Below are positions 1 through 64,000 of a DNA stretch of 64,000 nt, piece by piece. The position numbers were made by a program, and so were the translations under genes. Under the pieces are notes generated by a model. It made no database searches, was not told the origin of the DNA, and worked only from the letters and a program-made list of their open reading frames with translations. The stretch covers positions 744,001 to 808,000 of the forward strand of contig OZ218951.1 of assembly GCA_965112735.1 (NCBI GenBank), given 5' to 3'. This DNA comes from Phaeosaccion multiseriatum. Lineage: Eukaryota > Protista > Ochrophyta, other classes. How positions within the stretch are numbered: the stretch's first letter is position 1; every line of letters begins with the position of its first letter.

Positions 1-73
1 GCGGTGTTGTGGCGGAGCTTGAACATGATTCGAAGGGTGGGGTGGTCTCTCGGGTGTGCGGTAGGTAGCCCAG

Positions 74-1113
74 GCAGCTCTATGGTCTCATCTCAATGAC
101 TTCCGACTTTGAAAACGCTCAGGTACCCCCGCTGCTGCTGGAGTGCATGGGGTTTCTAGACGGACATGGGCTGTATGTACCCGGGCTGTTTCGAGTCCCG
201 GGCAACAGCGAAGTCGTGAGCGAGCTCAGGAGGGCATTCGACGCTGGGGTAAGTGGAGACGGAGGGAGGGATCCATGGGAGGGGAGAGTGGGGTCGGAAA
301 CCCTTGTGTGTTTGTTTAGGGTTGGGGTTGGGGTTGGGATCAAGAATAGAGAATAGAGTGGTGTCTGACTACTCTTGCCCCGCAACCCCGCGCCCGCCTT
401 CGTTGTTCGCTTTTCTCCCCTCTCTTCACTGCACCTCGACCACTACCACCCCTATCCGAAACTGCGTCTGGCGCACCCCCCGAAACCACCCCAACCCACC
501 CCCCGAAACCACCTGAAACCACAAACTTCAGGACGACATCGACTTCATCGAAGCCACTCACAGCGTGCACGACGTCGCTGCGCTGCTCAAGATGTTCTTT
601 CGGGAGCTTCCAGAGCCCATCATCCCCTTTGAGCACTACCACACTCTGCTCGAGGCCTCCAGGAGCCTCTCCCACTCCACCTCCACATCGTCGCCATCTG
701 CTGCTACTACTGCTACTACTTCTAGTGGTGGTGCTGCTGCTTCTTCTGCTACTGCTCCTGCTGCCACGGATGATGCGGCGGCATTGGAAAAGTTTCAAAG
801 CATCGCTCGGGCAGCCCTCACCAGCAGCACCTTCCCCAGCATCAACCTGCACTGCCTCCGTCTGCTCTTCGCCTTCCTCTACCGGGTCAATTTGTGCTCC
901 AGAGACAACCGCATGACTGCAGAGAACCTGGGCATTTGCTTCGCCCCGAATCTGCTCCGGGCCCCCAACTCGTCCGATTTGAGTCAGAGTCAGTTTACGG
1001 ACCTGCAGAACTTGCAGGACTGCATCAACGCGGTGAAGCTCGTCATTGAGTCAGCCCCGCAGATCTTCCCCGACTTGTGGCAAGGCTATCCGTGCAGCCC
1101 CCCCAAGGACTGA
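74..1113 (+). CDS. Rho GTPase-activating protein (RhoGAP domain), 3' part; exons ~74-248 and 532-1113
   Basis: VPPLLLECMGFL..GL.VPGLFRVPG (arginine finger), HDVAALLKMFFRELPEPIIP, NRMTAENLGICFAPNLL. Phase-0 GT..AG intron 249-531 keeps the frame. The 5' end is probably outside the window. Confidence 0.9.
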
Positions 1114-1145
1114 GCTGAGCTGAGCTGAGCTGAGCTGAGCTTAGC
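1111..1145 (+). repeat. (TGAGC)n pentanucleotide microsatellite starting at the RhoGAP stop codon
   Basis: Six perfect TGAGC units followed by TTAGC. Confidence 0.9.
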
Positions 1146-2321
1146 AAAGGACTGATGCCGTCCGCGCAACAAGTACACATGTGTGTGTGTGTACGGTGCC
1201 GATGTGCTCTGCTATGTGCGGCACAGTACAGTACTGTCCAGTACAGCCTGCGCTTCTTACGGAGATTTGGTGTATTTGCACCTGCAGGGGGTGGGGGGGG
1301 GGGGTGGGGCGACGTACAGAGTGAGTGCGGTGCTTTGCCTCACCACACCGGAGAGAGAGAGAGAGGGGCTGTTCCGCGTACGACAGGCTTTTCTACTCTG
1401 GCCTCTTGCTGCTTTGGGAGGGGGGAGTCGAGATGCAGGGCGCTGTAAGTACCCTTCCTCCCTTGGCTCCCTTGGAACTTCGACGCACCGCATCTTTGCA
1501 CGACTTTTGACACTCGCGCTGTGACTGTGCGAGAGTGCAGTAACGACAACCCCCGAGGTGCGCGAGTGGTGTGCGGTGTGCGGTGTCGACGAGGGGGGGG
1601 GGGGTAGACTGACGCACGACTTTACTTGTGCGCGTGGAGCGGATCCGTCTTTTGTCTTTTTCCTTTCGGATGATGGAGCAAGGCAAGCGGACACCTCCAG
1701 CGAAGCGAACGAACGGAGTTTCAGTTTCAGTTTTCAGCTTGACATCATCCTAGTCAGAGGAGCCCAGAGAGGTCAGCATGAGAGCGTGAGCTCAGGTATG
1801 CATCTCCCGCCTCGCTTCGAACCAAGTTCCCACCGCCCCAGGGCCAGGACTGGCATCTACCGCGGTACCGCCCTAGCGGCCTACCACACCGGCTGCTACT
1901 AGTAGTACTACTACTGCTGCTGCTGCTACTCCTCATGCTCTGGCTGAGATGTTGGCCGAGAGGACGGGCAACGCAGCGAACGTACCCTCCCTGGCTGGGC
2001 ACAGTCCAAGGCGGCTGCGCAGACACCACTTATCCCACTTGGCTCACAGTGTGGCCCAACCGGGCAGCGGTGGAGAGGTAGAGAGGAAGGACATGTCTAC
2101 AGCAGAGTGCTGGAGAGTAGAGAGGAGAGAAAGCAGACAGGAGCTTCTTCTCTTTTGTCTCCACACCCTCCCCGAGCATGTGCCCATGACAGTTTGAGTT
2201 TGATGAAAACCAACAGCATTGGAGGGGAGTCGAGGCGGCACTTGCATGCACGCTGCACGAGCGTGAGTGCGCTGTGGAAAAGTCGAAAGTCGACTCCCCT
2301 CCCGGGCCAGCATCTTTGGCA

Positions 2322-2496
2322 CTGTGCCCTTGGGATCGGGTAGTTACATGGGCCTGTGCCCCTTGTGATCGGATAGTTACATGGGCCCTCCCTCCCTCCG
2401 TCCCGTGGCGGCATCGCACGTGAAGATGACTCAGTCGACGATGCTTCTTTCTGTAGATACTCGACTCAGTCGACGAAGCTTCCTTTCTGTAGATAC
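2322..2496. repeat. Two adjacent short tandem duplications (~33 bp x2 and ~36 bp x2)
   Basis: tgtgccc(c)ttg.gatcgg.tagttacatgggcc occurs twice; gactcagtcgacga.gcttc(c)tttctgtagatac occurs twice. Confidence 0.75.
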
Positions 2497-2728
2497 ATGT
2501 ACGAGAAGAGATACGAGAGCGAAGGCTCGGAGAGTCTCATGACAAGGGAGGGGGGCTTTCCTTCATTAACTTATGCTTATGTTCATTAACTTATCGATGC
2601 TACACTCTTATCTCTTGTCTTTCAAGCAGGTTTTCTAAGCTCCGCTGGCTCACCCCCTTGGTAATTTGTATTGTAGTAAGTACCATGCACTGTCAACCCA
2701 AGCCACAGTCAGGCGGGCAGACAGGCAC

Positions 2729-4812
2729 TTAGCTCGACGACAGCCTCGCCCCCACGGACGCCACACACCCACTTGCCACAGAGATACCAATGAGAGGGAG
2801 GAGGTCGTCGAAGCTCTGGCCGTTGCTGTACGCGCCCTTCTTGTAGATGGCGTTGAAGCTGAGAGAGCCCAGCACCACAAAGAGAGAGGCAGGGAAGGCG
2901 CCCTCACACAAGGACGGAGGCACCGCTCTCCTCTTGCTCAGCAGCCGAGCAGCCAGGGTGAAGAGGATCAGGCCTCCCAGGATTAGCGGTCTGCGGAGGG
3001 GGACAGAGGAAGGAGGAGGAGGAGGAGGAGGAGGAGGGGGAGGAGGAGGAGGAGGGGGGGGAGGAGGAGGGGGAGGAGGGGGAGGGGGAGGAGGAGGAGC
3101 AGGAGGAGGAGGAGGAGGAGGAGGAGGAGGAGGAGGAGGAGGAGGAGGAGGAGGAGGAGGAGGAGGAGGAGGAGGAGGAGGAGGAGGAGGAAGGGGGGGT
3201 GCGGTGAGTGGGCACACAGAGGGGGGGGGCATAAGAGTGATCAGAGGGCAAGTTCAGTTCAGCGCGGGCGGGACATGCACTGCAGACTTGATTGGCACGT
3301 CAGTGGGGAGCTCCCCCCCCCCTCCCTCCCCCCTCCCTCCCCCCTCCCCGCTTGTCCTCCTCTCCGCACCCCTTCGACCGAACGGGAGCGCATCGAGGAC
3401 AACGCAAACGTATTGAGCGCAGTGCCATCATTCAGTCATTTGCTCTCTTCGTGCAGTCATTTGCTCTCATGTCCATCACATCGGACCACAACCAAAAGCA
3501 ACACAAAACGCAGCAAGTAACTCATGCACGCACTCACGCACACACGCACTCACAGGTTTTGTTGAACAAAGTCACTCTCCACCATGTCCGTAACGGCTTT
3601 CTTGGCGGCGCTTCCCGCCTTCTTGCCCCCCTGGGCCCCATCGTCAGCACCGTCTATCATTACGTAGTAGCTTGCTCCGACAGCGACGGCGGTGCCGAGA
3701 AGGGGCAGACTGAGCTTGCCTGTGCTGGCGGCGGCCTGGCCACAGTAAGCGATGGCACCAGACACGGCAGCGAGCATGACGAGAGGGATGAAGGCCTGCA
3801 CCCCCCCGGGGCGCTCCATGGCGGACTCGTAGATGTCTTGCACGGTGAGTGTGCCCACCAACGCGAATACCGCCGCTGAAGGGGTTGGGGGGAGGGAGAG
3901 TGGGAGGGAGGGGAGGGAGGGAGGGACGGGAGTGAGGGACGGGAGTGAGGGGAGGGGGGGAGGGAGGGAGTGAGGGAGAGAGCGAGGGAGAGAGCGAGGG
4001 AGGGGGTCGGGGGGACGAGGCGCCCTCGGTCCCTCATCCTACCTGGTACTGGTCCGACCGTGGTTCCGGGGGGGAGGACGTCCTGTCCCAGAGAGGAAGA
4101 TACTTGGAGGCGGAACATGAGGAAGCCGATGATGAGGCCTGTGAGCAGGGCAGGCAGCCACTCAGCCAGGAGGTCGCTGTTGGCGGGCTTTAGGTCCTGC
4201 AGGAGGAGCAGTGGGGTAGGTAGGTAAATGAGCAAAGACGAGAGGGGGGGGGGAGAGAGAGAAGGAGAGGAGACGGGGAAGAGGAGGGCAGGGAGAGAAG
4301 CGGTGGGGCGACGAAGAGGTGAGGGAGAACGGGCATGGTGGGGGGTGTGTAGCAGAGATCTTGTCCGGCGATGATTGTGATTTGTCGTCCCTTTTTGCCG
4401 TACGATGCAATACATTCAACGTAAGAGGCCATCAGTCACCGTCCCGGCGCTTCCAAAAGAAGCAAGCCCCCGTACTTACGGGCACGAGGGGTGGCACGAG
4501 GAAGCACACCACAGAGAGCAGAAACACAAGCATCAGCTTGCGCTCCGGCTGCATCTTCTCCATGTTGCCCGTCTGCGAGGAGGCCATTCAGGGACACGTA
4601 GTAGCAGCAGCAGTAGGTAGTACCAGCAGCACACAACAAACCGAGGGGGGGGAGGCAGTCGTAAGTGCTTGAGGGAAAAAAGGCGTGTGCATGCAAAGGG
4701 GGAGGGGCTCCTTCCTGCCTTCCTGCCTCTGTTGCCTTCGTCAGCTCACCAGAAAAGCCGCGCCCACGAAGAGCACTGCTGCCGCAAACGCCGCGGCGGC
4801 AAAGGCAAGCAT
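2729..4812 (-). CDS. Uncharacterised multi-pass membrane protein (~297 aa) with an internal duplicated domain; exons 4812-4750, 4572-4480, 4196-4043, 3875-3554, 2990-2729
   Basis: Five exons with GT..AG introns join in frame (894 nt), from MLAFAAAAFAAAVLFVGAAFL to ...VGARLSSS*. Many hydrophobic segments. Confidence 0.75.
3008..3192. repeat. (GGA)n microsatellite in an intron
   Basis: Long GGA tract that produces the spurious poly-P/G/S ORFs. Confidence 0.95.
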
Positions 4813-4988
4813 TGTCGCCTCGAGAAGAGAGAGGGGAGGGGAAGAGGGATTGAAGAGGGATCGATGGAAAGCAAAGGTATCGGCGGTGGGTTGCTAAAAG
4901 TCGCCTTCAAGTGGGGCCCCATCCGCCTTTTTTTTTATTTGAAAGGAGCGGCATGCCCCTCCGCCAACGAGAAGGGCTGGGGCTGCGT

Positions 4989-6638
4989 ATGATCCTTCGT
5001 GACCTCTTGCTGGCGGCAGTAGTTGCTGATCTCGCTGCCGGATTCAGCGTCACGCCATCCATTGGAAAGAGAGGAGGAGAAGTAGGAGGAAGATTTGTTC
5101 TCTCACCCGGAGCACGATCGCCACCACCGCTAGCGGGCCCTTTAGCAGCTGAGAGGCACTTGTGCGGTCGTAGTCATGGGGTTGGTGGTGGCGGTGGTCG
5201 AGTAAGCACCGCCAGTGGCGTTCAATTGTTCGTCGGTCAGCGAGTGATTGGAGTAGCTGAGGGGCCAGAAACGGGTGCCCGGCATGTCGGAGAAGAGGGG
5301 GAGAGGATTGATTTATTGTTCGAAGGAGGAGAAGGAGGGATAGAAGAAGAAGGCGAGGGTGTAGTGCAGATGCTGGTCAACTCGGTAACGCCTGTCAAAG
5401 AAGGAGAGGCAGATGGGACGGCCCTTTTAAACCTCGCCCTGCTCCTTGCGGCCGGGGGGTGGGCCCTTCATGTATTTACCACGGTCGATGCCAACCTATG
5501 GAGGGGGTGGACACCTGCGGAGATCATAATGAGGCTCCCCTACGACAATTGGGACTCGTATGAGGAGCGCCTGACCATGAACCCCATCCTAACTAAGACG
5601 GCCATCAACGTGTTCACGTACCTGGGTGAGTGAGTGAGTGAGTGAGTGAGTGAGTGAGTGGGGGCAGTAGAGCAGTAGGGGTGCCCTATGCCTTCCATTT
5701 CTAACCCGTGTCTTCTATCCTCTGCGGCCCTTGTTTGTCCGTGGGTCACAGTGGGCGACTGGATGGCGCAAGTGAACTGGGGCAGGAGCGAGGACCAGAG
5801 CTTGCTCGACTTTGACATGCAGCGGACACTGAGAAACGGTGAGTCAACCTGGCACGGGACAAAGTTCCCTCTATCCCTCTCTCTCCCTCTGTGGGTGTGT
5901 GTTTGTCTCTCTCTCCATCTGTCTCTCTCTTCTCTTTCTCTCTCTTCCCTCTCTCTGTCCCCTTTTCTCTCTGGTGGTGCGAGACAAAGAGGGGCGCTGT
6001 ATCCAATGTCTCAGTAGCGCTTCTTCTCTCCACTCCCCTCACCGACTCAAGACCCACCATAATCCCCCCCCTCCTCCCTCCCTCCCTCCCTCCCTCCACT
6101 CTTCCCCTTCGGCGTGACCGCAGGTTTAATGGCCCTTCTGTTCGGCCCAATCACCCACTACTACTACATGTTTTCGGATAGCATCTTACCCGTTGACATA
6201 CTCATCAACAAGCCCCTCAAGATCCTCATGGATCAGTCAGGCTACTTTGCGGCCAAGTGCGGGTCCTACATCTTCCTCTCCTCCCTCTTGCGTGGGGAGG
6301 GCACCGAGGCCGCTTTCGCACAAGTCAAGGAGCGACTCTGGAAGGTGTTGACCACGGGGTGGAAGTTTTGGCCCCTCGTACACATCCTAACCTACACCAT
6401 CATCCCTGCGAGGGAGCGGGTGCTGTGGGTGAGCTCGGTCGATTTGGTCTGGAGCAGCATCTTATCGTCTTTAGCTCTCAATGCTGCCAAGGATGAGGGC
6501 AGCAATGATGACAGTAGTGGTAGTAGCGAGGAGGAGAGCGACAGCCAAGAGGAGGAGGTAGCCGCAGTAGCAGCAACAGCAGCACCAGCACCAGGAGCAG
6601 CAGCAGCACCAGCGGTGGGGTCTGAACAGGTGAAATAG
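4989..6638 (+). CDS. Mpv17/PMP22 family membrane protein, probably plastid-targeted; exons 4989-5625, 5752-5838, 6124-6638
   Basis: NPILTKTAIN..TYLVGDWMAQ, FDMQRTLRNG, FGPITHYYY, KILMDQ, GWKFWPLVHILTYTIIP..RVLWVSSVDLVWSSILS. N-terminal signal peptide ends in AAG-F. Confidence 0.9.
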
Positions 6639-7480
6639 GAGAGAGCAGGGGGTATGCGCGACTAATCATGACACGCCCCTCCCCCTGTGGGAGTAGCGAC
6701 TCGGGAGCATTACTGCATTGCCGACGCCCTACGCCGCTGCAGGGAGGGAGAGAGAGAGAGAGGGCTTCCCCGACTGAGCCTTTGAGGAGAGACAGATATA
6801 CATCCACACAGAGAGAGGGAGAGAGAGAACGAGAGAGAGAGAGAGGGAGAGAGAGATGGAGAGAGAGAGAACGAGAGAGAGAGAGGGAGAGAGAGAGGGA
6901 GAGAGAGAGAACGAGAGAGAGATAGAAAGTGAGCTCTGAGCCTCTGGTCAGAGTTCGACCCACAACTCACAGCCTGGTCACGGCCTGGTCATCACGGCCT
7001 GGTCTGTCAGAGTTTGTCGGTTGTGGCGGCGTCTGGTGCGGTCCGAGGGCTATCGCGTGACTCCGTCGTGCTCTCTGTGCTCGGCCCTCGGGATGGATGG
7101 GTAGCGCCCCCTGTGGCTGGGGGGCCCTCTGCTTGCTAATGCTCTGCTGCCAGGGCTCTGCTGTCACGGATGATACAGGCCTATCCACGCCGAGAGAGAA
7201 AAGGAGGGAGGGAGGAGGGGAGAGAGAGGGAAAACGAAGAGAAGAGTGGGAGTGGGAGGGGGGGGGAGGTCGCGGCCCCACCCCACCGTGTATGTAAAAG
7301 GCCCTCGGTAGCGCTCACAAGACATCTTACGCCTCTGGAGCGGGAGGGGGGTGGGGCTTGGAGTGCACAAGGCGGCTTGCGATGTGCCTGGCAACAGAGG
7401 AGCAGGGCAGCGTCGAGTTACACAGTTACACATGAGGGGAAGCCATGTAACTGCCATGCTGTCGTACTGTTACTGTCAGT

Positions 7481-7680
7481 GTATGGCAGCATGGCAGCCT
7501 GACCTGGAAGCAATGGCTCTCAGCCTCTGGCAGCAGGACAGCCTGAGCAGCAAGCCAAGCATGGCAGCAGGACAGCAAGACAGCCTGACCAACAAGCAGG
7601 TATGGCAGCATGACAGCAGCATGACCGCAGCATGACCGCAGCATTACAGCAGCATGACCGCAGCATTACAGCAGCAGGCC
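7481..7680. repeat. Degenerate minisatellite of GCAGCATGAC(C/A)-like units
   Basis: Repeated atggcagc / gcagcatgacc / gcagcattaca units in intergenic DNA. Confidence 0.7.
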
Positions 7681-8545
7681 GACGCTCGTGCTGTCATCGC
7701 ACCTTGCCTGTTGTCGCGTCAGGCTGTCATGCTGCACTGCTTGGTCCGAAGAGGTAGCGTCGGGCGGAGGGAGGTAAGGAAAGGCAGGCGCTCCTCCTGT
7801 CCGGGTACATGTCTTGCCCCCATGTCATGGTACAAAACATGCGAAGCACACGATGCATACACACCGCAGATGGTGTGTGTTATTACGTAATTAGAGTAAG
7901 AGAGAGAGGGTGGTTTAGAGTAATGTAGACTAGAGAGTCGCGTGCTCGAGGGCACGTGCACAGCGATAAGAATAACTCACCTATGTATCATGCATGTATA
8001 CATGTATACATAAGACGAAGTATTATATAAATAAAGCTTCTGCTTGCGCCAAATCGCAAGGAAAAAGCACCTTGGCCCATGAGGAGTGAGGCTCCAAAGC
8101 AGCCACTGCCTCTGAGGGCCTCACGAGTGAGGTTATGGATCGCCACCGCTCTTCCCCACCTTCAGACCTTCCTTCGCTTCGGTTGGCCATTTTGCCTCAG
8201 GGCTGCGCCTGCCCAGCCTTCGAGCCGACCAAGTTTGACGACAGGCGTGTGTCGAGACAAGGCGCGGCAATAAGCATTGTATGATGCCTCAGCCCCATCA
8301 CGTCGAGGGAAAGGGTCCTCCCTCCTCTCGCGTCACCGCCTCCGCCGCCTTCCTTCTGTCCGAACCCCAGCTCGGAGTCAGCCCCCACGCGTTTGTATGT
8401 GTACACACATTCATGTATATTTTCGTCCAGAGAGCGCCAAGACGCAAGAGACGAGAGGCGATACACCCATATGCCCGCGCTCCGGACAACAGCAACGACC
8501 CCTGGCCGCGCCGGTAGAGAGTCCGACCGCCCTGTATCCGCCACG

Positions 8546-11500
8546 TCAGGGTCCCACGATGCTGCTGTAGTCGGCCTTCCCCTCCCCCCTCTCGTCCTCC
8601 TCGTCCTCCTCCTCCTCCTCGATGAGCACACTGAATAGCTGCACATCCTGCGGGTTGAGCAGGAGCTCGTCATGCTGCTCGTGCACGCTAACAAAGATGA
8701 CGCTCCAGAGGTGCTGCAGCATCCACTCTCGCGAATGCGTCACGGAGCACAGCTCAATCTTCCTCTCCCCAGCATCAGTCACAGCACCTGCATGCCCGGC
8801 ACTACTGCCCCTGCCCACTCCAGCCCCCGTTTGTGGCACTGCAACTGCAACCACCTCCTGTCGCTGATGTGGAGGCTGATGTCGTAGAGGGGAGAGAGAG
8901 GGGCGAGGTAACGAGTCCGCACTCAATGTGGGACCCGTGCTAAGTGGTGTCTGCCCAGCAATACCTGGTGTCTGCACAGCAGTAGCGACAGCGTCCGTGG
9001 CACCCGCGCTCTGGCCTGATGCCTCCCCACCTTGGCCCTCCTCACCCCCAACCCCACCCCCACCCTCGCCGCCGTCGTCGGAGCCAGCACTATCACCGCC
9101 ATTAGTGGCGGTGCTACTCCGACTGTGGTGCCGAAACAGCAGTGGCACCTGAGCATCCCATAGCTCTGACCGCACATCTGCCATTGCCGCATAAACGGTC
9201 ACGTCACTTTCCACGGCATCAAGCAGAGCCTCCTCTTCTTGGGCATCTATACCCAAGTGCAGCACCCGCAGATTTGCGCCGGACAGCCAACGCTGAGCCG
9301 CCTCGTCTAGAAAGGGAGCAATGACTCGCGTCAAAGGCCAAGACTGACTGAAGCTGAACCCGCTCACACCGCCGCCACTCGTTCCAGAACTGGTGTTGCC
9401 CGGAAGCTGAATAGAGACCCATGGGCCGTCCCCCCCTCCTTCACCTCCAGCAACCCCTACCGCAGTTGGTGATACAGCAGTAGCAGAAGCCCCAGGCGGC
9501 AATGGGGGCCGCGGAGGAAAAACCGACACCTGAGACGCCTCCCCTGCTGTATCACCAACACCTGAAGGAGGCGGGGGGAGGCTTGAAGAGTGTAGATCGA
9601 AGTGCCTTAGGCGAGTGAGGAGCTTGTGATGTTGCAGCACCGCCAGCACAAGGTGCGAGTTGGCGGCCAAGTCCGTGGCGAGGGCCGTGCCAATGCCCTC
9701 GAGCAGCAAAGTGCCCATCTGCAGATCAGGCTCCTGCTTCAACAAGAAGGCCTTAGAACGTGCGTGCGTGCGTGTGAGAGAGAGAGTCGGGGGGGGTGGG
9801 TGGGGGTCGATTAGGAGGAGACGGCGATTGCGAGTAACGGCGGCACACTTGCTACCTTCTCCGACGGTCTAACTAAAGGAACCGAGAGACTCAAACAATG
9901 CACTTCAAACAATCAATACTGCACAAAAGAGAAGAAGATAACAAATACATACAATTACCATTGCAAGTACATGTACAGGCAGTGAATACAATTGCCCTTC
10001 AATTGTATCCTACTCTGCATACCCTACCCTACCCTACACACCCTACGCCAGCCTACCTCGCTGCTGGTGACCTCGTCCAGTGCGTGGAGCAGGCCGTGGC
10101 TTGAAGCTCTACTGAGGTCCGTGCTCCACATGCACACGTTGCGGATGATGCTGCACGCCGCGGGTAGGAGGAACTGCAGGCATATAGGCAGGCAGGCAGG
10201 CAGGCATGGGCAATGGGTAGTATACGGCATACGGACAGGGAGGAAGACGGGCAGCACGGGGGAGGGAGGGGATGGGGAGAGGGGAGAGACGTAGTGGCGA
10301 AGGGGCGTGAAAAGGAGAGGGGTAGGTCGTGGTTAGGCTCGGAGATGCGTAGGAAGAGAAACACTCTTACCCCACCCTGACGCCGTGTGTAACCTAGCCT
10401 TTGGAGCCAATCTCCCCCTTCCTCTCCTCCCTCACTCTCCCCCCCTACCCTGACCCACCATCTGTCCTCACTCACTCACTCACCTCCAAGCTCTCCCCGC
10501 GCGAGAGAAGTATGTCCACGCACAGCTGCAGCAGCAAGTCCGCATAGGAGCCCCTGCCCTCCCCCTCTCTTCCCTGCTCTTCACCCCCAAGGAGGGTCCC
10601 CACACGAAACTCCCCATCCTCCAAATCATCATCCTCGAATCCCCCCGCATCGACCTCGCTGATGGCTCGAGTGAAGGTGGGGTCCGCGGTGAGCCTTCCC
10701 ACCAGATCCACGCACAGCTGCAGCATCCCCACATCCTCGCTAGACGCGCCGCATTCCTCTTCCATCGAGTCTATCGAGCTACCTCGCCGCCTCCGTCGCC
10801 GTCTTCGTCCACTGCCATCCCCCCCTTCACCACCGTCGGCGTCGAGATTAGACTCGTCAGACTCGGAGCTGTAATAAGTTCTTTCGGAGTCATAATCCTC
10901 ATCCGATTCTTGCCAATTCAAGTCTGACGCTGCCGTTTGTAGTATATCATCAACTGCCAATGGTAAACTCGCACCCGTCGCTCCAAAGAAGTGCGACCCC
11001 TTCCCCGTGCCTTGCTCGCCTTCTTCCCCTAGCGACTCTCGCACAGTGGCAGTAGCAACAGCACCACCAGCAACAGCAGACGAAGAAGACGACAAAGAAG
11101 GGGCCGCCGTGTGCCCAGACCTCTCGAGCCCAGACACCTGCTGCTGCTGCTGCTGCTGCTGCTGCCGACTGTCTCGTCGCTGCCGCCGTCGAAGTAGTCT
11201 GCGCTGCTCCCTCCCCGCTCTCCTCCTTCTTGTGTCCTCCCCCCTGAGGAGGGTGTCGGTGCACTTGTCCATACTCCAGGCCAGGGCACTGACGAGGCTC
11301 GACACCCTTGCTGCCGATACGCTGTCATCTGCTACCGCCTGCTCCTCCTCCTCCTCCTCCTCCTCTTGCCCTTCCTCGTCTTCTTCCGTTCTCCTCTCCT
11401 CCTCGTCCTCCTCCCCGTCCTCGCTATCTTCCTCGTCGGTGTCTCCCCCCACACCACTATATCCCTTCCTACCTCTTCGTCCGATCCTTCGCAGTCCGAC

Positions 11501-13904
11501 TGCCCCACCCTTTCTTGCCCCCTTCTCCCCAGTCACAGCAGCAACCACACCTGCCTCCTCATCCCCCTCGAACCCCCCTCCCCCCTCCCCCTCCCCCTCC
11601 TCCCCCTCCTCCTCCTCCTCCTCCTCCTCCTCCTCCCCTCCATCGCTGCTGTACTCACCCCGTCCTAACGCTCCACACAGCACAGACACCACAGCTGGAT
11701 TATCCACAACCAACGCGTCCAGCAGCAAAAGCGCCTCCTGCAGGCAATTGAGTCTCCTCTCCCCCTCACCCTCGCCTTGCCCCCCGCCCCCTATGGATCT
11801 ACGCACCCCCTCATCACGAAGGAAGCTGTCCTCTCCTTCCGTCTCGCCTCGGCCTCGCAACCCTCCTCCTCCTCTTCTCCTCCCTCGCCCGCGTCGAAGC
11901 CCCCCCCATCCACTGCCATCCCCCGTGCAGCGCTGCAAGATAGAGCACAGTCCGTCCAGGACTTTGCCCAGCTCCCCCTCTCCGCGCACTGCCCACAGAC
12001 ATTGTCTATACACGTTGTAATCCGGGCAGTCGTACAGCGCCTCAGCCTTGTCGGGGGTAATGTAGGGGCCTGCCTCGTCGTGGAAACCCGCCTGGGGCAG
12101 GAGAGCATCCATTGGTAGGCCCTCCGCGAGCAGTATTGTGAGGAGCTGTGTGTGAGCGTGTGTGTGGGAGGGGGAGAGGGAGTGGGAGGATAGAGGGGGA
12201 GGAGGAGACGGAGAGAGAGGAAGGAGGAGGGCGCGGGGGGGAAGAGGCAAGAGAAGGAGTGAGGGGGTACAGGGGAAAGAAGAGGCACCTCCGAGGGGGT
12301 TGAGCGGACTCTGACTGTGCCAGCGTAGGCAGGCAAAGGTAGGCAGGCAAGGGGTCTCCGAGAGGAGAGGAGAGGGAACACCGTGCATGGGACACCTAGC
12401 ATGGCGCCAGACTTTCCCAATAGGAAAGGACAGAGCACTTGATGTCTACCTGCCTCCACAATACACACACACATACACATACACATATACATATATACAT
12501 ATATACATATATACATACATGTATATATACCGTCACCTACACCCATGCACCCACCCACCTGGAGGCACGCCACCCCGAGCCTCTCTTGAAGGTCACGGCC
12601 CTCGCTGCCCCCACTGCTGCCCGCCGCCCTGCCCAGAAAGGGAAGCACCTTCGTCCAGACACTGTCAGGGGCGCCGAGGGAGAGCACCGTGTTGAGTAGG
12701 CTGAAGCAGAGCTCATTGGAGAAGGGCAGGAAGTGGGATACAGCCAGGGCCGTCCAGCGGTTGGTGGTACGCTGCTGTTGCTGCTGGCTGGGGTTGGGCT
12801 GAGGTCTCTTGTAGAGGGGAAGAGAGAGCGTTACAATGTACAAGTGTAGCACCTCCAGGCGTTGGTGATCTAAATGAGTCACCTCAATGGTGCCTGTGAT
12901 TCGTCCGGTACAGCACCGAAAGGAGGGGAGGGAAGGGGGGCGACGGGGGGCTGTCTTAAGACTTCAGTGACCCGGATGGAGAGTACAAAGTATAAGTTGT
13001 CAAAATTTTTCCTTGCCTGCCTGCCTGCCTGCCTCATTGACTTACTCTCTGGCTCTATGGCCACACCTCCTCTCCAGATGAAGGCGGGGTCATTGATGCC
13101 GTACGCGGCAGCGGGCACAGGGGTGTACGCGTCGTCGTGATCCACAACCTGACACCAGGCAGCGGTAGGGCAGCCGTAAGCATCAGGGTCAGGGTCAGGG
13201 TCAGGGTCAGGGCCAGGGCCAGGGTCAGGGTCAGGGTCAGGGTCAGGGTCATGGTCAGGGGCAGGGGCAGGGTCAGGGCCAGGGCCAGGGTCAGGGTCAG
13301 GGTCAGGGTCAGGGATCAAGGTCAGGGTCAGGGTCAGGGATCACGGTCAGGGTCAGGGTCAGGGATCAAGGTCAGGGTCAGGGACAGGGTCAGTTTCCCA
13401 CCTCACCTCGTCGTCCACGGCAAAGCCCGGGAAGAAGAGGAGGTTAGTGGTGGCGTGCAGAAGGATGCTCGCAAAGCACACGGGGAACACTCCCGACTCA
13501 GTGCCCGCCGCTGCTCCTTGCTGCTCGGCGGAGGAGGAGGAGAGGGACGCGGTAGGGTCGGCGGCGGAAGAGAAGGAGCCTCCCTCCCCGCCCTCCAGTT
13601 GGGAAGCAGTCACCTCCTTCTGAGGCAAGTACAGCAGGAGGTGCTCCAGACTGAGGAGAGTGTGTTGTGCGTTTCGCGGGAGGGGGGGAGGAGTGGTCGT
13701 AGCGATGGGAGAGGGAGGAAGGAGCGAGCCCGGGGGGTGGGAACAGAGAGGAGGGAGATGTGGGGACAGGCAGAGAGGAAGGGAGACATATATGCGGGGG
13801 GAGGATGAAAGGAGGTAGCCAGAGAGGAAGAGACAAAGACAGACACTTGAGAAAGGTAGCGTAGACTGAAGGCAGCAGTGATGATCACAGCGGCCCATAT
13901 TTCC

Positions 13905-13939
<35 letters not shown>

Positions 13940-14599
13940 CAATATCATCATCATCATCATCATCATCATCCAGCGACGCTTGACGCACCTCCTCTTCTGC
14001 CAGCACCAGTCCTCCAGCGCCGGGTCAGCCAACATGAGTGGCACCAGACGGGTCAGCACCCTGACGCTGTTGAGCAGCACGGCCAGGGAAGGCCCTTCGT
14101 ACTTGGCTTCCATGTAGCGGGACACGTGTGACAGAGCAAGCAGGGCCATGGCTTTGATGTTGCTGCAGCTACTGCTACTGGTGTCAGTGTCGCTGCTATG
14201 GCTGTCTGAGAGAGCTTTGATTGATCGGCACGCCTCGAAGGACAGAGTCTGAGGAGGGAGGGGAGGGAAGGAGCCATAGGTTAGCAGGCGAGAATCAAGA
14301 ACGCCGCGTACTACTGCTGACTCAGCCAGACATACGACTCCATAGTTGATGCCGTATCGTAGTTACTACACTTCTATGACAATGAAAGACGGCATGATGA
14401 AGCTATCATCCAGGGACTATGTTGGACTTGGCTAACTCGTATCACCTCGCACCTGCATCCACCCGTCCGCTTCGAGCTCGAGGTCAAAGAACTCATCCCA
14501 GAACTCCGCATCATCCAGCGGCACTACGCGGCTCCTTAGCTGCTCCAGCTTGTCCTTCACCTCAGCGTCGCCAGAAGCGCTCGACGAGGCGGCCCCCAT
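8546..14599 (-). CDS. HID1: HID1/Ecm30 family Golgi/dense-core-vesicle protein; exons 14599-14453, 14248-13989, 13650-13407, 13148-13046, 12893-12559, 12144-10484, 10173-10057, 9751-8546
   Basis: MGAASSS myristoylation-type start; DDAEFWDEFF; LNSVRVLTRLVP; LLFFPGFAV; FIWRGGV; QRLEVLHL; FSLLNTV; QEALLLL; SYADLLL; NSHLVLAVL; LWSVIFV..DVQLF. These blocks occur in the same order as in HID1. Confidence 0.85.
13182..13393 (+). repeat. (TCAGGG)n telomere-variant-like hexamer array in a HID1 intron
   Basis: About 30 TCAGGG/CCAGGG/GCAGGG units. Confidence 0.9.
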
Positions 14600-14997
14600 C
14601 CCCAACTGAAGGTGATGATGGGTTCACAGCTTCAGACGGGGAGGCCCTAGCCTAGCCCGCACACCTCCGGCAGAGCGTCAGCGCCACAGGTTGGCTATCG
14701 CTGCTAGCAGAGCCTACAGCAAGGGAGAAGTGTGAGAGAACGGAAGGGGGTGGGCGGTTGGCGTGAGAGAGAAAGAATGAGAAGATAACAACGCAGAGCC
14801 TCGATGGGGATGCTGACACACAAGGCGAACACGAGAAGAGACTGAGGCACGTAGGGTCCCTGGGCATTCACCTGTGTGTGCCCGGCTTGCTTCTCTTTTT
14901 CCATTGGGCCAGGCCGTCGTCCTCACGGGGGAACGGACGCATGGCACTGGACGGCGAACAATCGCTGGCCCAATCCCCACAATTTTACCCAACAGTG

Positions 14998-16550
14998 ATG
15001 GGGCTGCGCCGCGCCCGCGCCTTGGGTGTGCTGTCCCTCATACTCGCAGCGGTGAGCCGGGTCACTTGCTTGTGTGGCAAGCGCACTCAAGGCAGCAGCA
15101 GCAATAGAGGGAGGGTACGGTGGGGCGCAGCTTCACAAAGGGGAGGAGAGGGGGGCGGTGTGGCTTTTGCTTCTCCCCCGAAGCTTTACTCCGGCTCTTC
15201 TCCTCCTCCAAGTCTGCATGGATCTAGAGGGGAAGCTCTACAAGGCTCAGCCACAGCAGCAGCGGAAGAGAGACGGGAAAAAAGGCAAGGAGCCCGCTCT
15301 TCCACAACCCTCTCCGTCACGAGATTGCCCCCGCCAATAGAGGTTCCACCACACCGCTCAGCTACCACCACTCCACCACCACCACCACCACCACAACCAT
15401 TATCATCATCGTCGTCATCATCATCATCAGCAGCAGCAGGAGCGGCAGCGCGGCTGAAGAACGGGCCGATGCCTGAGCACGTAGCCTTCGTGCTGGACGG
15501 CAATGGCCGGTGGGCCAGTCAGCGAGGGCTGCCTCGCACAGAGGGCCACAGAGAAGGAGCCAAGAGAGCGCTGGAGATGATCGAAGTGTGCAAGAAGCTC
15601 AGCATACGCCACGTGACGCTCTTTCTCTTCAGCACGGAGAATTGGAAGCGGCCGCCCACGGAAGTAGCGGCTCTGATGGGGTTGCTGGAAGAGTATCTGC
15701 GGAGAGAGTGGGACAGTCTACGAAGGAGGGAAATCCGCCTCGCGTGTATTGGGGACACGGATCGCCTTCCCATGGGTCTCCAGCAACTCCTTTCGGACAT
15801 CCAGGCGGACGCGCCCACCGCTGGTGATGCTGCCCCGGGTGAAAGTGAAAGAACTTCTCCTCAAGGCGGCGATGCTGCCCCACCCTCACCCCCACCCACG
15901 CCCATGACTCTCTGCCTCGCCATCAGCTACGGCGGCCGTCAGGAGGTTGTATCTGCGATGCAACAGCTGGCGACACGCGTTTCGAGCGGCGAGCTGTCGC
16001 CTGAGGACATCACCGAGGCCAGCGTGAGTCGTGCATTGAGTACAGGGTCACTGGGCATCCCAGACCCCGAGCTTATCATACGCACGTCCGGCGTGAGTAG
16101 GATGAGCAACTTCTTGCTGTGGCAGGCAGCGTACTCGGAGCTGTACATCTCGCCCAAGCTGTGGCCCGACTTTCGAGAAGACGACCTCATGGAGTCACTT
16201 CGAGATTTCAGCAAGAGGGAAAGGTCGGTGGTAGAGCATTATGAAGAATGGAAGGTCGTTTGTTCATTGTCGTTGAAGTTTGTAGATGTAGTGATTTTTG
16301 AGAATAAACTGAGCACAGGAGGAGGAGTGCCAACAAATTGAGAGTAGGACGGAGGTCTTGTTCGCCTGTTCTGAACGCCTCCTTCCCTCCCCCCCTCCCT
16401 CCTGTGCCCAACTTACGGACACAACAAACACACACGTACCCCCACTCATTTCCTCATCATCGCCAACCCTTCCCCCGCTGCAGGCGCTTCGGTAGGACTT
16501 CTCAGCAGATGGAGGCAGCGGCGGCGGCAGCGGCGTCTCACGGGGAGTGA
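14998..16550 (+). CDS. cis-prenyltransferase (UPPS/dehydrodolichyl-PP synthase family); exons 14998-16223 and 16484-16550 (alternative in-frame ATG at 14941)
   Basis: PEHVAFVLDGNGRWA, GHREG, FSTENWKRP, AISYGGRQE, DPELIIRTSG..RMSNFLLWQ.AYSE, LWPDF. The spliced C-terminus restores the RRFG motif. Hydrophobic N-terminal signal present. Confidence 0.92.
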
Positions 16551-17605
16551 CGGCAGATGGATGGCAGCAGATGGATGGATGGATGGATGGATAGTGGCGT
16601 CTATCTGTGACTCACACACGCGTGTACTCAAAGCAGAAGCAGCACAGTGATGCGTCAGGAGCAGTGATGCAGCAGCAGTAGGTTGGGACAAGGAGGCTAC
16701 AGCATCGCTATCGCTTCTCGTGTCTTGGAGGGCTGTACAGCGAGAGGGGCTGAAGAGCAGAAGGAAGCAGAGGAGCCAGGAGAAGTGTTTCCGAGTCTAG
16801 CGGTGTTCGTGCTCTTGTAGGCCACGAACGACACTTGGCGTCGAGTGCCATCAGATCCGCCTCTTGCTGTATGGCTGTATGTCGTCCATTGAGTACCATC
16901 TGTATCAATGCTCGCGAAGGCCCTGTAGCCTTACGACTGGTTAGGACGACGCCACAAACAAGGCGCTAGACATACAGGGAAACGACAGGGTGTAGACAGG
17001 GCCGCAACGCCCATTGAGAGGCACAGCACACGGCATACAGCACGGCCTCTGTCAAGTCAAAGGGGTAAGGGTGTTTTATGTTGCCGCAGCCGTTTCTCTG
17101 GTAGTACTAGTTGTTGTACCGTTTCCCTGGCAGACAGACAGTGAGTCTAGGACCCTCATAGGCTTGGCACGAACGAGGCTGCAGAGGGCACGACAAGTTG
17201 GTGCGCCGCGGAATGTATCGATGGATGGATGGCACCCGACGGGTAGCCCGGCTCAAGGTGCAGGGTGTACATACAGCACAGCCCCCAAGTCTGCCCAGCT
17301 GGCGAAGAGAAGAGATCAACCCCAGCCCCACGCGTAGACGCAGGCGCCCTGATGGGATGTGCTACTTAAAAGAGTAAATGCCGCCTTTGGTGTATTTCGT
17401 TGCGCTGAGATCCAGCACCGCCACTGCCTCACCTTGCCTCACCTCATCCTCGCCCCATCCTATTGACCTCTGCCCTGACTTGGCCACAATCCGCCCCTCG
17501 TACGTGTAGGAAACAACCCTAGTAGCATCCATCTCAATTTCGCCCCACTAGTGGCGTTTAGTCTGACGCGGATGACCTCTGTGTTCACATGCTCGCGTGT
17601 TGGTG

Positions 17606-19281
17606 CTACGCATACAGAGCCCACCTCGGCTGCCTGCTCGCCCTCCACTCCTCCCTTTGCTCGCTTCTCTGCTGCAATGGGGCGGTCGATTCCGTCGAGC
17701 GCCACTGCTGGTGCTTCCCTGCAGCAGTGGAGGTGGTCGAGCTGGTGCTACGGCTGCTGCCACTTGTGTTACTGCTACTGCTACTGCTACTACTGCTGGT
17801 GCTACCTCTGCAAATGTCCTGAGGAGAGAGAGACGTGGGAGGGTACCAGAGAGGATCGAAGGGGTGAAACAGAGACGAGGGTGAGCGAGAGAGAGATGGA
17901 GAGAGAAGGATAGAGAGACAGGGAGCGAGAGAGAGAGCCCAAGTGGAGTGGCCAAGGCAAAGCAGCAGCGCATCTACACACAGACTGCAGACGACACACG
18001 ACCCCGCCTACCCCAAGCAAGAAACGGACGAGTCAGTGCAAGCGTAAGCACACGTAAGTAGTCTTGGAGTCATGGTGATTGTAACGTACCGGGTTCATGC
18101 TTACGAGCTTCGCACACGCTCTGTCCACGGGCATACCGAGCTTCAGCCACCCCGCTATGTCCCTCTTTGGCATCAAGAGGAGGGGAGGGAAGAGAAGAGA
18201 AGAGCAGAGTGGAATCAGAAAGAGAGAGGGGAGAGAGGGACGGGGGGGGGATGACTAGCCATCTCCATCCCCCAACGAGCCATAGCCATACACCCCAGCA
18301 TCCTCCGAACCAACAATTCTCTCCACCATGGCAGAGTAAGGCCCCCGTCAGTCCTGCCAGTGCCGCGCCTCTCCTTCAATTCCATCAAATCCCGTGTGTC
18401 CATCTGCTCCCTCCCCTGGCATTGATCTGCCTTGCGTGTGTGTAATCCGTCGTCAATCTGTCCCCTCCCCTCCTCTCTCCCCCCTCTCGTATACATGCCT
18501 TGAATGGCTCCACGATGTAGCAGAGCTGCTGTTGCGGGCCATCGATGAAGCCCATCGCGCAGTACTGCAGCAGCGCCTCCTCGTGTCTGGCATCGCTCCT
18601 TCCCATGGCTCGGCCCTGGTTGGTTGAGTGGGGTGTGAGCGGATGTGAGTGACTCATTGAGTGAAGGTGTGAGTGGGTGATAGCACCACGGCGCTTACCT
18701 CCGTATACACATCCTTCGTCCCTCCGAGCACCAGCTCGCACACTGCGGAGGCGTGGGGGAGAGAAGAGCAGCAGCAGCACAGCTTCAGCGATGTAAACAC
18801 AGGCAAGACACTACAATAAGGCAGGACGTACTTGTAGCTTTGATACACAGTGAGATATACAAATTGGCCGTACATAATATCAGGCAGAGGGAAAAAGAAG
18901 CGCAAGGGCCGGTAAGAGGAGGGGACTGGTTGGGTGGTCCAAGGTCAGGTGTGGTCGTTGCCTTTCCTCTCGCGCACCTTCACAAGATCTGTAGGATCTG
19001 GTCCGCTTCGCCTTGTCTTCCTGCTTCCTGCGCACCCTTCCCCCAGGAGCAGCAGCAGCAACATTAGCGTTGCCTTCAGCACCGGCAGAAGCAGCACCGG
19101 CATCCGCAGTCGCAGCAGCGGCGTCGCCGACTGCAGAAGCCCTTCCGGTGCCGCTCAGCACGAGCACAACGAGGCTGAGCACAGCAGGGGGCAGGAAGCG
19201 GAGAGGACGCCGAGAGACGGAAGCAGCACGCTCACGGCCGCGGATACGTCCCTGACGCGCAGAGGGCTTCACATTCCTCAT
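17606..19281 (-). CDS. MANF/ARMET-like protein (saposin-like N-terminal domain only); exons 19281-18978, 18742-18699, 18615-18499, 18164-18090, 17818-17606
   Basis: Spliced product has the six-Cys ARMET pattern: SCEVCELVL...LLQYC...LCYIVEPFKRDIAGWLKLGMPVDRACAKLVSMNPDIC. Requires one GC-AG intron. Not visible as a single ORF in the track. Confidence 0.78.
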
Positions 19282-19591
19282 CCTCCCTCTCTCTCAGATT
19301 TCTTCCCCTTCTTTCCCTTACTCGCAACTCCTAATGGCGGCGATTCACCGGAGCCACCTCCATCGGCAAAGGAGCAGCATGAACAGCAGCAGCAGAGAGA
19401 TAGAAGCCCAGCAGCTTACTGCTTAAGCTTAGCTTTAGGCAACTGTCGAGCGCGGGAATCCGGAGGAAATCGGGTAAAATTTCAACTCATCCGCCCCTCC
19501 CCTCTCCCGGAACCGTCTGATCGTCTGATCTGACTCTCTCCCCCTCTTTACACACACAGAGAGTAGGAGATAGCAGAGCATTGCAGCTACC

Positions 19592-20091
19592 ATGGCGGAT
19601 GAGTCAGCGCAGTCGGCCCCGGAACCGGTGGTCGCCAGTGAGGAGAAGACGAGCGAGGGCAAGAGTAAGGCGAGGAAGAAGTGGTTCCCCTTAGGTGAGG
19701 CAACGTAGAAGAAGAGAAAGAAGGAGAGAAGCCAGGCGGCGCAGAGTAGCTTCCTGTACTCATGGTGTTCTTCCACGGCTTCCTACTGCTACTACTGTGC
19801 TCGTCTCGCCGTCCATTGACGGAATCTCTTCCTTCCCGCTCTCTCCCCCCCCCCGCTCCTCCTGTCTGGCTATCCTCCACGCGTGCTTGTCAAAGAGAGC
19901 AACCCCGAAGTCATGACCAAGTACGTAGCCAAGATGGGCTTCCCCACGAACACGTACCGCTTTGTGGACGTGTTCAGCACGGAGGAGTGGGCGCTGGGCA
20001 TGGTGCCTCAGCCCGCCCTCGCCGTGCTCTTCCTCTTCCCCATCAAGGACGACTCCGAGGACCACAAAGCAGAAGAGGTGTGTTTGAGTGA

Positions 20092-20129
<38 letters not shown>

Positions 20130-22008
20130 GAGGGGGGGGGACGTGTGTGAGGAGAGGGAGAGGCAGAGACTCAAGAGAGAAAGGAGAGAAAGAGGGAGGA
20201 GAGGGAGAGACAGAGAAGGCACTGCGCTACAAATATCCCCTTTGGGACCCATCGTCTCGCTCTGTCTCACTCTCAGCCTAGCCATCGAGCAACCCTCCCC
20301 TTGCACTAACTCACTCACTAACTCACTCACTCACTCCCTCCCTCCCTCCCTCAATCCCACTCTCCTTCACCCACTCACTCTCACCCAAACGACCCCTCCA
20401 CCACGGCAGGCGAAGCGCATTGCAGAGAAGGGGCAAGTGGTGAGCGATCAGGTGTACTTCATGAAGCAGACCGTGGGGAACGCATGCGGTACAGTGGGAC
20501 TTCTGCACGCCATTGGCAACGCAGCCGTCTCCAAGGTAGGAGGTGTGGAGTAAGTCAGGGAGCGAGGCAGGGAGGGATGGAACGCGTATAAGCTGACTAG
20601 ACTCTCTCTGCTTGTGTGTCTGAATAGTATGTGGCAAAGAAGTGGTTACTGTATTGTCTTTGGAGGAGGGAGCATTTTGCCCCTGCTCCTGGAAGGGCTT
20701 GTGGGGATGGGCAGGGGACTCAGGCTTCCGTGGTGATCCTGACCCCTGTTGGGTCTGTCCTTCGATGGTTGGGTGCACGCTCCTCACCCCCCCCCCGCAA
20801 CTTACTTCACCGTGACGACCACCGTGACCGTCATTCAGGGGGTCATCTTGGAGGAGGGCAGCTTCATGCAAGGCTTCCTGAACAAGACAAAGGTGCGGGC
20901 ATATGGGCATGTGCCCGAGGGGGGAGGGAGGGAGGGGAAGGGCCTTTACCGCAGGAGAGGTAGTCAAGAGACACAGCAGGCAGAGCTTGTGCTCACTCTA
21001 AGTAACCCTCTCCTCCTCCGCCTCCTCCGCCTCCTCCTCCTCCTCCTCCTCCTCCTCCTCCTCCTCCTCCTCCTCCTCCTCCTCCTCCTCCTCCTCCTCC
21101 TCCTCCTCCTCCTCCTCCTCCTCCTCCTCCTCCTCCTCTTCTTCCTCCTCCTCCTCCTGCTCCACCCTTCCACTTCTCTCCTCCCTTTGTGCAATGGCGC
21201 CATCTTTTGTGTACCCCCCCTTCCTTTGCCCCGCCAACAAAAACAACACCAACAACAACATCAGGGCATGAGTCCAGCAGACATGGCGCAGGCCTTGGAG
21301 GATGACCAGGAGCTCGAGAAGACGCATACAGAGGCGGCGCACGAGGGGCAGAGCGAGCAGATCCCCATGGAGGAGCAGCTTAACTCGCACTTTGTGTGTC
21401 TGACTGAAGTGGATGGATGCATTTACGAGCTAGACGGGAGGAAGGTGAGAAGAGGGCAAGGGCGGGAAAAGAGGGACTCGTGGGGTGGGGCCCTCGTGGA
21501 GGGGGTTTGGGTTGGGCGGGGAAGGGGGGCTGCTGGACTGGGGGAGGAAGGAGAGCTGGGAAGGGCTTCCTCTGGCCATTTTCTGATTGCCGTATCACCA
21601 ACTGTTGCCGCCTCTGTCCGCCGCCTCCACCCCTCCCCCGCCCCGCAAAGGACACGCCCATCAACCACGGCCCAAGCAGCCCAGCGACGATGCTACAGGA
21701 CGGCTGTAGAGTCATCCAAGAGGTGCGTCTCCTCATACTCGTCATTGTTGATGACTCGAAACATGCCTAAGAATGTGTTGAGGTGGTGTGTATCTGTATT
21801 CCATCTCTCATGTCTCATCCCCGCACCGAAGCGCTCTGCTCTGCCAAAGTTGCGCATCGCGAGAGGGCCGAGAAGTGTCCCTTCAAAACCAAAACTGAAA
21901 CTCAAACTCCCCTCCCCCTCCCCCCTCCGCCCTCCGTAGTTCATGGCCCGCGACCCCGGAGAGATGCGCTTCACCATCGTGGCCCTCGTGCCCACCATCG
22001 ACGACTGA
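19592..22008 (+). CDS. UCHL3: Ubiquitin C-terminal hydrolase, peptidase C12 (UCH-L1/L3 type); exons 19592-19694, 19896-20077, 20410-20535, 20839-20892, 21265-21444, 21651-21722, 21940-22008
   Basis: [31 protein letters not shown] (catalytic Cys), HFVC (His), IYELDGRK (Asp), PINHG, RFTIVAL. Confidence 0.92.
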
Positions 22009-22879
22009 GGATGGCACTGGATGGCACTGGATGGCACTGGGTGGCAGAGCACGGCTGAGTCACGCCGCCTGCCGATCACTCGTGGCTGCTGTCGACCAAT
22101 GTCCCTTTTGACCACCATCTTCGGAAGAAGGCTGCGCAGTATGGACATATACAGTGTGCTATAGATACTTCTGAGCCACCCCAAGCTCAGAGCTGAGCAC
22201 GAAGCACGAAGCAGGAGGGCACGAGGAAGGCAGTCTATGGAGATGGGGTGTTTACAGGGCGGCGTTGAAGGGAGAGTTGCGCTGGCTCCATGCAAACGCG
22301 CGTGACGTGGGCCGTTGGGAATTCGGGGCTTGCTGCTGTACAGTTATGGGGAAGAGCCTCACCGCTTTGCAGTGCGTGGCTGCCATCGGAGAGTGGCATG
22401 TGTCTCTGGGACGAGCGATCGTGCCCAGAACAGATACAGCTCGAGGAGGAGTTGCCTGATATCGATATCGAGAAGGATGTCGCCTTCGAGGAGATCAAGC
22501 GGTGGGTGCACGCTAGTGGACACCCCTGCGTCTGCGTGAAGTGAGCGCCGCTCGCCTTGCTTGCCAGTTGACTGCTTCCACTTGCAAGGGTTAACTCCGA
22601 GTTCAAATACAAGTACTTCGTTAATCACTAAAGCTCCCTCCCCCTGGGCCATCAAACTGAAACGCCCCTCCATCTCGTGTGGTTTCTGCCCCTCCTCGTT
22701 TCTCCGCCCTCTCCTCCTCCCCACCCCGCCCCTTTCCCCTCCACCACCACCACCACCACCAACACCACTACTCTCTCCCTAGTCTCTTCTTCTCCCTCGC
22801 TAGTCTCTGCTTCTCCCTCGCTCGTCTCTCTCTCTCTCTCTCTCTCTCTCCCCCTTTGTCTCCCATGGTCCATTCCCGC

Positions 22880-23690
22880 CAGCGACGGTGCCAGCGTAAC
22901 TCTCAACGATGATCGAAGGAACGAAGCGTCGCACACACGCACCTGCATGTCTCGAGCATGTCGACTTCCTTGAGAGCGGCAGCAGTCTCAGTCCAGCGAC
23001 TGGAGAGTATTGGGGGGCAAAGCCGAGGGGGGCTTCCTCCTTCAGAGGTGGAGGGGGGAGGCAGGGGGTGGGGAGAGCATGAGTGGCACCTCATGCGGCA
23101 GTTACAGAAAGGTAAGGGGGCCATTCGGCAGTCGCTCCAACGCAACGTGGACACTCCGACGGCGGTGCAGCACATGTCCGAGCTTTGCAACGCTCTGGAC
23201 AGGTACTTGCGAGAGGCGGATGGCAGTGGGTGGGGGCAGCTTGATGGAGAGGATGGGAATGGAACGACAGGGGGGGGAGGAGGGGGGCAAGGCGGCATCA
23301 TACCCAGACCCTGTACGGGCGGTGACGGGCTACGTGGAGTGGTTGCTGCCGGCTCCTCGGGCTCGATCGCACAGCATCTGATTCGTGTCCTGACACCTCG
23401 GATCACGGAGGTGGAGTCGGGGTGTCACAGGAGCAGGCGCAATGGTGGGGCCCAGCCACGGTGGAAGGCGCCGTGCAGGAGTTGTTGGACTTTAGAGCTC
23501 AGGTGCGAGAGCGGCTGCTGCTGGCAGTCAAGGAGAGGAGAGCACGTGGAAAGGACAAGGAGGATGGGGAGACGAAAGGAGGAGCGAGGAGAAGGAGGAA
23601 GAAAAGTGCAGGAGATGTTGTCTCTGTGTGACGAGTTACGCGACATGCGACTACCTCTGCTCTCGGGGTGGAGGTGTAAACCAAGTGGGC
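22880..23690 (+). pseudogene. Frameshifted fragment of cysteinyl-tRNA synthetase (C-terminal DALR/anticodon-binding region)
   Basis: IRQSLQRNVDTPTAVQHMSELCNALDRY, VQELLDFRAQVRE and MLSLCDELRDMRLPLL lie in different frames, with several indels. No catalytic HIGH/KMSKS region upstream. Confidence 0.65.
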
Positions 23691-24292
23691 ACTCGTGCCT
23701 GCGAGGAGCGAGGAGGGCCACCGCAGCAGTACCTGCAGCAGTTGGTGATACAACAGCAGCAGCAGCAGCATCAGCAGGAAACAAACCGGGGACGGAGTAG
23801 AAGGAGGAGGCGCTTCATCGGGGAAGACGCGCAGGGGTGGGTCAGGGGAGATGGAAGCGAAGGACACAGTGTCGCCCTCGCTCGTATTCCGAAACAACAA
23901 ACGCAGAAAGGTCTGAGATTCTCAGACGTTTCATTTTGCTCCTCCTCGCTCAATATCTCTCCTCCGTGCTTTCTGAAACGATCTTGAAACGTCTGGCTCA
24001 AACTGACAGCCGAACAAGAACGGGAGCCAAAGCAAAAACAAAAAGCATTAATCAACAACAAGAGGGGGACTGAAGGAAAGGAGGAGAAGGCTCGCTTGCC
24101 AAGTGCTCAACGCAGCCGGGCTGGTGCTGCCGACAGGGCGGTACGGGGAGGTAGAAGCAACCAAGGCAAGGATGGGAGATAGAGGAGAGCTTCTTGCAGT
24201 ACGTAATTGAGCGAAGAAGGCGTATTTCCGCAAAGTTCCACCGAGCACACGACCAGCAGAGACCAGGCCAGGCCAGTCTTGCAGCGCTCACC

Positions 24293-27200
24293 ATGGAGGT
24301 TGGGGTCGTTGTGACGGTTGTGGTGAAGAGTATATCAGCAATCATTGACCATGCAGAGCAGGTCAAATGCTTCCCCAAGCAGTGTAAGCGCATCGCCAAC
24401 CGGCTCAAGATGCTGGAGGAGCCTCTGCAGGCTCTCACCAGGGAAGGGGCTCACGAGGAGAGGTGTGAAGCCCTGCGCTTCCTGCTTACGCTGGTCCGGG
24501 AGATTGAGGACAAGCTCAGCAAGTATTCCGCTCCTCAGTCTTGGTGGAAGATGCACATGCGTATCAAGGCGCATACAGCCGTCTTTGCGGATTTCCACAG
24601 CCGCCTTAATGAATGCCTTCTACATCTCCAGCTGAGCGACAGGGTGAGGGCCAGCCTTGCGGCAGAGCAGGAAGAGGCGCACACTCAGAGGGACGAAGAC
24701 GAGGACATGACCAGATTGCTCCAAGATCTGGAGGTCATGAAGGAGAAGACGAGCATGATGGACGAGCGATACACGCAAGTGGTGGAGGCATTGAGGGCGA
24801 GTCGACTGCAGGCGGGGGAGAGGGTCTTGGGCTTCAAGGAGATCGACCTTTCCGATCTCGACTTTGATGAGAGCGGGGCGGGGTGTCTGGTGGGCCAGGG
24901 CAGCTTCGGGACTGTGAAAGTTGCCAAGTGGAGGAAAACGACGCCAGTGGCAGTGAAGCTGCTCACCGGTAATGGCGCGGCTCTGAGCACCAAGGAGCTG
25001 AAGGAGTTTCGCAACGAAGTCAAGGTCCACAACAGCCTGCGCCACGACTTCATCGTGCCTCTGTACGGCGCGTGCACAGTGGAGCCCACGCTGTGCGTGG
25101 TGATGGAGCTCGCTCCGGAGGGGAACTTGTACGAGTATCTGCAGATGCACGCCGCGTCGTGCGGCAGTGGGGAGCAGCAAGGAGGCCCAGACGCCCCTCC
25201 GTCGACGTGGGATGAGCGTGTGGCGATGCTGTACGACGGTGTGCGAGGCCTGGCCCACCTCCATGCGGAGGGCGTGCTGCACCGAGACGTCAAGAGCTTG
25301 AACTTCCTCGTGTACCCCAGCAACAGGGTCAAGGTGTGCGACTTTGGCATGGCCAAGGTAAGGGTGGCGGAGAAGAGGCAGCAGCAGACAGATCGTACAG
25401 GTTGTGCTCTCGGGGGCTGCCCTCCTCCTGCCCTCTTCCTCGCCTGTCTTCCTCTGACGCAGCAGCCACGCCCCCCCCCCCCCCTCCCCGCTTCTTGCTC
25501 GCTTAGATGAAGACAGGCAGCAGCTCCATGAGCACAGCTGGAGCAAAGTCGGTGGGGTCTTATCTTTGGATGGCTCCTGAGATTTATGATGAGGAGAAGG
25601 GTACACCTGCCACGGATGTGTACAGGTGAGGCAGAGAGGGAGGCGGCGTGTGGGTGAATGGCTGTATCTCTTTGCTTGCAAGCTGCCTGCGTAAGGAAGC
25701 TGCGTCAAAACTTGCTTTTGGGGTGAGGTGTGCCTCTCACTCTCTGTCGTACACACCCCCACGCCTGGCATGCCGAAGCAGTCGTTAAGGAGCCACCTCT
25801 CTGCCTCGGCGGACTGCCCCCAACGCACTGTGTCACTTCGTGTGGTCCACTGGAGCTCACACTCTTCGCTGTTTCTTCTTCTCCTTGCTCACTACTGCAC
25901 GTGCCTTCCTGCACAGCTTTGGCATGGTGATGTACGAGGTGCTGTCCTTCCAGCTTCCCTTCCAAGGACAGAGTCAGGCTCATGTATGTATGAGGGTGGC
26001 CGTGAAGCAGGAAAGGCCCCTCGTCCCGGAGACATGCGTGGTAGAGGACAAGCGCGTCGATGACCTCATGCGGCGTGCTGGCAGCAAGCCCCAGGTCAGC
26101 GACCCTCCAGCAGCGACGTCTCGCAAGCTTTGGGCGCCATAGTGGAGGAGAGAGGCGACCCACGTGGAGGTGGTGGCCGCTGGAGCCGCCCATCATCGCC
26201 TCGTCACCAACAAAGGGAGGAAAAGGAGGCGGATGCCCGAGCTTTTGGTGAAGCGAGCAAGTGGCCGGAGGAGGAGAGGAAGGATACGATCGCCAACAGT
26301 AACGCACCACCCCAAGGGCAAGTGGACTCTCCCTCTTCAGCATACCCCCCAACCGCACCCCCATCACCCTCTGGTACGGTACCCTCGTCCCAAGAGCAAG
26401 CAGCAGCGGCGTTGCCACCACCGACTCCAGCGGCAACAAAGAAGAAGAAGAAAAAGAAGAACAAGAACAAGGAGGAGGAGAAGCAGCAGAGCCCAGAAGA
26501 AGCATCAACGGACGAGGCGAAGAGGAACATCTCAAGCCTCATTGCTGGGCGGAAGTACGACCTCCTGGTGATGCTCCTGCACGAGAGCTACGATTGCGAG
26601 GGAGTTGGCGAAGTGACGAAGCACGAAGTGATGCAGCACGCCCTCGAGGCCATCGCGACCCTTCCTGGTCCGAGCAGCAGCTCCTCCGGTAGTGAGGGTC
26701 GAGGTGAGGCCTTGCTCCTTGCGCAGGCCGGGATGGACAAGGAAGTGGTTCGAGCACTATCGAAGCTCGCTCGGTCCGTGAACGTAGCACAAGCAGGGCT
26801 TGACGTTGTGACATACCTGGCCCGCGATGATGACGTCAGGGTCAGGCTCGGCGCGGAGGGTGCGTGCGAGGCTGTAACTGTGGTGATGACGAACCTGCTT
26901 TGCAGAGGTGTTCAGGAGCGAGCATTCAGGGCTATTGTAACTCTGAGCGGTGGAAACGAGGCCAACACCTTGAGATTCGGACAATCGGGTGCGTGCGAGA
27001 AAGTGTTGGCATCCATGGTGAACAACGCAGGGGACAGAGGGGTCCAAGAGCTGGCATGCAGAGCCGTTACCAATCTGAGCTTTGGAAACTTGCCCAACAG
27101 AAAGAGACTGGTCGATGCGGGTGCGGTCGAGGCAGCATTAGCGGCAATGGTGAAGTGCGAAGGGGACACAATTACCCAAGGGAATGCATGCACGGTTGTT

Positions 27201-29891
27201 GTGAATCTGGGGCTGGTGGAAACGGCCACCACCAGGAAGAGAGTGTCCAAAGCACTGATAACGACCATGCGAACTCACCTAACGGACAACGGGGTCCAAC
27301 AGTACGCATGCGCCATTGTTCGGCGACTCATCTCGGAAGGCCGCAGCACATACTTGGAGGCTTTGGGCGAGGAGGGTGCGTGTGAAGCCGTGGTGAGGTC
27401 CATGAGGACCCATGCAGGGGACAGAAAAGTCCAAGAGCAGGCATGCGGGGCTGTTTGGAGTCTGAGCGGTGGAAACGAGGCCAACAGGAAGAGACTGGGC
27501 GAGGCGGGTGCGTGCGAGGCGGTGGTGACGGCCATGGTGAAGCACGCAGAGGACATAAACGTCCAAAAGCAGGCATGCGGGGCTGTTTGGAGTCTGAGCG
27601 GTGGAAACGAGGCCAACAGGAAGAGACTGGGCGAGGCGGGTGCGTGCGAGGCGGTGGTGACGGCCATGGTGAAGCACGCAGAGGACAGAGGCGTCCAAGA
27701 GCAGGCATGCGGGGCTGTTTGGAATCTCAGCGCTGGAAACGAGGCCAACAAGAAGAGACTGGGCGAGGCGGGTGCGTGCGAGGCGGTGGTGACGGCCATG
27801 GTGAAGCACGCAGAGGACAGAAACGTCCAAGAGCAGGCATGCGGGGCTGTTTGGAATCTCAGCGCTGGAAACGAGGCCAACAAGAAGAGACTGGGCGAGG
27901 CGGGTGCGTGCGAGGCGGTGGTGACGGCCATGGTGAAGCACGCAGAGGACAGAAACGTCCAAAAGCAGGCATGCGGGGCTGTTTGGAGTCTGAGCTTTGG
28001 AAACGAGGCCAACAAGAAGAGACTGGGCGAGGCGGGTGCGTGCGAGGCGGTGGTGACGGCCATGGTGAACCACGCAGAGGACAGAAACGTCCAAAAGCAG
28101 GCATGCGGGGCTGTTTGGAGTCTGAGCTTTGGAAACGAGGCCAACAAGAAGAGACTGGGCGAGGCGGGTGCGTACGAGGCGGTGGTGACGGCCATGGTGA
28201 AGCACGCAGAGGACAGAAACGTCCAATACCAGGCATGCAGGGCTGTTTGGAATGTGAGCCGTGGAAACGAGGCCAACAGGAAGAGACTGGGCGAGGCGGG
28301 TGCGTGCGAGGCGGTGGTGACGGCCATGGTGAAGCACGCAGAGGACAGAAACGTCCAAGAGCAGGCATGCGGGGCTGTTTGGAATGTGAGCCGTGGAAAC
28401 GAGGCCAACAGGAAGAGACTGGGCGAGGCGGGTGCGTGCGAGGCGGTGGGGACGGCCATGGTGAAGCACGCAGGGGACAGAAAAGTCCAAGAGCAGGCAT
28501 GCGGGGCTGTTTGGAGTCTGACCATTGTAAACGAGGCCAACGGGAATAGACTGCGCAAGGCGGGTGCGTGCGAGGCGGTGGTGACGGCCATGGTGAAGCA
28601 CGCAGGGGACAGAGGCGTCCAAGAGCAGGCGTGCGGGGCTGTAAAAGAGCAGGCGTGCGGGGCTGGTTGGAGTGTGAACCGTGGAAACGCGGCCAACAGG
28701 AAGAGACTGGGCGAGGCGGGTGCGTGCGAGGCGGTGGTGACGGCCATGGTGAAGCACGCAGAGGACATAAACGTCCAAAAGCAGGCATGCGGGGCTGTTT
28801 GGAGTCTGAGCTTTGGAAACGAGGCCAACAAGAAGAGACTGGGCGAGGCGGGTGCGTGCGAGGCGGTGGTGACGGCCATGGTGAAGCACGCAGGGGACAC
28901 AGGAGCCCAAGAGCAGGCATGCGGGGCTGTTGTGAATCTGAGCTTTAGATACGAGGCCAACAAGAAGAGACTGGGCCAGGCGGGTGCTTGCGAGGCGGTG
29001 GTGACGGCCATGGTGAAGCACGCAGAGGACAGAAAAGTCCAAGAGCAGGCATGCGAGGCTGTTGTGGATCTGAGCGATAGAAACGAGCACAACAAGAAGA
29101 GACTGGGCGAGGCGGGTGCGTGCGAGGCGGTGGTGACGGCCATGGTGAAGCACCCAGAGGACAGAAAAGTCCAAAAGCAGGCAGGCGAGGCTGTTGTGAA
29201 ACTGAACGATGGAAACGAGGCCAACCAGAAGAGACTGGCCGAGGCGGTGGTGACGGCCATGGTGAAGCACGCAGAGGACAGAAAAGTCCAAGAGCAGGCA
29301 TGCAGGGCTGTTGTGAATCTGAGCTCTGGAAACGAGGCCAACGAGAAGAGACTGGGCGAGGCGGGTGCGTGCGAGGCGGTGGTGACGGCCATGGTGAAGC
29401 ACGCAGAGGACAGAGGCGTCCAAGAGCAGGCATGCAGGGCTGTTTGGAGTCTGAGCTTTGGAAACGAGGCCAACAAGAAGAGACTGGGCGAGGCGGGTGC
29501 GTGCGAGGCGGTGGTGACGGCCATGGTGAAGCACGCAGAGGACAGAAACGTCCAAAAGCAGGCATGCGGGGCTGTTTGGAGTCTGAGCGGTGGAAACGAG
29601 GCCAACAACAAGAGACTGGGCGAGGCGGGTGCGTGCGAGGCGGTGGTGACGGCCATGGTGAAGCACGCAGGGGACACAGGAGTCCAAGGGCAGGTATGCC
29701 GGGCTGTTTGGAGTCTGAGCACTGGTAATGAGGCCAACAAGATGAGACTGGGCGAGGCGGGTGCGACGGAGGCAGCATCGGCGGCGATGAAGCGCTACAG
29801 GTGGAACGGAGCATTCGAAGAACAGGCGAAGAGAATTCTGGAATGCAAGAGAGGGAGGATGCAGGCACTGAAGAAGCGACTGTTCAAGTAA
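24293..29891 (+). CDS. MLKL-like four-helix bundle + TKL-type protein kinase + armadillo-repeat array; exons 24293-25357, 25507-25625, 25917-29891, with a 1-nt frameshift at ~26075
   Basis: N-terminus AEQVKCFPKQCKRIANRLKMLEEPL...IEDKLSKYS...FADFHSRLNECLLHLQL resembles the MLKL N-terminal domain. Kinase motifs: GQGSFG, VAVK, EF.NEV, HRDVKSLN, DFG, GSYLWMAPE, DVYSFG, and CWQQAPGQRP after the frameshift. About 23 ARM repeats follow. Confidence 0.85.
27363..29747 (+). repeat. Coding tandem array: 18 near-identical 132-bp (44-aa) armadillo repeats
   Basis: Unit LGEAGACEAVVTAMVKHAEDxxVQxQACxAVxxLSxxNEANxKR. 18x132 + 24 (duplication) - 15 (deletion) accounts exactly for the span. Confidence 0.97.
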
Positions 29892-30432
29892 GAAGTGAAT
29901 GTTCAAGCGTGGCAACGGCCTTCTTGGCTCAATGAATATAAAGAGGCTCAAAAGTAAGACCCAAGCGTCTCTCTGCCTCATGATATCAGAGCCGTCCTGC
30001 GGTGTCCGCTCCTGCGCAGTGTAGTCCACCCCCTCCCTGCAGGTCGAACCGCTTCGAGTAGCCGTAGCACCACTTTGTTCACCAGCCAGGCAGGGCGAAG
30101 TATGGAAGCGGGGCAGCGAGGGGCAGCGCGCGAAGGAGCAGCGGTACTCACACCAGCAGGAGGAAGCGTCGGGTCCGTTAGCGAGGAAGGGATGAAGAGA
30201 GGGGAGGGATGTGAGCAACGGCCACATAACATCTGTTTCCTCCGGCCGGTCGCTCACTCTTGGCTGTGTCCATGCCTCCTCAGTCTGGCCAGTAGAAGAG
30301 CTCCACTCGAGGCCGACAGCAGTGCGCTCGCTCCTTCGTCAGTCATAAGTTAGACGGATAGCGAGAGTCGATGACATCTTATTGCAGAGGGCAGGCACGC
30401 AGACTCTGTCCTCATGGTTACTGGTACCACAT

Positions 30433-30558
30433 CATCAATCAAGCAATCGATTAGTCAATCAATAAATCAAGCAAAGACTACTCAATCAATCAACCAACCA
30501 ACCAACAAATCAGACAATTAACCAACCAACCAACCAACCAACCAATCAACCAATCAAG
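30433..30558. repeat. (CAAT/CCAA)n tetranucleotide microsatellite
   Basis: Runs of tcaa and ccaa units. Confidence 0.8.
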
Positions 30559-30562
30559 GACA

Positions 30563-32135
<1,573 letters not shown>

Positions 32136-32187
32136 TCACTCCCTCCCCCCCGCACTAACTCACTCACCTGGGACCGGTGTGCTCGCA

Positions 32188-33958
32188 TTACGCCCTCGCC
32201 CAGGGGCCTGCCGACTTTGGCCGCCTGCAATGTATGCCTCCATCTGCTCGGTCTCCTCTGTGCGGGCCCGTCCCTCCTCCCCCCCCGGGTCGACTCCCCC
32301 CTCCTGCTCCGTCCTCCGACTCCTGCCCTCCTCGCCATGGCCCCACGGCGCCGTCAAACTCAAACTCAAAGTGCTGCTGCTGCTGCTCCTCCTGCTGCCG
32401 AAGTGGACCAGGAGCAGAGGCGGCGGCGGCGGCAGCTGCTGCGGCGACTGCAGGGCTTGTACTGAGGGCCTTGGTGGGCATTTTGAAGCCCCCTCGGAGC
32501 ACCGCCTTCGCCCCCCCCCCTCCTCCTCCCGCCAAGTCGCTCTGATGGGTGGTGGGGCTGCTTGGGCCCCCGCCCCCCCAACCTCGCTCCACGGTGCCCC
32601 CCAGGGTCGGCGGCCCCGTTGCTGCGTCTCCATCATTCCTGTGAAGAGGTGAGTGTACGTAGTTTCAGTTTCGGGTTGGTTTATTTGTGTAGTAGGCTGG
32701 CTGCCTGACGAGTGATGAGTGTTCAAAGGAGTCATTCGATTTCCCCGCCCTACCGCCCGTCTCTGCCCGACGCTACTTGACACTAATTGAAACAAATTGA
32801 CAGTGCTTGACCATGATGCCAACTGCTTGACACTAATTGGCATTGCTGGACACTGCTTGACAATGCTTGACACCGGTTAACAATGCTTGACACTGCTTGA
32901 CACTGCCTGACACTGCCTGACACTGCTTGACAACGCTTGACAATACGTAACTTTGATGAGTAGCACTGACCCTGCTTGACACTGTCTGGCACTACTTGAC
33001 ACTACTCCTACTCATAGACACTGACTGCCGCTACTGATTGACACCACGCACCTGAAGGACGAAGCGGGTCTCTTCGACGCCGACTGCGGACGGCTAGACG
33101 AGGGCTGAGAGGAGGCCAGAGTCGACGCCCCCGACAGAGGCCTACTGGGCGTACGGGAAGTGTCCACCTCGGGCAGGAGAAGGGACGCCCCACCACCGAC
33201 ACCACCACCGCCTCCGCCCCCGCCCCCTCCTCCTGCTGTTCCTGCTGCTCTGCCGCTGCTGCTGGTGGTGTTGCGGCCCTTCTTGGCGAGGGGGCGATCA
33301 CAAGCGACGCAGGAGGGCACTAAGGACTTTCGACCGAAGCGGCTCTGGTCAGAGATTAAGACCTGTGTGGGGAGTGGGAGGGGAGAGGGTTTGAGAGGGA
33401 GAGAAGGGGGGGGGGGGGGATAGGGAGAGAGAGAGGCGGGAGTAGAGTGAGAGAGAGGGAAAGAGAGAAAGAGAGACAGAGAGAGTACGGGAGAGCAGAG
33501 TGAGCCTGACACGGACACCGAGACTGAGACTGATTGACTGACACCAGGTAGTACGAAACTGACACTTTCTGTAACTGCACCAGGCACTGACTGACGGACA
33601 CCGGGCAGTGACTGACCTGATCGTGCTTGGACAGAGCGGTATCGATGGCCTCGGCAACCTTCCTTCGGAGCTTCGTCTGCGCCTCTGCCCTGAGAGCCCC
33701 CGGGGGGCGGTGGTCGTGGAGAGCGGATATGGCCTCTTTAAGCTCCGCTCCGAAGCTCGTCTTTCCCAGGGGGGGAGGGAGGCAAGCAAAGGTGGAAAGC
33801 CAAGGGTGGGAGAGTAAGGGGGAGGAGGGGAGGGGGTGAGCTTGTACGGTCACGGACGCATCTCTCGTCCTCTGGTTCCTCTCTTTGTCTCAGTCTTGTT
33901 TGCTGTAACTTCTGACTGTCTCTCGCTCCCTCCCTCCCTCCCTCCCAACCTCTCTCTC

Positions 33959-33989
<31 letters not shown>

Positions 33990-36175
33990 CGCATCGCTCT
34001 TATGTGTATCCCTCCGTCCCTCCCTCCCTCTCTCTCTCTCTCTCACCACCCAACCCTCACTCACCTGCATCTCCTCCCTCCTGAGCTGCACCTCATCGTC
34101 ACTAAAGACAAGCTCATCAGGATTGGCTCCCACCACCACCCGCTGAATGGCCTCCCTGTCCGCCATGGCGGCGATGAAGGCGGCATAGTCTTGACCGAAC
34201 TTGGCAAGCACAAGACCGAAGTGGGGGGGGAGGACGGGAGGGACGAAGGTGCGGCTCTGGCTGGTGGCCTCGAGCTCGGAAACCAGTCTGTAGGTGCAGG
34301 ATATTTGTGTTTGTGTTTGTATTTGAGGAGGAGGAGGAGGAGGGGGGGGGGGAAGAGGAGGGGAGGGGGAGGAGGAGGAGGAGGGGTGAGGGAGGAGGAG
34401 GAGAAGGATGGGGGGTGAGGGAGGAGGAGGAGGAGGAGGGGAGGGGGAGGAGGAGGAGGAGGAGGAGGAGGAGGAGGAGCAGGAGGAGGAGGAGGAGTAG
34501 GGGGAGGAGTAGGGGAGGGGGAGGAGGAGGAGGAGGAGGAGGAGGGGAGGGGGGGGAGGAGGAGGAGGAGGAGGAGGGGAGGGGGAGGAGGGGGAGAAGG
34601 AGGAGGAGGAGGGGAGGGGGAGGAGGAGGAGGAGGAGAGGAGAGAAGCATAGAGAGGAGGGGAGGGGAAGGGAGTGGAGAGAGGAGGGCCGAGGATGGCA
34701 CTGGATGGCACTGCTGGGCAGGCGAGTAGAGGCGTACGGTCACATGCATGCAAGCACGATGCTCCGTTCGCTGACTTACTTGAGAACGGGCTCCAGGTCG
34801 GGCTTCATGGGCTGTGACGCGATCATCTCCCGGAGGCGTGAAACGGCCTCTTGTAGGCTGCGCAGGAGGGCCTCGTGACACCTTGAATACAGGCATATGG
34901 GTAGAGAGAGGAGGAGATGGGGGCAGACAGGCAGGCAGGCGCATAGGCAGGCGCATGGGTAGGCATATGGGTGGGCATGCGCGTCAGATGGCGGGCGGAA
35001 TACGAGAGGGAAAGGCGGTGGAAGCGCTGGTCATAGACTAGGGTAAGAAGCGATAGCATCGCGCCCTATCAATTAAGACATGCATGTGCGTACGTACGTA
35101 TAGAACATACATACGTAATCCTATACATCACGCAGACTTACTTGTCGGTGTGTTTCTCGTTCTCATCGCACCGCTGCGTGAGCTCTTCAAAGCCGTCCCT
35201 TGCCCTCCCCATCGCCCTCTCTGCCCTCGCCAGGCGTCCATCAAACTTGGCGGTGTCCTGTTTGCGCTCCTCCATCGCCGCCGTCAGCGCCTCTCCCTCT
35301 GCCACAAGCTGCTCGTTCATCTTCTCGCTCTGGGCAAGGCGGCCCTGGGGGGGTGTAATATGTCAATGGGTGGGTGCGCGGGTGAGTGATGGGCGGGTGC
35401 GTGGGGGGATGCGATGAGGAGTACTGAATGCATGTAGAGGTCTGGAGGGAGGGAGGGAGGGAGGGAGAGAAGGAGGGGGTGGCCAAGAGCCACGAACGCA
35501 CACACACTCACGCACGCACACACACATCCATAACACGCACGCACGCACATATGTAACATTACGTACCTCCACGGCCTTGGTCCTGGCCATCGCTGACGCC
35601 GCCTTACCCCCCGTCACAGCGAGTGAGTCGAGCAAGCGCCCCTGCTGGGCAAGCAGCTCTGCGTACTTGTCGGCAAGGCTGCTGTCAAGCTCCTGAGGAA
35701 AAGTGGCGTTACGTTAGGAGGGTGACGATGCGTTAGGGGGGGTGGGGTGACGATTCTACCCACTGACTTACTCTATCCACTGACATACTCTCTCCACTGA
35801 CGAAACGAAGTAACTACTTACCTTGAGGGCGGCTTGTGTGGTTTCCGCGTTGTGCTGCACGGTCTCTGGCAGGCTCGTCTCGAGCTGTTGCATCCTCTGA
35901 GTGAGGTCTTCAGCAGTGCCGTTCATGTCCTCCAGGACAGGGGCAATGACCTGCCGAGGAGGACGGGGGAAGGGAGAAAGGGGTATGGGTATGTGTGGGG
36001 GGGGGGAGGGAGGGAGGAAGGGAGGGAAGGGGAGTTGTGAGCGGGGCAGCAAGAAGAGCGGTAAGAGGATGCAGCAAGGCAGTGCAGGAGGGGTCTGACC
36101 CTCTCTTACAGTGCGGGGGACGTAAGAAGCTTACGTGAAGCTTACGTGTTCATCCATTGACTCACACCCACGCAC

Positions 36176-36215
<40 letters not shown>

Positions 36216-38228
36216 CTCTCCCTTCTCTCCCCCCCCTCCCCTCACACCCCCACCCCCCCCGGTGCTCCCCTCCTCTCGCCATGCACCGCTCACCTCTCTA
36301 GTGAGGTGGTGCTGCTGCTGAGCAAGCCGCTTGTACTTGGCCTCGAGGTGGGCGACTCCCTGCCTGTGGCGGCGTTTGAGCTTGGCGATGTCCCCGTCTC
36401 GGAGTCCGTCGAGCTCGCGGGCAAGGAGGAGGGTTTGTCCTGCCACATCGCTGCCAAGGAACTTCATCTGTGGGGAGCGGGGGGCACGGGAGGGGAGGGA
36501 GGGGGGCACGGGAGGGGAGGGAGGGGGGCAGGGTGGGGTGAGGGGTGAGTGACGACTGCGGCCGTTTCAGCTGCTACTCTGAGTGTGTGTCTGATCTTTC
36601 CTTCCTTCCTTCGCTCCTTCGTTCGTTCGTTCGTTCATTCGTCCGTTCGCTTGATCGTCTCGCCCTCCCTCCCTCCCTTCCTTCGCTCCTTCCTTCCTTC
36701 GCTTCTTCCTTCCTTCCTTCCTTCCTTCCTTCCTTCCTTCCTTCCTTCCTTCCTTCCTTCCTTCCTTCCTTCCTTCCTTCCTTCCTTCCATCCTTCCTTC
36801 CTTCCTTCCTTCCTTCCTTCCCCGCCCGTCTCTTTACCTTTTCTGTCAAGCTCTGGAGCATAGTCCCTCTTGAAGCGCCCCCCGCCCGCCCTTCTTCATC
36901 CGTGGCCCCACCTCCAAAGGGGCGGCGACGACGAGAGGGAGGCGAAGTACCGAACGTCGTCGCCAACATTGCCTTGTCCCGGAGCAGCCCCCTGCCCCCC
37001 CCGTGGCTTGTAGTGCCGCCCCCCCGCCCCCCCCCACGCTCGACACCCCCCCTCTTGCCCCTCTTGCCTCTCTTCCCGCCCATCCTCCCCAGCACGTCCT
37101 TCACTCGACCCCTGTCGGTGGGGCCTATCGGGCCTGCCACTGTATCACCAACCCCTCCGGTAGAGGCCGCCACTACTCCTTCAGTGACGGCTTCCGTGCC
37201 AGTTTCAGTTTCGCCTTCTTCGCCCCTGTCTTGCGGCTTCATGTTATTTTCTGCAGCAGGACCAGAAGAAGGAGAAGAAGGAGCAGAATAGGAAAGAGAA
37301 GAGGATGAAGATGCGCGCTGTACAGGCTGCCCATCCTCTGTCCGCCCTCCTCCTCCTCCTCCTCCTCCTCCTCCTCCTCCTCCTCCTCCTCCTCCTCCTC
37401 CTCCTCCTCCTCCTCCTCCTCCTTCTCCTCCTCCTCCTCCTCCTCCTCCTCCTCCTCCTCCTCCTCCTCCTCCTCCTCCGGCGGCTCCTGCGCGAGCTGA
37501 GCTCAGTCCCTCTCCCCCGACGGGAGTGTGCACAAAGTCTCTCCCTTCGTAGCTCGGGAGACGATGTAGCAAGCGCCCCTTCCCTCCGTCCTCTTCCTCC
37601 CCTCCCTTCCCTCCCTCCCCTCCTGGCAAGCTCGACAGCGACTCTGGGCCTGGGGATGGGGCTGTGGCTGCAGCTGGACCTGCGGTTACCTGCCTGTCTC
37701 CTCCCTCACCCCCTCTCGTAGCTGCCTCTCTCTCTCCGCTACTCTCGCCAACCTTCATCGTCGTAGGCGGGTCTCTTCCTCCCCCCCCTCCGTCTCCTTC
37801 TCCCTCCCCACCTCTTTCTTCCGGTCCAGCCGACGAGGGCGGACCAACAACGAGGCCTGTACCCCCCTCCTCGTGCTCAGGGTCGCTGCCAGAGCTCCTC
37901 CCGGAGTCGTTATCATCGCCGACGCTGGTGCCGTTGGACCCGCCGTAACCGTCGAAACCGTCGGAACCGTTTTCATGGTCCTGCTCGGCGAGATGGTCAT
38001 TATCGTAGTCACAGTCACTGTCGTCGTCATCAGAGAAGAGGAGGCATTGCCGGCGCCACTGCATCCACGCCGCTCGGATGCGGTACGTCAGCAGCTGAGT
38101 CATGTACTGGCGCATGGTGCGGCCGGCCTGACACCAGGGACGGAGGTCACAGATGGCAGAGGAGAGATGGGTGTGAGAGATGAAGGGCAGGCAGGTAGTC
38201 AGGGTGAGGGATAGGGTTACATCGAGGA

Positions 38229-38277
<49 letters not shown>

Positions 38278-40347
38278 GAGTAGTTCGCAGCGGTTGAGTC
38301 CTCTGAAACACACAAACCAACACAGCCCACTCTCCCGCACCAACACCCACACCCGCCCCCCCCCACACACACAGACCACACGCTCACGCACGCACGCACC
38401 CGCGCCTGGCGCTCCTCATCGGCCTTGTGAGCCACAGTGAATGATCCCCACTTGCGGAAACCGAAGTTCAGCGACTTCATTCGCAGCTTCCAGAGCAGCG
38501 TTCGGCAGATGAGAGCACGTCTTTGGCGGTCGTTCTCGTCCTCCTTCTCCAGTTTGACGCGGTTTCTCCAGTGTCGAGTCGCGGTGTCGAGAGTGCGTCG
38601 GACGTTTCGTCGAAATAACTGTGCCACACGCACACAGGCACCCACGCACACAAATGCACACATACACATGCGCACATCGGAGGAAAGGGTGGCAGGAGCG
38701 GATGAAAAATACAATCGAGGGGGATAGGGAGAGAGAGAGCGTGGTGGACCTTCTCGTCGAGCCTGTGTCTAAGTCGTCGCGACTTCCCGCCTCCCTTCCC
38801 TTCTCCACACTATATATATATATATATATACATCTCTCTCTCTCTCCCTCTCGTCGCCCTCATCTCTTTCATCTCTGTTCCTCTCTCTGGTGTGTATATA
38901 GTTTCACTCCTGACTTACCCTTCCGACCATATGTGTGGCCGTCCGCCTCCTCTGCGCTTTCACATTCTCCTCCAGCTCCAGGAGGCGGTGCCTGTGAGTC
39001 GCATTCATTCCATTGAGTGCTTGCCGTGTCAGTCCCGCCCTTTCCATTTACTTTCCACAGCACCTCGTGTCTACACTCACCGATCCACCCACTCACTCGC
39101 CCACTCACCTACACACACACACACATACACTCGCACCCGCGCACACTCACACAAACTTCAGTGTAGCACCAACACCCTCACCTGAGGTCGTCCTGGCCGA
39201 CCTGCTTCGCCATCTGTGCGGCGTACCAACCGTCGAGCTCAGCCCGACTGACCGAGTCAGCGGCCACGGCAGTGACCCTCTCCAGCTCGCGCTGAAGGCT
39301 CTCGTCCCGCTCCCTCAGGCGGCTCAGTGTCTCTGCGAACATGTCCCTCATGACGGTCAGTTGCTGGAGCATCTTCTCCCCCGCCTCCCTCTTGCCCTCT
39401 GCCAATGCCTCCTCCAGCTGCGCTCTGTGCTGCTCCTGGGCCGACCGCTGAGGAGGAGGAGAGGGTAGCGCGGTGAGTGGGGCGGTGATTGCTTGGGGTC
39501 AGTTGGAGAGTATTTACGTTAGGAGCCAGCGCGTCACCTTACGCATCCGTCCGCCTGCCTGAGTGCCTGTACTTGTTCCCGTACGTATGTATGTTGTTTG
39601 GGAGAACGCATTCTCGCTCGTCGAGAGCTCCTTCCTCCTCCTCTTCCTCCCGCCTCTCTTATTTCCACTCCTGGGAAAGAGCATCGAAGTCCTTCATCAA
39701 CAAGCCATGCCTTCAAGCATATCGGTTCAGCTTGGTGCGTCACTGGAGCCCTTTCCTTCCTCACACCCCTTCTCACTCGATTCCTGCCCTACTGAGCTAC
39801 TCACCACCTTGCTCCAGAGTCTGTCCACATCTTCCGGGGCCACCACGGTAGCCAGCCTAGCCTGGAGCTCCGCCACACTGAGCTGCAGGTGCGTGACGTC
39901 GGCATCGGCCATCAGCTTGTACTTGACTATCTTGAGGGCGTCTACAGCTCCCGGGTGGCCTCTCACGGTGTGTAGGAGCTGATCCACCCACGCAGGAGGT
40001 ACAGCGGCTGCTGGTACTAATGTTGCTGCTGCTCTTGGTCCTGACTGTAGACTTGTAGCCTGGCTCGCTGCCGCTGAGGCACCTGCATCCCCTTCGTCTT
40101 GGCTCTGGTCGCGAGTCTGTTTTGCAAGAGGCTTGGGGTGCTCCTCGATGTACTGCACAACCTGAGGGGAAAGGCCCAGAGCCTTGGCCTCTGCTACAGC
40201 TAGCGCTGCTCCCGCTGCTGCGGCTGCTCCTACTGCTCGTGGCGGGGCTGGTACTGGTGGTCCTGCCGACGGGAGTGGAGCGACAGCACTTGCCGCATCG
40301 CTGAGGCTGGCATCATCCCCCTCGTCCTCCTTCCTTGCCGTGCTCAT
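32188..40347 (-). CDS. Large multi-exon coiled-coil protein with a C-terminal DUF4795/QRICH2-like CxxCDRPL motif (~13 exons, boundaries approximate)
   Basis: ATG 40347 (MSTARKEDEG...). Coiled-coil exons at ~39182-39447, 38450-38620, 36837-38130, 36293-36468, 35822-35950, 35566-35692, 35141-35329, 34064-34265 and 33615-33765, flanked by GT/AG. SRFGRKSLVPSCVACDRPL and LRGGFKMP lie near the 3' end. Confidence 0.6.
32774..33005. repeat. Intronic minisatellite of ~10-11 bp CACTGCTTGA units
   Basis: About 20 degenerate cactgcttga/caatgcttga/cactgcctga units. Confidence 0.85.
34324..34690. repeat. (GGA)n-rich intronic tract
   Basis: Directly visible. Confidence 0.9.
36596..36820. repeat. (CTTC)n intronic microsatellite
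   Basis: Directly visible. Confidence 0.9.
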
Positions 40348-41038
40348 TCCTCCCCACAGACTAGGAATCGAGGAAAGCCCTCCACCAGATGATGACTTCG
40401 AAGCCTGTCATTCTATGCTACTCTTCTTCTGCTCATCTTCCTCGCTCTCACTGCAGAGAAGCTCTTTTCCTCCCCAGAAGGCAAAGCGCGGGCCTTTTCC
40501 TTCGTACCCCGCTTTACACCACTGCCAACTTTTCTCACTCAGCTACCGACGAATAGGAACAGCAACTGCAGCTGCTACTGATCAGGCCAGATGGAAAGCA
40601 TTTACGTGTTGGTGTCCCTTAGTAAAGTCTCCTCCTCCTCCTCCTTGGGGAAAGGATTTGGGAAAGGGAGGAGAATCCGTTAGGTTGCCCGTATGCCTCT
40701 AGTTCATTGACTTTCTCATGTGGAGGCTGGACCTTGGCGCCATAATTTTCTCGGGGAGTGCTCGATAGAGATGAAGGAGAGACCACCGACGGTATTTTCG
40801 GCGTTAAAAGGGCAGACTTCACCAAGTTACTTTTGACAGAGGCGTCCCTTCAGCTCAAGTGAAGAGGAGAGCTTGACTCCGACGGAAGTGGCAGCAGTGA
40901 AAAAAGGGGTGACAGGAGTAGCAGCAACAGCAACGCGTTCAAATCTTTCAACGACACCACTGGAGCCTTGGAGGGAGCTATGTCAGGGGGAAAGAGTGGA
41001 GATGAGGGGTGTGAAAAGTATCGGGTCCAGGGAGGGCA

Positions 41039-41883
41039 AGAGGTATTCTGTCGAGGGGTGTGACGCGCTTGAGGTGAGCGGTAAATGGAGGATGGCATGG
41101 AGTAGGGGAGGAGAGGAGGTCGATTGTGGTGGAGGAAGGAAAGGATAAGAGGGAGGTGAAGGGAGTGAAGTGGACCGTAGGGTGATGTATGGGCTAGACT
41201 AGTGTGGATGGTGTGGTGGACGGATGGCTGACTAAATGGTGCTGCTATGTCGTGTGCTGGTGTCCTCTATGTCTTCTACTCCTACTCCTGGAGGCCCTCA
41301 GGCGTCCGCTCCGTCGATGGCTCCCATGAGCTCCTAGTCGAGGGTTTCCGCTGCCTCATGCTGCGTCATAGTGGCTCTAAGGAGGGTACCATATCTGATC
41401 TCCCTCTGCGAGAGGGCGCGTCGAAGGGCGATGGACAGTTGCTGGCGCAGGAGGCCCTTGATGGGGACCTTGGCTGCCTCCACGGCTGGGCCAAGCCCCC
41501 GTGATGCCTTGTGAGTGACCATCTCCTCGATGAGCTTCGCTTGGTGGCCCAGTCTGCCGTACGTCTCGAGTGCGATGCATTTCAGGCTTGAAGTCCCGGG
41601 CAGGAAACTGCCCAGGTAATGAATGCGTTTGCGCTCTTCAGCGGCGGCTGCTGCGTGGCCGGTGTCGTGGATGCTAGGGCAACGTGTGTGGGTGCGGTGG
41701 GGTTGGTGACGGTGACGTCGCAGAGGAGCTTTCTCCGAAGGGGCGCGTCTGCTTCCGGGAAGCTGCCTGCTGGGTATGTGAGGTCCATCCGGAGGTCTCG
41801 TCCCGCCCTGATGCCCGTGGGGCCGTCAAAGCAGGTCTGGTCCTCTACTCTCGCTCCGCCGATGCCCACGCTGTGCATCATCC
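41039..41883 (-). mobile_element. 5'-truncated, degenerate second copy of the RLE non-LTR retrotransposon (endonuclease end + 3' UTR)
   Basis: MMHSVGIGGARVEDQTCFDGPTG.RAGRDLRMDLTYPAGSFP..LLCDVTVTNP matches the C-terminus of the 42245-45253 ORF, with frameshifts. Stop at ~41298. Confidence 0.9.
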
Positions 41884-41895
41884 GGCTGTGACCAT

Positions 41896-44800
41896 GAGGT
41901 GTTCTGTCGAGGGGTGTGAGATGTATATTAGAGCTTATGGGCTCAGTATTGGAGCGCTCGAGGTAAGTTGTAACCATGTGTAGATGCGTGTATGTGTGGT
42001 ATTGATGGAGCGTGATGTGGAGGGGAAGAGGATGGTAAGGGTGGTAGAGTAGAGGATAATGGGGAATGAGAAGGGAGTGAAGGGGGGAGGGGGAGATGAA
42101 GGGGTGTGGGAAGGAGTGAGGTGGTGGAGGTGATATGTGAACTATCCTACTGTGGGTGGTGCGGGTGACAAGGCGTGACTAACTGTGGTTGCTATGCTGT
42201 GTGCTGATGGTCTCGCTGTCTGCTGGCTGGTGTACTCCTGCTCCTCAGGCGGCCGCTCCGTCGATGGCTCCCATGAGCCCCCAGTCGAGGGTTTCTGCTG
42301 CTTCGTGCTGCGTCATCGTGGCTCGAAGGAGGGTGCCATACCTGATCTCCCGCTGTGAGAGGGCGCGTTGAAGGGCGAGGGACAGTTGTTGGCGCAGGAG
42401 GCCCTTGATGGGGCCCGTGGCTGCCGCCGCTGCGGGGCCGAGCCCTCTTGATGCCTTGTGGATGGCCATCGCCTCGATGAGCTCGTCCGTTTGGTGGCCC
42501 AGTCTGCCGTACGTCTCGATTGCAATGCACTTCAGGGTTGAAGTCCCGGGCAGAAAACTGCCCAGATAGTGTGTGCGCTTGCGTTCTTCGGCGGCGGCTG
42601 CTGCGTGGCCTGGCGTGGTGGAGGCCCGTCCCACGTGGGTGGGGGCGGTGGGGTTGGTGACGGTGATGTCGCAGAGGAGGTTTCTCCGCAGGGGTGCGTC
42701 CGCTCCCGGGAAGCTACCTGCGGGATAGGTCAGGTCCATGCGTAGGTCTCGGCCTGCTCGGGTGCCCGTGGGGCCGTCGAAGCAGGTCTGGTCCTCTACT
42801 CGTGCTCCTCCAATGCCCACGCTGTGCATCATCCTCCCGAAGGCCTTGACGAGGAGGTGGTGTGTGTGGTTGTGGAGGCCGGTGCGGGGGCAGATGGTGG
42901 CGTGGGTAGTGCTTGCCGTGCGGGCGCAGCCTGTGCCGAGGCAGGGTGGGGGCGGGTCCGCGTATGGCGTGTTGACACCGAGGTTGCGACGAAGGGCCAT
43001 GGTCCATTCTGCGGGGGCCATGGTGTTGTGGCCGTGGGGGAGCGCTCCGAGGAAGGCCATGGCGCCCCTTCCTCGCTGTGAGTGGAGTCGGGCTGTTGCC
43101 ATTTCCTGTGTCTCCTCTCCCCTCTGTACCTCTGCCGGTGTGACGTCGATGGTGGCGATGCTCTGCGTCAGCTCCTCATGGCGGCGTTTGTGGATGAAGG
43201 TGGTGAGGGCCTTCTGGACGCCGTGGGTCGGTTGACGGCCTGCCTGATGGCTCCTGCGCACGTTGCGTCGCGCTGTGTCCTGGGCTTGGTGGTCAGGCGG
43301 CTCGAGTACGCGTGAGCGGGCCTCGTCGAACTGTGCCTGACCCACTGCTTGGATGAGGGGGGCCTCAGGGACCCCCTCCTCGTGCAGGAGGTTGACGCTG
43401 TCGGCGATGCTCTTGAGGGCTCCGTTGGTGAACAGCTGGTCCGGTAGGGCGCTCTCTTGGGAGCCTTCCCGGCGTGCGGTGCGGCTGAGCAGGGGGGGGA
43501 GGGTGAGCATCTTGTTGCCAAGGTATGCTGCTGGGGCGATGTCGTGGAGGCTGGTGAGGCCGAGGCCACCGAAGCGCCGTGCCGTATGCATTTGTAGGCG
43601 CTGTGTCTCCGTCCATGGCTCCTCGTGTGCATCTGCGGCCTGCTCCAGAGGGGGGGCATCGGGGAGTCGCATGATGTGGGCCATTGTCGCTCTGTTGGTG
43701 CGGTCTGCCCTGCTGCCGAGGGCGCGTCGGAAGATGGAGGGGTCAATGGCTCTCGCCAGGTGTGTGAGCCTGGCTGGGAGGCATTGGAGGAGGACGAGGG
43801 TGGCCGCCTGGGTGTTGTCCCACTCGCTGCAGTGTTTGGCGAGTTGGAGGTAGCCCCTGGGGTCTTCTTGGCCGAGGATGTTGCGGAGGTACTCTTCGAT
43901 GTACTCCTCCGTGCCGACGGGGATGCCGGCTACCACGGTACCCTCGGTGGCAAGTGTGGCGCCCTGCCGTTGGGCGTGGTCCCTGTCAGCCTGTGTTGGC
44001 TGCTTGCCTTTGCCCATGAGGTAAACCGTTTTCCTCTCGTTGAACTCGAGGCCCAAGCCTCGGAATTGGGCTTGGAGATGGGCATGGCGTGGGGCGTAGG
44101 TCTGTAGGGGTGCGTCGGGTTCCAGCTGGTCCATGAGGTCGTCTGCGTAGGCGGAGATGGTGGGGCGGTTCGCTGCGGTGTCGGCTGTGTTCTGAACTTT
44201 CAGCACTGGGTGGATGGCGGCTGCGAACATGAGAGGCCCTTCTGGTGCTCCTTGGTTGACTCCGGAGCTCTGGTGGATGGTCTGGGTGCCGTCTGGTGTG
44301 AGGGCGTTGTGGGCGGAGGCGTGGGAGAGGCTGGCGATGGCGTAGTTGATGCCTGCTGGGTCGATGGTAGGGAGTGCGCCTGAGGCTAGGACGCCTCTGG
44401 CACGCGACACGCGGGTGTAGGCCTTGGTGATGTCCTGCAGCACGACGGTTTTGCCGGCATCGTGCGCTAGCTGGGCTGCTGCGGCGTGTGTCTCCCCTCC
44501 GCCTCTGACCGCTACCGCTAGCTGTCCTGCGCTTCTGAGCTCTGGGCCCACCCTGTCCGCGATGAGCTTCATGTGACAGCTCTCCACGAGGCTGCGGTAG
44601 AGGTTGGGGGATGTCACAGGACGCGCTTTCTCGCCGAGGGCTGCGGCGCTGGTGCTGAACCAACGTTTGGCGAGCTGTGGAGGCAGTGGAGTGTCCCCCG
44701 TTCGGAGCAGCTCGTAGGTGTCAGTCAGAGCCTCCACGATTGCGTACTCCTGGGGGCTGTCCGGGGGGTACTTGACGTGGCTCGCCCTGCGCCCGTCTGC

Positions 44801-45415
44801 TCCTTGGCCCTTCCAGAAGTTGACCCTCCGGTAGGTCAGCAGCATGGCTGTGCTGATCTCCTCTCTGGTGACGTCGTTGCCATTCTCGGGGTGCTCCTGC
44901 AACTGGGTTCTGGCGTACTCCCTGGCTGCTGCTGCTGCTGTGCTAATCTCCTCGAGGCTCTCGTCTACGTGCGCTTGCTGGAGGCGTCTGAACGTCTCGT
45001 GTGAGGGGGGGAGGTGGCCGTCTCTGCTCTTTGTGCTGAGCCTCGCGGCGGCCTTGTGCAGGCCTCCGGGTTTGGTGAGCAGGTGGGCGCAGGTTTCTCT
45101 CCGTCGCTCCTCTGTCTGTGCCTGTGCTGGGGGTGGTGGGCGGCGTGCGTGTGCTGTGGCTATCGCTGCTTGTGCGAGTGGGGCGATGTCGAGGTCGAGG
45201 ACCATCTGTATCCGCTGCTGGCGGCTGTAGGCTCCGTCTTTAGAGAAGAGCATGGCAGGGAGGAGGTGGTGGAAGACATCCCATGCCAGAAGGGTGTGGA
45301 GGGTGGCGTCGGTGGGGCCGTTCTTGTGGGCCCTCAGCGCCCTGTTCCAGTTGTTGAGCGCTCTTTGCTGTAAGCTGATAAGGGGTGTGAGAAGCGGCAG
45401 CGGCAGGGAGGATTA
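41896..45415 (-). mobile_element. Non-LTR retrotransposon with restriction-like endonuclease (CRE-like clade), apparently 5'-truncated
   Basis: Intronless RT-ZnK-RLE ORF plus a ~350 bp 3' UTR. The ORF stays open upstream of the first ATG to a stop at ~45413. Confidence 0.88.
42245..45253 (-). CDS. Retrotransposon polyprotein: reverse transcriptase + CCHC knuckle + PD-(D/E)xK restriction-like endonuclease
   Basis: QLAVAVRGG, QDITKAYTRVSR, GVNQGAPEGPLMF, AYADDL, GGLGL, C..C..HATIC..HNHTH, RMDL..CDITV..EERKRTHY..AIETYGRLG. Confidence 0.92.
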   Translation of the reverse strand: MLFSKDGAYSRQQRIQMVLDLDIAPLAQAAIATAHARRPPPPAQAQTEERRRETCAHLLTKPGGLHKAAARLSTKSRDGHLPPSHETFRRLQQAHVDESLEEISTAAAAAREYARTQLQEHPENGNDVTREEISTAMLLTYRRVNFWKGQGADGRRASHVKYPPDSPQEYAIVEALTDTYELLRTGDTPLPPQLAKRWFSTSAAALGEKARPVTSPNLYRSLVESCHMKLIADRVGPELRSAGQLAVAVRGGGETHAAAAQLAHDAGKTVVLQDITKAYTRVSRARGVLASGALPTIDPAGINYAIASLSHASAHNALTPDGTQTIHQSSGVNQGAPEGPLMFAAAIHPVLKVQNTADTAANRPTISAYADDLMDQLEPDAPLQTYAPRHAHLQAQFRGLGLEFNERKTVYLMGKGKQPTQADRDHAQRQGATLATEGTVVAGIPVGTEEYIEEYLRNILGQEDPRGYLQLAKHCSEWDNTQAATLVLLQCLPARLTHLARAIDPSIFRRALGSRADRTNRATMAHIMRLPDAPPLEQAADAHEEPWTETQRLQMHTARRFGGLGLTSLHDIAPAAYLGNKMLTLPPLLSRTARREGSQESALPDQLFTNGALKSIADSVNLLHEEGVPEAPLIQAVGQAQFDEARSRVLEPPDHQAQDTARRNVRRSHQAGRQPTHGVQKALTTFIHKRRHEELTQSIATIDVTPAEVQRGEETQEMATARLHSQRGRGAMAFLGALPHGHNTMAPAEWTMALRRNLGVNTPYADPPPPCLGTGCARTASTTHATICPRTGLHNHTHHLLVKAFGRMMHSVGIGGARVEDQTCFDGPTGTRAGRDLRMDLTYPAGSFPGADAPLRRNLLCDITVTNPTAPTHVGRASTTPGHAAAAAEERKRTHYLGSFLPGTSTLKCIAIETYGRLGHQTDELIEAMAIHKASRGLGPAAAAATGPIKGLLRQQLSLALQRALSQREIRYGTLLRATMTQHEAAETLDWGLMGAIDGAAA

Positions 45416-45560
45416 TGTAGGGCCCATGGAGCTCCAGTCAAGAGGTGTAGCGAAGGGGGCTGTAAGAAGTACCCTTAGCGTGGTTTGGGTGGGATGTGCA
45501 TCAGACACGCACGAATGAAACGAGAGAGAGCAAAGCCGGAGCGAGGGGGGGCTTCAGTGT

Positions 45561-45950
45561 GTGCCTGGATCCAAGCGACGAGCTGCGACCGACATTCGTG
45601 GGAGAGGAGGGAAGCGAGCAAAACGTCCAACCAAGAAAGAAGACAATGAGGAGGACGAAGGGGAGGAGGAGAGTGGGGAAGGATTGGTTGCGGGGCTGGG
45701 GCTATATGTCGGGGACGAGGTCCAGCTGCCCGCTGGTCTGTGGAGGGAGCTGGAGGGTGGTGGGGCTGAGGCTGCCACAGTCTGCCTGGGCCACAGTCGA
45801 GACACAGAGCTGTCAAATGGCGTGGTGGTGACTGTGGGCCGGAGGAAGGTGAGGCTACTGCACTACTGTGCGGTTCGCACCAAGAGGAAGGGGGCCAGCG
45901 TCGAGAGCATTGTTGGAGACTTTGTGTCCGCCTACCACCGGTATCACTGA
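45561..45950 (+). other. Possible protein-coding remnant (basic NLS-like + acidic tract + small globular segment)
   Basis: Protein-like composition (KRAKRPTKK, EEDEGEEE, LYVGDEVQLPAGLW). No ATG start and no recognised family. Confidence 0.3.
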
Positions 45951-46387
45951 GGGGGAGGGGGTGGTGCTGACGACGAGAGGCAGGAGGAGGAGTGGGCAGT
46001 GCTGGAGGAGAGCATGGTGACGGCGAATGAGAAGAAGAGGCGTGGGCGGAAGGCGCTGCGAGCGTGCGTGCGTGTGGAGGGCCCAAGCTCGGGACTTGCG
46101 CTGTAGAGAGCCGATGAGAGATGGAGCTCCGAAAATAGAGCTCCTGGAGAGGTTCGACTCTCTCTGACGCCCCACCGCGAGAACCTCTCTACCTCACATT
46201 ATCCAAAGCAAACATATAGTTGCAACCACCACACTCATGCTCTTGTTTTGTTTAGTTCTCGTGCAGAAGTACCTACACTCTTAATTTTAAGGTAATGCCT
46301 GTGCTTGTCTCCTCCCTCTCTCTCTGTATACATGCGTGGGGCGCGTGTTCTTGTCCTGAGCAAGCATGGCGCATGAGGTGAGGCTCC

Positions 46388-47286
46388 TCAGCAACCCCTG
46401 TTCGCCGCCCTCTCCGCCTCAATCTTGTGCCGAATCACTGATGTGTCTTCGAGGAACTTGGCCACTGGTGGGTATGTAGGGGGCATATAGGTACAAGGAG
46501 GGGGTGGGGGGCAGGCGAAACGAGGGGGATAGAGGGGGGGGGTCAGTCGGGGACTATGCGGTGGAGCGGTGCGGGAGGGCTGCAGGCAGCGGCGGGGGGA
46601 GAGCCAAACAAGGGTGTAAGCAAACGCAGCCATGTTCGACTAGTAATCCACTCACGAAAGTTTTGGTCGAGCATTTGCACCACCTCCGTCACGGACGGGT
46701 CGAAGATGGCCATTCTCTCCTCCTGCGAGCGAGTGGGTGGGTGGGGCGACCCCCAAGAGTAAGATTGAAAGCGAGAGCGAGAGCGAGGGCAAGTCAAGTT
46801 CAAGGGGTGGGGCGGGGTAGTTTGCAACCTTGTTAGAAGAGAGATGGTTCAGACGAAGTTGGTGCTGCGGGGGTTTCGATAGCGAAGTGGTGGGGCAGAA
46901 ATGCGGAAGCGTCAAATGCATGGCATGAGCACAGCTACACAAACACATCCACATCCACCCACCCACACGTACACCCACACGTACACGCACACGCACACAA
47001 ACATGAAACGTGTCCACACACAAGAGCGCCGCACGCGTCAAACACAATCTGCCCAGCCCCAGCCACTACACCGTCTGCACTCCCCTCCCCACCCAACGCT
47101 GCCTCTGCACCTCCCCTACCTCTGTGGCATTGAAGTATTCCTCGCGACAGCATAATCTGCACGCCGCTGCGCGCATGCCCGCGTCCACGTTGATCTCTTC
47201 GGAGGCGTTGGGCGTCAGATAGAGGTGGCACATGTCTGTGTAGTGAAGAAAAGCCTGCTGTTGCAGCTGTCCGGCCTCGACAGGGG

Positions 47287-47328
<42 letters not shown>

Positions 47329-49180
47329 GAAGCGTGGCGCCTCTTGAAGTCGACACCTTGTCGGTGCTGCATGCCCCTCTCCCTTTCAAGCGTACGCCTG
47401 TGCCCTCCCCGCGCCCCCCCCCCCCCGCCTCCTTCTCCTCCTGTCCTGCCTTGGCCGCTGTTGTGCCCGCTTGCCGCTGCTCCTCATGCTCAGCCGCAGC
47501 AGCAATCAAGGACGCTTGCTGAGGGGCGGGGAGGAAGAGGGAGCGATACCCCTCTGCTGCGTAGATGAAGTCATAGCTCTCGAGGCAAATCATGCGCCGT
47601 AAAAAGTCCTCAAAGAGCTCTCTCAAGTCCACATCGGCCATCACGGCCTTGACAGAGAATATGCCGGCCCCCACTGAGCTTGGAGTAGCCGCCACAGAGC
47701 CTTGCCTCCCTCGGATCCTCCTGTCCGCGGCTCTCCGGATGGTGTTGCTCCGTGGTCTATGTATGAGAGTCATCAGGGGTACAACGCGCCGAATGGAGGT
47801 CCACTTGTTACGGCTCCATTGTTGACTTGTTTCCGCCACTACTGAGGACGAGGAGGAGACGGTACGGCATGCAAAGCGGCCAAAGTGGACCGAGCCGAGG
47901 AGCCTGATGGTGCTGCCACTGGCGAAGGCGTAGAGGTTAATACGAGTGTCGGGGGGACCTGCATCGCTGTGGATGCGAAGATTCGTGCCGTACAGAATAG
48001 AAAAGTACACGACCGAGTTGAGTGTGAAAGTCAACATGGTGAAGAGCAGCTCCTGCCCCACACGGAGGCTGTCGTCCGTCCTTCTGACCAGCACCCCAAC
48101 GTAGAAAACGACCGCTTCGAAGGGAAGGATGATAGGAAGCACCATCTCAAACGGCTCGAACATCAGGCAGATGCGCTCCCCGGAAATGTCCACGAGCTTG
48201 GTGCTTGTTAGTACCAAGATGCCGAGCATGCCACCGACGAAGGCAGCCGCAATGAGCTGCCATGCCCCCAGCCGGGTGAGGATGAAGGCGAAACGCTCCC
48301 TGCGCTGTTGGTTTCCCGTTGCAACAATGAGTTTCACACCCCGGAGAGCCAGGGGGAGGCCTATTCCGTGAGGGAGGGAGGGAGGGGGGGGGGGAGATGG
48401 ACGGAATGAGCAGCAGAGGAAGCCAGGCCAGTACTAATGAGTCAGATTGAGATGGAGATGGAAAGTTCTTAAAGGCTGGCTGGGGGGCAGGGAAGCATGG
48501 AAACACTTGCATTGTCTCTTACCGAAGAAGGGGTACCCGAGCTGGGTGACCCAGAACAAGAGCCGGCACTCGAAGAAGGCCCCCTCACGCCGGAAAATTT
48601 CTTGTATAGCAAAGATCAGGCAGGCCAAGAAAGTGTATACTGTGGAAGGGGAGAAAGACAACCATACGTGGATCGTGAGCCTGTGTAGGTCGATGGAGAG
48701 GCTACACCAGGGTGCCATGGTGTAACCAACCAATATTTAGCATTGACTTGCTTGGACTGGGAGCAGGGAGGATGAGCGATGGCTGCAAGGAGCGAGAGCA
48801 ACACCCAGCCAAACCCACCCCTTTCCTCCACCGTGCGGTATCAATCTTCCCTCCCCTCTGCCGAGCACATTGTGAGGACTTACATGAATGTAGAAGGAAG
48901 AGACCCGGGAAGCGCGCCCGGACTTGTGGGTGTAGAGACAAGAAGATGGGCGGGGAGCAATGCACGACGCAGCCGATGCAGGGGGGGGGGGGAGAGGGGG
49001 GAGGCGGTTAGCTTATACATGCCCCCACTCTCGCCCCTCTTGGACGCAGGAGCCAGCAGCTTTGTACGCACCGATTGGTGCATTTCGATATTTGTAGACG
49101 CGAACCAGGGTCGGCAACACCAGGATGGGCAGAATAACACCGTAGAAAAGGATAACAAGAATTGAGATTGCGTGCATCAT
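46388..49180 (-). CDS. 7TM-RGS protein (multi-pass membrane region + RGS domain); exons 49180-49072, 48922-48884, 48639-48523, 48360-47120, 46722-46656, 46463-46388
   Basis: About seven hydrophobic segments, with PIVRARFP and ECRLLFW. RGS box: LRELFEDFLRRMICLESYDFI...YLTPNASEEINVD...IFDPSVTEVVQMLDQNFLAKF. All exon phases are consistent. Confidence 0.85.
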
Positions 49181-50341
49181 CGGAACAGAGCATGCAACCC
49201 CTCAGCGGAGAGTGCCAATCATTCTGCTGTTCTCTCCTATGCTGTTATCTTGCTGTATACGATGTCCTAGAGCAACTTTGGGGAGTGCGGAAAACAATTT
49301 CAGTTTTGGACGTCCGTAACGGTCGGCTCCAACAACCAATCCGTTCCTCTACCCCTTGTGCAGTTGGTTTTGGCCGAAGATAGGCCGCTCGGGGGGGGGA
49401 TCCCGCCGAAGATAGGCCGCTCGGATCCCGCTCGGCCTTGCGGCCTCCGCCTCCGGCCGACCTGGCCGCTCACTTCCCAGCCCGCCCTAGGCCGCTTCTA
49501 TTCCACCTCGCCGCCAGCCACGACAGCGCGAGTGGTGTGCCTGGCTGGGGCGCCCATGGCAGCACACCGGCCGGCAGGCTGGCACTCCTCGCAGGCCAGG
49601 ACAGGCAAGGTGCGCAAGAGACAACACCAAATAAAAAAATAATATATAAAAAAAACTTCTTGACAATTAGCTTGGCTGGGCCAGCCCAGGCAGGGGCAAT
49701 TCCTCGCTGCCAAAAACGCGCTGTGTACTCACTCACTCACTCTCTCACTCACTCACACACTCACTCACTCGTTTTCTCACGCACTCACACGCGCTCCGTC
49801 AGTGTGCGTGGCTGTGCTCTATTCGACGCATCAGAGCAGAGCCTCCCTCCACTCCACACAACGCAGAAGCGGGTCTGTGTGAAGTCTCCATCTAGTGTAG
49901 TCTATCCCTCCCCCCCCCCCCCTCCTCCTCTCTCCCTACACAGTATGATACAAAACACAAAATTTCAGTGCGGTGCATTGATGGATAACCAACCCCCACC
50001 CAGGTGGATAGATGTCTATATTGACCCATGCACTTCCCACCCCCCCCCTCCCCCGCAACAAAACATAAAACTCCGTATCAAAATCGGGCCCTCGCTGCGG
50101 GCCTCTTTTCCCCAGAAGGCATCCCCCGCCGTCCCCCACCCCCCGACCTACAAACTGAGCAGGCAGGCTGAGCAGACTGACCCAAAACAGACTCCAATTC
50201 ACAGCTCATAGCTGTCTGACACGCCCGTTCCTCGCACTGAAGGACCAACATCCTCACATGTGCTCGCTCACAGGCCTCACAGACTCGACTCCCACTGAAG
50301 ACTGAAGGACCAACAGCATGCCCTCACAGACTCGACCCGAC

Positions 50342-52104
50342 TCACAGCCTGCTCCTGGCGGGCGTGTCGCGGAACTGGGCCTCTGTGACTCCGTCTCCCA
50401 TGGCCGAGGTCGATGCCAGGCCTCCCGTTACAGTGCCCACCTGATGGTCCGGTGACGAGGGAGTGGGTGAGTGGGTGAGTGAGTGAGTGAATGAGTGCCT
50501 GGGTGAGTGAGTGAGTGAGTGAGTGAGTAAGTATGGGGGGAGTGATTGGGTGAGTGAGTGAGCGAGTGAGTGAGTGAGTGAGTGAGGTTACGTGACTGAG
50601 TGAGAGAGTGCTTTAAGTGATTGAGTAAGTGAGTAAGTGAGTGCGTGAGCTAATTACATACCTGATGGTCCAGCAGCTCGGCACCGGACCACTTCTGGTG
50701 CGTCAGGAGGTCCACCTATCAGAGTATGATAGGACACAAGGGAGGGCAGAAGCAAGAAGAGGAGGTGAGGGGGGTTGCTTGGGGCTGCGAGGCCGAGAGA
50801 GAGGCGCGAGAAGCAAGAGAGGGCGCGGCGTCCTTCACGACCATTGGGAGGGGCTGACTGCGGACACTCCTCGTCCTTCTCTGAGTGAATGCCATTGAAT
50901 GCCAGCTAAGCCTATGCACGTGTGAGTGGGCACCCTGCCCGTATGCCTATATGCCTCTCACCTGCTCCTCCCTCTCCTTGCGCTGCACCAGCTCGACATA
51001 CTTGATCATACCGTGCTTGCCGTACTCACGCGCCAGGCGGGAGATGATCAGCCCTGGGGGGGGGGAGGGGGGGAGGGAAGGACGAGGAGCAGGACCAGTT
51101 GTTAGGATCGAAGGTGAGGTAGGAGCTGCAAGGAGTGTAAGGCGCGCTGCTTGAATTGGAAGTTTGTATGTTCTGTCATCCTCTTATGCATATCAGACAC
51201 TTGCATCCGTGTGAACGCACCATTGCTATGGAAGCCGGCCAGCGTGATGAACTGCCATACGAAGCCCAGGCTGCCGAGCTCTCTGTTAAACGAAGCCATG
51301 GCGGCCTCCGACAGGCCCGCGCTATCCCAGTTGAAGCTGAGCACGCACACATGCACACAACACGGCAAACAGGCAGAGGTTGAGAAACGACGTTGAACAA
51401 ATGCAGGAACTTAACTTCTCCAGCCAATTGCTTGTCGGAGGTGAGAAGCGGACAAGCACAGCAACGGAGTATTCCTTCTCTCCATCCCCTCTTCCACTTG
51501 CTCCTTCCCTTCTTCCTCCTTCTTCCCTTCTATCCCCTTGTCGTCGCTCGCGGCCCCTCAACTGACCTGGGACTGAGGTTGTAAGCAAGGAGCTTGTCAG
51601 GGAACGCCGCCTTGATACCCTCCGAGAAGCGTCGAGCCTCCGCGATGTTGGGCCTGCCGACAAGCAAGTGGAAGGCAGTCCATGGTGGTGGATGGCAGGA
51701 GGGGGGTTTGGGGAGGGAAGCGCGGGACAGGGGCGGGGGTGAGTCCAGGAGTAAAGCTGGTCGCATCCACGCACACGAACGGAAATTGAAAAGCGCGCTT
51801 CACAATACATACACACCGAAAGCACTTTCCAAACTACAGTCTGGCCCCAATATCACCCCCCCCAAGCCCGACTCCCAACCACCCCCCCCCCCCCAAGTGC
51901 ACTTACTTGGCCGTCTCCATCCAGAGCATGTCGCAGCTGCGGGCGTAGGCCCTGCCCCGAGCAATGCAGTAGTCCACCCCGCCCTTGATGCGGTAGTAGC
52001 CCTCACGGCTGCGTGGCGCCTCCCAATCGAAGTAGGGCACATTGGCCTCCCCCTTCAGGAGAACGGCGGCAAGAGAGCGCATGCCCCCCAGCCTGCGTGT
52101 AGGG

Positions 52105-52185
<81 letters not shown>

Positions 52186-52432
52186 CGCGGGCGAGCGTAG
52201 GTCGTTCCTCTCAGTGTCGAGAAACCAGAATAGAGTTCGAAATGACATGGGCCTACATAGGCCTACATAGACCTCTATAGGTCTACCTACCCGAGGTTGT
52301 AGGCCTCGTTACCCCAGCGCTGCAGGGCGGCCCGCTTGTCCCGTGCGGAGAGGGAGGGGCTGGATCGGATAGCGGCGGCCACCACCTCGGGGAAGCGCAT
52401 GAGGCCGGCGTCAGCCATCCACTCCTGCGGTG

Positions 52433-52466
<34 letters not shown>

Positions 52467-54870
52467 AACAGAAGAGACAGTGCGGTGGGGAGTAGGAGAG
52501 AGCGTAAGCGACTGAACAGCAAGCACAAGCGCATAAGGCAGCTGGCAGAGACAGGAACCCATCGACAGGCACTCGTCTCTCCCATCCACTGCCATCGCCC
52601 ACCCCCCACCCCCCCCCTGTTCCATCCTCACCTTGGTCGTGATCTCAATCTCCTTCCCACTGGCGCCTTGGAGAACCACCTCTTTCAGCACCTCGTTGAA
52701 GGGCCTGGTGCCTGGTACCGTGGCTCCGAGGATGAAGGGGTGGTCACGGCAGTCCACGTTATTGTCCAGCAGAGAGGCGGCTTCGGCGTCCGTGCGGGCG
52801 ACAATGATGGTGTTCGTGCCCATTATGTCGGCCTATGGGTATGGGAATCGAAATGAGTATAGGGAGGATGGGAGGGAGAGGGGGAGGGAGAGGGGGAGGG
52901 AGAGGGGGAGGGAGGGAGATGGGTGAATGGGTAGGTAGGTAGGTAGGTGGGTAGGTAGGTAGGTAGGTAGGCAGGTAGGTAGGTGGGTAGATACGTAGGT
53001 AGTTAAGGAGGTAGGTGGGTACGTAGGTAGACCAAAAAAAAGTAGAGTAGGAAGGAGAGAGGTGGGCAGGCAGGTGAGGAGGCAAACCCACCCACGACCC
53101 AACTCACCTGCAGACGGACAGCGACGAGGCGATCCACGTGCTCCTGCGTGCTGACGAGCACCTTCCCGCCCATATGCCCGCACTTCTTGGTGCCTGGCTT
53201 CTGATCTTCCAGGTGCAAGCCCGCCGCGCCGCTCTCGATCATGAGCTGCCGGCAGGGCAGGCAGGGCAGGCAGGGAGAAGGGGTGTTGGTGTTGATTGAA
53301 GGGGGGCGGTGTGTAGTTGGATTGCACGGAGCGGCGGGGGGGAGAGGGGGGGCGAGGGGAGATGGGTGACTTTGACTGACTCTGATATTCATCGCCTGGC
53401 GCCTTCGCTCCCCCGTTTGCACCCATGCCGTAGCTATGTATGTATTGGTATTGCAGCAGGTAAGACACGCTCCTTGCTCAGATAGACACCCCCTCCCCCT
53501 CTCACCTTGGTCAGCTTCATGCAGGAGGTGAGCCCCCCGTGGCCGGTGTCTCCGTCTGCGATGATGGGGCGCAAGAAGTCAACCGCGGGAGGGGCGAGGG
53601 AAAGCTCCGTTGAGCTCATGCGGTGCCGATCCTCGTTCTGCGCGTGTGTGTGTGCGTTTGTGTGTGTGTGTGAGTTTGTGAGTGAGTGTGAGTGTGTGTG
53701 TGAGTGTGAGTGTGTGTGCGAGTGTGTGCGCGTGTGTATGTTGTGTGTGTTTGGGTAACGTATGTGCGCATTGGGGTGGGAGGCATGTGCGAGTGTGAGG
53801 AGGACAGGGAACGACATTGCGTAGTTGGAAGAGGATGGTAGGGAACGAGTGCATGTGTGCGTGTGCGTGTGTGTGTGTGCGTGTGAGTAGTGCGATGATG
53901 CCTGGGGATCGTGCCAAGCCAAGGACAAGGAGCCCAATGACTTGAGCGTGAAAGCATAGGTCTTGACTTGGTATTCCAGTTCCGCACTCACGCACACTCA
54001 CACACGCACACACACCTGCCGACGATCGTGATGAAGCTGGGCGCGGAAGAGCTGGTCCACCTTCCTGGGAACTGCATGGCAAGAGATGAGACAGAGAGAG
54101 GGCGATAAGGTGAGAGGGGCAGATAGAAAAGAAGCCAGCGGGAAAGAAGTGAAGAGCCAACTCGCCCACCTGTGTCCATGGGGTAGTCCGCGAAGTCCGG
54201 ACCCGGCTCGTTGGTGCTGCTCGCTGTGCTGGAGCACTGCCACCCGGACACATACACGGTCTCCAGGTGGGGGGCCATCTCGATCACCTTCAGAGTCCGA
54301 CCGGAGTGTGTGAATGCGTGCGTGTGTGTTTGTGTGTGTGAGTGAGCGAGTGGGGTGGTGGGTAGGGCCACAAGCATTGTCATCAGCAGCAACAGCGGTA
54401 GCAGCGATGCCGTACCTGCACAGGGTCGAGGGCGCCGAAGGTGTGCGAGAAGCCTGCGGAAGCCTTCTTCTGCTGCAGCACATCCCAAAGCTTCTGTGCC
54501 ATGACGTTGGAGGCGTAGCTCTGCTTCAAGGTGCCGCGCAGGGCCACACAGTCCTCGGGGGTGTAGGGCCTATGGCGGTGACCAGTAAGAAGAGGAAAGA
54601 AGGGAAGGACAGTGCCAAGAACAGGACGGCACGGTGAAGTGAGGTGAGATGATAGAGGAAAGGAATTACAGGGGAAGCACTGGTAAACTTACAGTAGCCC
54701 CCTCCCCCCGGCTGCAGAGTTCTTACTAACGCTCCACCATGAGAACTTTCCGCAAGCAACAAAGCAGCCAAACACAGACCGTTCGCCCCTCAGACTGACC
54801 TGCAGATTCCCTCGAAGCGAGGGGTTTGCCACCAGGCGCTAACCTCGGCCACCTCTTGGGCGAAGGACAT
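50342..54870 (-). CDS. ICL: Isocitrate lyase (eukaryotic long form) with PTS1 -SRL; ~14 exons; in-frame upstream ATG at 54954
   Basis: [113 protein letters not shown], ...[14 protein letters not shown]. Confidence 0.97.
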
Positions 54871-56257
54871 CGACAGGGGTAGGGGCTGAGACTCGGAACG
54901 CTTACCGAGCCCCAATCCGAGGGCACGCTGCCCAAACACAGGCGGAGTCGGCATGGTGATACTGTTGTTGTTGCTGCTACTGCTGCTGCTAGTCTTGACA
55001 AGCGTACTCTCCGTTTGCCTTAATGTTGCGCCGCTGAGGGGAAGAAAAGAGTGAGCGGAGGGGAAAGAACGTCGTTGGATGGCCGAGAACAGGTTGAAGT
55101 GGTGCCGTAGAGAGCTCACCCGCAGGGGGGAGAGGAAGAGGAGAGCCAGAGGGAAGAGAGAGGGGCGGGAGAGGGAAAGACAAGCCTACACACAAGGGAC
55201 CAGCCACTGACCAACCAAAGCACTTCTCTTCCTCTTCTCTTCGCCTCCGCCACCCAACTCCACTTGTTTTTGATTGAAAGAGCGTTTATTATGACATTCC
55301 CCTCGCTTTTCTCCCCCCCGTCTTACGTCCCCTTCCTTCCGTGTCTGCACCCTCCCTCAACATAAGCACTTACGTTGCCTTCCAAGTTCTGTCGTTTGCC
55401 AAGCTCTGCGCTCGGAGAGGAGACTCAGAGATGTTTTTTGTGGAGGGGAGCTGTGACTGGTTGAAGTAGGGGTCCAACAAACTGAAACTGAATCCGAACC
55501 TGAAACTCATTTTGGTCCTCAACCTTCTTGTCAAATATAAATATAGAAGGGGCAAGCGTAGTACATGGGTAATTTACCCAGAGCCAGGCCGTGCAATCTG
55601 CACCTCCTGACATACGCTCGACGCCTGATGTACTGTGGACCTACTCTTCGGTAGCATGCCATCGGCTGCCGGCGGTGGCAGGTGGCAGGTCAGGGGCCGA
55701 ACACGCAACAACATGGAATGACAGGTCTTTTACCCTCCTTGCCTGTCTTCTCTTCAATCCGAGTGTCTGCGTCACCTCCACAGCTGGCAAACAAAATCAA
55801 AGGGGTGCTTGTGGTGGCACGGCAGAAGTGGTCTGACTGAGTTCGCGGTCCAGTGCCCCAGTGCCGCAGCCACACACCGTGACGCGGCAGCGGCGCTGGG
55901 CCTCGACCACCATTCAGACCACACTGCTGTGCCCCTTGCTCCTCCTCGTCTCCGCTGGTCCTCCCGTCTCTCTCTCTCTCTCTCTCTGTGTGTGTGCGTG
56001 CGTGTGTGTGTGTGTGTACGTGTGTGTGTGCGCGCGCATCTCATCTATCTTCAGGAAGCGGCCGCGTTCGCGTTCTCCTCCTTCTTTGCATCGGCCCCTT
56101 CATGCGTACTTTCCAGCCCCCGTTAGCTTTTTATAGCTTGTAATCTTGCCTCCTTCCCTTCCTTTAGCTTCGCATAGCTTGTCCTTACGTACAATGCTCG
56201 AGTACGCGTGTGTGTGTCCCAAACGCCATCAAATGCCATCACCAAGGCTGTCCCCCA

Positions 56258-57091
56258 TCACCTGCGATCCAATGGATTTTCTGTGGGCCCGCCCAGAGGA
56301 TTCTTCTCGAGGTTGACAGTCCACGAGTCGGAGCTGTGTGCGGGGAGAAAGGGGGGGGCGGGGGGGCCAGGTGGAGACACACAGGAGGTGACGAGCTGTC
56401 AGACCTTGCGGAATAAGCAGATAAAGATAGGAAGAAAGTGGGAAAGAAATCGAAGAGCAGGAGCGAGGGGGTAACTGGTGTGGACAGTCGATCTCTTCCT
56501 CGCACCCACTCGGATCAAGAGGGAGGGCCTGTGGAGAGGGACCGGGAAAAAAATGGGACGAGAATCGAACAGAAGGAGCGAGGGGGTTACTTGTAGTGTG
56601 GACTTACTCGGGATCAAGGGTTGTGTAGACCTGCAGCTGCTCCAGCCCTCTCAATGCTATTTGTCTCGCCTCGTCGATCTTGGCGGGGTCTGTCAGAGTT
56701 GCTTTCTCACGCCACTGTGCCCCGTGCACCGGACCGGCGGTAGGCAGAAAGGGCATGCGGACGCGAGGATTGAGGGGGGGGCTGTACGAGTTAGACGCCA
56801 GACCAAGGGAAAGGGGCGGAGATGCAGGCAGAAATTGAAGAGCGCCTCCTTTGCCTTCTGCGGCGGGCGGGTTGGTTTGATGCCCAGCCCCGTCTGCGTC
56901 TACCCTCTACCTGACTCTCTACATCTCTGCCTGCCTCGCTATGTTTCCCCTCACCTCCCCTCTTCCTCTCCGCCCCCACCCACCTCGGTCCGAATCTCCT
57001 GGAACAGAGCGTCTCTGTTGATGGAGGGGAAGACCTTGGCATTCCGCAAGATCTGCTTGTACAGCATTAGCAGCTTCTGTCGGTCGCCCAT
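56258..57091 (-). CDS. LYR-motif (Complex1_LYR) mitochondrial protein, ~96 aa; exons 57091-56984, 56714-56608, 56333-56258
   Basis: LLMLYKQILRNAKVFPSINRDALFQEIRTEWREKATLTDPAKI...GLEQLQVYTTLDPDSDSWTVNLEKNPL. Confidence 0.85.
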
Positions 57092-57586
57092 GACGACACA
57101 AGCGGAGAAGGGCGGGAGAATAAGGAGCAGCTGGAGGAGGATACAGCTGGAGGAGACGATGTAGGCAGAGGGATATGTATGTAGGCACAAGAGGAGGATC
57201 GGAGAAGGAAGCGAAAGAGTTGGTGGGCCGAACTTACAGATGGCGTACGGGACATCGATCTCTCGCCCCTTCCCTCCCTCCATCCCCTCCACTCTTGGCA
57301 GGGTTTCTTGTTAGGTCATCGCAAGCAAACGCAGTATGAAGAAGGATTAAGGAAACTTACCCAAGAGAGAAGTGGGTTTTTTTCTGGCTTATAACGCTCT
57401 TTGTCTTCCTCCTTTCCTTTCTCTCTCTCCACCCTCCCATTTCGTTGAGAGCGCTTTGGCTCGGCCAGAGGACGAGGGCAGGGTCCACGAGGAGCAGGCG
57501 AGTCCTCGCTTTGGTGCAGAGGCCGAGAGAAGGGTCAGCGAGGAGGAAGCAATCCCATGGGGAGGGGGGCGAGGAGAAGAGTGGCC

Positions 57587-59452
57587 ATGGCCTGGTGCCC
57601 CTGCAGACCCCTTCTGCTTCTCCCCCTGGTGGTGGGCCTGGTGTCTGCCTTTGTGACATCGCCCCTTCATCCTCCTCATTCTTGCTCTTCTTCTCTTACG
57701 GCTCGTATCGCTGGGCTCAAGCGATCTCTCCCAAAAAGGGGGTTGGAAGGGACCTTTGGAGAGGCATCGGGGGGGCAAAGTGCTGCTCTTCGTGGCCACC
57801 AACGGCATCAAAATCAGCACCGTCTTTTCCACCACCAGTATCAGCAGCAGGAGCTGCAGGAGCAGCAGCAGCAGCAGCAGCAGCAGGGGCGGCGGCGGCG
57901 GCGTGATGGCTGCCACTTTACCTCTGGCCGATTCTCCCACGCGCTGGGGTCAGTGGCGTCGGCGTCGTCTGCAACGCGTACGGTAGTTGAGCCAGCTCAG
58001 CCGTCTTTTTCATCCTCTTTTCCGGCTTCTTCACGCCCCCCTTCCGTGAGTGCTGTCGCCGGAGCTCCTTCGAAGCTGGAGGCAAGATCCCTACTCTCTC
58101 TGAGTTTCGACGAGCTGTCAGAGGTGCTGGAAGGCAGTGGAAGGGCTGCCATGGTGTGGGCGGCCCTGGAGAAGGGCTTTGACCCCCTCTTGGGCGAGGG
58201 AGGGGTAGTAGGGACAGCCGAGGAGGGCACAGCAGGCGGCGGTGGAGAGCAGGGCAAAGGCAAAGGCAAAGGCAAGGGCAAGGGCATGGTCGTGAAGGGC
58301 GGCATCACCGACAGAACCATGGCCCAACTACATGACTCCTTCCACGGCTTGAGCCTACCGTGGTCGCTCGTCAAGGAGACAGTGAGCCCGTGCGGCACAC
58401 GCAAGCTCCTCATCAAGATGGAGGACGGGCTGGAGGTGGAGACGGTGCTCATCCCCTCTCTGACCGAGTCCAGGACCACCCTCTGCGTGTCGAGCCAGGT
58501 CGGGTGTGTGCAGGGCTGTCGGTTCTGCATGACAGGCACTATGGGGCTTCTGCGTGACCTCACGGCGGAGGAGATCCTTGCTCAGGTCTGGTACGCCAAG
58601 CGGGCCTGGCGTTTCGCAGCCCAAGAAGCAGCAGAAGCAGCAGCAGCAGTTGGTGATTCAGGGGGAGGAGGAGTTGGTGATATAGATACAGGACGAGGAG
58701 CGGCAGCCACACCAATGCCCATGCCAATGCCAGAGCTGAGGAACATTGTGTTTATGGGCATGGGTGAGCCGCTCAACAACGTCCACTCGGTCAAGCACGC
58801 ATTGCGGCAGCTTACCCACAACAAAATGTTTGGCTTTGCCCCTGCACACATTGCCGTGAGTACGGTGGGGCCCTCCCCGGAGGCCATCCTTGAAATGAGG
58901 GACATGCCCGCCCGGCTGGCGTGGTCGGTGCACGCTGGGACGGACGAGGTGCGCAAGGCGCTGGTGCCCACGACAAGGCACAGCATGGTCGAGCTGCGGG
59001 ACGCGTTTTCAGAGGTGCTGAAGAGAGGAGGAGGAGGTGGAGAGGGAGACGCAGGAGCGGGAGCAGGGGGGGGAGAGGAAGCAACAGGGCGAAGCGCCTC
59101 AGCGGGGAATCTCTTTGTGGAGGCGACCTTGATCGACGGGGTAAACGACACGCCCGAGCTTGCCCTGGCGATGGCAGAGCTGTTGGCCCCTCTGCCGGGC
59201 AAGACAAAGATCAACTTGCTGCCCTATAATGACATTGGGGTGGCGGGCTTCAAGCCTTCTCCGGCGGCGAATGTGGAGGCGTTTCAGAAAGTGTTGAGGG
59301 AGCAGGGGTTCACGGCAACGGTTCGGGTGGCGAGGGGGGACGAGGAGAGCTCAGCGTGTGGCATGTTGGCCACGGCGAGTAAGAAGGACAAGAAGAGAGA
59401 GAAGCAGCAGCAGCAGCAGCAGCAGCAGCAGTTGGTGATACAGCAGCAATAG
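57587..59452 (+). CDS. rlmN: Radical SAM dual-specificity RNA methyltransferase RlmN, plastid-targeted, intronless
   Basis: GTRKLL, VETVLIP, TLCVSSQVGCVQGCRFC (CxxxCxxC), NIVFMGMGEP, STVG, LAWSVHA, GVND, INLLPYN, SACGML. Signal peptide ends in VSA-F. Confidence 0.93.
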   Translation: MAWCPCRPLLLLPLVVGLVSAFVTSPLHPPHSCSSSLTARIAGLKRSLPKRGLEGTFGEASGGQSAALRGHQRHQNQHRLFHHQYQQQELQEQQQQQQQQGRRRRRDGCHFTSGRFSHALGSVASASSATRTVVEPAQPSFSSSFPASSRPPSVSAVAGAPSKLEARSLLSLSFDELSEVLEGSGRAAMVWAALEKGFDPLLGEGGVVGTAEEGTAGGGGEQGKGKGKGKGKGMVVKGGITDRTMAQLHDSFHGLSLPWSLVKETVSPCGTRKLLIKMEDGLEVETVLIPSLTESRTTLCVSSQVGCVQGCRFCMTGTMGLLRDLTAEEILAQVWYAKRAWRFAAQEAAEAAAAVGDSGGGGVGDIDTGRGAAATPMPMPMPELRNIVFMGMGEPLNNVHSVKHALRQLTHNKMFGFAPAHIAVSTVGPSPEAILEMRDMPARLAWSVHAGTDEVRKALVPTTRHSMVELRDAFSEVLKRGGGGGEGDAGAGAGGGEEATGRSASAGNLFVEATLIDGVNDTPELALAMAELLAPLPGKTKINLLPYNDIGVAGFKPSPAANVEAFQKVLREQGFTATVRVARGDEESSACGMLATASKKDKKREKQQQQQQQQQLVIQQQ

Positions 59453-60076
59453 TGACAATGATGTAGCAAAAGGACAGGGGAGGAGGAAGAGCAAGCGCAA
59501 TGGCAAGAACCAAAGGGAAAAAAAAAAAAGCAGAAGAGTTACAATGCAATGAGTAGAGAAACAACGAGCCCAGGGCTGTAGTCACTCTCCGTCGACGGAG
59601 ATGTACCGTAGTCCTCCAAGAGGTCAAGCTGGTCCAACAAACACCAACCAAGGCAGATTGCTGCCCTCCTCGCCCATCAACGCCCTCGGTGCCTCTTCCT
59701 CTGTCTCGCCATCGTAACGGTTAGAGCAAATCAGTGGAACGGGAGTGTGTGCCCAAGTCTTTTCTTTTAAAACTAATTGAAGTCGTGTTGACATGTATCT
59801 TGCATATATATATATATACGGATCTGGTTGACTTTGTGTGTGTGTGTATGCGTGCGTGCGAAGGTCTCGGTGTGTGGGCTCTCTCCACCACCAAGCCCCC
59901 CCCCACGCGCTGTTCACCAAAGCGAGAGCCAAAGCCAGCGCCCTTCCCTCCCTGCCCCACTGCTGCCCAATGCAGGGAGTGAAGCAATCGCCACAGGGCA
60001 TGATTTTCACTCCCCTCTCTGCTTCCCTTCCCCCCCTCTCCTCCACCTCCGCCAACATACCACTCCCCAGCAACTC

Positions 60077-61236
60077 TTAAGCGCCCGAGAACTGTCCTGG
60101 CCCGGGCGGGGCATCCAACGGAGAGACAACTGTAACTGGAGTACTTACTCCGCCCCCATCCCCTCCAGCTTCCTCCGGCTCCTCCTCCTCCTCCTCCCCG
60201 CCCCCTCCACTTTCTTCCCCATCCTTATGCTTCCCGACCCCCCGGGGGCGCGCATGGGCGTCCCTTGTTGGCGACGACGCGGACTCCATGTCTTGGTAGT
60301 ACAGGGGCGACACAAGACTGGCGCTACTCCTGCTGCTGCTGATGTGCTCAAAGATGCGCGCCCCTTCCCTCTTGAAGAGCCGTCCGGTGCCATCCAGGGC
60401 GGAGATGAAACCGTTCTTGGTGTTCTGATTGGCACCCCTGCCCCCCGTGCGAGGGAACCACGTGGCATCCGAGCCCACATCCGAGACAAAGCACAAGATC
60501 TTGAATCTCGACTTGCGGAAATGCTCAAACGCTGCCCTCTCCTCCAGTGTGAGCACTCCACCTCCGTCCACCGGTGCATGCCCACGATCCTGCCCACTAC
60601 TCATCCCACCGCTCTCCGCGCCGGCCTGACTGCTGCCGCTGCTGCCCCCTACCCCTCCTCCTCCTCGGCCTCGCTGCCACCTTCCTCTTCCTCCTCGGGC
60701 TCCTCCTCCGCCTTGCACCCCCTCTCCTCCTCCTCCTCCTTCTCCTCCTCCCACCCCCACTCCAGCCTCTTCTGCGATCGCCTCCGCCGCAGCAGCTGCA
60801 GCTTCTCGGATCTTCACCTTCACCAACAATGTCAGGCCATAGCTATGCCCCACTCCCTCCGAGGAGGAGAGGGAGACTCCCGCTTTCTTCTTCCTCTCTC
60901 TAAAGGAGACGGGTCCGCCCACCTCCACCCCCAAGTCCGTCAAGCCCGAGTCCGCCCGGAGGTTGGCCATGCTTAGACTGCCATCCCCATCCTCCCCAAG
61001 GAGGCCTCGGAGCTGCTCCTCTTCCTCCTCGTCCTCATCTTCATCGTCCAAGTTGTCGTATATGCTGCTTCGGAGACCCGTTCCCGGTTGTGTATCACCA
61101 ACTGCTGCAGGGCCGATGCCGCCTCCTTCTCCCCCTCCCGACAGGCTGCCGCGGGTGGCTGCAGACGCCGCAGACGAAGATGCCGCGACGATGCTGCTTC
61201 GAATCGTGTTGACAAGGCTGCCTCTCCTCAGCCTCC

Positions 61237-61271
<35 letters not shown>

Positions 61272-64000
61272 TGTGCCGCCTGTTCATCCGCGGCATCCTC
61301 TCTGAACCACCCCACCGGCCCTAGCTGCCCCCTGCGATGGTACGGCCTCTCCCGATACTCGTGCAGCAGTTGGTCCTCCACCACATTGGCCTTGATGGGC
61401 GCAATCACCAGCCCCGTGGCACCGCTATGCACTCGGACCTTCTGTAGCCCCACCATCTCCCACTTCCTCCCTCCCCCCCCACTTCCTCCTCCTCCGGGGA
61501 TCTTCCTCCCCCAGTTGGCGCCTCCCATACCACCATGGGACCGACCGACTCCATCAGCACCACCATTCTCATCCTCCTCGTCGTCGTCGTCCTGTGGAAG
61601 TTGGTCCTCATGCCGCCAGACCTCGACTCGGAGAACCAACCCGTGCACACTAATGGATTGCGTGGGAAGCTGGGGGAACAGGGACAGGAGACTCACTACC
61701 TCCCTCTCCGCCAACACTTCCGCGGGGTAGGCGAAGCTGCCCACCGGGGAGAGGCGCATGGTGGCACGAGGAAGCACCTCTCTCTGCACAAAGATGACGC
61801 TCTCGTGTCGCGGCACCTTGCTCATCACATAGTCCCCGGGGGGCAGCTCGTCGCCGTCATCTGTGAGGAGCTTGACGGGCCGATCCACCACCACGCGGAC
61901 ATGTGCGTCTACTCCTCCATCGGCTGCCATCTCTACCTCTGCCTTGAGGACGACGAAGTCCCCCGCCAGCAGCGCTCCAGCTGCCCGACAACCGAACTGA
62001 AGCACGTCACCCTCGGCGATGGAGCAGTCGCCATAGTCGAGCACAACCCCCCCCCCTCCTCCTCTATCACCCACTGCTGCTGTACGACCAACTTCTCCTC
62101 CTCCTCCTCCTTCGGCGGCCGTGATCATCATCATACTTGCCGCTGCCCCTCCTCCTCCTCCTCCTCCTCCTCCTCCTCCTCCTCCTTTCGCCTCCTCCTC
62201 CTCCTCCTCCCTACCGAGGCCTCCGATCCCTCCACCCCCGCCATAAGAGGAGGAGCTTTTCATGTGCAGCACGGCAGAACCGTCCAGCCTGGCCTGCCAC
62301 CCCTCCACCTCCTGCCCCTTGAAGCGGATCGGGTACTTGAGATCACAAAGCTCCAACCGGTACTCGCGAGCAGGAATGTTGCGAGGCATGGACAGCTCCA
62401 CAATGGCAAAGGCGTCCTCCTCACCGCGCCCCCTCTCCTCCTCCTCCTCCTCCTCCTCGTCGTCGTCGTACTCCTCCTCCTCTTCCTCCTCCTCGCCGTC
62501 GTCTTCTTTGCCCTCCCCAGCCTTCTTCGCCGCTCCATCAGCAGCAGAGGCAGACGCATCTCCTCCTGCTACCTTACTCGCAACAGCGTTGACAGCAGCA
62601 GCAGCGCTGGAGCGACGGCGAACAGCACTAGCCCGGCGCTTCTGCTGTAGCACCAACTGCTGCTGCTGCTGTATCACCAACGACTGCTCGTTGGGAAACA
62701 CCCTCAACACCTCTACATCCGTAGCGTCGCCAACACAGCGCTTGCTCCCCTGCTCCGCCGCCTCCACACTGAGGTTGACCGGCAGCAGCCTCACCACCCA
62801 CGCCACTTTGCGTGAGGGTTGCGATACCACCTCCCCCAGACAGTTGCGCAGGTCCACTCGAAACTGCACGATATCCCCAGCGAAACACACATTCATCAGC
62901 CGTCGCTTCCCCTCCTCCTGCTGCTGCTGCTGGAGGTGCTCCTTGCCCTCCTTCTCCTCCTGCTCCTGCTCCTCCTCATCCACGCCCCCTCTACGGCTGC
63001 TGCTGCTGCTGCTGCTGACTATGTCAACAAGATCTCTCCGAGTCACCGACGTGTTCGTCCCCACAGACCCTTTGGCAAGGGGACGACTCCTCCTGGCGCC
63101 TGTCAACACCCGTATCAACCCCGCAACGGAGCAGCGCTCGTGTGCCAACATGCTACCGTAGTCGTCGGCAAGCATCATAACGGCACGGTGCAGAGAAGAG
63201 ATGAGACTCACATCGGACAGGTTGTCAAAGAGCCAGTCCAGCAGTACTTGCCGCCGAGACGGCAGCAGATGGGCATGCCGTTGTACTTGCGCCCCACCGC
63301 CGCCGCCCCCGCCCCCCTGCGTTGTACTTCCTCCTCCTCCTCCTGGCGACGATGGCCCGAAACCGAATCCCCCTCCCCGGGGGGTGGGTATGGGCGTCTG
63401 CGCGGGTGAGCCCGAGGTAGAAGAAATGGGCGAGCCAATGCCGGGACCTGACACCTGGTATCCATACGCCCCACCCCCAGCCCCCCCTCCACCCCCACCC
63501 CCTCGGCGGACGAAGGCCGTGCCCCATGTAGGCCCCCAAGTAGTGCAGGATTTAACGGGGTTTCCGTCTCGGTATGGTGAGAACCACATGTCCAAGCGGG
63601 TCTCCACCGCGTCGCCAAGGGCAGACTCCCATGCGTGCACAAAGTGATTGAGCCTCGACTTGCACTCTTTCTCCAGCGCTTTCTCTTCCTCTCGGCTGCC
63701 CACTCCAACACCGCTGGGACCTCCTCCTGCTGCTGCTGCTGCTGCTGTATCACCAACTGCGGTACTTCCTCCTCCTTCTCCTCCGCCTCTTCCCCTGGCT
63801 CGCCTGCGCAGGAGCAAAGCCGCTTTGTATGACTTAATCACACTCCTCTTGAGGCCTCTCCACACCGCTGTCTTGCGCTTCTCCCGAGGGTGCACGATGT
63901 TGTCGTCCCTGAGGTAGCTCAGGGCGGTTTGTCGCATGGAGCCCCGGACAGGAAGTTTGAGTAGCCGGATAAGGAAAGGGGCTTCTTCGCGTGCGAGGCG
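60077..64000 (-). CDS. Large uncharacterised protein, terminal exon (>1300 aa, open to the window edge)
   Basis: A single 3.9-kb stop-free frame. Globular-looking blocks alternate with low-complexity inserts. No family recognised. Confidence 0.7.

Follow-up and report, generated by a model that had tools for sequence, protein, structure and literature searches.

Vertebrate MLKL, the executioner of necroptosis, consists of a helical bundle linked by a brace to a pseudokinase fold without catalytic motifs; it has no C-terminal repeats and depends on another kinase, RIPK3, for its activation. The wheat powdery mildew resistance protein Pm13 is built as MLKL_NTD, brace and kinase with all catalytic residues, and its immune function, with cell death, is proven (PMC10951266). 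MLKL homologs with Sel1 repeats occur in Glomeromycotina (PMC8778642). Fungal NLRs join HeLo or HeLo-like heads to a central NACHT or NB-ARC NTPase and WD40, ANK or TPR repeats (PMC9815663), and they are enriched in highly conserved (HiC) repeats under positive selection at ligand-facing positions, a class whose units are 85% or more identical to one another across 100 residues or more (PMC4986451). Among ochrophytes, the NB-ARC-TPR and LRR-ROCO genes of Ectocarpus are candidate immune receptors with fast repeat diversification by one-repeat-per-exon cassette shuffling (PMC3341825, PMC11378527).

Here we describe a three-exon nuclear gene of the ochrophyte alga Phaeosaccion multiseriatum that encodes, in this order, an MLKL_N four-helix bundle, a brace helix, a TKL kinase, a linker and ~24 armadillo repeats, with domain matches far beyond chance. 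Our main reading, to which we give a probability of roughly 0.55, is that intact members of its family are intracellular receptors with sensor, kinase switch and executioner in one chain, the copy studied here being recently inactivated or a strain-specific null.

Results

Gene layout

The gene occupies positions 24293-29891 of the plus strand of the window, the whole 64,000-nucleotide stretch of DNA analysed, from the ATG at 24293 to the stop codon at 29889-29891. If a one-base frame break is ignored, it can be read through as a chain of ~1,720 residues. Its features, all on the plus strand, are the following.

24293..25357, +: exon 1, with start codon, MLKL_N bundle, brace and kinase N-lobe up to DFG (ORF; GT donor at 25358; Pfam MLKL_N and kinase matches)
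24329..24706, +: MLKL_N four-helix bundle, residues 13-138 (PF22215; phmmer to 4btf; Foldseek)
24635..24826, +: long acidic brace-like helix, residues 115-178 (AlphaFold2 helix; mouse MLKL brace alignment; family conservation)
24890..25357, +: kinase N-lobe and catalytic loop (Pfam PK_Tyr_Ser-Thr, E 7e-30; motif positions; nearest PDB kinases)
24893-24910, 24947-24958, 25280-25303 and 25340-25348, +: exon 1 kinase motifs, respectively G-loop, VAVK, HRDVKSLN and DFG
25358..25506, +: predicted intron 1, GT..AG (splice signals; frame preserved over the joint)
25507..25625, +: exon 2, with Ser/Thr-rich activation loop and APE at 25573-25581 (translation; weak Pfam kinase match at profile positions 155-188)
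25626..25916, +: predicted intron 2, GT..AG (splice signals; joined frame yields a DVYSFG motif)
25917..29891, +: exon 3, running from the kinase C-lobe through the linker and the whole armadillo region to the stop (ORFs in two frames meeting at the frame break)
26069..26076, +: one-base frame break in the kinase C-lobe (three-frame translation; contigs)
26150..26858, +: low-complexity Pro/Ser/Lys linker with a poly-Lys run at 26438-26482, then diverged helical repeats (translation; Tandem Repeats Finder)
26859..27374, +: about 4 (3-5) degenerate armadillo units upstream of the array (20-59% identity to the array consensus; Pfam Arm and ARM_LRRK2)
27375..29759, +: highly conserved array, 18 units of 132 bp (44 aa) (Tandem Repeats Finder; AlphaFold2; Foldseek)
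29760..29891, +: diverged C-terminal capping unit and stop codon (translation)

Pfam, motif and repeat analyses thus agree with the three-part architecture of the original prediction, an MLKL-like head, a kinase and an ARM array in one gene. The Pro/Lys linker that it placed ahead of the repeats was also found, being disordered and rich in Pro, Ser and Lys with the poly-Lys run; across 26150-26858 there was no match to a Pfam family. The sequencing runs examined were all DNA from one sample, and their contigs cross intron 2 (25626-25916) unspliced.

MLKL-type bundle and brace

Residues 13-138 matched Pfam MLKL_N (PF22215), of the 4HB-HeLo superfamily, over profile positions 7-136 of 142 with 49.4 bits (cut-off 27; E 4.5e-13). 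When the bundle alone was searched with phmmer, the best PDB sequence match was mouse MLKL (4btf, E 7e-5), in an alignment covering bundle and brace. An AlphaFold2 model of the bundle had a pLDDT of 88.6, and all ten of the best Foldseek matches in the PDB were to the MLKL executioner domain (probability 1.00; TM by target 0.55-0.69 for domain-only entries), although the alignment behind the model held vertebrate-like MLKL rows and may bias it toward MLKL. Mouse and human MLKL ranked first in AFDB Swiss-Prot, and the closest ESM Atlas cluster was chordate MLKL (score 0.97). Vertebrate MLKL (4btf, 6zvo, 2msv) is therefore the best match to the first ~150 residues in both sequence and structure, as predicted for an MLKL-like four-helix N-terminus. 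The acidic segment lies inside a predicted helix (residues 115-178) that aligns with the mouse MLKL brace, and in the family alignment D127 and D134 hardly vary. The proposed brace-like helix has thus held up, matching the element that links bundle and kinase fold in MLKL.

A kinase with complete catalytic motifs

The kinase carries every catalytic motif, namely GQGSFG, VAVK, HRDVKSLN and DFG in exon 1 and APE in exon 2, and the closest solved kinases are CTR1 and B-Raf, both TKL. Judged by motifs it would be an active-type, TKL-type kinase; the positions of VAVK, HRD and DFG and the nearest structures both accord with the TKL assignment made earlier. It thereby differs from the pseudokinase of canonical MLKL in animals and Arabidopsis (AtMLKL), and whereas vertebrate MLKL depends on RIPK3, the algal gene has a kinase in its own chain. 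The accompanying premise that plant MLKLs are all pseudokinases is outdated, because plant MLKL_NTD-kinase proteins with active-type kinases are known, including Pm13, which keeps all catalytic residues (PMC10951266). Pm13 and the algal gene have in common the MLKL_NTD, the brace and complete catalytic motifs, but Pm13 lacks a repeat array and its kinase belongs to the LRR_8B/DLSV receptor-like kinases of plants, whereas the algal kinase is nearest to the CTR1/Raf type. As the two come from separate eukaryotic supergroups, the likeness is one of architecture and does not imply common descent of the fusion.

In a Pfam search at E up to 1, no piece of the gene matched a NACHT or NB-ARC NTPase, consistent with the anticipated kinase-containing chain without either.

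The similarity to CTR1/Raf-type signalling kinases is also what would be seen in an ordinary signalling kinase, with the MLKL_N bundle as an autoinhibitory, oligomerising or membrane-targeting module and the ARM repeats scaffolding endogenous partners in a housekeeping role (cytoskeleton, trafficking, a MAPK-like cascade). Many protists have the same ARM subtype on U-box, ADP-ribosyltransferase, HECT, MYND and Roc-LRR heads, a range that marks it as a general-purpose module; plant PUB12/13 also join a similar N-terminal helical bundle to ARM repeats. The genes adjoining 24293-29891 are housekeeping genes and form no defence cluster, in keeping with such a role. On the other hand, the bundle matches MLKL_N specifically and not any coiled coil, and we consider this explanation rather unlikely in view also of the repeat variation and family distribution reported below.

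Structure of the armadillo array

Tandem Repeats Finder identified a period of 132 with 18.1 copies at 27364-29765. Among 15 clean units, the mean pairwise DNA identity was 91%, with some pairs reaching 99%, and three-unit blocks (132 aa) were 83-92% identical to each other; on these figures, we take the array to belong with the HiC repeats of fungal NLRs. Two stretches are irregular: the unit at 28563 has an internal duplication of 8 aa, and the 83-aa span at 29115-29363 comprises two units with 5 aa lost across their junction. Pfam Arm matched 14 stretches (E 3.6e-72). In an AlphaFold2 model (pLDDT 97.4), each 44-residue unit forms three helices, and the array superposes with TM 0.83-0.90 (Foldseek) on designed peptide-binding armadillo proteins (dArmRP 5mfk, 5aei); in these and in natural ones of the importin-alpha type the unit has about 42 residues. 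The earlier count of ~23 ARM repeats, 18 of them near-identical in DNA, was close: there are about 24, with 18 in the 132-bp array.

The tandem array of 18 units is young. Identities of up to 99%, and the fragmentation of Logan contigs around words common to paralogs, raise the concern that the number and order of units are artefacts of assembly, through collapse or expansion of 132-bp units, which would make the 18 units and their variation pattern unreliable. We regard this as improbable: the frame is open over all 18 units and both irregular stretches stay in frame, the combination of substitutions differs from unit to unit, and related arrays are present in independently assembled genomes.

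A C-terminal solenoid repeat is likewise present in NLR/STAND receptors, and the array may by the same token act as a sensor. Vertebrate MLKL, in contrast, has nothing corresponding to this ~1,000-residue array after the kinase. The claim that MLKLs generally carry no repeat array is out of date, given the Sel1-bearing homologs of Glomeromycotina (PMC8778642). Those homologs, together with P0121-P0125 and P0130 (MLKL_N-kinase-Sel1/TPR), share with the algal gene a bundle, an active-type kinase and a C-terminal solenoid, but they have few Sel1 or TPR copies and no long near-identical DNA array.

Diversification between repeat units

A parsimony count of changes among units gave N 71 and S 8 (omega about 2.6, p 0.004), statistics that are approximate, as they take no account of transition bias or of recombination inside the array. 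The changes are concentrated along a single stripe of helix 3, which lines the groove. At stripe columns 21/25/28/29/32, defined beforehand from Chrysophaeum arrays, we counted N 27 and S 0 (p 5e-7 against an even spread), an N density 4.4 times that of the rest of the unit. Column entropy across the array is helically periodic (p 0.002). P0070 varies at the same columns (rho 0.48, p 0.006), as do three Chrysophaeum paralogs, and the helix-3 stripe is also variable in independent arrays of Phaeothamnion and Chrysophaeum. We take the variable columns to be the helix-3 positions that contact peptide in designed and natural armadillo proteins. The differences within the array are mostly amino-acid-altering, a pattern that suggests diversifying selection at a putative ligand-facing stripe. 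Highly conserved repeats with focused hypervariability had been foreseen, and the mean nucleotide identity of 91% combined with the absence of S changes on the stripe fits that description. A scaffold for conserved partners, as expected of an ordinary signalling kinase, should instead show purifying selection, whereas N far exceeds S on the groove stripe.

A multi-copy family

The gene is one of a family of MLKL_N, kinase and solenoid-repeat proteins that is present in multiple copies and expanded in particular lineages. Excess read depth and a variant contig show several copies in the P. multiseriatum genome, and Chrysophaeum has at least five paralogs, one with its own 123-bp DNA array. The original prediction had been staked against a single-copy, invariant gene; read depth points to multiple copies, and the family is expanded in other ochrophytes. 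P0070, P0009 and P0129 have the same MLKL_N, kinase and repeat architecture. The repeats attached to MLKL_N and kinase are ARM in Phaeosaccion, Phaeothamnion and Chrysophaeum, TPR in Aureoumbra and Sel1 elsewhere, and such differences in copy number and repeat type between lineages also speak against a housekeeping signalling kinase. Our literature search found no paper on an armadillo-array version of MLKL_N-kinase proteins; the combination of MLKL_NTD and active-type kinase is already known from Pm13.

A frame break in the window copy

At ~26069-26076 the frame is broken by one base, and the upstream frame ends at a stop codon at 26140-26142, so this locus as written cannot encode the full chain. 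Contigs of run X2 contain the broken version found in the window at the depth of the flanking, single-copy sequence. A version that stays in frame, differing by an additional base and 4 substitutions, occurs among the contigs at ~1.4-2.3 times the depth; we assign it to other loci (paralogs) because of its 4 other differences and about twofold depth. The raw data support the frame break as real, and we infer that the window copy was inactivated recently, or else is a null restricted to this strain.

The broken frame, its early stop and the single-copy depth of the broken contigs would fit a dead copy, a young pseudogene yielding at most a truncated bundle-kinase of ~450 residues without the last kinase helix and the repeats. 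We see the odds of this as even. Against it, the downstream frame is uninterrupted over 3.8 kb and the array highly regular, so any inactivation must be very recent; moreover, a single sample supplied the runs, which may be those used for the assembly itself, so a systematic error in the reads, or an allele peculiar to this strain, could also produce the break.

Discussion

The layout looks like that expected of an immune sensor. Intact family members would act as intracellular receptors whose ARM groove binds a variable ligand, probably one of peptide-like nature. On binding or clustering, the kinase would phosphorylate itself at the Ser/Thr-rich activation loop, either in cis or in trans, and phosphorylation would free the bundle from brace and kinase, allowing it to oligomerise on membranes and cause cell death or signalling. 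Such a protein would in effect be RIPK3, MLKL and a sensor fused in one chain. An immune or cell-death role of the algal gene is suggested by analogy; we counted Pm13, with its MLKL_NTD and active-type kinase, as an immune precedent for the receptor reading (PMC10951266), and the housekeeping neighbours and frameshifted copy against it.

The algal gene resembles fungal NLRs in its helical death-type N-terminus, repeats at the 85% level or above, positive selection and lineage expansion (PMC4986451, PMC9815663), but it has no NTPase, and ARM is not among their repeat types. With the Ectocarpus genes it shares candidate receptor status and fast repeat diversification; those genes, however, have NTPase/GTPase switches and repeat-per-exon cassettes, whereas the algal gene has a kinase in the middle, an MLKL-like head and an intron-free array (PMC3341825, PMC11378527).

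More tentatively, the family may represent an ochrophyte receptor class without an NTPase switch, in which a diversifying ARM sensor, a kinase switch and an MLKL-type executioner bring the RIPK3-to-MLKL step into one protein and specificities are renewed by unequal recombination and positive selection. Recognition of viruses and parasites by algae outside the green lineage is, to our knowledge, almost uncharted, and for ochrophytes no receptor candidates have been proposed so far beyond the brown algal NB-ARC-TPR and LRR-ROCO genes. If true, the proposal would describe an innate-immune design independent of NLRs, with a four-helix-bundle executioner wired to sensors without a NOD module, and would provide concrete, testable receptor candidates across several algal classes. 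It would also offer a natural single-chain model for the freeing of an MLKL-type bundle by phosphorylation. With ARM, TPR and Sel1 repeats swapped on one bundle-kinase chassis, the family is useful for studying the exchange of receptor modules.

Gene Structure and Genomic Context

One gene occupies 24293-29891 on the + strand and encodes, in this order, an MLKL_N bundle, a brace helix, a TKL-type kinase, a linker, and an armadillo (ARM) array. Its three exons join into a predicted spliced product that reads unbroken across the kinase subdomains marked by DFG, APE, and DVYSFG. The introns are predicted from sequence: searches of sequencing runs returned only runs of one sample, all of them DNA, as their contigs contain the introns. 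No second copy of the gene was found within the 64-kb window, and as G+C is ~59% all along the window, the gene is not compositionally foreign.

Features of the gene and its neighborhood
14878-16341, +, ORF matching cis-prenyltransferase
20749-21939, +, ORF matching UCH (C12) peptidase
24293-25357, +, exon 1, with ATG at its start and GT donor at its end
25507-25625, +, exon 2, with AG acceptor and frame kept across the joint
from 25917, +, exon 3, with AG acceptor and frame kept across the joint
27375-29759, +, near-identical ARM array
30952-32652, +, long ORF of GGREG/EGGR low-complexity repeats
42245-45253, -, ORF of 1,002 residues weakly matching a reverse transcriptase (RVT_1, E 3.6e-7)
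57557-59452, +, ORF matching a radical-SAM domain

Since the neighboring ORFs match cis-prenyltransferase, UCH peptidase, reverse transcriptase, and radical-SAM, a defense-island context was ruled out. The reverse-transcriptase ORF, ~12 kb downstream of the gene, is probably a retroelement, and the other three represent an ordinary housekeeping context. The long ORF just downstream of the gene overlies a GGGA-type simple repeat (31082-31147) and is probably noncoding simple sequence, not a gene.

An MLKL-Like Head

Homology searches were made with the separate pieces of the gene as they stand. Residues 13-138 matched Pfam MLKL_N with 49.4 bits (E 4.5e-13; cut-off 27), while the below-threshold matches of the head, the N-terminal 186 residues comprising bundle and brace, were to SesA, Rx_N, and DUF7032, families of helical death or N-terminal domains that we regard as related. 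The best PDB sequence match of the head alone was mouse MLKL (4btf; E 7e-5); the alignment covers the bundle, extends into the brace, and contains the motif that had originally been quoted as following the MLKL pattern. In the ESM Atlas, exon 1 adjoins a chordate MLKL cluster (score 0.97).

An AlphaFold2 model of the head, built from a 17-sequence family alignment, showed a compact helical bundle with a long helix at residues 115-178 (pLDDT 88.6). The original prediction had claimed an MLKL four-helix bundle and proposed a Foldseek search as a check; run with this model, the search against PDB returned structures of the MLKL executioner domain as all ten best matches (TM by target 0.55-0.69, domain-only entries). 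Among the Swiss-Prot models of AFDB, mouse and human MLKL ranked first, followed by the N termini of plant PUB12/13, MCA1/2, coiled-coil (CC) domains of plant NLRs, and RPW8. A profile search with the family alignment gave E 4e-31, although this result and the AlphaFold2 model are not fully independent, as the alignment includes vertebrate-like MLKL rows; the single-sequence results are free of this caveat and, as sequence evidence, stand alone. The first helix of the bundle (24293-24346) is unusually hydrophobic, with a run of Val, Gly, and Thr, and presumably recalls the membrane-inserting first helix of the HET-S HeLo domain and of plant CC-NLR resistosomes.

An Active-Type Kinase

The kinase motifs GQGSFG, VAVK, the alpha-C glutamate, HRDVKSLN, DFG, and APE were all found intact, and the closest solved structures are the TKL kinases CTR1 and B-Raf. 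Its long activation loop contains many Ser and Thr residues. Judged by its motifs, the kinase is of the active type, as originally claimed, whereas the kinase domain of animal MLKL is not. The gene contains no NTPase, which agrees with the earlier proposal that a kinase stands in place of the NACHT/NB-ARC module.

Diversification of the Armadillo Array

A low-complexity linker of ~240 residues with a poly-Lys run precedes ~4 degenerate ARM units, which are followed by the near-identical array. The latter consists of 15 clean units of 44 residues (132 bp), one unit lengthened by an internal duplication of 8 residues, and one 83-residue span equal to two units minus 5 residues at their junction. 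Pairwise DNA identity between units averages 91% and reaches 99%; for many units the closest partner is adjacent, for some it is distant. A six-unit structure model (pLDDT 97.4) places H2 at residues 2-12 of each unit, H3 at 17-31, and H1 of the next unit at 35-43, and it superposes on designed peptide-binding armadillo proteins with TM 0.83-0.90.

Variation between units is focused in columns 17, 18, 21, 25, 28/29, 32, 33, and 38. The entropy of helix 3 is helically periodic (permutation P 0.002) and the variation in this helix thus falls on a single face. Variation affects the same columns in the five 43/44-residue units of P0070, a relative from Phaeothamnion confervicola (Spearman 0.48, P 0.006), and, after a one-residue shift, in three Chrysophaeum paralogs, whose units have 41 residues. 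Computing pairwise dN/dS on columns chosen by their own entropy was rejected as circular, and we replaced it with a stripe of helix-3 columns set a priori from Chrysophaeum (21, 25, 28, 29, and 32). Parsimony counts over 15 units arranged in a UPGMA tree, which ignore recombination and mutation bias although both inflate S and N alike, gave S 8 and N 71 for the whole unit (omega about 2.6, P 0.004). The stripe alone had S 0 and N 27, its nonsynonymous density being 4.4 times that of the other columns (P 5e-7, same count). The array had been called hypervariable, and these counts, together with the one-face periodicity, bear this out. Going by importin-alpha and designed armadillo proteins, we take the varying face of helix 3 to be the peptide-binding groove, onto which the stripe would map, and diversification would then concentrate on the groove face.

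A Broken Copy Within a Multicopy Family

The bundle-kinase-ARM architecture is shared with P. confervicola (P0070), the JGI protein P0009, and Chrysophaeum taylorii. Chrysophaeum has at least five paralogs, one with its own tandem array of 10 copies of 123 bp. An Aureoumbra relative is bundle-kinase-TPR, and bundle-kinase-Sel1 proteins were also found. A search for homologs of exon 1 among candidates of 195-621 aa gave no match at E 1e-15; the full-length relatives fall outside this range. When the 186-residue head was run by phmmer against the whole library, only 14 matches reached E up to 1e-3; the domain is divergent. The ARM subtype is fused to U-box, ADP-ribosyltransferase, HECT, MYND, and Roc-LRR heads across many protists. 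This "GACE..VV..AM" subtype occurs in other protist proteins, P0006 (with a U-box), P0027, and P0103 (with an ADP-ribosyltransferase head), where the units are diverged, not near-identical; it seems to be a binding module in wide reuse.

The window's copy is broken. A one-base frame shift lies between about 26069 and 26076: the upstream frame ends with a stop at 26140, right where the frame encoding subdomain XI of the kinase (its motif) and the complete set of repeats starts. No plausible intron fits, which rules out splicing around the break. We compared four of the DNA runs of the one sample with the locus over 24100-27370. At the break, each of the four has a short contig that differs by one additional base and four substitutions; its depth is 1.4-2.3 times that of the flanks. 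One run, X2, also contains the window's own frame-broken version, at flanking depth. An in-frame allele is ruled out, as the window's version has full flanking depth and the variant about twice that. We assign the in-frame version to about two paralogs at other places in the genome and read the break as real in the data of the window's copy, although the runs may be the very data behind the assembly and so are not independent proof of it. Depth bumps across parts of the head and kinase point to words common to the paralogs.

Two further differences were seen among the contigs. In three runs, contigs match only 24399-24435 (37 bases, bundle-coding), beyond which they become G-rich and dissimilar; they may come from a paralog that departs from the window's sequence at this point or whose MLKL_N domain is interrupted by an intron. 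In two runs, a contig omits 75 bases within intron 2 at 25689-25765 (ends CG..GC), a deletion that belongs to a paralog or to an allele.

Discussion

As an observation, the original prediction stood, with the gene, its parts, and their order as described; its interpretation as an immune receptor was borne out in part only. A ligand bound in the ARM groove would induce auto- or trans-phosphorylation by the kinase, and phosphorylation would free the bundle from the brace and kinase to act on membranes. Sensing, switching, and killing are proposed roles, and the window's own copy is broken.

Parts of this layout have parallels. Plant PUBs combine a helical N-terminal domain with a U-box and ARM repeats, and in PUB12/13/15 the N-terminal domain can be superposed on the bundle of the algal gene with a TM by query of 0.53-0.58. 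Pm13, a resistance gene from a wheat relative, encodes an MLKL_NTD followed by a brace and by a kinase in which no catalytic residue is missing, a feature that its authors contrast with the pseudokinases of mammalian MLKL and AtMLKLs (PMC10951266), and Glomeromycotina have MLKL homologs with Sel1 repeats (PMC8778642). Fungal NLRs are marked by highly conserved repeats under positive selection (PMC4986451), and the candidate receptors of brown algae are NB-ARC-TPR and LRR-ROCO proteins (PMC3341825). In the literature searched on stramenopiles and protists, no description of the bundle-kinase-ARM form was found. MLKL_N-kinase proteins are thus already known, and what the algal gene adds to them is an unusual, evolutionarily active, sensor-like array.

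Follow-up and report, generated by a model that had tools for sequence, protein, structure and literature searches.

The locus raises the question why eighteen tandem armadillo (ARM) repeats, which are almost identical down to their silent sites, differ from each other at a handful of codons, and whether this variation reflects selection on a binding surface, as was proposed in a sequence-only reading of the 64,000-nucleotide stretch of DNA that was analysed (the window). We consider it probable that the array is a highly internally conserved (HIC) ARM domain under diversifying selection on one face of the third helix (H3), located at the C-terminus of a protein of an MLKL_N-kinase-ARM family of which this copy appears freshly broken. 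In fungi, fast-evolving non-self sensors are recognised by near-identical repeats in which a few surface codons are positively selected. If our reading is true, this fungal-type evolutionary solution would extend to a new fold, a new lineage and a new signalling chassis (an MLKL-type bundle with a live kinase), and the family would provide candidates for receptors of immunity or cell death in algae, where innate immunity is poorly known.

The repeats were delimited by TRF, which reports a period of 132 nt in 18.1 copies at 27364-29765, and by the ORF at 26130-29891 on the forward strand, which from 27363 on reads as 18 units of 44 amino acids in an ARM frame uninterrupted by stops over 1,253 codons. 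Codon p of a regular unit starting at S lies at position S+3(p-1), and the array and its borders are composed as follows.

26640-27362, forward strand: about five divergent, non-homogenised ARM repeats 5' of the array (translation, Pfam and AF2 helix pattern)
27363-29747, forward strand: ARM array of 18 tandem units, 132 nt or 44 codons each
28644-28667, forward strand: in-frame duplication of 8 codons within H3 of unit 10, with pLDDT <50 in the long AF2 model
29235-29351, forward strand: unit 15, of 39 codons, with the H1-H2 turn (unit positions 2-6, 5 codons) deleted
29748-29891, forward strand: degenerate last unit (C-terminal cap) and stop codon

The array matches the Pfam Arm profile (Armadillo repeat, PF00514) with an E-value of 2.7e-73 in 8 separate stretches, both Arm and ARM_ARMC5 are matched within 26130-27500, and in a phmmer search against the PDB designed ARM proteins match the array with an E-value of 1.7e-35. 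Mean pairwise identity between units amounts to 90.5% at the DNA and 81% at the protein level. That the framework is nearly invariant, synonymous sites included, was already suggested by the sequence-only reading and is confirmed: a 49-nt framework string is exact in 10 of the 18 units and carries 1-2 mismatches in 6 more, a 29-nt framework core is found 17 times compared to 0 expected matches, and the entire array contains only 13 synonymous variants. Similarity is greatest among interior units, and units 1 and 18 at the edges diverge most. Near-identity of this kind, silent sites included, is what recent duplication of units and unequal exchange between them, i.e. concerted evolution, would produce.

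Short-read assemblies are known to get such arrays wrong (PMC12222747), and a collapse or chimera of paralogous arrays would turn the 'within-gene' variation into variation between genes. The array is indeed spanned by none of the read contigs, several joints skip 428-681 nt and the depth summed over framework bins reaches very high values. We nevertheless judge such an artefact very unlikely, as 83% of the sampled 31-mers of the gene were found in the reads of the sample and the flanks of the array were confirmed at single-copy depth in read contigs. Moreover, whichever order they have, the units are present in the genome, and neither the per-site pattern nor the dN/dS result depends on it. 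Run X6, the sole run of another sample, contains framework fragments only, and the gene is present in none of the RNA runs.

A per-codon table of the units identifies nine hypervariable codons and three positions with weaker variation.

Unit position 21: R/I/T
Unit position 22: N/K/G
Unit position 25: E/K/Y/G
Unit position 29: G/R/E (G in 12 units, R in 4, E in 2)
Unit position 32: W/V
Unit position 33: S/N/D/K (S in 10 units, N in 6, D in 1, K in 1)
Unit position 36: 8 residues, every codon being NNT
Unit position 37: G/R/V
Unit position 42: 6 residues
Unit positions 19, 34 and 35: weaker variation

The positions at which substitutions had been reported to cluster agree with this table. Together the nine codons, 27 of the 132 nt, account for 60% of the pairwise nucleotide differences, and within them diversity at codon positions 1 and 2 is 3.4 times that at position 3. 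Unit variants present in the reads, which belong to other copies, differ at codons 32, 33, 36 and 37 too. Diversity that is so extremely localised might suggest a diversity-generating mechanism aimed at certain codons, all the more as the window contains a reverse-transcriptase ORF (42245-45253). However, the variants display neither a bias in the base changed nor adenine specificity, and DGR-like mutagenesis was rejected on the former ground; no template repeat was seen, and the ORF, which lies 12 kb off and has a general Pfam RVT_1 match only, is read as a retroelement. To our knowledge, diversity-generating systems of this type are confined to prokaryotes and their viruses, and we hold their involvement here to be extremely improbable.

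In ARM solenoids, the exposed face of H3 lines the ligand groove. DSSP assignment of two AF2 models of modest confidence (pLDDT 57 and 70) assigns unit positions 39-45 to H1, 6-17 to H2 and 21-35 to H3, and thus yields the three helices per unit of an ARM-type solenoid. Nearly all of the top 50 Foldseek matches are designed ARM proteins or importin-alpha, next to one APC ARM chain, with a TM-score of only about 0.47. Over positions 21-36 the entropy spectrum has its maximum at exactly 100 degrees per residue, with a normalised variability moment of 0.56 (permutation P 0.001) that lies at about 170 degrees to the hydrophobic moment. The substitutions are therefore concentrated on one helical face, as had been claimed, and this face is opposite to the hydrophobic side of H3. 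Aligned with designed ARM proteins (dArmRP), the variable sites correspond to dArmRP positions 25, 26, 29, 33, 36, 37, 40 and 41, which comprise the groove and pocket positions 29, 33, 36/37 and 40/41, and unit position 42 may equal dArmRP position 4, within the binding surface. In the papers searched, the dArmRP positions documented as part of the peptide pocket are 29, 30 and 33 (PMC4756613, PMC11228518). The variable residues are thus neither buried nor convex, in that they occupy the non-hydrophobic H3 face and align with the peptide groove of dArmRP and importin-alpha, their placement in a 'concave groove' deriving from sequence alignment to solved ARM proteins rather than from coordinates.

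To examine selection we used our own implementation of the codon models M0, M1a and M2a. M0 gives an omega of 2.3 for the array units, and M2a is preferred over M1a with an LRT of 60.9 (p 6e-14, omega2 about 11), although exchange between units breaks the single-tree assumption of these models and inflates their LRTs; the unit tree is poorly supported, with 23-53% at many nodes. The outcome is robust to F1x4 codon frequencies and to the omission of units 1, 10 and 15 (LRT 45.7), after which all nine positions have a posterior >0.95. Analysed on a separate tree, codons 19-44 yield an LRT of 37, compared to a non-significant 2.8 for codons 1-18. Positions 22 and 36 alone reach significance in all analyses, and 21, 25, 29, 32, 33, 37 and 42 reach it in some. 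In tree-free tests, for which the site sets were picked after inspection of the data, piN of the H3 face is 0.30 compared to an array piS of 0.05 (ratio 5.8, bootstrap CI 3.1-11.4; piS among units 0.03-0.05), and a minimum-change test gives P 0.0016 for the groove set and P 8e-5 for position 36 alone. Both approaches bear out the expectation that dN/dS exceeds 1 at the variable codons. In the remainder of the unit, framework and other polar positions alike, piN/piS is about 0.9-1.4, and this value of around 1 implies that the invariance of the units outside the H3 face is due to recency and not to constraint.

Relaxed constraint might by itself generate a comparable picture if, following a recent amplification, exposed H3 residues tolerated substitution and the core did not. 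Surface positions differ among the repeats of every ARM protein, most single sites are individually non-significant in the tree-free test, and in the older array of Phaeothamnion the H3-face piN of 0.38 is not above piS (0.39-0.57). Neutrality, however, caps piN at piS, whereas the H3 face reaches 5.8-9.4 times the array piS with a bootstrap that is never at 1. Heterozygosity is 0.48 on the H3 face compared to 0.11 at the other polar positions of H1, H2 and loops, which is an approximately fourfold difference, and the 8 codons found at position 36 all end in T. We consequently deem relaxed constraint an unlikely cause and favour diversifying selection on the H3-face codons. Selection for amino-acid change would concentrate the diversity on the solvent-exposed H3 face, and the selected sites fall on the predicted binding surface.

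Whether this surface binds a ligand in the manner of known ARM proteins is more doubtful. Designed ARM proteins and importin-alpha are the best matches in sequence and fold and share the three-helix unit, but compared to dArmRP the unit here is 44 residues long and carries an insert of 2 residues behind H2, its Trp precedes the Asn position by one residue (unit position 32) instead of four, and the equivalent of E30 is an invariant Gln. The equivalent of the backbone-binding Asn37 of dArmRP and importin-alpha (unit position 33) is variable, with N in 6 of the 18 units, which makes a dArmRP-like binding mode doubtful. The equivalent of Trp33 of peptide-binding ARM proteins is unit position 29, with G, R or E. 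The proposal of diversifying selection on a ligand-binding surface is supported in part: it stands as far as dN/dS and the exposed face are concerned, while a combinatorial specificity code, with one repeat for one residue, stays conjectural. TALE repeats are likewise near-identical tandem helical units that vary at few fixed positions, but they have a different fold, bind DNA and obey a proven code of one repeat for one base, compared to 9 variable positions per unit here; the likeness is an analogy only.

Upstream of the array, the following parts of the gene were recognised, for which a GT donor at 25401 and putative introns at 25401-25516 and 25626-25916 are suggested by splice-site reading.

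24290-25400, forward strand: exon 1, with MLKL_N, the kinase N-lobe and the catalytic core up to DFG (Pfam, translation and tblastn of P0080)
about 24332-24706, forward strand: MLKL_N four-helix bundle (PF22215, E 2.7e-12, 46.8 bits with a cut-off of 27)
25517-25625, forward strand: putative exon 2, which holds the activation segment with WMAPE and has DVY at its end (translation and splice-site reading)
25917-26075, forward strand: first part of exon 3, kinase C-lobe from SFGMVMYEVL to LMRR, in the kinase frame (weak Pfam kinase match and tblastn)
26074-26076, forward strand: frameshift site, one base missing compared to sister copies and a related strain (tblastn and read contigs)
26076-26640, forward strand: kinase end with CWQQAPGQRP in the ARM frame, followed by a Pro/Ser/Lys-rich low-complexity linker

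Exon 1 matches the Pfam Pkinase profile with an E-value of 8.6e-29, and the motifs VAVK, HRDVKSLN, DFG and APE are all in place in the translation, which indicates an active-type kinase and not the pseudokinase of MLKL-like proteins. A NACHT or NB-ARC domain was not found, as Pfam gives MLKL_N, kinase and ARM only. The combination of MLKL_N, kinase and ARM also occurs in P0080 of Phaeothamnion confervicola and in the JGI protein P0026; the continuous frame through bundle, kinase and ARM repeats that characterises this family is interrupted here. By tblastn, the first part of exon 3 matches residues 375-427 of P0080 in frame +1, and between 26075 and 26076 the homology jumps to frame +3; the kinase frame then terminates at a TAG at 26140-26142. 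Behind 26074 an extra A is present in all contigs of run X5 and in contigs at 1.7-1.8x locus depth, and it is lacking in contigs at locus depth. The copy thus has a derived 1-nt deletion near 26075, in the kinase C-lobe, by which the array falls out of the kinase frame and, as assembled, is no longer co-translated with bundle and kinase. The earlier reading did not mention this break between kinase and array.

With its frameshift and two disruptive in-frame indels, the gene copy may lack function now. One could argue that the array is hence a minisatellite in a pseudogene, diversified by slippage shuffling or by gene conversion with functional paralogues as donors, and uninformative on the locus. 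This would agree with the frameshift at 26074-26076 and the stop at 26140, with the 8-codon duplication and the 5-codon deletion inside units, with the framework piN/piS of about 1, and with the extra copies and alternative unit junctions seen in short read contigs. The ARM frame is nevertheless still open over its full length, so any decay must be very recent, and the site pattern needs selection somewhere in the family, which changes where selection acted and not whether it did. We regard the minisatellite explanation as rather unlikely, and under the preferred reading of a selected HIC ARM domain the copy is probably a very young pseudogene in which the selection footprint of its family is still visible. 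Since the copy appears freshly broken, this locus is itself of lesser value.

The closest known pattern is that of the HIC WD40, ANK and TPR repeats of fungal NLRs (HET-E, HET-D and the NWD family; PMC4986451, PMC12222747). In these as in the present array, concerted evolution keeps the units near-identical, also in DNA, each unit has a handful of positively selected hypervariable codons on the predicted binding surface, and the repeats are C-terminal in a multidomain protein with a cell-death-type N-terminal domain. The comparison with HET-E made earlier is apt (PMC4986451). Inter-repeat identity is high including silent sites and few codons are positively selected (M2a LRT 37-61), with the unit protein identity of 81% slightly below the 85% threshold applied to fungi. 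Conversely, ARM is a repeat type unreported in those fungal surveys (PMC4986451, PMC12222747), the organism is alga-like with its best relatives among ochrophyte stramenopiles, and the chassis consists of MLKL_N and a kinase without NACHT or NB-ARC. The pattern is thus known from fungal NLRs, and what is new is its occurrence in ARM repeats, in an alga and in a receptor that lacks a NOD domain. An MLKL-type four-helix bundle followed by a kinase is shared with wheat Pm13 (PMC10951266) and with animal and plant MLKL. Pm13 has its catalytic motifs, as here, whereas animal and Arabidopsis MLKL are pseudokinases; in contrast to the present gene, Pm13 and the MLKLs are without a C-terminal repeat array, and the kinase C-lobe is frameshifted in this copy.

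In searches for protein relatives, in a collection without the proteins of this genome, the best matches were 35-43% identical, with Phaeothamnion, Tribonema and Ectocarpus as best homologues by name, and no array with near-identical units of this type appeared among them. A prenyltransferase gene next to the locus yielded no useful taxonomic signal. In metagenome contigs, an exact search with the framework DNA found nothing, and a six-unit protein-guided scan returned 29 pattern matches of which 0 were confirmed. MLKL_N-kinase proteins elsewhere end C-terminally in LRR or Sel1, which fits a swappable sensor module. In the family, the array would most likely serve as a variable sensor for ligands, with the kinase and the bundle under its control, and it is in this sense that we infer that it binds a ligand, works as a sensor and takes part in immunity or cell death. 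More tentatively, and with considerable doubt, there might be a family of algal NOD-less single-chain receptors, in ochrophytes and others, in which an executioner bundle of MLKL type and an active kinase are joined to an ARM sensor diversified by unit shuffling and positive selection in the groove. Such receptors could recognise extended peptides in a modular way, the hypervariable residues of each unit deciding which short ligand stretch it is specific for, and would be convergent with fungal HIC NLRs. For protein engineering, arrays of natural origin with variation at dArmRP pocket positions could reveal which combinations of groove residues are tolerated in evolution. A TIR-like N-terminus noticed by eye in the Pycnococcus protein P0054 was dropped, as Pfam gave no match. 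An H3-face excess, although weaker, is also displayed by the ARM arrays of Pycnococcus (0.36 compared to a piS of 0.15) and Diacronema (0.35 compared to a piS of 0.19).

In P. multiseriatum, an array of 18 tandem ARM units evolves in concert and carries an excess of amino-acid change on the exposed face of the third helix (H3) of the unit, and in its family an MLKL-type bundle and a kinase of the active type are linked to such an array. The window (G+C about 59%, genes spliced) is eukaryotic, and the neighbouring genes are an ordinary set of a prenyltransferase, a UCH peptidase, a retroelement reverse transcriptase and a radical SAM protein. An ORF of 1,002 amino acids on the reverse strand (42245-45253) has a reverse-transcriptase domain (RVT_1, E 3.6e-7) and was taken as a retroelement. 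Shortly 3' of the gene lie long (AGGG)n and (ATCA/CAAC)n microsatellites, at 31499-31865 and 30434-30557. The following features were mapped at the locus.

24290-25400, forward: exon 1, MLKL_N four-helix bundle and kinase (Pfam and translation)
25401-25516 and 25626-25916, forward: two putative introns (frame and splice-site reading)
26130-29891, forward: ARM ORF of 1,253 residues (translation)
N-terminal part of ORF 26130-29891, forward: about five divergent ARM repeats preceding the array (translation)
27363-29747, forward: array of 18 units in tandem, each with 44 codons in 132 nt (repeat finding and translation)
28644-28667, forward: 8-codon in-frame duplication within helix 3 of unit 10 (translation)
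29235-29351, forward: unit 15, with five codons missing at the H1-H2 turn (translation)
directly after the array, forward: degenerate capping unit (translation)

Pfam identifies the array as Arm (E 2.7e-73), and the MLKL_N match of exon 1 (E 2.7e-12) exceeds the curated Pfam cut-off. The kinase motifs VAVK, HRD and DFG are intact in the translation of 24290-25400, and we infer from the sequence that one intron separates exon 1 from the APE segment and the other the APE segment from the C-lobe.

The sequence-only reading had described a near-invariant framework interrupted by a set of variable codons, and both descriptions hold. Ten units match the 49-nt framework exactly and 6 others with at most two mismatches, its 29-nt core occurs 17 times against 0 expected, and the entire array contains only 13 synonymous variants at a mean pairwise identity between units of 90.5% (DNA) and 81% (protein). 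A per-codon table reproduced the listed variable positions (21, 22, 25, 29, 32, 33, 36, 37 and 42) and also showed positions 19, 34 and 35 to vary more weakly. These nine main codons make up 20% of the unit, yet account for 60% of all pairwise differences, and within them diversity at codon positions 1 and 2 is 3.4 times that at position 3. At position 36, eight residues are specified by eight codons that all (8/8) end in T, and 17 of the 18 units have a distinct nine-position combination. Units 1 and 18 at the edges are the most divergent, as homogenisation of the interior by unequal exchange would predict. DGR-like mutagenesis as a source of the variants is argued against by variant bases that show no bias by consensus base.

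Selection on the codons was assessed with our own Goldman-Yang type likelihood over a unit tree built with IQ-TREE, from a small data set of 18 units and 44 codons. Across the 18 units M0 gave an omega of 2.3, and M2a was preferred to M1a (LRT 60.9, p 6e-14) with 14% of sites at an omega of about 11 and posteriors above 0.9 at positions 21, 22, 33, 36 and 42. Without units 1, 10 and 15 the LRT was 45.7 and all nine positions of the earlier list exceeded 0.95, while F1x4 codon frequencies gave an LRT of 48.3. When each part of the unit was given its own tree, codons 19-44 yielded an LRT of 37.1 (positions 22 and 36) and codons 1-18 a non-significant 2.8. Because units exchange sequence, the single-tree assumption of these models does not hold, and tree-free tests were added, with site sets picked after the data had been seen. 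Array-wide piN/piS was 2.1 (3.2 without unit 1), and the H3-face piN of 0.30 against an array piS of 0.05 corresponds to a ratio of 5.8 (CI 3.1-11.4, bootstrap over codons), or 9.4 (CI 4.4-24) without unit 1. In a minimum-change count the groove set exceeded the array-wide synonymous rate (P 0.0016; without unit 1 P 5e-5; position 36 alone P 8e-5). H3-face diversity is thus several-fold above the neutral limit, and the diversifying selection proposed at the variable codons is favoured by codon models and tree-free ratios alike. The remainder of the unit has a piN/piS of about 0.9-1.4, and therefore the invariance of the framework reflects young or homogenised units and not constraint.

Two AlphaFold models of modest confidence (a long one with pLDDT 57 and a six-unit one with pLDDT 70 and pTM 0.64) show the same regular pattern of helices, with H2 at unit positions 6-17, H3 at 21-35 and H1 at 39-45. 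Taken over positions 21-36, per-site entropy has its Fourier peak at exactly 100 degrees per residue, with a normalised moment of 0.56 (permutation P 0.001), confirming that the variable codons share a single helical face. Since the direction of variability lies about 170 degrees off the hydrophobic moment, this is the exposed face of H3. Mean heterozygosity is 0.48 on this face vs 0.11 at polar control positions of H1, H2 and the loops, and thus the pattern is not mere surface variability. In ARM solenoids the concave groove is lined by H3 (Huber 1997, Conti 1998). By phmmer against the PDB, the unit aligns to designed ARM proteins (dArmRPs; E 1.7e-35) and importin-alpha, with a 2-residue insert needed after H2 in the unit, and Foldseek is concordant. 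In this register positions 25, 26 and 29 correspond to dArmRP 29, 30 and 33, positions 32 and 33 to 36 and 37, and positions 36 and 37 to 40 and 41. Glu30 and Trp33 belong to the dArmRP peptide-binding site, with Leu32, Thr34 and Ile38 buried (PMC4756613), and selected pockets are made by residues 29, 30 and 33 (PMC11228518). Of the proposed placement in the groove, the exposed H3 face stands, whereas the groove itself rests on alignment and helix geometry, by which the variable residues would line it.

Three further algal ARM arrays show an effect in the same direction, with H3-face piN, array piS and core piN of 0.36, 0.15 and 0.05 in Pycnococcus, 0.35, 0.19 and 0.09 in Diacronema, and 0.38, 0.39 and 0.12 in Phaeothamnion, where H3-face piN is not in excess of piS. 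The same evolutionary pattern, in which repeats of high internal conservation evolve in concert and the concave face is under positive selection, is known from fungal NLRs, in their WD40, ANK and TPR repeats (PMC4986451, PMC12222747). Searches of the open literature found no account of it in ARM repeats, in algae or on an MLKL_N-kinase chassis. The nearest algal parallel would be the brown-algal LRR and TPR receptor candidates of Ectocarpus with exon shuffling; the likeness to TALE repeats that had been suggested we judge superficial.

The nearest protein of the same architecture (MLKL_N, kinase and ARM) is P0080 of Phaeothamnion confervicola, which aligns in the kinase frame through LMRR (up to 26075) and from the next residue in the ARM frame, beginning at a CW...RP motif (26076 onward). 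The kinase frame terminates at a TAG (26140-26142) and the ARM ORF runs on in another frame. Read contigs at single-copy depth have no extra A behind 26074, whereas a variant at 1.7-1.8x locus depth has it together with four substitutions close by, as do, for the A, all contigs of a relative about 92% identical (X5, a read run from another sample); the 1-nt deletion in the kinase C-lobe is therefore a derived change truly present in the sample. In the assembly it uncouples the array from bundle and kinase. The break must be recent, given an ARM frame still open across 1,253 codons, and the window copy is probably a very young pseudogene whose selection footprint probably arose while it, or its family donors, were functional.

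Alternative contigs of the kinase region (25037-25271 and 26056-26096; about 1.7-1.8x locus depth, 10 substitutions in 235 nt) fit at least two further family members in the genome. Loose ends and variant letters in the reads reveal ARM units belonging to other copies, with differences at codons 32, 33, 36 and 37. At 28612-29749, contigs skip 428-681 nt between the units they join and carry short foreign inserts; they represent either further arrays of the family or a different order of units, and the assembled order is provisional.

The groove would bind a variable ligand, and new specificities may arise as units duplicate and exchange and as groove codons acquire point substitutions. Ligand binding might then release or activate the kinase and bundle module, in parallel to fungal, plant and animal NLRs, in which repeat domains gate the receptor, and to Pm13, an MLKL_NTD-kinase protein conferring resistance (PMC10951266). 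A binding mode copying importin-alpha or dArmRPs is unlikely, because the position of the backbone-binding Asn is variable in these units and the Trp ladder is shifted. The full architecture also occurs in the JGI protein P0026, with a weak MLKL_N match in Diacronema lutheri P0110, and Hondaea P0059 combines kinase and ARM. When exon 1 was run in a full HMMER scan, it recovered proteins in which an MLKL_N-kinase module is followed by LRR, Sel1 or SH3 or by no C-terminal domain, and the module seems to be a chassis with exchangeable C-terminal modules of several repeat types. P0131, P0167, P0204, P0270 and P0134 carry LRR, Sel1 or SH3 C-termini and not ARM.

In Pycnococcus provasolii (nucleotide record L002, 4795-5586), P0054 has six ARM units of 132 nt with 86% DNA identity, preceded by an N-terminal region in which Pfam found no match. 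One ARM unit of D. lutheri P0110 (L003, residues 723-774) contains an in-frame H3 duplication (VQAGVQEQ) much like that of unit 10 in the window, and slippage inside H3 may recur in such arrays.
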